From Lama glama (Eukaryota): 64,000 bases of DNA. Positions 1 through 64,000 of this stretch are shown here, one piece after another; position 1 is the stretch's first letter; each line of letters begins with the position of its first letter. The stretch is from contig CM052831.1 in NCBI GenBank assembly GCA_028534125.1, positions 23,064,001 to 23,128,000 on the forward strand, written 5' to 3'. The notes beneath the pieces were generated by a model that ran no database searches, had not been told where the DNA came from, and saw only the letters and a list, made by a program, of their open reading frames with translations. Both the position numbers and the translations under genes were made by a program.

Positions 1-232
1 CTCCACTCTTCTGGAAGCTGCCTAAGCTTGTCCAACACCGCCCGAGCCCTGCGCCCTGATACGACACATGGCTCCGCTTCTGGGCAGGTTGCCTTTTCTC
101 GGGACCTTGCGTGCGGGGGAGGGGGTGCTCCAGCCTTGGGCCGAGCCCGTCCCTTTCTGTACACCTAGCGCTGCCCGCCCCGCTTGTGTCTGAGGTCGTG
201 TCTGTCAAAATAAAGCCGCTAGAAACTGAGGC
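1..232 (+). other. IP6K1: 3' end of the IP6K1 3'UTR, with poly(A) signal
   Basis: AATAAA at 209-214 followed by a GU/U-rich tract (TGTCCCTGTTTTTG, 234-247). The gene name rests on conserved synteny (IP6K1 ends just upstream of GMPPB on the same strand); no coding sequence is visible. Confidence 0.6.
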
Positions 233-279
233 ATGTCCCTGTTTTTGAGAAAACCCCGTGGCCTCCAGAAGACAGGCGT

Positions 280-2774
<2,495 letters not shown>

Positions 2775-3010
2775 GAGGATGCCTTGGGGCTAGCTGAGCT
2801 CCCATTTCCTTCCTGGCAAGGGGAGCACCGGCTCAACCCATCAGAAGGCCCTGGACTCATTGCCATTTGGCTGGGGAGGACTGGATGAGGATGAAGCTGT
2901 TGTACACCTGCCTTCTGCAGTGGACATACTCTGGCAGGATCCTTGTTGGGCACACCCCACAAAGCCCACTCCCTCAAGGAGGGCCAAGGCAGGACTGTAT
3001 GTAATAATAA

Positions 3011-3016
3011 TTTAAT
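3011..3016 (-). terminator. RNF123 poly(A) signal (ATTAAA)
   Basis: TTTAAT on + = ATTAAA on -, ~200 nt downstream of the RNF123 stop codon. Confidence 0.65.
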
Positions 3017-3216
3017 GCTCACTGTGGCCCTGACTGAAAGTCGAGCTCAGGCACAATTAGGGCATGGCTGGGCTCCCGCCAACGAAGTTACACACAGGCA
3101 AGGAGGTTGGATGTGGGGCTGGTGGGTGGAGGATAGGGCAAGGGGAGCTCATAAATAGGGCCCAGCCTGGGTTTGGGTTCAAGGGTGGGGACTCCTGCTG
3201 TGTGGGCCAGGCAGGC

Positions 3217-6200
3217 CTAGGCAGCCGAGGAAGTAGCACTTGTGTTGGCTGCTTTCTCCCAGTCCTCTACGGACACGATGGTGGTTTTGCAGAAAAAGCA
3301 ATCCTTGTTGTTCATCAGGTGCTGGTTGATGCAGGCTCTACAACAGGGGATGGCATGTGGGGGCCTGTGTGTCCCTGCTGTTCCCTGCCCAACCTCCTGT
3401 GCCTGTGGGGCCCACTTACTTGCAAGACTTGTGGCCACAAGGCTGGAACACAGCAGAAATGGGGTGAGCATAGCAGATGGGGCAGAGGTCTTCCTCACTG
3501 GTGGGCTGCAGGGAGCAGAGTACAGGGTGGGCTGGAGTTGGATGCCCAGACAAATCGACATATACTATGTACACAATTGTGCTGATAAGTATTTGGGTGG
3601 TGTGGACCCACATGCTGTGGCTTCACTCACCAGGGAGGCAGCTGCTGCCTGGGCAGATGCAGAGGTCAGGTGTGCCAGCATCTGTTCCACTTGGGCCAGC
3701 TCCTCCACACTAATGTAATCTGTGTCTGGGGAGTGGTAGGAGGTATCAGGCCAAATGTGGCCTGAGAACCCAGTGCCTCTTGAATACTCCCAGCTTGGGA
3801 ATTTGTTCTTAAGACTGCCGACCTGGCCCAACCCCAAATCCCTCTCTCCCCTGACCCACCCCCAGCCCACTCACAGCTCTGTAGGGAGAAGCGCTTCCGG
3901 TCAGGGGCAGGCAGGGCAGTGCCAGGGGCCGGAGGCTCTGGCTGCCCCAGGAGATAGCATATAGAGCGGAGCTGGAAGCAGGGATCAGCCAGGAGCACTG
4001 ATGTGGCTCGCTCTCTCCTAGGTGGGAGAAGGTGCAAGGGTAGTCAGAAGGCTGTGCCTGTCTTGAAATCAATGTCTATTGAAGAGGTGGGGTGGTGTGA
4101 CAATCCAACCCATTTGCATTATTGCCCCCTTCACTTCACCCCATCCCTTGGCTTCTCAGCAGTCCCCCTCAACTAAGTCCAAAATCCCCATAAGACCCAC
4201 ATAGCCAGGGTACCAGTTTTAAGAAGGCTCAGGGTAAATTGTGATACTCCACCTACCCCTCTAATACATAACTCCTCAAAGAAAACACATTAGCAGCTTA
4301 AAACTATACTTCCCAGGTTTCCCCTTCTCTTCCGGGAGATGAGTGCTCTGGAAAGCTGCAGGCCAAGTGCAGGCTGAGGCGCTGGGGGGACAGACTCGTG
4401 CCCCCTCTGGCGGCCACGCGGGGTCAGTGATCGCCAGGGGGCGTGGCTGCCCCGCCCCCTCAGTGGGAGCCATTGGGAGCCTGAGGCCCCGCCTCCTGAG
4501 CAAGCACCTCCCAGAAAGTATTTAGAAGCTGAGCCTTCAGGAAGGCGCTCGGAGAGAGCTGGGAAAAGCGGAGGAGGAAGTACTGAGCAGAGCGTGGCCT
4601 TAGCTCGTAACTACAAACCTGGAACCAGGGAGCGGGAGCAGCCGGCCTCGTGGGGCGGAGCCCGTACCCTGCCTCTCCAGCCATCAGTCATTTAGCGCCC
4701 AGCACGTCGAGCCAGAGAAGTGGGTGAGTCTCAGATCTGCGTCCTAAGCGGAGCTGCCTCGTCCCGCCCCTGGAAGTGGCAGCCATGGCCCGGCTAGTGC
4801 TGCAGGGCACACTGCTGTGCATGCTGCGCGTCGGGTTAGGCACCCCGGACTCCGAGGGCTTTCTGCCCCCTGGGCCCCATAATTGCCCCTACAAATGTGT
4901 CTGCGCTGCCGACCTGCTGAGCTGCGCCGGCTTGGGGCTGCGGGATGTGCCGGTTGCATTACCAGTCACGGCTGCAGACCTCGACCTAAGCCACAATGCG
5001 CTCCAGCACCTGCGCCCCGGCTGGTTGGCGCCCCTCTCCCGGCTGCGTGCCCTGCATTTAAATCACAATGAGCTGAATGTGCTCGGTCGTGGAGTCTTCA
5101 ACAATGCCAGCGGCCTACGGCTGCTTGATTTATCATCTAATGCCCTGCGGGCGCTTGGCCGCCACGACCTCGATGGGCTAGGGGCACTGGAGATGCTGTT
5201 GCTGTTCAATAACCACCTGGCACACTTGGACGAGCATGCCTTCCACGGCCTGCGTGCGCTCAGTCGTCTCTACCTGGGCTGCAACCAACTCGCATCCTTC
5301 TCTTTCCACCATCTGCACGGGCTGGGTGCTACCCACCTACTTACCCTGGATCTCTCCTCCAACCGCCTGGGACGCATCTCCATACCTGACCTGGCCGCAC
5401 TGCCAGCCTTTCTCAAGAATGGCCTTTACTTGCACAACAACCCATTACCCTGTGACTGCCACCTCTACCACCTGCTTCAGCGCTGGCACCAGCGGGGACT
5501 AAATGCTGTGAGTGACTTCACACGCGAGTACACGTGCCTGGCCTTCAAAGTGCCCACATCCCGCGTGCGCTTCTTTGACCACAGCCGTGTCTTTGAGAAC
5601 TGCTCAGCTGCCATGGCTCTGGGTCTAGAGCGGCCTGAAGAGCAGCTGCATGTGCAGGTGGGACGGTCCCTGAGGCTACACTGTAACACCAGTGCCCCAG
5701 CCATGCGCATTGCCTGGGTCTCGCCGCAGCATGAGCTGCTCGTGGCACCAGGATCTCGCGACGGCAGCATTGCAGTGCTGGCTGATGGCACCTTGGCCAT
5801 TGGCAACGTGCAGACAAGGCACCAGGGTGTCTTTGTGTGCCTGGCCACCGGGCCCCGCCTGCATCACAACCAGACACACGAGTACAACGTGAGCGTGCAC
5901 TTCCCACACCCTGAGCCTGAGGCTTTCAACACAGGCTTCACCACACTGCTGGGCTGTGCCGTGGGCCTGGTGCTCGTGCTGCTCTACCTATTCGCACCGC
6001 CCTGCCCTGGCTGCCGCCGCTGCTACCATCACACCTGCCGCTGCCGCCGCTGGCCCCGAACACCCAGCCCACTCCAGGAGCTGAGCGCACAGTCCTCAGT
6101 GCTCAGCACCACGCCACCCGACGCACCCAGCCGCAAGGCCAGTGTCCACAAGCATGTGGTCTTTCTGGAGCCTGGCAGGAGGGGCCTCAATGGTCGTGTG

Positions 6201-9200
6201 CAGCTGGCAGCAGCTGAGGACTTTGACCTCTACAATCCCGTGGGCCTGCGACTCCAGGCTGGCTCTGAGTCTGCTAGCTCCACAGGCTCCGAGGGTCTGG
6301 TGATGACCTAGGCTGCCAAGGGCCCCCATCCAGGCCACTGCCTGCCCGCTGCTTGCCCTGTTCCTTGCTGCTGCCTAGAAAACTGCCAGATGTTGGTAGA
6401 AGCACTGGGCTTGGTCCTCCAGCCCCGATGTGGGCCTCAACATCAACCACAGTGACCCCACTCACTGGTACAGGGGTTGGGTTCCCCAGCCTCTCTCCTG
6501 CTCCACCCCAGCACAGGACCTAAAGGCCCCAGGCCATACCAGGGCCTGCTTGTGCCCACATTCCTTGGGACCTCCTGGCCAAATGTCCCATGAAGATTGG
6601 AACTGAGGCCCATCTGGAGGAACCCTTGCATTAGAGCCCCAGGTCCATTCTCAGGGGCTGAGGCAGCCCTCAAGGAGTGGTGGTAAAGGACTGAAGCATA
6701 ACCGCTTTCCCTTTTCCAAGCAGATGGGAAGGGAATGGCCCATGGGGGACAAGGAGGAGGACCTCAAAGGAAGACGTAGCCCCCACCCTCAGAGTGGAAG
6801 GAGGAATTATAAGCCCTCCTTCTGGTGAAATACAACTCCCCACAGGCCACTCTGAGGGCAGAGCCTCTCCCATCAGCTCACAGCACAGTAGTAAGGGGCA
6901 CCAGGGCCTGTGCCCTAGCTTTTCAGCAGTAAAAAGCCTGCTGAGCACAGCCAAGATGGGAGGGCCGAGCTGGAACTCACTGTCTCTCGAGAGTAGAATC
7001 CTCTTAAGGGCTGGCACTGGTCTCGGCCTAATGGCTGAAGCAGTGCCCTGGCTTCATATGCATCTCACCACTCCCACTGCAGGGAGGCAGGGAAGGGGGG
7101 CTCTGGGAACTCCTCCTGAGTGGGGGGCCCCTACAAGTGTCCTGGATCCAGTTACTGTGGAGTTTCTTAATAAAGGTAGTATATGCTCGTCGCTGGAGCT
7201 GTCACAGACTCAGGTTAACGGTGTGTGTGCTCATAATCCCAGCAGTGCCATCCTAGACATCGCAGGATGGCACCCCGTCCCTACCACAGAGCCTTGGTTC
7301 CCCTGCCCCTGCCTGAGGCATAGCCACAGCCAGCAGCTCTGACCATGACCAGGGCACCCTGCTCTGCTGAAGTCCTGGCTTCTACTTAGAGCTGCTGCTG
7401 CTCTTGCACTGCCTTTCCTCCACCCCCAGACCTGATAACTAAGGTCCCTGTGAGAGACAAGGAAACTGAGCTGTGGGGAGGCACTGCCCAGCCCCCTCCC
7501 CATCAGACAAGCCCAGCTCCCACAGGGGCCCCCAGTCCCCAACACTCACCCTGAGGCTGGGCCGTGCACCAGAAGCCGCACCAGGATGCCTGTCACCGCC
7601 ACCAGAATAGGGTAGTGGTCCACGCTCTCTAGGCCTAAGACGGGAAGGAAGGGGATGAGCTACGCATGCGCTCCTGCTGTAGGGGCTCCACCCCTGCCTG
7701 GCTGACGTCATCCACGCCTCCCACTGTCTTCCCCACAGAAGGGTGAGCTAGGCTGGCAGTGCCAAGCCTGACTGTCCCCGTACAGACTGTAGAATCAGGC
7801 AGCACTGCTCCTGGCAGAGAAACCAAGGCCTGTGGTGTGCTGGGTGCCGGGCATCTAGGTCCTCACCAGGCAGCCGCAGGGTGACCACACGATCAAATAG
7901 GTTCCTCTCAGCTGTCACCCGGTTCAGCACCTGATTCAGCAGCTGTGAGGGCAGGAACCCATTGGTGGATAGTTGGGCTTACAATTGGGGTGTCCCCAGG
8001 GTGCCAACCCTCCTTGCCCAGATGGACATACCTGTGCAAGACGCCGCAGTAGCATCTCAGAGGTGGGCCGGGCCCAGTCGAGGAATATCTCAGGCACCAG
8101 CGTGATGGTCATCTCTAAGACCCGCAGCAGGCTGACTGAGAGGTCAAAGCAGGTGGCACATACCTTGAGCTGCCGGCTGTCCACAAAGTTCCGCTCCAGG
8201 CGTTCAGCAGCCTGCTGGATCTGAGCCGCCAACAGAGAGATGGGCGGCAGTCAGTGGCCTGGCCATACCACAGGTCATGCCTCATCCTCTGCAGCTCCCT
8301 CACCCATGAGGTCACCCCGTGACCCACCTCCTGGATCATGCCAATGAACTCAGAGAAGGCCCAGTTGAGCTGGTTGAGGACACTGTTGAGGAAGCTGGGT
8401 GCCACGTCGGGACCCTCCCGCAGCAGGTCTGCCATGTGCTGCTGTAGCAGGGTGGAGGGGCAGGGCTCTGGGAGACGTGGGAAAGAGGAGCATCAGGGAC
8501 TCCAGTCAGTGGCCCCTGCTTTTCTGCCTGTGCCCTCACTCACTGGGCTGTTGGTGTAAGGGCAGAGGCTCCCTGGGAATGCTCAAGTCATGATGGCAGG
8601 GGGACAGGGTGCAGTACCACCTGGGGGTTAGGGCTAAATCTGTCCCCTCCCTCTGCTGAACAAACCGCAGGCTGCAGTTGTTCCCAGCACCACCCCGACC
8701 CAGTTCTAGAACAGCCTCTTAGCCCCAACCTGATCCCCAGCAAGTTCTCAGTAACATGCCCTTCAGGAGAGGGCTAGACTTAGACGGAGTAACCTAGACT
8801 CCTCCACTCCTATCAAGGCCATTTCTCCCAAGAGCCTAATCGGAGCCCTGCCATCCTCCACTGTCCTCTGCTGCCCTTGGCCTGGCCTTGGCACATGGCC
8901 AAAGTGGTGGGTGCCAAGTCTGAGCTGACAGGCGGCAGTAACCAGAGGCCTCAGCTGCACCCAGGCTGGGTATACCTCCCCCGCGCTAATCAATAGTTCC
9001 TGCAGCATCAGGATGTGAATCTAGCCCCACTGCTGCTCTCCATGTGCAGCACAGGCCCACCCTGGAGGCAGGACCCTGACAACCAGCAAGGACTTGCTTT
9101 GTGACTTTGCACAAGGCACTCAGGCTCTGGGGACCCCTTTGGTCCAAAACACTGCCCACAAGGGCAGAACCATCCATGTGAGAACCATTGTAGGGTGAGT

Positions 9201-12200
9201 ACAACACGAGGCAGGCAGACTCTGGAAACAGGACAGCCTGAGACTTGGGGCTGGGCCTAGTGAAGGTCCTCAGGCTCACAGGGCTTTGCAGCGCCACAGG
9301 CGCAGGACAGAATGCAGCCTTTGCTCCCAACCAAAGGCCCCTTCCTCCAGGAAGCTCCATGGACACCCTGTGGGGCCCTGGCCAACCCCTAGCTTATGCC
9401 TCTGCCTTGACTCAGGTATCCAGGGCCTGGCACCAGCAGATAGAAATGAAGGGGCAGAACATGGTGTTGGGACAAGGCTGGAGATCAGGGAGCTGGCTCA
9501 GAGGGCAAAGGACAGTGTCCTCACTTTGCATAAGCTGCCAGCAGCCTGGGAAGATGCTGCCCCTTTTCACTGTGACCATGCAGAGTGTTCAGGATCAAAG
9601 GGCACATGTGGAACTGGAGAGTAAGGGAACTTGAGTGTCCTTGCACTGGGAAGAAGCAGGGAAACAGAAACCTCATGGGACAGACAGGGAGTTTGGACCC
9701 AACATCAGTCCAGGACTAGGGCTGGAGGAAGTGGGGAAAGTCTGAGAGAACCTTAGAGCAGTGGGCAAGGGCCCCCAGCCTGTAAAACTGGATACTCACT
9801 CTGGAGGCTGGGTAAATTGGCATCCTCAGGTTTGGTCTTCAGCAGGTGTGGCAACCGAGTATAACGGTACCCGAACCCACAGCCCTAGGGGTGGGGTCAG
9901 TGGGAGGTCAGTGGGGCAGGGCAGGGCACCCCTCCCTCATCCCCACCAGCCAGCCACAGCCACCCCGCCTCCAGCCAGGCTTACCCTCCAGAGCCGCACC
10001 AGGATCCAGTTGGTCTGGGCCCAGGGCCGCTGCTCATAGGGAGCCAGGAGGCTCCTCACCATGGCGATGCGCCTGCAAGGGCAAGGGGTGGTCGGGCATG
10101 TGGTAAGGCTGGGCATGGTGCTGTGCAGGCCAGAGTGCATGCCCCCCTGCCCCTGGGCCCCAACTCACTGCTCCTCAGGGATCCGCTCCACAGCCCGCAG
10201 GGAGTTTGGGTAGCACACATAGCTGGCCAGGGCCTGCATCAGTGAATCACGGATGTCTGCCGGAACAGGCCATGCCTCAGCAGGTATCTGGCATGAGCCC
10301 TGGTCCCCATGCATCACTCCTACCTGGCTGGCATTCTACACAGAAAATAGCCAGCCAGAGGTGCCACCCCGTCCCCATCCCCCGAGCCCTCTGTAGGGCA
10401 CCTCACCAGTACCCACGATGCGTGTGTCGGCAAAGTGTTTGGCAAGGATGGCAGCCAGGCGGGTCAGGGTCTCTTCGTAGCCTGCAGAGTGGGGTAGTAG
10501 GAGCAGCTGACTAGGAGTACAGATTCCAGGGACAGGCACATCCCTTGTTGGGTTGGCTTGGGTAGCAGGCAGGTCCAGAGCTGGCTCCAAGGGCCAGTAT
10601 GAGCCCAAGCCAGCATCTGAGGACCTCAGGCAGGGCATTCACTAACAGTTGGCGAGAGGCTAAGCCACAGACTCACTACAGGGGTTGGGCGGGTCCCAGC
10701 GGGAAGACAGGTTCTGGAAAGAGTTCTGCCCGTGCTCAAACCCACCTCAGCACACATATCTTGAGCAGTCAAAGCCCCTGGGGCACCCAGAGCTCCACTT
10801 CTTGAGAACAAAGCCTGCACCTAGGCCTAGGGCAGGGCAGGGGGCCTGACAGCTCCCAGCCTGATCCCAACATCAACTGCCAAGCCTGGCCTGGAATCAG
10901 TGGTCTGCAAGAAGCCCAGACTCCTACGTGGCCACCAACAGGGCCCCCCACCCCTTGCTGTGATCTGCCTGGGATGCCACACCCCATGGCCAGTGCCAGG
11001 GTGGCAGGATGAGAGGCCAGCTGGCTCCTGGGCCCCAGCAGCACCAAGAAGGAAATGAAAGCCAGGGCAGGGCGGGTACTCCATTTTGTCTGTTTCCCTC
11101 CCAACACCAGGGAGGAGCTGTTGGTTGTGGCTGCCGGTCCTAGAGCAGGGCTCTCCACCCCTTGGGACTTTTGCAAATTCTTACTTGATGCTGGGCAGGG
11201 CAGAGTAGGACCTGCCTCACCTCCTTCTCACAGGGATGTGTGCTGCTGGACCATGAAGGCTCAGCAAGGCTGTAAGGGCTCACTCCAAAGACCCCCTTTT
11301 CTGCCCCCTCCCAGCCTGCGTGGCCCCATCACCTGGGAGCTCCTCCACGCTGTGCACGGGGCCAAAGTAATTCTTGAGGGCGCTGTAGCTGTTGATGGCC
11401 ACACTCAGGTAGAACTCAGGCATGAAGGCAAAGAGAGAACCCGTGCGGTCGCCATGCTCGATGGTCCGCAGGCAGACGCGCAGCAGCCAGTAGATGTCCT
11501 GCATCTTCTCCTGCAGGAGGCACATGCACGCTGCTGGGCTGTTCACAGGAAGAGGCACGGGGCACGGTCCCGTCTGGGGATTAGGAAGGGCCTCCCAGGA
11601 CTACGACATGAAAACTGAGAAATGGATTTCCAGAAGTGGGAGCAGTGGCTCAGGCAGGGACGATCAAATACTGGTCTGGGCAGGCAAGAATGGCCACCTA
11701 GTCTGGAGAGGGTAGCACTACAACCCAGACCAGAACTCTGATTTGCATTTTTTTAAGGTACAGAAGGTTTTAAGTGAGAGAGTGCCGTGTGATCAGAAGT
11801 CTGTGTCAGAACACTGCCCAGAGCAGAAGGGGCTGCAGGGGCAAGTGGGGACAAGGAGTGAGGAAGCAACAGCCTCATCCAGGCCCAAGACAGCAAGGGG
11901 ACTGGATGGTCAGGAACGGGGATGCACCAGTGGGCTGTGGGGACAAGGGAATGGGCTCACATTTCTGGGGGGTGATGGGCCCTCCATGCAGGTCACAAGT
12001 ACCAGAGGGGAAGCAGGCCTGGTGCAGGGCAGAGAGCATGTGGCTTAGGATGTGTGGAGCACGAGGTACCTAGTGATGTCCCCAAAGAGGTAGTGTTGAG
12101 GAGGCAGGTAGAAACTTGGTCTGGTGCTCAGAGAAGGTCGTGGGAAGGCCAAAGGCAGCGTGACTGCTAGTGGACCAGAGGCCACAGAAAGCAGACAAAA

Positions 12201-15200
12201 TCTGCCAAGGGCCCTGTTCCTCACAATATAGGTTCCAGACAGTCTACTGGGATCCCACAGAAGGGCCCAGAAGGGGTCACCAACCAGAACAGGGCCCTAG
12301 GCCCCAGCCCAGACTCACAACACCCACATCTCTTGGAGTGGAGCCAGAGCATTGGGACCTTCCACCAGCTCTCTGCTGTGCTCTCAAACCTGAGAACCCA
12401 TGGAGATGTAATCAAGAAGTGAGAGGGTGGGCCTGGGAGTACACATGGGAAGTGAGCCAGAAGGCCTGCGGGGAGCCGGCGCCAGAGAAGACCACGTCTA
12501 GGGACGACAATGGCACTGACGCAGCCAAGGGACCACTGAAATGGGAGAGGAGACATGTCTGCAAAGGGAGAGGGGTGAGCGTGATAGAGACCTCGTAAGA
12601 CTATTTCAGAGCAGAGGAGCCTGAGCTGGGCCAAGAGTGAAGGGAAGATAAAGAAGCTAAAACACAGAGAAGGAAGGAGAGAGTGGCAGCTGTTAAGCAG
12701 ATGTGACATCAGGGAAAGGCGCCGTGGGTTTTTCTTTCACTAATGGGAGAAACTGAATGAACAGGAGGCAAGCACTGAAACACTGAAGATGCAGAAGAAA
12801 CAACGGCAGTTCAGGGTAATTAAGGCTGTTACTACCGAAAGTGCACAATCAACATACTCAACGGTGAAAGACCTTCCCCTCAGAGCGAGAACAAGACAAG
12901 GACGTCTGCTTTCACCACTTCTATTCAACTTGGTATTGGAAGTTCTAACCAGAATTAGGCAAGAAAAAGTAGTAAAAGGGAGGGAGGGAGTAAAATTATC
13001 TGTTTGCAGATGACAAGATCATGTAGAAAACCGTAAAGACTCCACCAAAAAACTGTTAGAATAAAGGAATTCAGAAAATTTGCAGGATACAAAACCAGCA
13101 AATCAACTGTGTTTCTACATACAAGCAATGAACAATCCAAAAAAGAAATTGAGAAAACGATTCTATTTACATTAGTATCAAAAAGAATTAAACAGATGTG
13201 AATTTAACCAAGGAGGCGAAACACTTGTACACTGAAAATTACAAAATGTTGTTCAAAGAAATGCAAAAAGGCACAAACAAGTGGAAAGACATCTCATGTT
13301 CACGGACTAGAAGACTTAATATTGTTTGATGTTAATACTACCCAAAGTAATTTGCAGTTTTAATGCAATTGCTATGAAAATCCCAATGGCTTTTTTTTTT
13401 TTTTTTGCAAAAAGAAAAATTCTATTCTATTCTGTTCTAAAATTCATATCCAATTTATATCTCAAGGGACTCCAAACAGACAAAACAATCTTGAAATAGA
13501 ATAAAATTGCAGATCTTATACTTCCTGATTTCAAAACTTACTGCAAAGCTACAATAAATCAAAACAGTGTGGTACTGGCATAAACACAGACATATAGACC
13601 AATGGAGTAGACAGGCCCCCCCAAACAACCCTCACACACATGGTCAAATGATTTTTGACAATGGTGCCAAGGTCGTTCAATGGAGAAAGGACAGTCTATT
13701 CAATAAAGGGTGCTAGGAAAACTGGATAGCCACAAGCAAAAGAATGGCATTGTACCATACCTCACGTCATATACAAAAATTAACTTGAAATAGATCAAAG
13801 ACAAACTTAAAAACTATAGAACTCTTAGAAGAAAACACAAGGGAAAAGCTTCAGGACCTTGATTTCTTGGATACCACAACAAAAACAAAGGCAAGGAAAG
13901 AAAACAGATAAATGGACTTCATCAAAATTTAAAAATATGCATCAAAATTTTAAAAGTGCATCAAGTGACATAATTAACAGGGTGAAAAGGTGACCCCAAA
14001 AATGGGAGAAAAATATTTGTAAATCATAATCTGATAAGGCATTAATATCCAGAATATATAAATAAAAAAAACCAACCCAATAAAAAAATGGCAAATGGAC
14101 TTGANNNNNNNNNNNNNNNNNNNNNNNNNNNNNNNNNNNNNNNNNNNNNNNNNNNNNNNNNNNNNNNNNNNNNNNNNNNNNNNNNNNNNNNNNNNNNNNN
14201 NNNNNNNNNNNNNNNNNNNNNNNNNNNNNNNNNNNNATTATAAAAAATAAAAATTATAGTACCAGGTGTTGGCAAGGATGGGAAGAAATTAGAAACGTGT
14301 GCCCTACTGTAGGGAATGGTGCAGCCNNNNNNNNNNNNNNNNNNNNNNNNNNNNNNNNNNNNNNNNNNNNNNNNNNNNNNNNNNNNNNNNNNNNNNNNNN
14401 NNNNNNNNNNNNNNNNNNNNNNNNNNNNNNNNNNNNNNNNNNNNNNNNNNNNNNNNNNNNNNNNNNNNNNNNNNNNNNNNNNNNNNNNNNNNNNNNNNNN
14501 NNNNNNNNNNNNNNNNNNNNNNNNNAAAATGGGGTCCATACATACAATGGAATAGTAGCCTTAAAAAGGAATGAAATCCTGACACAGGCTACAATGCAGA
14601 TGAATCATGAGAACATTATGCTAGATGAAATAAGCCAGTGAAAAAGATTCCACTTATAGATGAGGTACCTAGAGTAGTTAGATTCATAGAGACAGAAAGC
14701 AGAATGGTGGTTCTCTTCAGGGACTGAGGTGGGCGGTGGAGGGATGGGGAGGTAGTGGGGAGAAGTTTCAGTCCTGGGAGATGAAGGTTGCATGGCCATG
14801 TGAATATACTTAACACTACTGAACTGTACATTTGAAACAATTTAGACAGTAAATTACATATTGTATTCCACCACAGTTTGAAAAAACAGTTAAAGTGGTA
14901 AATTTTATGTTATGTACATTTTACCACAATTTAAAAGGAAGAAGATCTAGAGATGGGAGGATGAGGTTCCTAAGAAGACGGTGTGGGAGGAGGCAGCAAG
15001 ACTGCCTTGGGAGGTGGACAGGCAGGAAGTCCCGGCAGTGGGGAGGAGAGGAAGTTCCCTGACAGTGACCATCTTGGTGAGGCTGGAGCAAGGTGGTCTG
15101 TGGCAAGAGGGAACAGAGGGGTCAAAGGTGGAGGAGGTCTGTGTTGGGGAGGTGCCACCAGGGGAAAGAGCAAGTAGAGATGGTGAGGGAGAGATGAGGA

Positions 15201-18200
15201 GACCAAAGGCCTTGATCAACCAGTTATGGGGGAGGGGCATGCCCAAGAAGGTGGACAGATGCCCTGATGAGGGCACATGGGGTGTCCCAGGGTGCTCACT
15301 AGTTGAGGCAGGTGGGGACATGAAACAAGTCTGGTGGGTTAGGGCCTAGGGGCGTCAAAATGTGGTCACAGAGGGAGCACACCACTTATCCGTCTGCCAC
15401 TCAAGGCTGACTGCCCTGGGAGAGCAGACTCCACTTTCTGATTTGCTACTGAGTATCCCTAGTGTCAAGATGGCACCTGGCATCGTCCGGGCTCTGGGCA
15501 CATTATTAAATGAACAAGTGAGTGAATGAGTGAGGAGGGACAGGCCAATGGCCTCAGGAGTGGGAGATGAGCCAGAGAAAAGCAGATGCAGAGAGTGACG
15601 GTGAGGCTGGGGAGAGGCCACAGAACTCCTGATGCACTGGGAGAGGAGGAGCAGTGCAGGAGGGGAGGCAGGAAGACAGACTGTTCCTCGTAGGGAACCG
15701 CATGGGGAACTGGGGTTTAAAAATGGCATCTGCTTAAGTTTATGGGACATGAAAAGTTCAGGGGATGTGGCAATGGGAGAGGCAAGGAGAGGCGTGCACG
15801 TGCCAGAGGCCTGAGAGGGCCGGGAACATCGAGGGGCCGCACAACCCGCACAATCTGTGACTAGTCCGTGGGCTTGGGGAGGGCAGCCGCTGCTGGTCAA
15901 GGCCACACCCACTCACCTGGGAGTAGACGGTGGCGTGGACCCAGGCAAGACGGCGACTCAGGTGATCCAGCTTTTCTGAGAAGACTTTCTGGCTCTTGGT
16001 CAGCTCCGCCAGGATGTCTTTCCTCTGCCACCAAAGAAGGGAGGACAATCAGGACATGGCCCCATGCCCAGACGCAAGGCAGCCTTGCAGGGGCCCCGCT
16101 GGTACCCGGGGCAGGCCCGGCTCCACTCTTCAAAACCTCCTCGGCCTCTGACCTGCAGGTGAGCCCGAGCCAGACAGGGCGCGGGTGCCTCTCAGAACGT
16201 GGAAGTGAGATGCGGCTGCGGGGTGTGAACCGAGCCACTGAGTGGGACACTCCAGGGCTGCCCTGCTAGAACTGCGGCTCCGGCCAAGCCAGGGCTCTGT
16301 GGACAGGTAGGGGCCAGGGGCTGCTAGGGAAGTCCAGAATGGGCACGTTTGGCTCTGCCTGCCAGGTGGAAGAGCTACAGCCAAGGGGCTCCAGGGGAGT
16401 CGGGGAGGCAAGCCCTGCTTCCTGCTGACTCCGCAAGTGGCCGAGGAAGCACTCAGGGTCGAATCCATAATTGATGAGGAGAGTGACTGTGCATCAGCAC
16501 TTAGTAGCCTGGGGTGGGGACACTTGGCACAGACCAAGGCTGGCTAATGGGGCTCTGGTCGTGCCCAGCCCTGGTGCCAACCCCACTCTCACTGACACGG
16601 TCTGGCCAGGTTGTGGGTGGGGACGAGGAGAGTGGCTGGGAAACCCTCGAGGCAGGGGCTTAGCAGCAGATTTCCCTCACAGACTGCCCTGGGACCCCAA
16701 GCCAGCAAGCTGCCCTCTTCAACATCCCCCCGTCCCAAAGACCCACTTGCCCGTCTACCTTACCCCCTTGGGGCACCGGCGGAGCTTGTCCTCCGTGTCC
16801 CTCAGAGCCATCGCGTACTCATTGACATCATCGGACACACCCACCATCTAAAGCACCAGACACCACATGTCTAGGGTGACCCTTGGGCAGCTCATGCAGG
16901 TTTCTCCAGCCTGGACCCCTGCCCCACCAAACCCTCAACCTAAGGCCCAGGACAGCCCCCTCCCACAGAAGTCAACCAGGTCAGGCCCAAATGGCACTGG
17001 CAGAAACCAGTCATGCTGTGGCATATGCTTGTGTGTAGTCACGCACAGGCACCCCTGACACGTGTGCACGTGTGCGTCACACAAACACACAGAACCATGA
17101 CATGCGCAGGGACCAGTGGTGTGAGACCTTGCCCAGCTGCTGGTGAACGCTGAGGTTATACATCATGACAGCACCGTCCAGGACTTCCAGCAGGGAGTTC
17201 TCGGTGAGAGGCTGCTCAGGCTCCTCGGGGGGCCGCCCCAGCAGCAGGCCCTCGTTCCAGTGGCTGCCCTCGACTAGGGAGCAGGGGAAGGGCAGGGTCG
17301 GGGCTGGGTCAGGGTCACTCCAGTTCCCTAAGCCTATGGAGCTGGGATGGGCCTCAAAGCAGGAGAAGGAAGCCCTCTCCCCCAGCCTGAGCCCAAGGAG
17401 GGACCTGCAGGAAAAATGTGGAGGGAGGGGCAGGGAAGGTGCTGCATGCCAGGACCTATTTCTAGAGCATCGATTTCCTGCCTTCAGAGTGTACTTCCCA
17501 CGACCTTGAGACACTGCCAGGCCACAGGACCAGGAGGGAATGGGGGTGGATTCTGGGTTTGTTCAGGGTGGGGAGCTGCACAGGGCAGAAGCATCCTTCA
17601 GTGCCATGCCTGGCCCTGCCTGGCACCTACTGTCCTCACGGGTCCTCTGCTCTGCGCTCAGCGTGCGGACCTTCACTTTCTCCGAGGTGCTCAGAGGCCG
17701 TCGGGGAGTCATCAGGCTCACAGCTGCTGTGCTGAGGAAGCGGTTGGCTCGGCCCAGGGTTGGAGAACTGAGCCAGCCGGGCCGAGGCAGGGGCAGCGAG
17801 CCCCCTATGGCCAGGGCCTGCATGGGGCGCTGTGGTGGAGAGAGGAGGCCAGACGCCACTCAGCTCCCCGGGACCCGGGGCCCCTTAGGGCTCCCTGGAT
17901 TCATGGAGCTGGGGAATGGGACAGTGAGAGAGCACCAGCTGGCTGGGCAGGAGGCCTCACAGGGCCCCATTTACCACTGAACCTACGCCTCACCCTCCAC
18001 CTACTCCAACCCAGCTTTCACTTAGCATCCCAAGGCCCTGTGTCTCCCAGGGACTCCGTGGCAGGAGGCGTTCCCCACTGCATCCCCAGCAATTCATGCC
18101 TCCACCTACAGCAGGGGAACCTGCCTGGTGAGAAGCTCCTAGCCTGCACGGAAGGGGAGATGGCCCCGTGTGACACCCCTGCCCTTGATAGTGGGACAGC

Positions 18201-21200
18201 CCAACACGAAGCCCCCTGCCCGCCCCTACCGCGGCACCTGGGCCGCAGCCGGGGCTGGCTCCTCATCCTCGTCCAGGTCATCCATGGTGGCCGCCTGGAG
18301 CTCCAGTGGGTCGATCAGGATGTTGGCCTTGGTGGCAAGGTCATCTGGGAGGAATGGCAGGAGGGCTCTCAGGCCAGTGGAGGGGTGAGGGGTCACAGGT
18401 GGAACTGCTCAGGACAGCGAGAGGGCACTGGCTGGCTGGGTAGGAGGCTCCGCAGGGTCCCAGTTACAACTGTGCCTGGGCCTCTACCCCTCTACTCCAA
18501 CCCATCCTTCATCTTCCATCTCAAGGCCCTGCGTCTTGCAGGGTAAGTCCTGCTGAGTGTAGCAGGAGGCACTCCCCATCACACCCCATCATTCCCTCTG
18601 TCTTTATTTCCATATCCTCATACTCTCCAGCGGCCCCCTACTTCTCTGACTGTTCCACTGTTGCCTTCCTTGTCCTGCCCCCAACACAGAAGGAGGTCCA
18701 GAGCTGCCCAGGCCTCTCTGCGCCTCACTCCAGGCTTCACCCCACCTTTACACTGACAGCCAAACCCACCATCTCTGCCTCCAGCCCAGGCTGTGGTCCT
18801 GGCTGCGTCACTGGAACCTCAAACACATCAAACTTGTCATCTCCTGCAGTTCCTCTCCCTGATGGTGCCCCATCCCCACAGCCTCCCTCCCCTTCACCCG
18901 TGCCCTCCCCACTTCCTGCTACCTGGACAACTGGCCTGTCCCCGTGTTCAGCCCTTGCACTCCACCCTCCACACCGCAGCAGCCAGAGGGAGCGTCCTCC
19001 CACACAGACCCCTGACCTCACTCCGTTACCCTTAAGACCTTCCAAAGCTACCCCTGCCCTGGAAGGAGCCTACAGTCTCTTTGCAGCTCGCAAGGCCCTC
19101 AGACTCTGCCCTTGAGACCCCTTGCCTCTCACTTCCTCTCCAGCACAGCAGCTGCTTCTCTCTCCAGGCCAGGCTGGGCCATTTCTGGCACTGCTGCCAT
19201 TGCTCACACTGTGCTCTCCGCGGCCACTTGAGCTCAGGCAGCAAATGCACACAACCCCACCGCACCCCTCCCCAAGATCCCATGGTTCCCTCCTCCACCC
19301 GCATAGCTGCCCCCTATTTCATTACAGGGCTCCTAGACGTCCTCTGGGGCGGATGCACAAGGGAAGGAATGGATGGACACAAGACCTGAGGCAGAGCGGC
19401 CCATCAGTCTCCTGTGGAGCAGGGTGAGACTCGGGCGCCCTCTGGTGGACACAGCGAAACTCAGCGCTTACAGCGGAGATGGCTCAAGGCCTCCCTACCC
19501 TGCCGGGCTCACTGCCCACGGGCCTGCACGTACCTTTGAGGGTCTTCCGAAGATGCGAGAGGAGGCCTCCGAGACGCTGTAGGTCGAAGTAGTCTACCTT
19601 GCCATTATAGAAGACTTGGGGAGGGATGTAGGCCTCTGCAATGAGTTGGGAGGCCCAGCCAGCAGTCAGAGCCCAATAGGAAGACTCTCCGAGAGGCCAC
19701 CCCTCTACTCTGGCTCAGTACAGAGGGGACCCAGGCCTTGGCCTCCTGCCTGACTAAGCTTCCCCTACCACCCCCACCCTCTACCATTTCACCACAGTGC
19801 CAGCAACTGTACAGCTTAGGAGGAAGAGGGCATTCTTGTCTGCAGGTCACTTAGGGGAGAGCCAGAGAGGGCCCTGATCCAGCCCCATGGGAGACCCCCC
19901 CCAACCCAGGCTCCCACTGACCCTTGAGGACTCTCTCCCACACAAACACAGGGCCCCCAGCACCTCAGAGCCCACCTAAGGCATCCCTGACAAGGGACTG
20001 CTGAGGGCTGGGCAGGCAAGAACTAAGAAAATGGGCCAGTACAGGACAGGAACCTGCAGGGACCATCAGAGCAAACACAGGCTCAGCAGTCGTAGAGTAC
20101 AGGGTACAGGGCTCCTGAGCCCCGGTAGGGAGGACTCAATAAGGCAGGAGGCCGGGGCAGCTCCCGCCAACCCCGCCCTCAGCCAGCACTCCACAGCAAC
20201 ACCAGGGACTGCCCTGTGCCTGCCTCCACTCAGCCTCTGACTCAAGGCCCGGCCGCACTCACCCTCACTGAAGGACGCGCGGGGGTTTGAAGCCTTGTAT
20301 TCATCCCAGTAGTGGCGCAGGGCTGAGATCAAGCGATGCAAAAAGCAGACCATGTACTCGGGCGGGCAGAGCATGGGCATGTTCTGCAGGTACAAGGTAG
20401 AATACACTCATTAGTGCAGACCAGAGGCCAGCCCACTCCTCGTCCAAGCCCTGCCCCAGGACCCTGGGCTGAGTGGGTAGGGCAGCGGGACAGGGGTGGA
20501 ATAGGACTAGGCAGGGATGAAGCAGGCGGAGAGGGGCCAGAAGCCCAGGTGCAAATGCTGTGACACAGCCAGGGGGCCGCGGTGGACTGGCCTGGTGGAT
20601 ACCTACCCCCCGGCCATTGGCATTCTCTTGCAGAAACTTTCGGAACTTGGTTAGGAAAATGTACCTAGAAGCTTCACCCTTCAGCGGAAGGAAAAAGGAG
20701 GCTGGGATGAGCTGAGGATACTGACCCCAGACTGGACTAGCTCAGTGTCCTGCCCTGCCCCAGGCAGCCAAGCTAGCCCAGCCTGCTGGGTCTCCAGGAA
20801 CAGCCTGGCACTCCTTCCCACCAGGGACCCAGGCAGGGGTCTGGGAGTCAGTCACTCACCCCATTTTCATCCTTATTGTTCAACAGTAGCTTTAGGATCT
20901 GGACCTGTAGTTCTTCCACCACTGAGGGTTGAGTAGGGTAGGGAACAGTACAGCCACCTTAGGCAGGGCCTGGCCTTCAGGCTCCCAGGGATGGGAAGGG
21001 GTAGCAGGTTTAGACCAGGGCTCTACCACCAGGGTTCCCTGAGCCCAACCTAAGCACAGGGACTACCAGGTGCCCCCAAGTACATGTGCACACAAATCCT
21101 CCACCCTCTACCCAGTGCCCGAGGCAGGCGGCTGACCTTCAATGCGCTTCTTGAGCCTTTGGCAGCCCCGTTCATAAGCGCGCCGCCGGAGCCGCTCCTC

Positions 21201-24200
21201 CGCTGTCTCATCCTTCACCTCCTTACTCTCTCTGCCCTGGGCAGGAGCAGAGGTAGTGGGATGGAAGCCGGCAAGACTCAGCCAGGGCTTACCCAGGTCT
21301 ATGTCAGGCAAAACACCCCCTACTCCCTCCCCCAGAACAGGAAGGGGCCTCACGGACTGAGTGCCAGGCAGCTCAGATACCCTGGGCTGGCCCTCGCTGT
21401 GACCGTGGCCCACCCCACTCAGGTCTGCCCACCTCCCTGCTGGAGCGGTGGGGCCACCAGGTGGTGGGGATGAGCTCCTGCAGGCCAGCCTCCTCCACAC
21501 GCAGGGGGCTCTTGATATAAAAGAAGACAACGGACCGGAGCACATCGAAGCTGGTGGTCGTCAAGGAAGAGCTCTGCTCACTACAGATGCCCCACGCCCC
21601 CTCATGAGTCTTCCCTGGGAAGCCCTCCCAAAACCTGCCCACCTCTGGGTGTGCCCACCATGGCTCTCCCACTCCCCAGGGTGCCACTGCTGCTCTGTGC
21701 CCGTATCCCTGACGGTGAACCTGGAGAAAGAGCTGTGGCCGCCAAACCCCCAAGCCCAATTCCCAGCAGGGACACAAGAAAAGCTTGTCACAGGAACAGA
21801 TGACTGTGGTACAGGCTGGAGAGGGCCCAGCAGCCTCTCCATTGGTTTCTGCTTTTTGGAGGCTGAGGACCCCAAGAGAAAAGACAGCAGCTAGCACAGG
21901 CTTTCCAGCCAGGGGCCTGAAGCTCTGCCCTCCCTCCTACTCCTGCAGTTCTCCACACTTTTGGGAAACAGGAGCTGACTCCTTAAAGATCTCGTAGGAA
22001 CCCTCACCGTGGAACCAGATAAAAGTGCAGCGCTTTGGCTGAAGAGGGTAGGTCCTGGCGGCACCCCCATACCTCCGTGCAGCTCAAGAGCCTGCAGCCA
22101 TCTGGAAATCCCTGCTCAGGCTGGCCAGCCAGCTGGGTCCTTTGCTCTACCCTTCCTGCTCTGGAGAGAAAGTGCTGGGAAGGCTCGGTCTTGGAACAAG
22201 AACTCACATCTTGGGTGGCTCTGTCCTCCTGAGCCTCAACAGGGACCCGTGGCCAGAGGCACACCACCCTCCCTGGCCTCTGCTGACCCCAGAGGGCACC
22301 ACACATTTGGCCTGCCTGGCAGCAAGGGGAGGATACAGGACGTTGTTAAGCAGAAACTTGCGGGACTTCTGATGACTCAGGATGGCGATAGTGAGCCGCA
22401 GGTAGCGGATCTGTGGGGAGAGGGTGCTCAGAATGGGCTGGGGAGGCCCAGGGAGCTCAGGGCAGAGGCCGGAGCTCCTACCTGCAGGCCCAGGTCTGGG
22501 ACGATGGGTGAGAATCGGTACAGCCGCAACAGGGACATCATCAACTGCTTGAGGCAATCCTGTACCTCATAGTCCTAGAAGGGGGAGGCCGGGCTGCACA
22601 CCTATGCTGAGGGCCGGCTCCGGGAAAGCCATCGGTGGGGCCTTCTCCAGCACCCTCCCTGTACCTCCCCCTCTCAGTGGAGCCTGACATCCCAGCCTGG
22701 GGCCTGAGGTCTGACGCCTCACCTCCATGAAGAGCCACAGAAGGTCCAGGACCTGGTGCACCACGGAATGCGTCTGCGCCTGTGCTGGGGTGCCTGCCTC
22801 CACGATGCCCAACATGAAGCTCACAAGCACAGCCTCCACCAGGTACACCTGGCGCTGCACCAAGGGTGGGCACTGGTGAGGCGGTGGCCTTCTGCCCCAC
22901 TCAGGGTCCCCCTGCCCTGGCTGGCGGCCAAGGACTCTTGGGCCCCTTCAAGCAGCCTCAAGACATAGATGAGCCCTTCCAGGGTCTGACTGAGACACAA
23001 GAAAGGCCACTGTCCCACAGCCCTCCTGGGGCTTTTTCACATGCAGTTCCCATGGCCTGTGATCTCATCACCCCTTGATCTTCTTTCCAGGATGTCCCCT
23101 GACACCCTCAGCTGGAAGCGTCTCCTCATTCCCTTGGTGACATCTTTGAAGCCTGAGGGGCCCCCGACAGGGGATGGTTCTGTCACACGCCTCAGCATCC
23201 CAGCCTCCAGCACAGGCATTTCTACCGCGGCCTGCCCCCCACCACACCGTGGCCCCTCACCAGGAGAGGTGCGAAGTGATGGAAGATGTGGGCCAGTGTG
23301 AGGAGGATGGTGGGCTGTCCCTGCAATTGCCACTCAGAGATTTCCTTTTCCACCAGCTGCCCTTCCTGTGTATGAAGGAGGAGGGAGGATTGTGAGGGGC
23401 AGAGGGCAGTAGTAAGCCCCCAGCTCAGCTGGCCCAGACTCTGGCTCACCACGGGGTCCAGCTCCACGCTGAGCACTGCCCGGAAGCAGCCCAGCAACTT
23501 CTGCGCCCGCGTCAGGTCAGTGCACGGTGGGTCCTGCAGGGGCCGGTAGCCCGCCACCGGGTAGGTGCCACAGAGTTAAGCCAGCAATGCCTGATCTGTG
23601 GCTCAGAACACCCACCCCTCCCTCCAAGACCCCTGGGGTGGGGCCTGGACTCTAGGGCAGGGCCTGGTTCACACCACAACTCTCCCACTTCTCTGCGGAA
23701 TGAAACTTCTCCTGCCGCTTCACATTCACCTGTCCAATGGAAACAGTAATGGTACCCGCCTAACAAGGTTGCTGCAAGAATCGCCCCTGGCACCTGCCTA
23801 AGCTGTACCCTACTCACTCCTCATGGCAGCAGGGCCCACCACCTGCTCACAGAGATCCTGGAGCAGGGAGCCCCCAGTCCCAGCTTCCCAGCAGCCCACA
23901 GTCTTCTTCACAAAAGGATATCGCAGGGGACGGCTGCCAAAGTTGAAGGCCACGGACTCTTTGAAGGAGAGGCTGATGGCTGGGAAGTAGGCCATGCCCA
24001 GACCCCTGGATAAGTTCTCAAAGGCGGTGCCCAGTGACACACCATTCCTGGAGCAGAAGGGAGGGCCTGTGAACCATTTCTAAGAAGAATGTGGCCGAAA
24101 TGGACCTGTGAGCTGGCCTGTTGGGGCTGCCCACCCTCAGGTGACCAAAACCAGCCTAGCCCCCTTCCAGGGTCCAGGAAACTGAGGGCAGCTTGGGGAG

Positions 24201-27200
24201 GCCCCAGAGGCCAGGCCTGTGGATAGAGGCAGGAGACTTACAGGCAAAAGGACAGAGTGCCATCATCCAGGTCGATCAGGCAGCTCACGATGTCCCCCGC
24301 TGCCCACGCCTGCCAGGGGAGGAGGCCTTATAGATGTGCAGAAGCCCAGCAGCCTGCCCACTCTGCCCCCAGAGCTGTGTCTCCACTACCACTCAGGGAA
24401 GACCGGCCATAAGTGCAGAGGACCTGAGTCCCATCCCCTCCCTGATGCCCTACACTCCCTCACAGCTGCCCAGGGGTTCCTGCCAAGCTGTGGGGATGGA
24501 CACAGGGCACGTGGGCTGCAGGGGCTCCGCCCTCACCTTGCCATAATTCGTGGTGGTCACATTCCACTTGCGCACCCTGTTGCCATCGTAGGCATAGGAG
24601 TTGTGTGTATCTCCAACCCCCTCCTAGGGAGAAGTGTCCGTGAGGTCTGGGCGAGGTGGAGGGGGCAGAGCCAGAGCCTGCCAGCCACCAACCTTGAACC
24701 CCCATGGCTCTACAGAATGGGGCTGATGCTCTGAGGGGAAAAATGGAGCTGTTTTGGGCTGGGTTGCCCTGGGATGGGGTGGGACACATCCCTCCTCCAG
24801 AAAGTAGTACAGGTTAGGGTGCTGAGCAGACCCTATGTGGGCTGGGGTTGAGGGGTTGCCTAAGCCCCGAGGAGGCTGGGTGCAGGGGAAGGTCTCCCTG
24901 GGGGGGCCCCTCCCACACGCACCTCCTGATTGAAGCGGCAGTTGATTGTGCACCAGCCAATCTGCATGAGCCCCTGGGAGGAGATGAGCACCTCGTAGAC
25001 CCATTTCCCTGGAAAAAGGCACGTCAGACCCAGCAGGGAGACAAAGACTGCCTCCTGCCTCGGGTCTGGGCCCTCAAACTTCCTTCCCATTCCCCAGGCC
25101 ACAGCAGGGCACGGTCTCACCTTTGTACACGCACGTGGTGGAGCGGATAGTACCAAAGTTGCTGTGTCCAATGACCTGGGTAAAGAGCAGGGGTGGTGAG
25201 CGTCCTCCCAGGCACACAGGGTGCCTCCCCAAGGGAGAATAGCCCCATCCCAAGTCAGCTCGCCTTGGTGGTGGTGCCCATTGTAGCCCACGCTGCACTG
25301 TGCCTGAACATGGCAGGAGGGCCTAGGCCTGTGTCAGGAAGGATTCTGGGCCAGGAGCATGAGAGGAGGGGCTCATAGTTGTTTTGGGAAGACCCTGGGG
25401 ATGGGGTCACACCAAGAGGGTTTCAGGGCTATGTTACGAAGGTTTGGGGGCCAGGGATGCAATCGGCCACATCAGGAGGGGTTTGCGGCTACAGCCCCAT
25501 CGAGAAAGATAGAGAGACCAGGGCCACATTAGGAGGATCTAGGGGCTGTGTCAGGAGGAACTTGGATCCGGACGCTTTGCTCTCGCTCACCCCTAGGAGG
25601 TCATCATCCACCAGAAGAAGCCCCTCGAAGCCACCTGTGTGGTCCAGGACCACAGTAGATGGACCAAGCCGCCCTTCAACCTGTCCTGAAAAGGAGAGAG
25701 GTGGGTGTGGGTTGCACACAGCACAGAGTCTGACAGATGCAGAGTGCACTGAGCCCCCCAGGGCGGCAGCCCCAGGTCCCCTAGGGCCCAGCCCTGGCTC
25801 CCCAACCACATTCCAGAAGCTATTACATACCCTGGCTCTCTTCATCCTCATTGTCCACATGCAACAGCTGCTCCAGATGCTCTGGCAGGTTCTGGAAGTT
25901 CAGGAGTTTCCTGGGGAGAGTAAGAGGCTGCGAGGGGCCCAAAAGTCCTTGAAACCAGCCAGATGACACAAACCCCTCTCCCATTCCCTTTCCCCTGAGC
26001 CTCAGAGAGTGGCTACCCAGACCCCAGAAAAAGGGTTGTGCCAGTCCCAGATTCTGGCATGCTGGGGGTCAGAAGACTGGAATATCTGCTAAATTAAAAA
26101 TTATGACCAACCCAATTTGGTGCACTTCAGGACTATTAAAAAAAGGGGGGCGGGGTGCCTTTCTAAGGCTTAATCCCTTAATCTATAAAAATGGAAAAAC
26201 AGCTGTCTGTCAGAGGTGCTATGAAGATTCCAAGGAATAATGCTCCCTGCGTAGCCCATAACCTGCCCACTCTTGAAGGTGGGCGAGGAAGGCTGGGAGA
26301 AGTGCTGATGCCCAAGATGGTCAGTACCAAGATCAACCAGTCCAGTCCTTGACCCCTGGTGTGTGGTCCCAGCCAGGGAAGCCTGTGTGTTGACCCAGAC
26401 ACGTCCTGGGAGGATGAAGAGCTCAGCCCTCTTAGCTGCTGGCTGGCTCGGTCCTGTACTCATCTCTATAGGAGAGGAGAGCACACGGCCTGCCACCTGC
26501 CCCAGCCAAAGGGGCTGGGAAAATCTGTCTGAGTGACTCCCTTATCCTCCCAGCACACATGCCCGGAGGAAAAAAGGCTCTGTCTAATGTCGGCCAGCTC
26601 AGTCCTGAGTTCAGCTGCTAAGAATAGCAGGGAATTGGGTGTCAGTAACTAGCAGGGATCAAAGAGCAGAGGCCCGATGTCCATCTGGATCCAGTCCACA
26701 GACTGCTGGCACCCATTCTTCCATCTCTAATCCCGGCTCCAACCCCAGTGATCCTCCTACAGAGTAGGCTCTGGAAGGGGGCGTAGGTGGGCCAAAGCCC
26801 CAACTTTCTAGCAAGCTAGCTTCAAACCGGCACAGGGGCCAAATGTTCCCCTGCCGTGAGCTACTAATGACCTGGAGCTGCAAGAAGTGGACATACATGA
26901 AGCCTCCCACCGACTCCTGCTGAGCCCCAGGTCAAGGCCAGGGGGCACGCTTGCAAATGGGTGCCAGGCCAGCAGCATGGAAAGCTGTAGCCAACCTCAT
27001 CTCTGAATACCCTACTGGGTCCATAGATAAAGGAGGCTTCCTCAGCAGTATTTCTTATAGGCCCACACTTGGAAGGGCTACTCTAGTCTTGCGTCTGCTC
27101 TCAAGAGCAGTTATGGGTGGCCAGCCTGAGACTCAGCCTCACTAGGTGCCGGCAGCATTGCCCATTCGGCCAACCCCAGCACTCGCCTGCCCTTTCTGGA

Positions 27201-29004
27201 CTGCCTAGATTCCAGCCCAGGACTCTGCATCCACACAACCCTGACTAATGGCTCTGCCACCTGCTCTCCCTCCTGGCAGCCACGGCCCCAGCGGCAGCAG
27301 GATGGCTTCTGGTATCACATGAGGTAGGGATCAGATGGCCCTGGGAACAGGCCAGGACTAGGGTTGTGGCGGAGGTGGGTAGCAGCCCTGAACAAGCAGA
27401 AACCCTTGGCCGTCACAGCTGCTTAAATGGAACAGGCAACAATGCAGCCCTTTGTTGCGACACCCAGCGGGCAGAGGTTGTGACAGACCAGCCCTGGCTG
27501 GCAAGGGGGCTGAACTATAGAGACCCCCATGCCTCACTGCAGGGAGGAAGAATGTACAGGTCCCACTGGAGAAGTAATTCAGCAACAGTCTAAAGAGTGA
27601 TTGCAGTTCAGATACTCCAGCCACATGATTCCAACCCTGGGCATCCAAACAGCATTGTTCATAAAAACAAAAGCTCCTCCAAACCAGGACAGTGCTCAGG
27701 GATACGGCAGACTCCAGGCCCTAAAAGATGCCCACTTGCCCCAGCCACTGTAATACAGAAAATCTATAATTTTCTGAACACCACCTGATAACAAAGATAA
27801 GACTTTCCTAAATATTTTTGGAGGGACACGTTCATGGGACACATTTGTGGCAGTGATGATTTCACACGTTATCCATATTAAAACTTACTGGATAGTATAC
27901 TTTAAATACATGTAGTTTACTGTATAAATATTCCTCAATAAAAGTTTGTTTTAAGGAGCTGAAATTGACAAAAAGTTTTAACAAACTTTCCACACAGCAC
28001 AATCCAAACGACATACATCTTGATATAAAGGAAACAGAAAGGAATCACGCTCAAATGGTCATGTTAGCATAAGATGACAGATGCTTCTTCTTTGTCTGTT
28101 TCTAAGTTTCTGCTAAAGTGCACCTGTAACTTTGACATAGGCTAAACTTAAATATATTACATAAGCAAGGAAAAAAGCTGGTGGGGTCTGTGCTTCACAG
28201 ATCCAAGCAGAGGCTACAGAGGGCCAGGGTGGGGCAGAGGTGAGGGCAGGTGCACACTGGACCAGAAGCTGAGTGGGGAGTACTCAGGTGTGAAGTGCTA
28301 TGATGAGTGCTGAGTGCACACCACTACGCCCCTACCCTCTGCTCCATCCTCAGAAGGAAGGTACTAGCACTGCCAGGGGAAAAGAAGAAGTGGGGTCCAG
28401 AAGGCAGACTCTCTGGCCGCAGATGTCACCGCCAGGAGTAGCAGAGTGAGAACAGAGCTCAAGCCAGCCTCCCCAGAGCCCAGGCCCCCTTCCCTACAAT
28501 GCCACTCCCAGCCTCTGGTCTGGTCCCGCAGGGAGAGGAGGGGCAATCCCCCCGGCCATACCTGCTGGTGGCTGCCGTGGGTGCCCGATCAGGACAGGAA
28601 AAGATGCGCTGCAGGTAGTCATTCAGTAGCTTCTCATGCACGATGCCTGGGCCACAGATCAGAAGAGAGGGAAGGGACACATGGTCAGTGTGGCTCTCAG
28701 CTTCTCGTTGCCCCAGAGGCTCCTGGTCCCAGGTCCAGGGGTCAGAGAAGCAGTCACATTGGGTACCCTGCTCCACGGCTGCTGTCAGGGAAGAGCTGGC
28801 TCACAGTACGAGGGGTGCAGCAAAGCCTGAGACTCACTGGACCTGGGACCCTTGCCACCTCTGTCTCTTCCTCCTTCTTCCCTCAACACAAGGAGCCTCC
28901 TCCCAGTCCTGCAACCCCTCACCTGCGACCCTGGATTTCTCCGCATCTGAGGTCAGCCTGTAGCTCTTGCGGGAAAAAGACATGCTAGCCCCTTTGGATG
29001 CCAT
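3217..29004 (-). CDS. RNF123: E3 ubiquitin ligase RNF123/KPC1 (SPRY + C-terminal RING), 1316 aa
   Basis: [20 protein letters not shown] start, SPRY domain, C-terminal CPICYAH..CGHKSC..CFFC RING. Coding exons: 28923-29004, 28562-28646, 25831-25910, 25591-25685, 25121-25175, 24923-25008, 24537-24623, 24242-24309, 23922-24047, 23450-23564, 23261-23365, 22723-22854, 22482-22574, 22337-22410, 21433-21550, 21137-21236, 20860-20921, 20607-20678, 20263-20383, 19534-19635, 18238-18344, 17631-17829, 17128-17273, 16764-16847, 15917-16024, 11333-11510, 10407-10481, 10169-10256, 9985-10072, 9800-9884, 8328-8467, 8032-8220, 7867-7942, 7550-7634, 3875-4017, 3631-3725, 3420-3505, 3217-3337; sum 3951 nt. Confidence 0.97.
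4380..4784 (+). promoter_or_regulatory. CpG-rich AMIGO3 promoter region with two CTCF-like motifs
   Basis: CpG-rich; CTCF-like TGGCCGCCAGAGGGGGCAC on - (4398-4416) and TCGCCAGGGGGCGT on + (4431-4444); GC boxes near 4652 and 4763. Confidence 0.55.
4785..6311 (+). CDS. AMIGO3: Amphoterin-induced protein 3 (LRR + Ig + TM adhesion molecule), 508 aa, intronless CDS nested antisense in an RNF123 intron
   Basis: GCAGCCATGG Kozak; signal peptide, LRRNT (CPYKCVC), LRRs, LRRCT (NPLPCDC), Ig domain, [22 protein letters not shown], cytoplasmic HKHVVFLEP motif of the AMIGO family. Confidence 0.97.
   Translation: MARLVLQGTLLCMLRVGLGTPDSEGFLPPGPHNCPYKCVCAADLLSCAGLGLRDVPVALPVTAADLDLSHNALQHLRPGWLAPLSRLRALHLNHNELNVLGRGVFNNASGLRLLDLSSNALRALGRHDLDGLGALEMLLLFNNHLAHLDEHAFHGLRALSRLYLGCNQLASFSFHHLHGLGATHLLTLDLSSNRLGRISIPDLAALPAFLKNGLYLHNNPLPCDCHLYHLLQRWHQRGLNAVSDFTREYTCLAFKVPTSRVRFFDHSRVFENCSAAMALGLERPEEQLHVQVGRSLRLHCNTSAPAMRIAWVSPQHELLVAPGSRDGSIAVLADGTLAIGNVQTRHQGVFVCLATGPRLHHNQTHEYNVSVHFPHPEPEAFNTGFTTLLGCAVGLVLVLLYLFAPPCPGCRRCYHHTCRCRRWPRTPSPLQELSAQSSVLSTTPPDAPSRKASVHKHVVFLEPGRRGLNGRVQLAAAEDFDLYNPVGLRLQAGSESASSTGSEGLVMT
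7169..7174 (+). terminator. AMIGO3 (and possible long GMPPB) poly(A) signal AATAAA
   Basis: First canonical AATAAA found on + downstream of both the GMPPB and AMIGO3 stop codons. Confidence 0.7.
11700..12720 (-). mobile_element. Degenerate LINE-2 fragment(s)
   Basis: Purine-rich sequence resembling antisense L2 body; recognised by eye, boundaries approximate. Confidence 0.4.
12850..14936 (+). mobile_element. 5'-truncated LINE-1 (L1MB-like): decayed ORF2 plus 3' end
   Basis: RT-region relics ([24 protein letters not shown]), A-rich ORF2, and 3' tail GAACTGTACA...GGTAAATTTTATGTTATGTACATTTTACCACAAT; many stops; two N gaps inside. Confidence 0.92.
15380..15532 (+). mobile_element. LINE-2 3' end fragment
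   Basis: TATCCCTAGTGTCAAGATGGCACCTGGCA...AAATGAACAAGTGAGTGAATGA resembles an L2 tail. Confidence 0.55.
21551..22336 (-). other. U12-type GT-AG intron of RNF123
   Basis: 5'ss GTATCCTC; branch point TTCCTTGAC 9 nt before the intron end (...GACCACCAG); no polypyrimidine tract. Confidence 0.88.
23565..23921 (-). other. U12-type AT-AC intron of RNF123
   Basis: 5'ss ATATCCTTTT; branch GGCTTAAC; ends GGCAC; splicing restores ..RPLR/YPVAGY.. in frame. Confidence 0.93.
27800..28170 (+). mobile_element. Ancient L1 (L1MC/MD/ME-like) 3'-end fragments
   Basis: AT-rich; GTATACTTTAAATACATGTAGTTTACTGTATAAATATTCCTCAATAAA and a following L1ME-like tail. Confidence 0.6.
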
Positions 29005-29229
29005 CTTTCATCTCTTGTGGGAAGCCAGTGGTCCTGGGGGCTGAAGCAGAGGCAAAACCTGTCTATTCAAAGCTGGTCAAGGGCCCTCACACTGACCTTA
29101 GTCTTGGGGTGTCAGGAGGCTTGGGAGCAGGTGAAGCCAGCGCACACACACACACACACTAACCCAGGGCACAGGAAAGCAGTGGCCTCCAGCTTCCTAC
29201 ACAGGGAGGGTGAGTGGGGTTCTGGGCCC

Positions 29230-29320
29230 ATGTTACAGGGCCCCAGCACATCCCAGGGCTCACACAGGGCCTGACACAGAGCAGGTGGCAGATATATGTT
29301 TGTTAAACTAAATGAAATGC
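29230..29320 (+). mobile_element. LINE-2 3' end fragment
   Basis: CACAGGGCCTGACACAGAGCAGGTGGCAGATATATGTTTGTTAAACTAAATGAA. Confidence 0.5.
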
Positions 29321-29730
29321 CTCAACCCAGTGGGAAATCAGATCAAAGTGTCTAAAGTGAGGTGGCCTAGGGGAAGAGCCCATGTATCCTTCTCAGTTGT
29401 AAGCCACACTGGGTCCATATCTGGAAGAGAGAACCCAAACCAAGCCAAGTCCACTGTCCAAGGCCTTGTCCATCTCCATCCACAAGTCCTGCTGACACCC
29501 AAGGCCAGGACCCCCTTCCTCAGTTCCAGGATCACCCCTTCTCTATTCCAAAGGCCTGCTAGCTTTCCTGTTTGCACTTACAGTCTCCCACCCCATCACA
29601 GCAACACCCTTGCCCATTCAAAGACTCCACTGGTCTTCCCACTGCTGTCCATTCCTTATATATCATGGTGTTGCTACAGCTGCTTCAGAAGCTGCACTAA
29701 ATTGCTAGTACCAGCCTCAAAGATCTAGAG

Positions 29731-30109
29731 CTGTGCTGTACAACACAGTAGTTACTAGCCACATGTGGCTACTTAAATTTGAATTAAATTTCTAAAAATT
29801 TAAAAATCAATTTCTCAGGCAGTCTCCCATCTGAGTGAAACAGATCCCACTCTGTCTATGGAGTGTGTAACTACTTTTACTTTAAACTAATCACCTAACC
29901 CCCAAACCTCGTGGCTTTTCTCTTCCCTTCTGAAAAAGCCTGCACTCTATGGAGTATGTATCTCTCTAAATAAGCCTACCTTTACTCAAAAAAAAAATCA
30001 ATTTCTCAATTATATTGACCACATTTCACGGATTTTGTGGCCAGTGATTATGAGACAAGACACCGAACATAAAGAACATTTCCATCATCACAGAAAGTTC
30101 TATCAGCTG
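29731..30109. mobile_element. MER3-like hAT-Charlie DNA transposon, interrupted by a retroposed insert
   Basis: CTGTGCTGTACAACACAGTAGTTACTAGCCACATGTGGCTAC...AACATTTCCATCATCACAGAAAGTTCTAT; degenerate 8-bp flanks ATCTAGAG / GTTTAGAG. Confidence 0.8.
29818..29997 (+). mobile_element. ~170-bp polyadenylated retroposed insert (LTR-like sequence) with 16-bp TSD
   Basis: TSD AAAAATCAATTTCTCA at 29802-29817 and 29993-30008; TT|AAAA target; AATAAG then A-tail; internal repeat CTATGGAGTRTGTA. Confidence 0.75.
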
Positions 30110-30379
30110 GTTTAGAGCCTAGCCCTCGAGCAATACCTTAGACAGCACTCTTTTCTCTTATCTCACCCCAAACAGGTCCAGTGCTCCCGCCACACACCCT
30201 TGCTCACTCACGGTCCGCACCACGCCTGCCCCTCGGGAAAGTGACTTCCCACCCTACCGCCCACCGCAGGCAACCATGATCGCTGTCCCTCTCACTCCAG
30301 AACAGGTCCAGGACAGATTAGACGTGGTCGCTCATCTGAGGAGTAAACCTTCCATCCACCCCGGGTGTCAGGTGCTGAA

Positions 30380-31160
30380 GACCCAGATGAGAGGTAGATT
30401 TTGACTTTGCTCGGGGGCTCCCTGTCACGTCGATCCTATTCAGCCGCGCCGAGGGATCCGGGCTCAGAACAGAACCGACCCCATCTCGGAACCCAAGGAC
30501 GTGAGGGCAGCGCTGGTTTCTGCCAAGTCGCCCCCGCCCGGCCCCAAGCTCTAGAGGCTCCTCCAGGACAACTCCAGCCCGGAGTCTCGCACTTTAGACT
30601 GCGACTCCCTGAGCGACGAGCACCCTCGCACTAGACAGGCCGAGGCCGCAAGGCGAGCCGCGGGGACCCACCCCTCCCGGAGCCCAGCCGCCCCTCACTC
30701 ACCCCGTGTCGGCCGCGGCGTCCCGGCTCACAACATCCGCCCAGCCTCTCGGCTACGGTGTCCGTCCAGGGCCAAACCGCGCGCCCGCCGCGCAAGCGCA
30801 TTAGCCTGCGCACAGCCTGCGCACGGCCTGCGCCGGGGTGGGGGGGCGGGGGAGCTCCGCGGCCTCCGGGATGTTCCCGGGGCCGCCTCGCTCCACTGCC
30901 CAACCACCTCCGACCCCCGCCTGCGCCAGAGGAGCTCCTAGCACAGCCGTGTCACAACTGTGTCCTGACTGGGAGACTTTGCTGCCTATTTCAACTCCTA
31001 CCAGCTACTTGCAGGCCCCACGCAGAGGTCCCCTAGGATGTCGGAAAGGCGGCTCCTCGCGGGGTCCCTGCTCCCAGTCACCCTCACCTCCATTCAGGCC
31101 TGACGGGTGGCCTCGCTCACCTTCCCTGGGATGGCACCTCTGGCGGGGCGAGGGGGGCCC
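30380..31160 (-). promoter_or_regulatory. RNF123 CpG-island promoter and non-coding exon 1 (donor at 30702)
   Basis: CpG island; GG|GTGAGT donor on - at 30703/30702; clustered NRF1-like GCGCANGCGC / TGCGCAGGC motifs 30790-30833; exon 2 acceptor at 29041 leaves 36 nt of 5'UTR. Confidence 0.8.
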
Positions 31161-31429
31161 TCTATCTGGGGCGTGGACAGACCTGCCTCCAGCAAAAGGG
31201 GCAGGCTGTTTTGGGGCTGGAGCAGGGAACGTTCTCCACTTTACAGGGGAAAGCTGAGGCTCGGGCAACTTTAATATCACTGCCTCTGGCAGCAACCATG
31301 TCCACGCTGTCCTTCCCTTCAGAGAAGCCTAGGCTGCAGGGGGGCTCCACTCCCACTCCAGGGCACCTCATGTGCCCCCACTGAACCTTTCCAACACTGT
31401 CCACTACACAGAGAGGCCTCATAGGGGCT

Positions 31430-31636
31430 AACTGTGCCAAAGTGAAGACCCTTGCCACCTCACCTAGGGGCCCTGACGTTGGCCCCACCCCCATTCCTGC
31501 CACTGGGTCTCAGGTCAGGCCCCAGCAGGCCTAGAGTAGAGGTGTGGAGCCAGAGCCACCCAATCCCCTAGGGACAGGTTTCACAACTTCCCGGATAGGG
31601 CTGTAGTGGGTCACAGTGCAGCCTCCAGCCAGGAGG
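31430..31636 (+). promoter_or_regulatory. MST1 proximal promoter (TATA-less; DR1/HNF4-like element and CCAAT box)
   Basis: GGGTCT-C-AGGTCA DR1 at 31505-31517; CCAAT 31560-31564; consistent with known liver-specific HNF4/NF-Y control of this gene. Confidence 0.6.
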
Positions 31637-36226
<4,590 letters not shown>

Positions 36227-36276
36227 GCCCAGCCTCAATCCTGTGTGCCTTGGGGAGGATGAAGCTATCTGTCAGA

Positions 36277-36282
36277 CATAAA
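36277..36282 (+). terminator. Probable MST1 poly(A) signal (variant CATAAA)
   Basis: CATAAA 50 nt after the stop, followed by a U-rich stretch; no AATAAA nearby on +. Confidence 0.5.
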
Positions 36283-36730
36283 GCCACCTTTCTTCCTTAT
36301 GCCTCTGAAGGGTGCTTCTTAGCCTCTGCTTCTAGGGCATGAATTGGCAACACCTCATTAGGGCCTGGGTGGCTCGAGTCCAGCACACCCTGGGCTGGGC
36401 GATCTGACCCGAGGGCTACCTTAGCCTGTAGGTGCTGTGGAAAGCAGGGCCTCACTGGTCCCCCAGATAAACTTGGGAGGGGAAGGATGGTGTAGGGCAG
36501 TTTCTAACAGAAGGGGCTGTAGCAGAGGGAGCTAGCCTGGTGGAGTCCCACGTGTCCAGGACAGGCAGCGGTTCAGTCTCTCATTATCCCCTGCCCCCTC
36601 ACATTGGCAGTAGATGCCGTCCTTATGGCTGCCACACCCAGGGCCTACGGCCTCTGAACCCCAAGGGTGGGGCTGGGGTTACGGGTGGCTTGGTACAAAG
36701 TACCAGCAGGAACCAGACTCTGTGTCCTCA

Positions 36731-36736
36731 TTTATT
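36731..36736 (-). terminator. APEH poly(A) signal AATAAA
   Basis: TTTATT on +, ~145 nt downstream of the APEH stop. Confidence 0.75.
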
Positions 36737-36879
36737 ATGAGTATATAGTCCACATTCCTCGGCTCACCCATCCATGGAGTCCAGAGCCCAGGATGCCTTT
36801 CACCTCTCTGCTAGACCCTGGGGCTCTCCAAGAGCCAAGTGCGGCTTATGCCAGCCGGCTCATGCAGAGAGGTAGGGTT

Positions 36880-39800
36880 TCAGTTGCCCAAGTGTGTGCA
36901 CAGCCAAAGCACAGCATTCATGAAGCTGTCTGATTCCACTTCCACCTCTGACAGTGTATGGGTGCTTTTGGGATAGAGCAGGAGCCTGCAAGGATCGGGC
37001 AGCGATGTTTGAGGTTGGAGGATCCTCCCCTGCTCACCTGCTCACCAGCTCCCAGGGCTGTCGCCAGATGTGTGCCACACTCACCGAACTGGCACGTTCC
37101 GGGCCTTGAGGGCACGGTAATACTCCATGCCCTGTTTGAAGGGCACACGCCTGTCCTCCTGGCCCAGCATCAGTAACAGTGGAGTCTTCACCTGGATGTG
37201 TGGGGAGTCGTTGTAAGCAGGGTCTGGGGCCCTGGACACACTGGCAGCACAGCGGGCAGGGGGAGGGCTGTGTACCTGAGAGGTGTACTTGATGGGCGAC
37301 CTGTCCAGCATGTCAGCCCACAGGCTGAGGTCTGGCAGACAGTCGCTACTGTAGGGGAAGCCAGACTCCACCACGCACCTGCAAGAGACTGAGCTGAAGC
37401 AGCTCCTGGAGTTCTGGGGCCTATGGGAGCTCCATGAGGGTATGGGGTAGAGGGGAGAAGGGCAGGGACCTGTGGGCACACCCACCAGTCAGGGATGTCA
37501 GTAGAGCCCATCATGGAGGCAATGTTGATCACAGGGTTCCGCACCACACAGGCGCCGTAGGTCTCTGGGTACTGACCAATCAGGTGGCAGGAGAGGAAGC
37601 CACCATGGGAACCACCCATAAGGGCCACACGGCCTGCGTCAAAGTGTTCCTCCCGGAGCACCTGCTCTACTGCAAACTACAGGGTGGGGCAGATCATGCT
37701 GCAGCCGGCTGCCTGCTCAGCAGGATGAAGGCACACCCCCAAGAACCTACCCTCCAACCTGTCCAGAAGCCCCAGCCCCTGCTACCTGGACGTCCTTCAC
37801 ATCCTGGTGGCCCACATTGCCGGGGAGGGAGAAGATGCTGTCCTGGCCAAAGCCCGTGGAGCCACGATAGTTCACTGGAGGCCAGGGAGGGACCAGACAG
37901 AGTAGTCAAGTGGCATTCCTAGCTCCCCGGATACCCTTTCACCCATATGTGAAGTAGGCCTTAAGGCCAGCTGCCACCACAGACTCAAGGGGAAGGGGCT
38001 AAGAAATCTGAGAAAGCCCAGTGACTACAGCACCCTTCCCATGGAAGTCTTGATTTAGCCCATGTTATCACCATGCCATGGAGCCAGAGGCTGGGCGAGG
38101 GCAGTTTCGGATAGTGGTTACCAGGTCCAGACTACAGAGAGGCCTGGAGACTAGGGTGGTACAAACCAGATCCACTCCATTGATACCCGACATCCCTACC
38201 AGAGCTGTGGGCCCTGCTCACTCACCCAGCAGTACTGCAAAGCCCATCTTGCAAAGCATGGCTGGGAACAGCATCCAGGCAGTGACAAAGGATGAATGGG
38301 GTCCCCCTGCAGATAGGGAGCAGAGAGAGGGTGAAAGAGCCAGATAGGAGGGGTGGTGGGAAGGCAGGGACTCTCAAGCCAGTTGCCTACCGTGGGGCAT
38401 GACCACCATGGGCACCTGGGTCTTATCTGGAGGATCGCTGGGCTGCAGAAGGATCGCTTCAAAGTCAAGGCCAGCTGCAGGGAGAAAGGCAATCAGCAGG
38501 GCCGGTGCTAATCCCCAGGGGCTTCCCGAGCCAAGGCCTCAGCTGTAGATCCAGGTCTGGGGCTGACCTCTGAAACAAGAGGCCTGGCCAAGGTAGCCCA
38601 CACTGTGACACATGGACCCCAAGAGGCTCATGCTCCTTCTGCCCTAGTCAGGGAGTCTCACTGTCTGCAGGGACAACATCCTGGTAGCGTGTGGTCACAG
38701 AGACCTTGTATAGGACTGTTATTTGGGCTTCATTATCCCACCACAGATGATTTGGTCTGATGATGCCCAGACACTGCTCCCCATGACTGACCACAAGAGG
38801 AACAGAAAGCCTCTTGGAGATAATCTCAAGAGACCCCAAAATGTGAGACAGGAGGTGAGAAAGGTGACCACAGACCCTATATGCTGGGGAACTCAAGAGA
38901 AGGTGTCCCTCAGCCCTTGGCCCAGCTCACCATACTGCACATGCTCTTGCTCTGGGGGTGGCTGTAGTACCCGGATGCTCCAGGAGATGTCAGGAATGGG
39001 CTCGGCCTCCTCCAGGGACACCCAGGATACTGTCTGCTCCTTCCCCGCAGGAGGCAGAAACCCAACTTTCTGCCAAGGGAAAAGAGTGTGTCACAGGCCT
39101 GGCTGCCTCCCTGCCTTTCCACCTCTGAGAAAGGGCAACTCTCATTATGGTGGGCCGTCTGCCCACCTCCAGAGGGTACAGCATGGACTCTTGTCGTAAG
39201 CTGATATGTACAAAGGTACTCACGTAACCACACATACGTACCCCTCCCTCCTCAGCTTCTAGGCTCTGCCGTCTCCCTATACTGTTATACCCAGGGACTG
39301 GGCACTTTCCCAGACACCCTGTTCTGTATAGAGCAGACCTTAGCCCAGTAGTTCCTCCGCATGGTGCCAGACCCTCATGGACTAGCTACCCTGGGCCCAC
39401 ACCTTGGCCTCTCACATGCTGACCAGCCAGTCAGACTCTGAGGCCACTTCCCTGACCTGGGGAGCTCTGCCTGCATGGAACCCCTGCATTCTGGCCTGGG
39501 CGAACGCCCACCATCACTCACCAGGCTTGGGGGCAGGCTGGGCGTGGAGAACTGTGCCACCATGAGGTCCCGGTCAATTGTGAGCAGCTTCCAGCTTCCA
39601 CCTGACCCCCCTGGAGAAGGCAGATACCACCACCATTCCCACCCCTCCCTGCAGAGCCAGAGTCCCAGCCTGAAGGCTCTACAGCGAGGTGCCCCTTCCA
39701 CCCTGAGAAGCAAAGGGACACCCACAAAGGGACACACAGCTCTGGGTGAGCTTCCTGCTCAGTCCATTCATCCAGCAGGTGCTGGCTGTGACCCGGGACT

Positions 39801-42800
39801 GCCAGACCTGAGGACACACCAGACCACAAGGCACATCCACCCACCACCTGATGGACTGCAGTCTGCAGGGGCAGCGGCTGCTAGGCCGAGGCGTGGGGGT
39901 GGGCTCTGATTCTAGGCAGCGGGGTCCAAGGAGATCGGGATTCCTAAGCAGCGACTGTGCAGAGATGTTTGTGGAGGAGTGAGTACAGCCAGGGCAGGTG
40001 GAGGACTCAAACATGTTTTAGGGACAGAATCATCAGGCCTGGGTAAGAGGAAGATGAGGGAGCCAATCCAGGGCTTCTCTTGGGCCCTGGAGTGACAGAG
40101 GTGCCCCTGCCTGAGGTTTGCGGAGGAGGAAGGATGACTGACAGATCCTGACAAGAGAGAATTTTCTGGGTTCAAGGAGCAGGGTGGGAGCCGTACAGAG
40201 GCAGAGCCAGGACACAGGGAGCAGAGAAGGCTGTCCGTTGGTGGGATAAGGGTCCCCATGAAACTGTCAGTAAAGGCTGTGGAGCAGTCAGTGGTGCAGA
40301 GTGGCCAAGAGTGCGACCGCTGCCCCATGTGCTCAAGCTTTAGTCCCACCCCTGGCCTGGCTGGTCCACTTGCCAGCCCTGCTCACCTGCCGTCAGAGAG
40401 GTCACAGTGCCCATCTGAGTGTCCACAGCAAACAGGTCCTGAAGCAGAAGGGAGGCCACGTGTGGTACCACATCCCAGAACCCAGTGGGTCCTGCCCCCA
40501 TCTCTGCTCTACCCTTTTGGGGACCTTGGGCCAGGCCAGGCCAGAGCTGTGAAGGACTATGGTGACAGCTACTCAGTGCAGCAGGGAGTGGCCTGAGGGC
40601 CTGGGTTCACATCCCAGCTCTGTTACAACTTGCTGAATGACCCTGCGTAAGGTAAGGAATGACTCTGAGTCCCTTTGAACTACACTGTGGATCAAATGAA
40701 ATCACATCCCAAAGGAGCCTGGCATATTGTGCTGTCCCCACCCAATCGCTGGGAGAAAGCCACTGTCCCATCTCTATGAGCTCCCTGTATGGTGTTCAGG
40801 GGCCCATCCCAGTGGCGGCCCCCTTGTCCTCCAGCTGGAAATGCTGAGGAAGGGCGATGTTTTGCATCTCTGCCTCAGGAGAAAGGGCCAAGGGCTCTGT
40901 TGTGAGGTACCCAGGCAGCCAGCCCCCTCAAGGAAAAGCAAGTTCAGGACAGGGGCAGGCAGGGCCTTAAAGAGCCAGTGAGACCTTGTGGCTGGGCAAT
41001 GTGCATGTGCTATGTCCCAGGCCCACAGCTCCTGGGGGTTGGTCAAGGGCCGCCTCTCAACACAGTCAGGGCCCCTTACCTGCTGGCTGCGATGAACAGA
41101 GTCAAAAACCACTCTCTGGCTGTCAGCTGACCAGCATCCCAGAGGCAGAAGGCTGCAGTAGATCCCAGAGAAGTTCTCTGCAAAGGCAGAGGGCTGGGGG
41201 CCACGTCCAGGAATGGAGGTGTAGAGGGCTTAAGACTATGAGGCAGGCTGGGTTGCTGGGGAATTCACCTGGGACACCCAAATGTGACAGAATGGCAGCC
41301 CCACATATGGGGGCATCCTAGGTGATGAGGCATGGCCTGAAGAGGGGGCTGAGGGGCAGAGGCCTCTGAGGTCCCAAGAGAGGGGGAACGTGAGAGCTTC
41401 TGAGAGAAACCACAGGTGCTCAGAAGAAATGCACTGGCATTCCTCTGAGCTGCTCTTATTTGGTCCCTGGTGGGCACTGGATGCTGTAACCAAGACAACA
41501 CCTGTCTGTCCATTACCGTACTTAGCAGAGTGCTGTGCAAAGGAGGCTGAATAAATCCTACCCTCTAATATCATCCCTCATGTAGCCCTTGCTACCATCC
41601 TACAAAGAAGGCAGGGATAACTGCCTCCTTCTCACATAAAGAAATGGAAGCTTGGGGAGGTCAGGACACTGTCCAAGGACACACAGCTATTAAGGGGCAG
41701 AGCTGAGATTCAGACCAGGTCCCCACTGCTACATCCCTGCAACCCCAAGAGAAGAAAAGGAGACCATCCCTTGTCCTTGATTCCTGGAACTGACCAGGCA
41801 GCCTGAGGAAAAGAGACTCACCCCTCACATCCTTGTTCAGGATCCCAAGCAGGGTTGTGAGCACTCAAGACTGACTGGAGCTTGTCGGCCAAGGACCACC
41901 CTCCCAGAGACCCCGCTGCCTCAAGGGCTTGGACTGAACAAATGCTAGGATGTGGGCTGGGAGTGGGAGAATGAGCACCCTTGGACTAGGACCTGCCAAC
42001 CTAGTGCACTTTCTGAGACCCTTTGAAGGAGCAGTGGCTTTAACCAGCCATTGGAAAAATAAGAAATATCTGAAGAAAACATATATATATGTATAATTGA
42101 ATCACTTTGCTGTACATCTGAAATATTGTGTACCAACTGTACCACAATAAAAAATGATAAAATTTTTAAAAGTTAAAAAAAAAAAAAGAAATATCTATGG
42201 GCTGCAGCATGGGAATGAAACAATCTAAATCCTCAGCCAGTTTGGGCTGCTCTGATCTCAGCTTCAGTCTAGCTGACTTCCTTCTATCAGAACCATTCCC
42301 TACAGCGATGGCCCCAACCCCTGAGGAGGCAGAACCTGGGGCTGGCCCAGCAGGAGGGAGACTTCAGAAGGAACCCAGGAAGGAAGAGCTGAGGAGGCTG
42401 CCCCTGAGCCAGGATAACAGCTGGCAGGAAAACAGAGCTGCAGGCTCCACTGCACTCAACCAGCCACACACCCCTTACCTCTCAGCTGCCGAGGCACGAC
42501 GTCCACCACCACCGAGGTGACCCTGGTGTACCAGTCATACTGCAAGAGGACATAGTGGTCAGGCCCACCAAGGGACCGGCAGTACCCTCAGGGCATGGAG
42601 CTCTGTACACCTGTCCTCTTCCATGATAGCCTAGCATAGCCTCAGGGAAGGGAGGGGAGGACCTGAGAGGAGCCCGGTGTATCTCCTTTCTGGTGACCTG
42701 GACCAGCTGTCCGAGGGGCCTCTGACTTTCACTAGGAGCCCAGAGCTCTTCGTGGGCAAAGACTCTGTAACTGCCCGCTACATCCCAGGCCCTTGCAGAG

Positions 42801-45650
42801 CCTGGCCATGTGCAGGTGAGAAGCAATGGGAGGAGCATTCGTGTAGACAGAGGATGCTCTCTAGGTGGTGAGTCTGGGTTGTGCAGAGGCCACCATGCCA
42901 GCACTCTCAGCCTCTGGGCCCTGCCTTGAAAGGATAAGCAGAACTCACACCATCACTGCACCCACGAAAGGAAGTCCACTGAGCGGCCCGTGGGGAGACG
43001 AAGGTGACCCTTCAGCTCTCACCCACCATCCCCTCTTCTTGCTGACCTCCCCCCACCCCACCCCAGCTCACCAGGCACAACTGGCTACACTGCTGATGGG
43101 GGACCAGAGATGGGAACTGCAGGTAGACGATGCGACATTGGTCTGGGCTCAGCCGAGGAGAAGAGACAGCCAGACAGTCATCTGAGAGGAGCTCTGGACG
43201 AGACAAAAACGTGAGCATCACGCAGGCTGTCAGGGCCATTGTGTGTCAGCAAAGCACAGGTAGATGCCAGCACTTACCACACTTCCCCTTGATGAGGTCC
43301 ACATAGTATAGAGCTGACCTGGAACCATCAGAGAGACACTCAGCTTCAAGGCCAGTCTGAGCTACAAGGCACCCTTGCTCTGCCCCTTCGATTGTTCTCA
43401 CCTTCGATTGGTGCAGAAACGGATGCCCAGCCGGAAGGGCTCATGCCACCAGCCGACGAACACCACACCTGTGTCTCCAGGGGCCCAGAATGCCTGTAAA
43501 CAAGACCACAGGGCAGATGTGGATAAGGGGCAGTAGCTCAGGCAGGGCCCTCAGACTCCAGGAGTGATGTGGGCAGAGTCAGCACTAACCTGTCCGGGAG
43601 ACACACTCTCAGGGACCCCCTCAAGCACAGAGATGTTGCCACTCTCGACATCCAGCACGCAGAGCACAGGAGTGCTTTTAGAAACCATGTTTTCTCCCCA
43701 GTCTTCGTAAAACAAGAACTGATCCCCCTGAGAATACAAGACATTCAATGCCCAGCTTGTCTTGCAGGACCCTGCCCTGCCCTGCCCTGCCCTCTAGAAG
43801 CCAGTGCCTCCCTGGTTCTGATAGATGCAGTGTGCGTAGAAAGCAGACCGAGCCCCAGGCTGCCCTGAAGGGCCTTTGTGGACTCGCCACGGCCACAGCA
43901 CCTTAATGGCCTGGTCTGGCTTCTTCAGCCTAGCCATCTCGTCATCGCTGCCACTGATGTCCAAGGCTTTGGTATGAAAGAAGGACTCAGCCTTGGGACG
44001 CTTCTTCTCTGCCACGTATAGTAAGTGTGTCTCCGAATGCGACCAGGACAAGCAGCCAAAGCAGTCTGGGTGCAAGGAGGGCTGATCAGGGGGAGCCCTG
44101 GGTTATGGCTGCCCCTCCTGTCCACCCTGCCTGCTCACCAGCCGGCTGCCTCACCATCTTCATAAACTGGCCCATGTTTCTCCAGCGCCGACAGGTTGAA
44201 GCTCTTGAGCTTCTGGTTCTTCTCCCAGACCTGAGGACATCTGGGAGTGAGGTTGCTGTCCTTTAACAGAGCCTCATCTGTGGGACTGAGCCTGTTTGCC
44301 CACCACCTGGTCCCACGCAGACTTACTTCCAAAAACTGCTTCTCCTCCCCTGTGCCTGGGCCTCCAGCCTTGCGCAGCACAGCTTTCATGCTGCCTGAAG
44401 GAGATTCTCTGCTCAGCAGCCTAAGGAGGATATGGGGTAGCAGGTTAGAATTACCTCCCACCCAGTAATAGCCCATCCTGTCCCCTTACTGGCCACAACC
44501 TCTTTGACAAGATTCTTGAGGCTCTGGCCTACATCCATCCCTGCACCCCTTCTAGCGCCACCATGGCAGCTGCCTTGCATCCCCTCCCTCGAGCAAGGCC
44601 TCTAGACCTGGCCCAAGTTTGGAGCAAGCCTTCAGTGTTTATGACCATGTCACTAGAGACCACCTGAGCTCCCAAGGGGCAGGAACCTGGCTCCCAGCCT
44701 CCCTTCTAGGCCCTACTGACACCAAGGCACATGGTGGGCATTTGTAAAAGGCNNNNNNNNNNNNNNNNNNNNNNNNNNNNNNNNNNNNNNNNNNNNNNNN
44801 NNNNNNNNNNNNNNNNNNNNNNNNNNNNNNNNNNNNNNNNNNNNNNNNNNNNNNNNNNNNNNNNNNNNNNNNNNNNNNNNNNNNAATCGGATGTTCTCCA
44901 TGCGTTCCAGGTCCCTCTGGATCCACTCTGCGAGGAGAGGCACGAGGCTGCTCAACTTGACTAGTCCCAGCACAGGCTGCTCTACCCAACCCCAAGCAGG
45001 CCCAGCCCACCTCCCTCAATCTGTCTTCAGATATTCTGGGGGCAGGATGGGCATCACTTGGCCACAACTCAAGACTAGGCCTGCAGAGCCTGAGCTGACA
45101 ATATCTTGGAGTGTAACCATTACTGCCCCAAGCATCCACTCTAGAACCTTGAGGGTGGATATGGGATAGGATGATGAGGGTGACTCTTACAAGGCCCACA
45201 CTCTGCACCCATTGGCACCATCCCGTAACACCCCAAAGAGCCCCATATACACCTGTGTGCAAGGACCTCTGGGGGATTCACCCTTCCACTCCTACACTCT
45301 AGAAGCCCAGTTTCCTCCACACATCCGTGTGCACTGTCAGGCAGCGAGCCTGCCTTCACACCCTCCTCCTCTCCACTCGAGTGCATGGCCCCGTAAAGAG
45401 CCCGCCACCGATTCCTCTCCATATACACACCAGTGTGCACCGTCCGGTAGTGGCCCCCGTACTGCGTGGTGACCTCCGGGCCCAGGCAGGCGGCGCTCAG
45501 CGCGGAATGGCGGCTAAGGCCCCGGTACAGCGCCGCCGCCTCTTCGGGCTCGCTCAGCAGCACCTGCGCAGGGGACACACGAGGGTCAGGCCCAGCCCGG
45601 GCTGCAACGACCACGGGAACCGCGAGCCGATCCCTCACCTGCCGCTCCAT
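36880..45650 (-). CDS. APEH: Acylamino-acid-releasing enzyme (acylpeptide hydrolase, S9C family), ~732 aa
   Basis: MERQVLLSEP start; GGSHGG nucleophile, GQEDRRV Asp, KSTHTLSE His. Exons 45639-45650, 45431-45563, (~44801, in N gap)-44927, 44327-44420, 44155-44230, 43902-44065, 43590-43727, 43402-43493, 43278-43318, 43072-43193, 42479-42539, 41080-41177, 40387-40438, 39522-39610, 38931-39069, 38391-38474, 38226-38306, 37786-37874, 37486-37676, 37276-37378, 37085-37191, 36880-36985. Confidence 0.97.
40570..40730 (+). mobile_element. MIR SINE
   Basis: CCTGGGTTCACATCCCAGCTCTGTTACAACTTGCTGAATGACCCTG...CTCTGAG. Confidence 0.6.
41560..41725 (-). mobile_element. MIR SINE (antisense)
   Basis: AAAGAAATGGAAGCTT...GTCCAAGGACACACAGCTATTAAGGGGCAGAGCTGAGATTCAGACCAGG. 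Confidence 0.65.
42072..42185 (+). mobile_element. Very short, younger L1 3'-end insertion with TSD
   Basis: ATATGTATAATTGAATCACTTTGCTGTACATCTGAAA...AATAAA...poly(A); TSD AAGAAATATCT at 42061-42071 and 42186-42196. Confidence 0.8.
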
Positions 45651-46420
45651 GTTAGCCCTGGGCGGTCCGGGTGGTATTACGGGCTGGCGCCCGGAAGTGA
45701 GACTCCAGGGGCGGAGCCGAGAGCGGCCCCGCCTGTCTCCGTCGCGGCCTCGCCGCTTAGTGAGCGGGGCGGGACCTTCGACGAATGAGCGAGGACCCTT
45801 AGCAGGGGGCGGGGCTTCTACGGGAAGGGGGTGGGGCCTGGGAGGAAGAAGGAGCTGCGGCCCAGAGTCCTGAAGGGAAGGAGCGAGTCCTTTTGGGGCG
45901 GACTAGGTCGGTGGGAGGAGGGCTCTTTGGGCCAATTCCCATGTCTGTTACTGGGAGCGGCGGGAATGGGATTTCCGAGGAGAAGGGGTTGCGCTGTGGA
46001 AACAGAATAAAGAGTGGGTCTTTAGGGAGGGGGGAGGCCCGTGAGGAACAACAGGGCCCACGGGAAAGGGGGTGAGGCGGGACGGGGGTGGGTCTTAAGC
46101 AATCGGGGGGCGGGGCCTGAGAGCTCTGCGGACCAAGGGCTCTTCGAGGACTTGAGGCGGGGCGGGGCAGGACTGAGTCCAGCGAGGGTAGTAAAGTCGA
46201 GAGATGAGGGGCGGGGCCTGAGGAGCGGGGTGCGAGCCGATGCCATCCCCAGCAGAGATCTCCCGCAGCCTGGAGGCTGACTGTCGGTCCTTCTGGTCCA
46301 TTACAAGGCAAACATTCACCAGATGGTTCCAGGCCCTGCTCTGGAGGGGCTCTCAGGCCAACGAGAAAAGAAGGGCGGAGGTGCGCTCCCGGCCGAGCGC
46401 GCGGAACTCTGGGGTGTGGG
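45651..46420 (-). promoter_or_regulatory. APEH CpG-island promoter
   Basis: CpG-rich; CCGGAAGTG (ETS) 45691-45699; many GGGGCGG boxes. Confidence 0.75.
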
Positions 46421-47029
46421 GCAAAGGACGGTGCCAAGTTCACAGGGGTGTTGCCTGGTTTTATCGGCCACCAGGCCTACTCCAGAAGCTATCTGTTCCA
46501 GCAGCCATCACCCGCCCCGCTCAGTGGCACCTTGCTGGGATCGTGAGCAAAAGGGCCTCTGCCTCCCCAGGCCTCAGCCCAAGCTCTTGGGGCAGAGGGC
46601 TTGGTGGGGTCAGGCTCCACCCAGAACCAGGGAGCTTCCTGTGGAAAGAAAAACCTGGGCAGGCAGGCTCCCTGGGCACTGTGGCACTGGACTGGGTGGG
46701 TTATGTTGCCAGAAGAGGGCAGGAGAGACTGGGCAGCTATCAGGACAGCATCGATGTCCCATCCTCCGTATACCCTGAGACTGGCTGGTCTTCCATACCT
46801 CAGGGTTCTGACTCCATATGCCCTGCCTAGCCTTTGAGTGAGATCCTACTTGACTGGCCTGAGGCTTCCCCTTCCCCATGAACCACATCGGACTAGTTAA
46901 GTAAAAACAGTTTCCACTTTCTGAGGCCACTTGTATTTGTGAGTGTCTGGTGTGTGCAGGACTGTTAAGGCCAGAACTGGGAGCAGAAAGAGTGGCCCGA
47001 GCCACCAATCTGGGTGGAAAGTGGGAAAC

Positions 47030-47360
47030 TAGGATATTCCTCAGCGTTCTTTATAACAGGAAAACTGGGAACATGGTGCCTGTCCTTCAGGGCACGTGCA
47101 GTAGACTGGCTGTAAACTCATAATGCAGCTCTCTGGAGGCTGAGCATTGGAGTATGAACATCTAAGTACTGCATGAACATGTAGAAACAAACAGGAGGCT
47201 AGAAAGCAGAAGATACTGTACCTTCTGGCTTCTGTTTAAAATGAAAAAGAAAAGCACAAATAGGAAGGACATGCATCAAGATATTAATTCGGGGAAAGGC
47301 CAGAGATGAGGCTGATCCTCTTTTCATTTACCTGTGTCTTTCAAGTTTTCTAGCAACTCT
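47030..47360 (+). mobile_element. Ancient L1ME-like fragment
   Basis: TTTATAACAGGAAAACTGGGAACA...TGTCCTTCAG and a degenerate L1ME 3' UTR. Confidence 0.5.
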
Positions 47361-47799
47361 GGGTTACTTTGGTAAGGAGGCTCTCCGGTCTTGGGGAAGA
47401 GCTAAGACCTAGTAGCTCCCCAGAGTTTGGGGGTTGGAGGGCACACAGCAAGGCAGATAGGTGTAGGGCTTGTTGGCAACACCAGGGGGCAGCACCCACT
47501 CACCTCCTTCCCGGGACCAGGCCCCAGAAAGCTGTGCAGCCCGGACACCCACAGGCGGAGGAGACACCGTATCTCAACAGTTCCAGCAGCGAGCTAACTG
47601 CTCCCTCCTGGTCCAAATGTTGGACCTGTCCTGGGGCACTTTGTGGAGGGGCCCATTGTCTTTGGACAGATTGGTGTAAACTCAGCCAGGGCCTTGCCAG
47701 TACTTCTGCCCCTTTGCCTTTTCCCTAACTGTGAAGAGACAGGATTGTCACAGCCTGGGGATTTGTTCCTCTGGCTAAGCCTTCCCGTTTCAGAAACNN

Positions 47800-50700
47800 N
47801 NNNNNNNNNNNNNNNNNNNNNNNNNNNNNNNNNNNNNNNNNNNNNNNNNNNNNNNNNNNNNNNNNNNNNNNNNNNNNNNNNNNNNNNNNNNNNNNNNNNN
47901 NNNNNNNNNNNNNNNNNNNNNNNNNNNNNNNNNNNNNNNNNNNNNNNNNNNNNNNNNNNNNNNNNNNNNNNNNNNNNNNNNNNNNNNNNNNNNNNNNNNN
48001 NNNNNNNNNNNNNNNNNNNNNNNNNNNNNNNNNNNNNNNNNNNNNNNNNNNNNNNNNNNNNNNNNNNNNNNNNNNAGTGAGGGGAAAGCAAAAACAAGAC
48101 ATGGAAGCTAGCAGAGGAAAGGCGTTGGGCAGCCACCACTCTCCAGGGCACTGCACTTAGAGAGAAGGAGCTGATTTGATCCGAGGCCAAATGAGGCAGA
48201 CGTGCGCACACGTGCGCACACACACGCGCGCACACACACACTCACACACTTGTTCACATGCATACACACACAATAGCTCACAATTTCCATGGCTCTCCAG
48301 TGCCACCCCAGTGCACATGGCAGCAGGGCTGCTGCTACCCAGGGAGACAGAAATGATATCTCTGAGGAGTTTCAGTTCATCAGGCCTGTCCCCCTGACCC
48401 TGTTGGAGTCCATGATGATGCGTATTTACAGAATGGGGGTTGGGAGCATGATGGCAGGGGAGGGGCAGACAGGCCAGGACCCTGCTGCCATGGCAAAGGA
48501 TCTGCCTGGAAAACTCCCCACAGGCTCCAGAAGACAGGCCATAGTTGCTGCCACTGCTGCCCTCTCATCATAGGCCCTGAGACCACACTCTCTTCCCAAG
48601 GACTAAGTGGATGGTGGGGAAGGGAGGTGTCACTGTGAAGTGGATACACTGGGCCCTGAAGTGGACAGGGGAGGCAGTGCCCTTGCTCATGACACTGGGG
48701 GTGGGGAGCTGTGGAGAAGGTCTATAGTGCATCCCAGAGACCGCCTTGCCCACGTAGAGATGTGCTCAATGCTCCCCACCAAATCCTAGTCCTTCAGCCT
48801 CTGGCCACAGCAGTATCTACACAAGGGCCAGGACACCTGTGGCCCAGAGGCCTGCTCCAGCCACCTTCACAAGGGGTGATGGGTACAGATGTGTCCTGTG
48901 GGTACACTGCAGGGTAGGGAGTGGCAGATGTCAGAAATTTCAAAATCAGGTTGGCCAGAAAGGAGATTTGCTGGAAAGTCAACATTTGAGGCTGACCTGC
49001 TGTCATCTCCCTGCCTGTTTCCTGCTCCTGGCCTCATCCCTTGGCCTTTTGTGGGAAGGATCACTGCCTTGGTCCCCAACGTATCCAGCCACTAGGCACA
49101 TCTCCATACAGACTGAGCCCTGGGTGGTCCGAGGTGCTGGATGGTGGACTCCCTCAGCCCTTACACAGATGGCCTCATCCAGCCCAAGCCTGATCTCTGG
49201 GATGAGGCAGGTGTCCCATGGGATGGGTGAAGCCCAAATCCCAAAGGACAGGGTCTTGGGCCCAACACGGGGGTTGACAGCCTCCTATCTTATCCACGAC
49301 TACCAGAGGTGGGCCAGAATCCCTCTGAAGGGTGTGTAGATCTTACAGGAAAGCATGAGAAACGTGGACCCCTGAGAACTGCATGGTACAGACCAGAGCA
49401 CTCTGGAGGAAGGCCGGGCCTGGAGAGGTCAGGCAGCTGCCACCTGCTGCCCTCTTGGCTCAGTTGTAGAGAAGCTAATGAGCAATGGGATACTTAGGCT
49501 TCAGAGACGGGGGCTGGAAGGGAGTTTGGGTCTTGGGGACAGATGCAGAGTGTCACAACAGAATCTTCTGTATGTTTTGTTATTGAGAAGCTTCCCAAGA
49601 AACTCAGCTTGAGCCACGGTCTATGTGAACACTCACTCCAGTCCAAGATGATACTGTCAGCTGTCCTCACCACAAATGCCAAAGGTCCAACTCTTCCTGA
49701 ACACTCCCTGACCCTCTGGCCCCAGCCTAGATCTCCTGGATCACAGACCTTTGAGCCTCCCAGCCAGAGAGGAGAGGCAGGGAGCAGGTGCAGTCAGGAG
49801 CTGGGGTCCCAGGACACAGCCAGGCTCTGCCCGTGGCCTGTCTTTCTGACTACAGATGCAGCCCAGCTCTGCCCTTGAGCAGTGCCTCGCTAGGAAGGGG
49901 TGGCCAGATGTCTCTGGCTCAGGGCTTGTGTAAGAGGGGGAAAGACTTACAGATGGAAATCCTACAGCAAACCTTCTGAATGTTCATGCACACACATCCT
50001 GTGCAGGCTCCCACCAGCACGTCTACTCCAGAGACATCTTGGTCAGAGAAACCGGCAAGGTGTGTGGTGCCTTGCACTGCCTGGCCTATGGCCTGGCATG
50101 CTCGGGCAGCAATTTCAGTGGGTCCTCACTAGCTCGTGCAAAAGTCAGCTAGAAGAACTCCTGAAGGAGAGGTTCTGAGACAAAAAGAACTCCAAGCANN
50201 NNNNNNNNNNNNNNNNNNNNNNNNNNNNNNNNNNNNNNNNNNNNNNNNNNNNNNNNNNNNNNNNNNNNNNNNNNNNNNNNNNNNNNNNNNNNNNNNNNNN
50301 NNNNNNNNNNNNNNNNNNNNNNNNNNNNNNNNNNNNNNNNNNNNNNNNNNNNNNAGGGGCAGGGTGGGTGGGGAGGTGAGGGGTTTGATATGAGCATATC
50401 TATCCAGTTTCTCAATTGCAGGTTTGCAATTAACTCCTTATACATAACATGGAATTTATTAAATATTAACAGTTGTCTTTGAGGGTTTATATTTCATTGC
50501 ATAGAACGTTAGAGATGAGACTTGCGGCTGTGCCCAAGATGAAGGGAGGTCCCCAAGGGAAGGGCCTTGGGAAGGACCACCGCCCAGTCCACTGGGTGGA
50601 TGGATGGTGCCACACTCCCCAACGCAGGGCTCTGGGCCCTTCCGTCGGCTGGCAGAAGCCCTAGCCCCTCTGCTCTGAGCACGTCCACTGGTGATGGCTT

Positions 50701-51791
50701 AAGAAGGACTGGAGTTGCACGGTAAACAGAGGCGGGCTGAGGGGCCTCCCTAGACCCTGCCCTGGGGTTGTGCTCTTGGTGGCCTGCTGCCCACTATTGC
50801 TTCTAAGTCAACATTCTCCCTGTGCTGAGCAGGGACAGAGCAGAGAGGAAACCAAACCTTCAGTCACAAGGTGGTGGTGGAGGGGAGAGGCAAGGAGCTG
50901 AGCCGAGAGAGAGAAGAGAGTAAAGNNNNNNNNNNNNNNNNNNNNNNNNNNNNNNNNNNNNNNNNNNNNNNNNNNNNNNNNNNNNNNNNNNNNNNNNNNN
51001 NNNNNNNNNNNNNNNNNNNNNNNNNNNNNNNNNNNNNNNNNNNNNNNNNNNNNNNNNNNNNNNNNGGGATGCTCATGATGACTGGGGGGATGGCTTTGAA
51101 GATGGTGGCGGGTGTGCTAGCACGCGGCCACCCATGGGCTGGGAGAAGCCTCAGCCGGCGTCCACGCTGCTTTTCGGTGCTATGGCCTCTTATTTCAGCG
51201 ATGAGACAGTGTTAGGTCCTAATGTTTTAAAGTTCTCCCGAAACCACGCTAGCCACACAGAAGTCTGCTCCGGTGTCACCCAGAGGGCAGGGTGAGGGGA
51301 GCAGGGCCCTGTGGCCACAGAGGGATCCGGGCCAGCTGGAATGTGAAGGAAACGGAGCCCGGGGCCCCCAGCCCTCAGTCAAAGCCCCTCTCCAAGGCTG
51401 TGGAAAAACTTCTGGCGTTGTGGAGGGAGGGCGACGTCCATCAGAAACAGGCAGCGTGCGCCCAAACTCTGCGTATAACGCATTAGAAGCCTGGCTGGCC
51501 AGGCTGCAGAGAGGCGGCTGTGGAAAGAACAGCAGGACCACCAAATGGCAGGGTTTCCCAAGACGGTTCCTCCCTCCCAGCGATGGCTATGCCTTGAAGG
51601 CGGCCCCCTGAGGAGAGCAGGGTCTCTGAAAAGACACTCCCAGGTGGCCCCAGGCCAGTGGTCCCACTTCTCCAGCAGATGCTTCACCCCGGCAGCTGCT
51701 GTTAGAAAACATCCTGTCCTCAACTGAGGCCCACCTGCCACGTCCCACCTGGTGTGAGTCTTTGGGCCAAGGGTTTGTCAGATTGTAGATG
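47800..51791 (-). other. BSN: BSN terminal 3'UTR exon (5' boundary inferred; distal end probably in or near the 47798-48075 gap)
   Basis: Long polypyrimidine tract + AAG acceptor at 51792-51830 on -; internal AATAAA at 50455-50460; miR-153 8mer (CTATGCAA) at 50497-50504; miR-137 7mer (AGCAATA) at 50795-50801. Confidence 0.6.
48203..48272. repeat. Compound (CA/CG)n microsatellite
   Basis: TGCGCACACGTGCGCACACACACGCGCGCACACACACACTCACACAC...CATACACACACA. Confidence 0.8.
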
Positions 51792-52609
51792 CTTGGAGGA
51801 GGGCAGGAGGGAGGGGGAAGGAAAGAAGGAAAGACAGAAGGATTTTGTCAAGAACTGTGGAAGCTGCTTCCCACTCATGCTCCTCCCAGCTGTTTGCCCC
51901 GTGCTGACGGCCTAGCGCCTCCGCACCTACAGGATCCCACCAGACTGAGGCATGGGGAGATGGGTGCTTAGGCAGGTTTGAGGTCACAAAGAGAAAGTCA
52001 GGAAGAAAGAAGAATCAGGCTGGCCAGGAAGGGCCATTTCTTTAATACATGATGCTTTTTGTTTCTCTTAAAAATGAGGGAGATAGAATTTTGTTTAAAA
52101 TGGCAAGCCCCTCCCAACCCACTTCTGAAATTTCCACAAAAGACACCAGGAGATGGACACTCACAGAAGCAATGACCGCTTGGCCCAATCATCAGCCAAA
52201 TGCCAGAACTCGAGGGAGATTCTTTTAACTACAAAGTTAGTGGTCTCCATGGCCCACACACATCATGTGGCAGGACATGGAACAAAGCCACACCAGGGGT
52301 TCCTTTCCCTCCCCAGTGACACAGCCCTGGCCCTAAACCCAAGGTGGGTCCTGCCATGGACCTGGCCCATGGGCTGCCCCTCCTTCCCCTCCCTTCAACA
52401 CTCTTTCTAATTTCACATCTGTTCCAGGGCGGCTCAGAGGAAACATCTGGCTAAGTGGGAAAGCGGTAGGGAGCCCACTGTCGTGGGGTGAGAGAAGGAA
52501 GAATGCTGGGGTGTTGCACTGTGGTTACTGTAATTAGAATAAATTCTGGGCTCTTTTACCTTTGCCTACAAAGCCCAACCCAGCTGGCTCACGCCCCCTC
52601 TGACTTCAC

Positions 52610-53012
52610 CCCTGACCGTACCTCCCCTCCTCTGTGGCTCTGGCTCTGCTGGCCTTTTGTCTGTCCCTGAGGCCTACCTGTGTCATCAGAGCCTCCGTTG
52701 GTGCTGTTCCCTTCCGTGGGCACCTCCCACAGCAGCCTCTTCTCCTCCCTTGAGCTTTACCTGGTATTGACCACTTTCTTTAGAGTAGACCCTTCCACCA
52801 TAATCCTGCTTCCCTGCCTTCAGAACACTTATTATCTTCAGAAATTACCTTGTAAAGTAATTCTTTTTAACTTATTTGCTCACTGCCTCTCTTAATGGAC
52901 TGTCAGCTTCAGAGGGCAGGGACTTGGTCTTGTTCTCTGCTATATCCCCAGCACTTGGAACAGGGCTCAGCACCCACCTAGAGCCTGACAAACATTTGCT
53001 GAATAAATGGAT
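52610..53012 (+). mobile_element. LINE-2 (L2a/b-like) 3' portion
   Basis: GACTGTCAGCTTCAGAGGGCAGGGACTTGGTCTTGTTCTCTGCTATATCCCCAGCACTTGGAACAGGGC...AAACATTTGCTGAATAAATGGA classic L2 tail. Confidence 0.8.
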
Positions 53013-53933
53013 AGAAAACTGGGCCTTTCCAGCACCCTCACTGGTCCTGCAGAGACAGGTGGCCCTCTTGACACTATACCCAACTCCTTCCCACAAGCAG
53101 GCCTGGCCTGAGCAAGGACCTCTGCTGGCCCCAGCGCTCCCTGGTGATTTGCCTGCTGAATGCTGGGGCCTACCACACACATGCCTGTCCACCATGAGAA
53201 ACACCCAAACCTCCATACTCTTAGTCCTAGAAATGGCAAAGAAGGGGCAGGAGGAGGGCCCCAAGGCTATGGAACGGGAAGATGTGGTACCTGGCTGTGT
53301 GCAGAGCAGTGCCAGTAACCAGGCTCTCCTCCCTGCCATCCTTGATGATGCACCACTTCCTCCTTCACCCACAGAGGCAGGGCCAGGGCCAGAGAAGGCT
53401 CTAGGCAGAGGCTTCTGATCCTGCCTTGGCCACTGCAGCCCAGACAGAGCCATCCTGAGGCTCTTCCACTCTCTCCCTGGGCTGACCTGGTCTGGATCCT
53501 CCTGTCCAAGTGCCTCCCTGTCCTCTTTGTCCCTTTCCTGTCTGCCTCTCCAATCATTCTGCTTTTCTTTCTTGCTGGTCTTGAGTCAATAGTATCTTGA
53601 CTTCACACCAAGGGCTGCTAAGCTCGGCAGGGTTTGGGGGTTCTGGCTTCATTTGAATGTCTGGAGCAAAGCTACTGTACCAGACCTCAGGGATGAGGCT
53701 TTGAATCAGTTCTTGGCATACAGACCCCTAGTTGGGTGTGGTTGGCTTTTTTGGGCCCTTCCCCAAGGTTACTACTGGAGTCACCTCAGCCAGCTGAGTT
53801 GTCTCTGCCTTCCAAGTGGCTGCTGGGCCCATCCCAGCTGCAGGAAGCCCAACAGGCCCCTCCTCGTTGTAGGAACTGGGTGGGTTTGGTCAGCCAGGCC
53901 AGGTCCCACCCCCACCCTGGTCCTGATACTTAC

Positions 53934-54026
53934 TGTTATACGCAGAGTCCAGAGCTGCGCCCAGGCCTCTGACTCCAGAGATTTTTCCACAGCAATAATA
54001 TCATCTCCCTTCATTTCTTCAAGAGC
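53934..54026 (-). other. BSN: BSN 93-nt exon lying wholly after the stop codon
   Basis: CTCCACAG| acceptor at 54027 and ACA|GTAAGT donor at 53933. Confidence 0.75.
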
Positions 54027-54409
54027 CTGTGGAGTATTTACAGTGGAGGGCTGGAAGGAGCTGCATCATAGGGGGCCCCACCTATAACCCAATGTCAACT
54101 CATAGCTATGAGAGCTCTGTGGGGGCTCAGGGTGGTGGAGAAGGACAAGGGATCATTGGCCCTGGCTTCCCTTTGCTAGGGATCTCTATTGAGTTGGCCC
54201 CATAATGGGGCCTCTGTGCACAGTGTCTCTCCTTTTCCTCCTCCTCCTACCACACTCATAGGAAGGACACTGCAGCTCTGGCCACATCATCCGCTATTGA
54301 AGACTACAGTCCTCCCAGAAGACCCTGCAGGGCCCCCACAGGAGCGCCTCATGCCTTTCCCAGGGGGAAACTGGGTATAGGCAGTTCATACTCACCCTGC
54401 AGGGCATGG

Positions 54410-57400
54410 TCACCAGAAGGAGGAGAATTTTTTGCCAAAAGCAGACACAGCTGTGAAATAGAAAAGAGAGAGAAGCAACAGAAAATTGGGCTAGACTCCT
54501 TCCTAATCATGGCCATTTGGCACAGTGAAGCCAAGCTCAGCTGGAGGGGCAGGGACCACCCAGAGAACGACTAGGCAGCAGCAGGTGGGCCCTTGGGCTG
54601 GCCCGTGCCTGGGTGACGGGGCCCGGAACCATTCCCCAGACCTGACCCCTGCCAGAGTAGGGCCCTGGAGCAGCCATGCACCATGGCCCCAGCTGTAGGC
54701 AGTGCATACCTTCCGTCAGCTTGCCGGCCTGCTCTGCTGCCCCACCAGGGAGGATTTTGGAGAGCACGCTCTCCCCGTCGGCTCCTGGCGGGCCGGTAGG
54801 AGCTCCTGGGGTCCCTCCAGGCTTGGCTCCAGCCTTCAGACCTAAGGAGAAAGAAATCATCATGAGGCTGCTTGGCCTGGCTCTTCAGGGTCTGAGCGGG
54901 AGAGCAGTCACGAGGGAATCTGAACACGGGGACCCTGTGAGATGGAGGTTGAGGAGGAGGATAGAGGAATGAAGAAAGAAAGATTAAAAACAAGCAGAAC
55001 AGGGGTGGGAGGAAGCAGAACAAAGGAAGTTGAGGAAGACAAAGGAGAAAGGGAGGAAAGGGCAGAGGAAGATGAGAAGGCAGAGGAGAAGAGGGAAAGG
55101 AAGGAGAGAGTTAAGAGCTCCCCGGTCCCTTCCAGCTTCCCTGCCCAGAGCTGCCTGGGCCCTAAGGCCCCAGTGCTGGTGACTCCACCGGCTCATTCTA
55201 ACCCCAGGCTCATCTCTACTGGCGAGGCCTGCAGCCCACTGGGCATGTTCTCAGGGAGCAGTGAGGGCACGCGGTGCAGGGGGGCTCAGGGTGCCAGTGA
55301 GTGTAGGGAGATGGCAGCCCAGCTACTCTGGGTCATAGGCAAGGGCGCCCAAGGGTAGGCTCACCTGCAGGTCCAGGTCCTGGTAGTGGCTGGGCCTGAG
55401 GAGGCCTCCCCTGCTGCGGTGCTTTGGCAGTCCCTTTAGAGCCGTTTGCCTGCTCTGCCCGTGGCTGCAACACAGAACCAATAGCTGAGCTACCCCCCCG
55501 TCAACTCTGCTCATGCCCAGCCTGGAACCAAGGAGCTGTCCAGCTGCAGTCCCAGCATTCACCCTGGGGAGGGTCCATGTACTGGAGCCCTACTTACCGG
55601 TCCTGCTGGCTGGGGGCCTGTGGCTGTTGAGGGGCCCGGCTGAGGCTTCCCTGTTGGCTGGCTGGCAGCAGGGGCCGGGCCCCGAGCAGCTGGCTGGCCC
55701 TGCTGCTGCAGCCGAGCCTGTGACGGGGCCTGCTGCGGGGGTTGTAGCCCAAGGCCTTGCTGTTGCTGCTGCTGCTGCTGCTGTGTCTGTGGCTGGCGAG
55801 ATGCTGCCGCTGAAGGCGTCTGCCTGGATGGAAGCGGCTGTGACTGCTGTGGCCCTGGAGCTGCCTGCCGACCTTGCGGCTGCGGCTGGGATTCTGGCTT
55901 TGGCTGCAGTGCAGCGGGCCCTGAGTGGGCCTGCCGGGAGCCCTTCTTGCTCTCAGAGGCATGATGGTACGCTGACGGGACTCGGGATGGCTGGGAGTAT
56001 TCAGCGGAGCTAGGGTACCCAGGCTGACCCTTCTTCTGCATGGCCGGGGTGGAGCTGGGCTGAGGGTGAGGCCGGGCCTCGTGGCGACCCAGGTCCCGAA
56101 CGTGTGGTTTGGCAGCACGCCGGCCTGGCTCCTCACCAGCGTGGCGGCCTGAGTGCCGCCCGTGGTCACTGTGGTGCCGGTGTTCCTTGGTTGAGGCATG
56201 GCGGCCCGGGCCACCCTCATCATGTGGCCAAAGGCCCTCCTCGGGGGGCTCANNNNNNNNNNNNNNNNNNNNNNNNNNNNNNNNNNNNNNNNNNNNNNNN
56301 NNNNNNNNNNNNNNNNNNNNNNNNNNNNNNNNNNNNNNNNNNNNNNNNNNNNNNNNNNNNNNNNNNNNNNNNNNNNNNNNNNNNNNNNNNNNNNNNNNNN
56401 NNNNNNNNNNNNNNNNNNNNNNNNNNNNNNNNGGGCTGGCCGCAGGGGGAGGCCCAGCTGAAGCCATGCAAGGAAAACAGAGAGTGGGTGCCACAGCCAC
56501 AAGCTTAACACTAGGCCCCCAGCCCCCACCCCCCACAACTGGGGCCAGGGGGCAGGTGGAGCAGGCAGGAAGGGCACCCTGCAGCAGGGCCCACTGGATG
56601 AGGCACCAGGCCAGGCCCCACTGGGACATCTCAGGGCCCAGGGCCCCTTGGGCAGGCAGGCACCCCACGTACTGAGCATCTGCCAAAATCACCCCCAGCT
56701 GCCATTACCTTCGCTGTCGGAAACTACGCAGTGGGAATCATCCAGGATGTAGCCCTCCTCACGCTTATATGCGTGGGCCCGCGGTCCATCCTTGACATGC
56801 TCCTGGACATCAGGCATGGAGTGGCTGGAGCAGAACTGCGGGCAGGTGTCCCCAGGGGGAAGGGTGCCCCCAGCAGGGCGGGGCCGCCCCAAGGGGCTGA
56901 CAGGGCTCTCCTCTTCGGAGGCCTGGCTCCGCATAGGGGGCCGGGCCCGGCCATGGGCCATGCTCAGAGATGAGGGCTTGGGGCCTGCTTTTTGAAGTCG
57001 CTCCACAGCCTCCCGCTCCCGCTCATATCCCTTGGCCCGGCCACTGAAGTCATGGCTGGACAGCTTCTCCCCACTGTATGCAGAGGCCCCTCGGGACCGG
57101 CTGCTCCCACCACACATGCGGTCATCCTCCTCCACCAGGTCCCGGCTGGACACCCCGTAGTACCTCTGCTGCTCGTACACGTTCTTCTTGAGCCCATAGG
57201 TGATTTCGTCCTGGAACTTCCTGCCCCGAGAGGCCAGGCTGCTGCTGACTGCAGGGGAGGGGTAGGAGGCCAGGTCTGACTCCACATCCTTGGCCTCTTC
57301 GATAGGCGAGAACTTGGAGATCTTTTGCTCCATTCCCTGCTTCCGGTGCTTGCTGCGCTTTGAGGAGATGGCAGCCGGGGCCAGGCTCTTGGAGGGATGC

Positions 57401-60400
57401 TTGGGCCCCACAGGGCCTGGACTATACTTCTCTGCTCGAGCCCCATGTCGGTAGTCACTGTCACTGTAATAGTGGGTGCTGGCTGGTCGGCCATTGCTCT
57501 CCACGCTCCGGTGATGGCCGCTCTTCCCACGTGGGTCGTAAGAGTCCTCCTCAGATTCTTCCTCCCCTCTGGCATAGCAGCAGGGCAGTACGGGCCCCTC
57601 AAGGACACCTGGTTCTCCTGGCTCTTTTCCTGGACGCCCAGTGCTGCTCGGCCCCAGGGGCTCCAGTCGCTGGCTGTCGGAGGCAGTGGAGGTGCTGTCC
57701 TTGGTTAGCTCACTGATGTCGTCGATCATCACATAGTTCCGGGGGACGTTCTGCTCCAGGCTGGCGTAGTGTGAGTCGGAAGGGTAGGTAGGGGCTGGGC
57801 TCAGGTTCACACTGCTACGGTCACTGGCCCGTGGCAGCTCAGGGGCCTTGCCTTGTTCATAGCTGCTGGTTACTGCTGGGCCACTGTAGCTGGTTTCAGA
57901 TGGGGCTGAAGACATGGCCACAACGGGGCTGGCAATCACCTCATAGTTGGTTGGCACCTTCTGCTCCAAGTCGGCTAGTGATGTCTGGCGTGGCTTCTGG
58001 TGGGGGGCACGGCTGTCAGCAGGGACTGGGAAAAGGGTGCTCTGTGTGGTTGGCATGGGTGTTGGGGCTGCATAATGGCCTGTGGGATGGAAAGCCGGCT
58101 GGCTTGGCAGGCCAGGCTCAGTGGGGTAACTGGCACCAGGAGGAAAGGCAGGTGCTAGGTATGTGCTGGGGCCAGGGTAGGTGGGTGCTTGGTGGGCTGG
58201 GAATTCGTTCTGAGTTGGTCCACTGCTACCTGCAGCGTACTGCGGAGCTGGAGGTGGGAACCGGGGCTGCTGGAAAGCAGTGGGACCAGAAGGGGTGGCA
58301 GGAGCAGCGGCAGTGACAGGGAAGTCTGTATACTGGCCAGCTGGGGTGGCACAGCCCTGGAGCCGCAGCTGGTTGAGCTCACTGTCTGACAGGTAGTCAC
58401 GATGCTCCCCGAGACCACGCAAGGGTGGGTAGTCCCGGCTGCCTCGGTCTTTGGCCAAAGACTCTTTGCGCTGGGTGATGCCCAGCTCCAGGTACTTGAG
58501 CTTGGCGTCGATCTCCTTCTCCTCCTCATCCAGCTCTGCCTGCTTCTTGCGCAGCTTGGTGGACTCATGCTCCACCAGCCGCAGGTCCCGGTCCAGCTCC
58601 CGGAGCAGACTGGCCTTGGTGGCAGGGACAGCCGTGGGCCCTACCAGCCCACGCTGCAGCAGGCTGGCCGCATACAGCTGTGGGGGAGCCTGGCCAGCCA
58701 GGGGCAGGTGAGCCTCCTCTGGAGGGGGGCTGGGCAGTGTCCGCTTCACCTTGCGGACCAGGCCGTTGGGTGGCAGCGCCGACACCTGAGACAGAGGGAA
58801 GGGCGGGCAGCACTGAGACCCAAGGTGTGGGTGGCTTGGCGGGGCACAGGGTGGAAGAGAAATGCTCTGGGCTAGGGTAGGGGTGAGCTCCACAGCTGTT
58901 TGTCATCGCCCTGATTTATCAGGCCGCCGCAAGGCCTGACCTGCCCACCCACTGGCCTCAGAGGGAGGGCCTCTGATCATCTTACAGGCTTTCTTCCCAT
59001 AGCTCTGGAAGGTGGGAGGGGAAAGAAGGAGCAGATGCCCCTCTGTGCTAGTGTCTAGTACTGGCCTAGCACACAGCGGCTCTGAGAACCCGTGCAGGTC
59101 TCTGAGGGTCAGTCACCCTCCACCTCCTACTGAGTGTACCAAGGTGAGGACAGTACAGGTCTGGCTCTGGGTTGGAGTCCTAGCAGCTGGCAGGAGCCAA
59201 GGGCAGTGAAGGGCCGTGGATAGGAGGGGAGTGGGTCCTGGGCCCCCCAGTTCCCTAGAGGATCATAGAAAGGGCCACATGCTGCCTGGGTGTCAGTTGC
59301 TGTAGGCTCTGAGTCTTTTTCAGCCTCCTGCCCTCCTCCTCTCTAAAGTGATCTGCAACTCAGACACCTGCCCACTCTCCTCCTGAGGCCCTGCATCACA
59401 CTCTGCCAAACTGTGCTCTCGGCCTGGCCCCTGGCTTGCTCCACATCCCTGTCAGCCCACCACTCTCTGTGGCTCCCAGAGCCCCTTGAGGGCCTCTCCA
59501 GCCCTATCTCTGGCTACCTGGCTCCTGGTCAGTGCTCCCTAACATGTCCTCTGTGGGGCCCTCCTCACCTGCCTCCACATTGCCTCAAAGTCCGCATTGT
59601 GGAAGTTTTGCCCTTGGTCCTCCCTTTGTCTCTAGCTCCTAGCCTTGGTAGAAAGCCCAAGGTTTCTGGGTTTTACAGACCACCCAAATCCCCAAGATAC
59701 ACCGAGGGCTGACATCAGGCTTCTTACTTTTTACCTTGCCAAGAAATTACCTAAAAACCTTCCACCTACTCTCGCCGTATGTCATAAAGGAAATGATAGT
59801 GTGCCCCCAAACCCCAGGATGAAGGCTGGGTCTTTGGTGACATGGAATAAATTTCCTTCTGTCCATTGTCTGTCTTTTGTTATTTTGGTTGCACACCACG
59901 AGCACCCATTGTGGCATGGCTTCACACAGCCAGCCCATGGGACCACTGTGCCAACCCTAGTGTGAAGCCAAGACAGCTGCCTCTCTAACCTGCCTTCTCT
60001 GTCAGCCCAGACGCCTGATCTCACCCCCCCCACCCCTCTGGCCTGCACATCCCAGGGCTCTCCACTACCCAAACTAACCCCTACAATCCCATCCCCTAAG
60101 GCCCCACCTCACACCCAGAAAACGGAAATATATGTCACAACGCCTCTGGTTCCTATCCACTCTCCTTAGGGTCACTGTGCAATCACTTCCTGCAGCCCAT
60201 CTGTCCACATGCTGCCCAGGAAGCTTTCTAAGATACCCATCTTAATCTGTCTCATCTGCCTGAAACATCCAGAAGCTCCAAGGGCCGTTAAGAAGAGCCC
60301 ACCCGTCTCTGACTGGCACTCAAAGTGCTTGGCGTCAGATCCTAGCGACCCCATCTTCCCTCCACAGTGGGCTACCTCTCATAGCCCCAGGGCATCATTG

Positions 60401-63400
60401 GCAACTAAAAGCCACAGACAAGGGTAAGTTTATGCTCCAGAAGCCCCTAACTAGGAGAGCAGACAGGTGTGTAAAAAGATTTGCTGAGGGCCAGATAGAG
60501 GTGGGGACAAGACGAGGCAGAGAGCACACTGCAGCCCATTGGGATGGGCTTGGGCTTCCTTTGGGGCTTTGGAAGCCAGGCCAGGGCTGGGGAGTGGGGA
60601 GCAGCCCAGCCAGGTCCATGTTACTGATTTTGTCAGGAAATATCCACAGAAGAGGTATGGAGTAGGAGGGGTCAAGACTCGGGGGCAGAACTGAGGAGGC
60701 CTGAAGAGGGGAGGTGGCAGGGATTGGACTAGATAGGGGCCGTGAAGCGGCATTGCCCAGGAGAGGCTGAAGTTTCTAGCAGGGTCTGAATGGCTGTGGG
60801 GGCCATGTGTGAGTGTGTTTTGCCCAGGGTGTCCTTGCCGAGCTGCAGGTTCCACCAGATGTACATTGAGAAAGGTCCATTCCTTATCTCCTAGCTCTGG
60901 GCCTCTAGAGCTGGAGGAGACTCCATCCCCACCCCAGAAGGAACCCCTCCCTGTGGGGTCCCCAAGGCTAGATAGAGACCCCTGTCCCACCCTGGACCAG
61001 CCCCTGTGCCCATACCTGGCTACCCAGTCCCCCCTGGTGCTGGTAGAGGGAGAACCTCTCTTTNNNNNNNNNNNNNNNNNNNNNNNNNNNNNNNNNNNNN
61101 NNNNNNNNNNNNNNNNNNNNNNNNNNNNNNNNNNNNNNNNNNNNNNNNNNNNNNNNNNNNNNNNNNNNNNNNNNNNNNNNNNNNNNNNNNNNNNNNNNNN
61201 NNNNNNNNNNNNNNNNNNNNNNNNNNNNNNNNNNNNNNNNNNNNNNNNNNNNNNNNNNNNNNNNNNNNNNNNNNNNNNNNNNNNNNNNNNNNNNNNNNNN
61301 NNNNNNNNNNNNNNNNNNNNNNNNNNNNNNNGGCAGGTGGGCCTGGTATCCAATCTCCAAGGGATCTGGCTTCTTTTTTTCGAATCTGCCCAGGGGCCCT
61401 GGGGTGACGATCTGGATGCCAGGCAGGTAGGGGCTGATGGCAGTTGGCCCGACAAGCTGTGGCCCAGCAACACCCTGGGCCTGCCCGTCTGGCTCCGTCT
61501 GGCAGGCCAGGCTCTCCCCACGCCCAGTCTTCTCTGGTGCTGATATGTACCTGACGATCTCCACTTTGGGGTCAGTGGCAGCGGTGATGTGGATGGCTGG
61601 AGAGACTCTGGGCGGCTGGTCAGGCTCCGTCTGCACGGAGCAGTCACTGATGGTCTGGATGCCCACGCTGCTTGTGGCCCTCACGGCAGGGGCGGCAGTG
61701 GATGATGAGGCAGTAGCATCATGCTTGCTGTCGGAGCCTGAGTCTGAGTGGCGGGAAAGACGAGACTTGCGGCGGCGCACCGGCTGCTCCCATTCGGCGC
61801 TGTCCTCGTCATCCGTCTGCACGCTGCAGTCAGCACTCCGCCGTGCCCGGCGCCGCCGCGTCAGGAGGTAGCGGCCCTCCCCATCCTCGTCGTCCGTCTG
61901 CACGCTGCTGTCTGCAATCCTCCTGACCGCAGAGGGTTCAGGCCCCGACTCTGGCTCGCAGGCGTCCCGCAGGCGCGGCATGGAATGCCGCTTCTTCATG
62001 CTGCTGCGGCCTGCCTCCCATTGCTCCTCGGTCTGCAGTGACATGTCCGAGGCAGAGCTGGGGAGACCTCGGTGCAGCATGGGCTCACGAGGCTGCCCAG
62101 GCCCCTCAGGCCCGGCCACGGCAATGAAGGCTGCGTGGGTCAGGGGTGGCCAGTACTGGCCATTCTGAGCCATCTCGGTGGCAGCTGGGGGAGGCCCTCG
62201 GCCAGGTGCCTCACAGGCCACAGGGAAGGGGGCCTTCTGCCGCTGCTTCTGTTCCTCTAGCTGCTGCTGTAGCTGCTGCTGCAGCTGCTGGATCTGCTCT
62301 AGCTGCAGGCGCTGCTGGGCAAGCTGCTCCCGCTGCAGAGCAAACTGAGCCTGACGTTCCTCCTGCTGCTGCTGCAGCACATGGTGCTTGATGGTCTGCA
62401 GCTCCTGCAACTCCCGCTGCACCAGCAGCTGCTCTTCCTCGCGGTGCCTCTGCAGCTCCACACGCTCCCGCTCCAGCTCCTCCTGCAGCCGCAGCTGCCT
62501 CAGCTTTTCCAACTCCACCCGCTCCCGCTCCAGCTGTAGCAGTTGTTCCTGCTGCTTCCGCTGTCTCTCCTCCTGTGACACTTCCTCCTTCTCAAGCCCT
62601 GGCCGGCTGAGGGCCCCACTGCCGCCCCCAGGAGCAGCATCTACTGACGGCTTCTGGCCAGCCAGTGGGGCTGGGGCTGGGGCTGCTACAGCCTCCTTGA
62701 CAGCAGCAGGGGGAGCTGTGGAAAGAGGCTCTTCCCGAGCAGCCCCTGCTGGCAGCTCTGGCCTTGGTGTGCCCCCGGCCCCTGGGGCCTTGACAGCAGC
62801 AGGCTTCCCCAGGTAGACAGGACCTTCAGCAGGTGGAATGCTGGAAGCAGTGGGGAATCTACTTGGTACAGGATATCGGTACAGCCCTGTGGGCCCGAGA
62901 GGTACCCGGGGGGCAATCATGGGCAAGCGTGTCAGGCTGGCGAGTGGCACGGCTGTGACCCCACCAGCTGCATAAGGCCTATACATGCCGCCACGCACCA
63001 TGGGCCGCAGTACTGAGGCAGGCTGGGTGGTGATGGGCAGTGTTGCAGCAATCGGAGTGTTGATAGTCGAATAGATCATGCCATCGGCTGCACGCACAGT
63101 GGCTGTGGATGGTAGTAGCTGTCTGACTGCTGTTCCCTGGCCTGCTGTAGGCCTGTACTGGGCCAGGTTTCCAGGACTGGGGTGGCTCTCTGGGAAGGTG
63201 GGGTTCCCAAGGAGACCAGGTCTGAGGGGAGCCAGACCTTGCGGGGCACTGAGCCCAGGCCTGGGCTGGGGCTGATACTGCATGAGGTCGGGGCCACCAC
63301 CACCGCTGCCATGCCGCCCTCCATACTGGTCCATAGAGTTGAGGGCAGCGCACATGCGGCTGATCTCACGGGCTGTGGTGGCACTGTACTGGGCCAGGCT

Positions 63401-64000
63401 GGCCTCCTGAAAGCCAGCTGCATCTCCCCGCGAGCCATACCTATGGTCCGAGTAAATGTTTGACACTGAGCTATAGCGCCGCATGGGAAGTGGGTGAGTC
63501 AAGAGGTCTGTGGGATGACGCAGGTCTGTGAATGAGCCATACTGCAAGCCCTGCCCAAGGTAGCGTCCATCTGCAAAGCCCAGGCTGTAAGAATGCTTCA
63601 GAGAGCTGAGGTCCACAGCCGAGTCTCGTCCAGGGCCCTGGAAGAGCTGCCCGATCCTGTGGGCATGGTAGTTGAGGCCAGCCTCAGCCAAATTGGTGTC
63701 AGACATGGAGGAGTACAGCCTGCCAGGAAGGCCCGGTGGGTAAGGCCTCAGTTCCTCATGGGGCGCGGGCCCCCCTACCACCTGTGCCTGGTAGGTGGGG
63801 GGCTCTGGAGGCTCAGGGTCCCGGGGACTGTAGAAGGGCCCACCGCTTTGGCCAGGTGGGGCCACATCTGCTACGCTCTTCTCAGGTGCACTGGGGGCGG
63901 GGTGGAAGGCGCCTGTGCAGCTACTGCCAAAAGGGAACTTGTAGACCATGTCACAACACGCCAGCTGGCTCTCAGGCCTCATCCCAGTGAGGTCCAGGGC
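54410..64000 (-). CDS. BSN: Bassoon presynaptic cytomatrix protein, 3' part (5' end beyond window)
   Basis: Giant exon >64000-61016 (E/Q-rich coiled coil, SVQTDDED repeats), exon 58785-56709 (LRELDRDLRLVEHESTKL coiled coil), exon (start in N gap)-55598 with polyQ, 55464-55365, 54841-54710, 54450-54410 ending AVSAFGKKFSSFW*. Confidence 0.96.
54940..55110. repeat. GA-rich low-complexity polypurine tract (BSN intron)
   Basis: ~170 nt almost entirely A/G on +. Confidence 0.7.
55757..55783 (-). repeat. Coding CAG/CAA repeat (Q9) in BSN
   Basis: (CAG)6 CAA CAG CAA on -. Confidence 0.9.

What the first reader, a model, noticed from the sequence alone, without database searches (positions are those of the whole stretch)
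51397..53993. BSN 93-nt 3'UTR exon is complementary to a distant segment of the last exon: predicted long-range RNA duplex across the final intron
Seen in sequence, four collinear helices between the exon and 51397-51479 in the minus-strand RNA: (a) 53935-53948 / 51466-51479, 14 perfect bp (ACUCUGCGUAUAAC / GUUAUACGCAGAGU), extended 5 bp by G-U/G-C pairs (53949-53953 / 51461-51465); (b) GCAGC / GCUGC (53954-53958 / 51451-51455); (c) UCAGAGGC / GUUUCUGA (53965-53972 / 51441-51448); (d) GCUGUGGAAAAAUCUCUGG / CCAGAAGUUUUUCCACAGC, 18 of 19 pairs (53975-53993 / 51397-51415). About 50 of the last 60 exon nucleotides are paired. Neither arm looks like a transposon, and most deviations are G-U wobbles on the transcribed strand, which points to selection on RNA structure rather than a decayed DNA inversion. 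The arms are ~2.45 kb apart in pre-mRNA and ~310 nt apart after splicing. Inference: a Staufen/ADAR-type element, a splicing bridge, or a shield over the EJC site (~-24 nt) of the last junction. I know of no description of it but cannot search.
Basis: partly seen in the sequence, partly recalled or inferred. Interest (0 to 1): 0.9.

Follow-up and report, generated by a model that had tools for sequence, protein, structure and literature searches.

The report
Conserved long-range duplex in BSN 3'UTR
The last 60 bases of a small, real, extremely conserved 3'UTR exon of the synaptic gene Bassoon are complementary to a conserved segment 313 bases into the final exon, so the mature mRNA probably folds into a long stem next to its last splice junction; what the stem does is still untested.

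Summary
The two arms (53934-53993 and 51397-51479, minus strand) are complementary far beyond chance. A chained inverted alignment scored 50.8 against 29.4±3.3, and 0 of 1000 shuffles reached it. Each block occurs only twice in the 64 kb window.

The 93-nt exon and both 3'UTR introns are real. Two cDNA-like ORFs from other mammals (P0123, P0130) read across exactly these junctions.

Both arms are conserved. Arm A shows no visible change in three other taxa, while the flanking introns differ at 13-21% of positions. In arm B the two helix-forming blocks are invariant in about 12 taxa. The stretch between them varies and carries a 20-nt deletion in one clade.

Folding keeps helices a and d at probability about 1, in both the spliced (two-strand) and the unspliced context.

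Caveats:
- The predicted stability is not exceptional for this GC-rich RNA (z about -1.3).
- No compensatory change is available.
- The "14 perfect bp" is special to this genome. All 12 informative other sequences have A at 51472, which gives a C·A mismatch.

The function is untested. I favour a role in the mature mRNA. No description was found in the literature searched. Read evidence could not be obtained.

The parts
54396..54450 (-). BSN exon carrying the stop codon (55 nt). The TGA is at 54412-54410, and 14 nt of 3'UTR follow before the donor.
   Evidence: Translation ends ...AVSAFGKKFSSFW*. AG acceptor and GTGAGT donor are present. Antisense ORFs P0123/P0130 map to 54397-54453 and then jump to the next exon.
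54027..54395 (-). First 3'UTR intron (369 nt).
   Evidence: It is skipped in P0123/P0130. It is present, and 13-14% diverged, in the genomic ORFs P0121/P0122.
53934..54026 (-). 93-nt 3'UTR exon ('exon 11'), a conservation island.
   Evidence: AG|GCTCTT acceptor and ACA|GTAAGT donor. It is joined on both sides in P0123/P0130. 1-3 inferred changes fall in its first 33 nt and none in its last 60 nt, against 0.13-0.21 per position in the flanking introns.
53934..53993 (-). Arm A, the last 60 nt of the exon. Helix d strand is 53975-53993, the weak middle is 53954-53974, and helix a plus its wobble extension is 53935-53953.
   Evidence: The antisense peptide VIRRVQSCAQASDSRDFSTA is identical in the window and in P0121, P0122, P0123 and their members P0129 and P0130.
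51792..53933 (-). Last intron (2,142 nt), looped out by the duplex in the pre-mRNA model.
   Evidence: Splice motifs. Skipped in P0123/P0130. The pre-mRNA MFE pairs the arms across it.
51480..51791 (-). First 312 nt of the last exon. After splicing this is the apical loop (313 nt counting base 53934).
   Evidence: Moderately conserved, with 0.131 inferred changes per taxon-position in 51480-51535.
51466..51479 (-). Arm B, partner of helix a. It is a 14-nt conservation island flanked by variable sequence on both sides.
   Evidence: 14/14 complementary to 53935-53948. 13 positions are invariant in 9 taxa, and the only change is at 51472. Pair probability is 0.99-1.0.
51472..51472 (-). Base B8. 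It is G here (a C-G pair with 53942) and A in every other informative sequence (a C·A mismatch).
   Evidence: The window reads LYAEF / NSAYNA / TLRIT. The others read LYTEF, NSVYNA, TLCIT or KLCV in P0124, P0126, P0128, P0135, P0136 and P0152-P0158. Arm A keeps the CGC codon in all taxa seen.
51416..51465 (-). Arm B middle. It is variable between species.
   Evidence: 0.106 inferred changes per taxon-position. About 20 nt (B28-B47, including the helix c partner) are deleted in P0155-P0158. Helix b has probability 0.17 and helix c 0.65.
51397..51415 (-). Arm B, partner of helix d (19 positions: 17 Watson-Crick, 1 G·U, 1 C·A).
   Evidence: 0 inferred changes over 171 taxon-positions, read in two frames and on both strands. 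Pair probability is about 1.
51302..51396 (-). Conserved block directly 3' of arm B that is not part of the duplex.
   Evidence: 0.02-0.026 inferred changes per taxon-position. A predicted pairing of its 51335-51352 part with the 5' end of the exon vanished when more context was folded.

Best explanation
The BSN mRNA ends with two introns after its stop codon. The 3' 60 nt of the 93-nt 3'UTR exon and an 83-nt segment starting 313 nt into the terminal exon form a conserved long-range RNA stem. Two strong helices make up the stem. Helix a is 14 bp here, and 6+7 bp around a C·A mismatch in other mammals; it starts 2 nt from the exon end. Helix d is 19 positions. They flank a weak, evolutionarily variable internal loop.

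Both arms are wholly exonic, and complementarity stops at the exon edge. I therefore infer that the stem is selected in the mature mRNA, where it closes a 313-nt loop that holds the last exon junction at its base.

The most likely role is a double-stranded platform in the 3'UTR for dsRNA-binding proteins (Staufen-type) that sets mRNA stability or transport. It may also influence how the NMD-competent last junction (107 nt after the stop) is read.

Shown: the complementarity, exon use in other mammals, conservation of the pairing blocks, and the predicted pairing. Inferred: that the stem forms in vivo, that it acts after splicing, and which proteins read it.
For: - Complementarity beyond chance.
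- The exon and both introns are used: the antisense ORFs P0123 (JGI, 5 contigs) and P0130 (Logan) map to 55436-55365 | 54847-54710 | 54453-54397 | 54027-53935 | 51795-51545.
- Arm A shows 0 visible changes in 3 taxa, against 0.13-0.21 in the flanking introns.
- In arm B, helix d shows 0/171 changes, and helix a is invariant except for one base. The spacer (0.106) and the upstream flank (0.131) vary, and the spacer has a 20-nt deletion in one clade. A 20-nt deletion and 1-nt indels exclude a coding constraint.
- Pair probabilities are about 1 for helices a and d in the two-strand fold with 542 or 722 nt of the last exon, and the pairing is the same in the 2,777-nt unspliced MFE.
- Arm B variants carrying the substitutions inferred for other taxa, including the deletion, keep both helices at about 0.99.
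- Complementarity ends at position -2 of the donor and does not enter the intron.
Against: - The energy is not exceptional for this GC-rich transcript (z=-1.4; z=-1.2).
- No compensatory (double) substitution is available. The helices are simply invariant, which says nothing for or against pairing.
- The one variable helix position (51472) is a mismatch in all 12 other informative sequences, and arm A shows no compensating change.
- The whole exon, and the 95 nt 3' of arm B, are also conserved. Part of the conservation therefore has other causes.
- Conservation was read through translated ORFs of unknown species, so silent positions are unseen.
Confidence: 0.45

Rival explanations
1. The duplex acts on the pre-mRNA. 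By pairing the exon end (-2 to -60 from the donor) with a site 312 nt past the acceptor, it either loops out the 2.1-kb last intron and speeds its removal, or it sequesters the 5' exon end and delays splicing (a detained intron, or regulated inclusion of the 93-nt exon). Inclusion of that exon moves the last junction from 14 to 107 nt after the stop, which would switch NMD sensitivity.
For: The unspliced 2,777-nt MFE keeps the arms paired across the intron. Helix a abuts the donor. The exon is an ultra-conserved island like known regulatory exons.
Against: Complementarity is entirely exonic and stops at the exon edge, so nothing intronic is selected. The donor GTAAGT and the long pyrimidine tract look constitutive. 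No isoform data could be obtained.
Confidence: 0.22
2. There is no structural function. An ancient inverted duplication left two copies, and each is frozen for its own reason. For the exon this could be splicing enhancers or protein sites. For arm B it could be membership of a larger conserved 3'UTR block. Complementarity then persists as a by-product.
For: The whole exon and the 95 nt beyond arm B are also conserved. No covariation was seen. The energy is unexceptional. There is a C·A mismatch in helix a in all other taxa. The middle of arm A is invariant although its partner varies.
Against: The helix a partner is a 14-nt island with variable sequence on both sides, and it matches the exon end exactly. 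Two independent blocks that stay complementary in about 12 taxa are hard to explain by independent constraints. Homology does not extend beyond the two blocks.
Confidence: 0.2
3. The stem is a site-selective ADAR substrate. In most mammals the A at the 51472-equivalent sits opposite C inside a conserved helix, which is the preferred editing context. This genome encodes G there, the hard-wired 'edited' state.
For: There is A in 12 of 12 other informative sequences opposite a conserved C, with 6-7 perfect bp on either side. The window has G.
Against: BSN is absent from the main text and the two held supplements of the mammalian conserved ADAR target set (PMC4053846). The G/A difference lies in a CpG and is explained by ordinary CpG decay, as are four other window-specific CpGs in arm B. 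The 5' neighbour C is not the preferred one (own knowledge). No RNA reads were available.
Confidence: 0.07

Closest known systems
Long-range intramolecular 3'UTR duplexes bound by Staufen (the ARF1-type Staufen-binding site; duplexes mapped by STAU1 hiCLIP, Sugimoto et al. 2015; cited from own knowledge)
   Same: Two distant 3'UTR segments of one mRNA form an imperfect stem of about 14-19 bp helices that closes a loop of hundreds of nucleotides.
   Different: No binding data exist here. One arm is a separate exon, so the stem encloses an exon junction. The sequence is conserved to near invariance, which is not typical of Staufen sites.
Pairs of conserved complementary regions / long-range pre-mRNA structures linked to splicing (Pervouchine and colleagues; Kalmykova et al. 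2021; cited from own knowledge)
   Same: Two conserved, complementary regions less than 10 kb apart in one gene, bracketing an intron.
   Different: Those catalogues are mostly intronic, whereas both arms here are exonic. Whether this pair is listed there was not checked, because that would need human coordinates.
Arc-type neuronal mRNAs with 3'UTR introns that make the normal transcript an NMD target (Giorgi et al. 2007; cited from own knowledge)
   Same: The last exon junction lies more than 55 nt after the stop codon of a synaptic gene (107 nt).
   Different: Nothing is known here about NMD sensitivity of BSN. The junction-adjacent duplex has no described counterpart in Arc.
Exon-complementary-sequence hairpins of site-selective ADAR targets (such as the GRIA2 R/G site)
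   Same: An imperfect conserved stem with an A·C mismatch, in the other mammals.
   Different: Both arms are exonic and non-coding. This genome has G-C at the site. BSN is not in the conserved target set examined.

Membership tests
Conserved long-range RNA duplex (pair of conserved complementary regions) | Two complementary segments in the same transcript, beyond chance | tested here: met
   Chained score 50.8 against 29.4±3.3, with 0 of 1000 shuffles reaching it. Each block has two copies only.
Conserved long-range RNA duplex (pair of conserved complementary regions) | Both segments conserved across species | tested here: met
   Arm A shows 0 changes in 3 taxa. The arm B pairing blocks are invariant apart from one base in 9-12 taxa. 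This was read through translations only.
Conserved long-range RNA duplex (pair of conserved complementary regions) | Compensatory substitutions that keep pairs | tested here: inconclusive
   No double change was seen. Two single changes are compatible with pairing (B36 G-C to G·U in four sequences; B17 G·U to A-U). Three break a pair (B8 in all other informative sequences; B27 and B39 in one taxon each).
Conserved long-range RNA duplex (pair of conserved complementary regions) | Predicted as the dominant partner in thermodynamic folding | tested here: met
   Probability about 1 for helices a and d, and the same pairs in the unspliced MFE. The energy z-scores are only -1.2 to -1.4.
Staufen-binding 3'UTR duplex | Intramolecular 3'UTR stem with helices of about 10-19 bp | tested here: met
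   Predicted helices of 14 bp and 19 positions, both in the 3'UTR.
Staufen-binding 3'UTR duplex | STAU1/2 cross-linking and STAU/UPF1-dependent change in mRNA level or localisation | not testable with these tools
   No CLIP data were accessible. The paper search for BSN with Staufen and duplex gave nothing relevant.
Site-selective ADAR substrate | Adenosine in a conserved imperfect duplex, preferably opposite C | tested here: not met
   In this genome the base is G, paired with C. The A·C configuration is only inferred for the other taxa.
Site-selective ADAR substrate | A-to-G signal in RNA, or listing among conserved editing sites | tested here: not met
   BSN is absent from PMC4053846, both main text and two held supplements. 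Reads were unavailable.
Transposon-derived inverted repeat pair | Arms belong to a multi-copy repeat family | tested here: not met
   No further copy in the 64 kb window with up to 3 mismatches. No repeat library was on hand, so a genome-wide check was not done.
NMD-sensitising 3'UTR intron architecture | Exon junction more than 50-55 nt downstream of the stop codon in the normal mRNA | tested here: met
   107 nt in the window model. The junctions are confirmed in the cDNA-like ORFs of other mammals.
NMD-sensitising 3'UTR intron architecture | EJC/UPF1-dependent decay of the transcript | not testable with these tools
   No data. The paper searches found nothing on BSN.

The most novel reading that the evidence does not exclude
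The stem is a conserved device that governs the fate of an NMD-competent junction in a constitutively expressed neuronal mRNA. By closing over the last 60 nt of the 5' exon, it limits EJC loading or retention at the junction 107 nt after the stop, or makes it switchable, for example through helicases, Staufen, or ADAR acting on the conserved A·C mismatch. BSN mRNA would then escape, or be tuned by, NMD.
Probability: 0.12. Interest if true: 0.8.

Novelty: new member of a known kind. Interest (0 to 1): 0.55.

Why it matters
Bassoon is a core active-zone scaffold linked to epilepsy and neurodegeneration, and nothing is known about the control of its mRNA. The normal transcript has a junction in NMD-triggering position with a near-invariant exon beside it. 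A conserved stem that wraps that junction gives a concrete, mutable element for testing how neurons handle 3'UTR introns: EJC loading on structured exons, Staufen or NMD cross-talk, or intron detention. If it is only a frozen inverted duplication, it is a cautionary example that complementarity plus conservation without covariation is not enough to infer a structure.

Tried and rejected
There is therefore no read evidence for exon use, strand or editing in this species. Those places were sent to no tool afterwards. A local script printed a polyadenylation hexamer there.
- **The metagenome-contig scan** with the exon alignment A1 found 119 pattern hits but no true relative. I did not use the second scan or genome contigs, because any hit would be of unknown and possibly human origin and would add little.
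- **No contig was fetched**, so none had to be judged human. The species behind P0121-P0158 are unknown. Cluster 7 (P0127 and 13 variants) looks like population variation in a heavily sequenced organism, and I looked for no more of it.
Folding of the spliced state was done as two separate strands.
- **Rfam** gave only sub-threshold chance hits.
- **Seven paper searches** found no description ([rejected as malformed], 36, 38, 39, 40, 51, 56). 'BSN' in ADAR papers means bilateral striatal necrosis.
- **Coding readings rejected.** Skipping the stop exon gives ...GKLTEGS*. The 62-codon ORF that starts 2 nt after the stop loses its ATG in the P0122 species and has a different length in the P0135 species. 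The plus-strand ORF over arm B is broken by 1-nt and 20-nt indels.
- **A third helix** between the exon 5' end and 51335-51352 was not robust.
- **Extension of homology** beyond the two blocks was not found.
- **Linking arms from the same species** with a strand-consistency DP only showed that the P0123 species is close to P0136, with 3/55 mismatched codons.
Full report
**What is in the window.** The minus strand carries the C-terminal exons of Bassoon (BSN). There are long ORFs with the poly-Q tract, and an exon that ends ...AVSAFGKKFSSFW*. APEH exon 1 lies downstream at about 45650.

Splice motifs and two cDNA-like ORFs from other mammals give this model for the 3' end:

| Part | Coordinates | Length |
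|---|---|---|
| Exon 10 (stop TGA at 54412-54410) | 54450-54396 | 55 nt |
| Intron 10 | 54395-54027 | 369 nt |
| Exon 11 | 54026-53934 | 93 nt |
| Intron 11 | 53933-51792 | 2,142 nt |
| Last exon | from 51791 | not determined |

The last junction lies 107 nt after the stop codon.

**Is the exon real?** A search with the plus-strand ORF that overlaps the exon returned three clusters. P0121 and P0122 are genomic read-throughs. P0123 (JGI, 5 contigs) and its cluster member P0130 (Logan) are antisense translations of a spliced transcript. They map in order to 55436-55365, 54847-54710, 54453-54397, 54027-53935 and 51795-51545. Even if those contigs were retrocopies, they would still record this spliced mRNA.

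For the window's own species I have only indirect support. Intact consensus splice sites are present.

**The complementarity.** Both blocks are present as described. Each has exactly two copies in 64 kb. A chained inverted alignment of the exon against the following 2.7 kb scores 50.8, against 29.4±3.3 for dinucleotide shuffles, and 0 of 1000 shuffles reached it. Similarity does not extend beyond the two blocks.

As RNA:
- Helix a is 14 Watson-Crick pairs starting 2 nt from the exon end, followed by five pairs of which four are G·U.
- Helix d has 17 Watson-Crick pairs, one G·U and one C·A.

The MFE of the contiguous 2,777-nt pre-mRNA keeps the same pairs.

The stability is not exceptional. Random 60-mers find -59±10 kcal/mol partners within 4 kb, against -74.5 here. 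The net gain over self-folding is -15.2, against -11.0±3.6 for shuffled exons. The case therefore rests on sequence statistics and conservation, not on energy.

**Conservation.** I therefore used ORF translations of other mammals' contigs held in the protein collections, on both strands and in several frames. Changes were inferred by minimal codon change, so silent positions are unseen and the species are unknown.

Inferred changes per position (exon side, three taxa) or per taxon-position (arm B side, nine taxa with clean alignments):

| Segment | Inferred changes |
|---|---|
| Arm A, last 60 nt of exon 11 | 0 in 60 nt, in each of three taxa |
| First 33 nt of exon 11 | 1-3 |
| Flanking introns (with indels) | 0.13-0.21 |
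| Helix d partner in arm B | 0 of 171 |
| Helix a partner in arm B | changes at one position only |
| Spacer between the two partners | 0.106 |
| Upstream flank of arm B | 0.131 |
| 95 nt 3' of arm B | about 0.02 |

Four clusters (P0155-P0158) share a deletion of about 20 nt that removes the helix c partner. That deletion and 1-nt indels rule out a coding constraint.

The helix a partner is thus a 14-nt island that matches the exon end. That is the best single argument for pairing. The conserved 95 nt beyond arm B shows that not all of the conservation is explained by the duplex.

**The variable base.** At 51472 this genome has G, in a CpG, paired with C 53942. All 12 other informative sequences have A (LYTEF, NSVYNA, TLCIT or KLCV instead of LYAEF, NSAYNA, TLRIT). 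Arm A keeps the CGC codon in every taxon seen. A strand-consistency check places the species of the spliced contig P0123 close to P0136, which has A. In other mammals helix a is therefore 6+7 bp around a C·A mismatch, so the "14 perfect bp" is a feature of this lineage.

Other single changes:
- B36 C>U (G-C to G·U) in four sequences.
- B17 G>A (G·U to A-U) in one taxon.
- B27 U>A and B39 A>C, each breaking a pair in the weak middle, in one taxon each.

No compensatory double change exists. Modelled arm B variants that carry these changes, including the deletion, keep helices a and d at about 0.99.

**How it most likely works.** Both arms are exonic, and complementarity stops at position -2 of the donor without entering the intron. 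This points to selection on the mature mRNA, where the stem closes a 313-nt loop with the last junction at its base.

The canonical EJC position (about 53953-53960) falls in the weak, variable middle rather than under the strong helices. Simple "shielding" is therefore not the best-fitting picture.

I favour a dsRNA platform in the 3'UTR, read by Staufen-type proteins, possibly interacting with the NMD-competent junction. The rivals are:
- a pre-mRNA role (intron looping, or delayed splicing and exon 11 choice, which would move the last junction from 14 to 107 nt after the stop);
- a frozen inverted duplication with no structural role;
- an ADAR site at the conserved A·C mismatch. BSN is absent from the mammalian conserved ADAR target set (PMC4053846), and the G/A difference is explained by CpG decay.

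**Known or new.** Rfam has nothing here. Seven full-text searches (one rejected as malformed) found no description of BSN 3'UTR introns, NMD or this duplex. The kind is known: conserved long-range RNA pairings, Staufen-type 3'UTR duplexes, and Arc-type 3'UTR introns (own knowledge). This instance appears undescribed. I did not check whether it is listed in genome-wide catalogues of conserved complementary regions.

**Limits to state plainly.**
- No reads were laid.
- No orthologous DNA was obtained.
- No contig was fetched or judged human.
- The origin of the database ORFs is unknown.

Noticed in passing
window 54405-54407 through 51711 (minus strand, spliced): The 62-codon ORF that starts 2 nt after the BSN stop and crosses both 3'UTR introns is open in this genome. 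Its ATG reads GTG in the P0122 species (CRAWSPE becomes CRARSPE in antisense). The same frame runs on for more than 150 codons in P0135. It is therefore not conserved as a coding unit.
   Followed up: partly
window 51397-51479: This genome keeps CpGs in arm B (B8, B21, B44, B47, B63) where most other sampled mammals have TpG or CpA. At B8 and B63 every other sequence differs from the window. Either this lineage is an outlier, or the CpGs decayed in parallel elsewhere.
   Followed up: partly
window 51433-51452 (B28-B47): A deletion of about 20 nt is shared by four database clusters (P0155-P0158). It makes the two arms nearly equal in length in that clade.
   Followed up: partly
window 51302-51396: A near-invariant 95-nt 3'UTR block lies directly 3' of arm B and has no assigned partner or function. 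It folds locally in the models.
   Followed up: no
window ~52790-53020 (intron 11, minus strand): This stretch looks like an old SINE-type interspersed repeat, judged from memory only. No repeat library was available to test it.
   Followed up: no
It was not examined further, so the BSN 3' end is undetermined.
   Followed up: no
window 53907-54019 (minus strand): A sub-threshold Rfam match to MEG3_2 (22 bits against a gathering score of 60, E=0.44) overlaps the exon. I take it as chance.
   Followed up: no
window, eight N runs (14105-14236, 14327-14525, 44753-44884, 47798-48075, 50199-50354, 50926-51065, 56253-56432, 61064-61331): These are masked or gap stretches, two of them inside BSN coding exons. 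They were left as they are.
   Followed up: no
protein cluster of P0127 (P0139-P0151): Fourteen near-identical ORF variants differ at four sites in all combinations and come from many contigs. This looks like population polymorphism in a heavily sequenced organism of unknown identity, and I did not pursue it.
   Followed up: no
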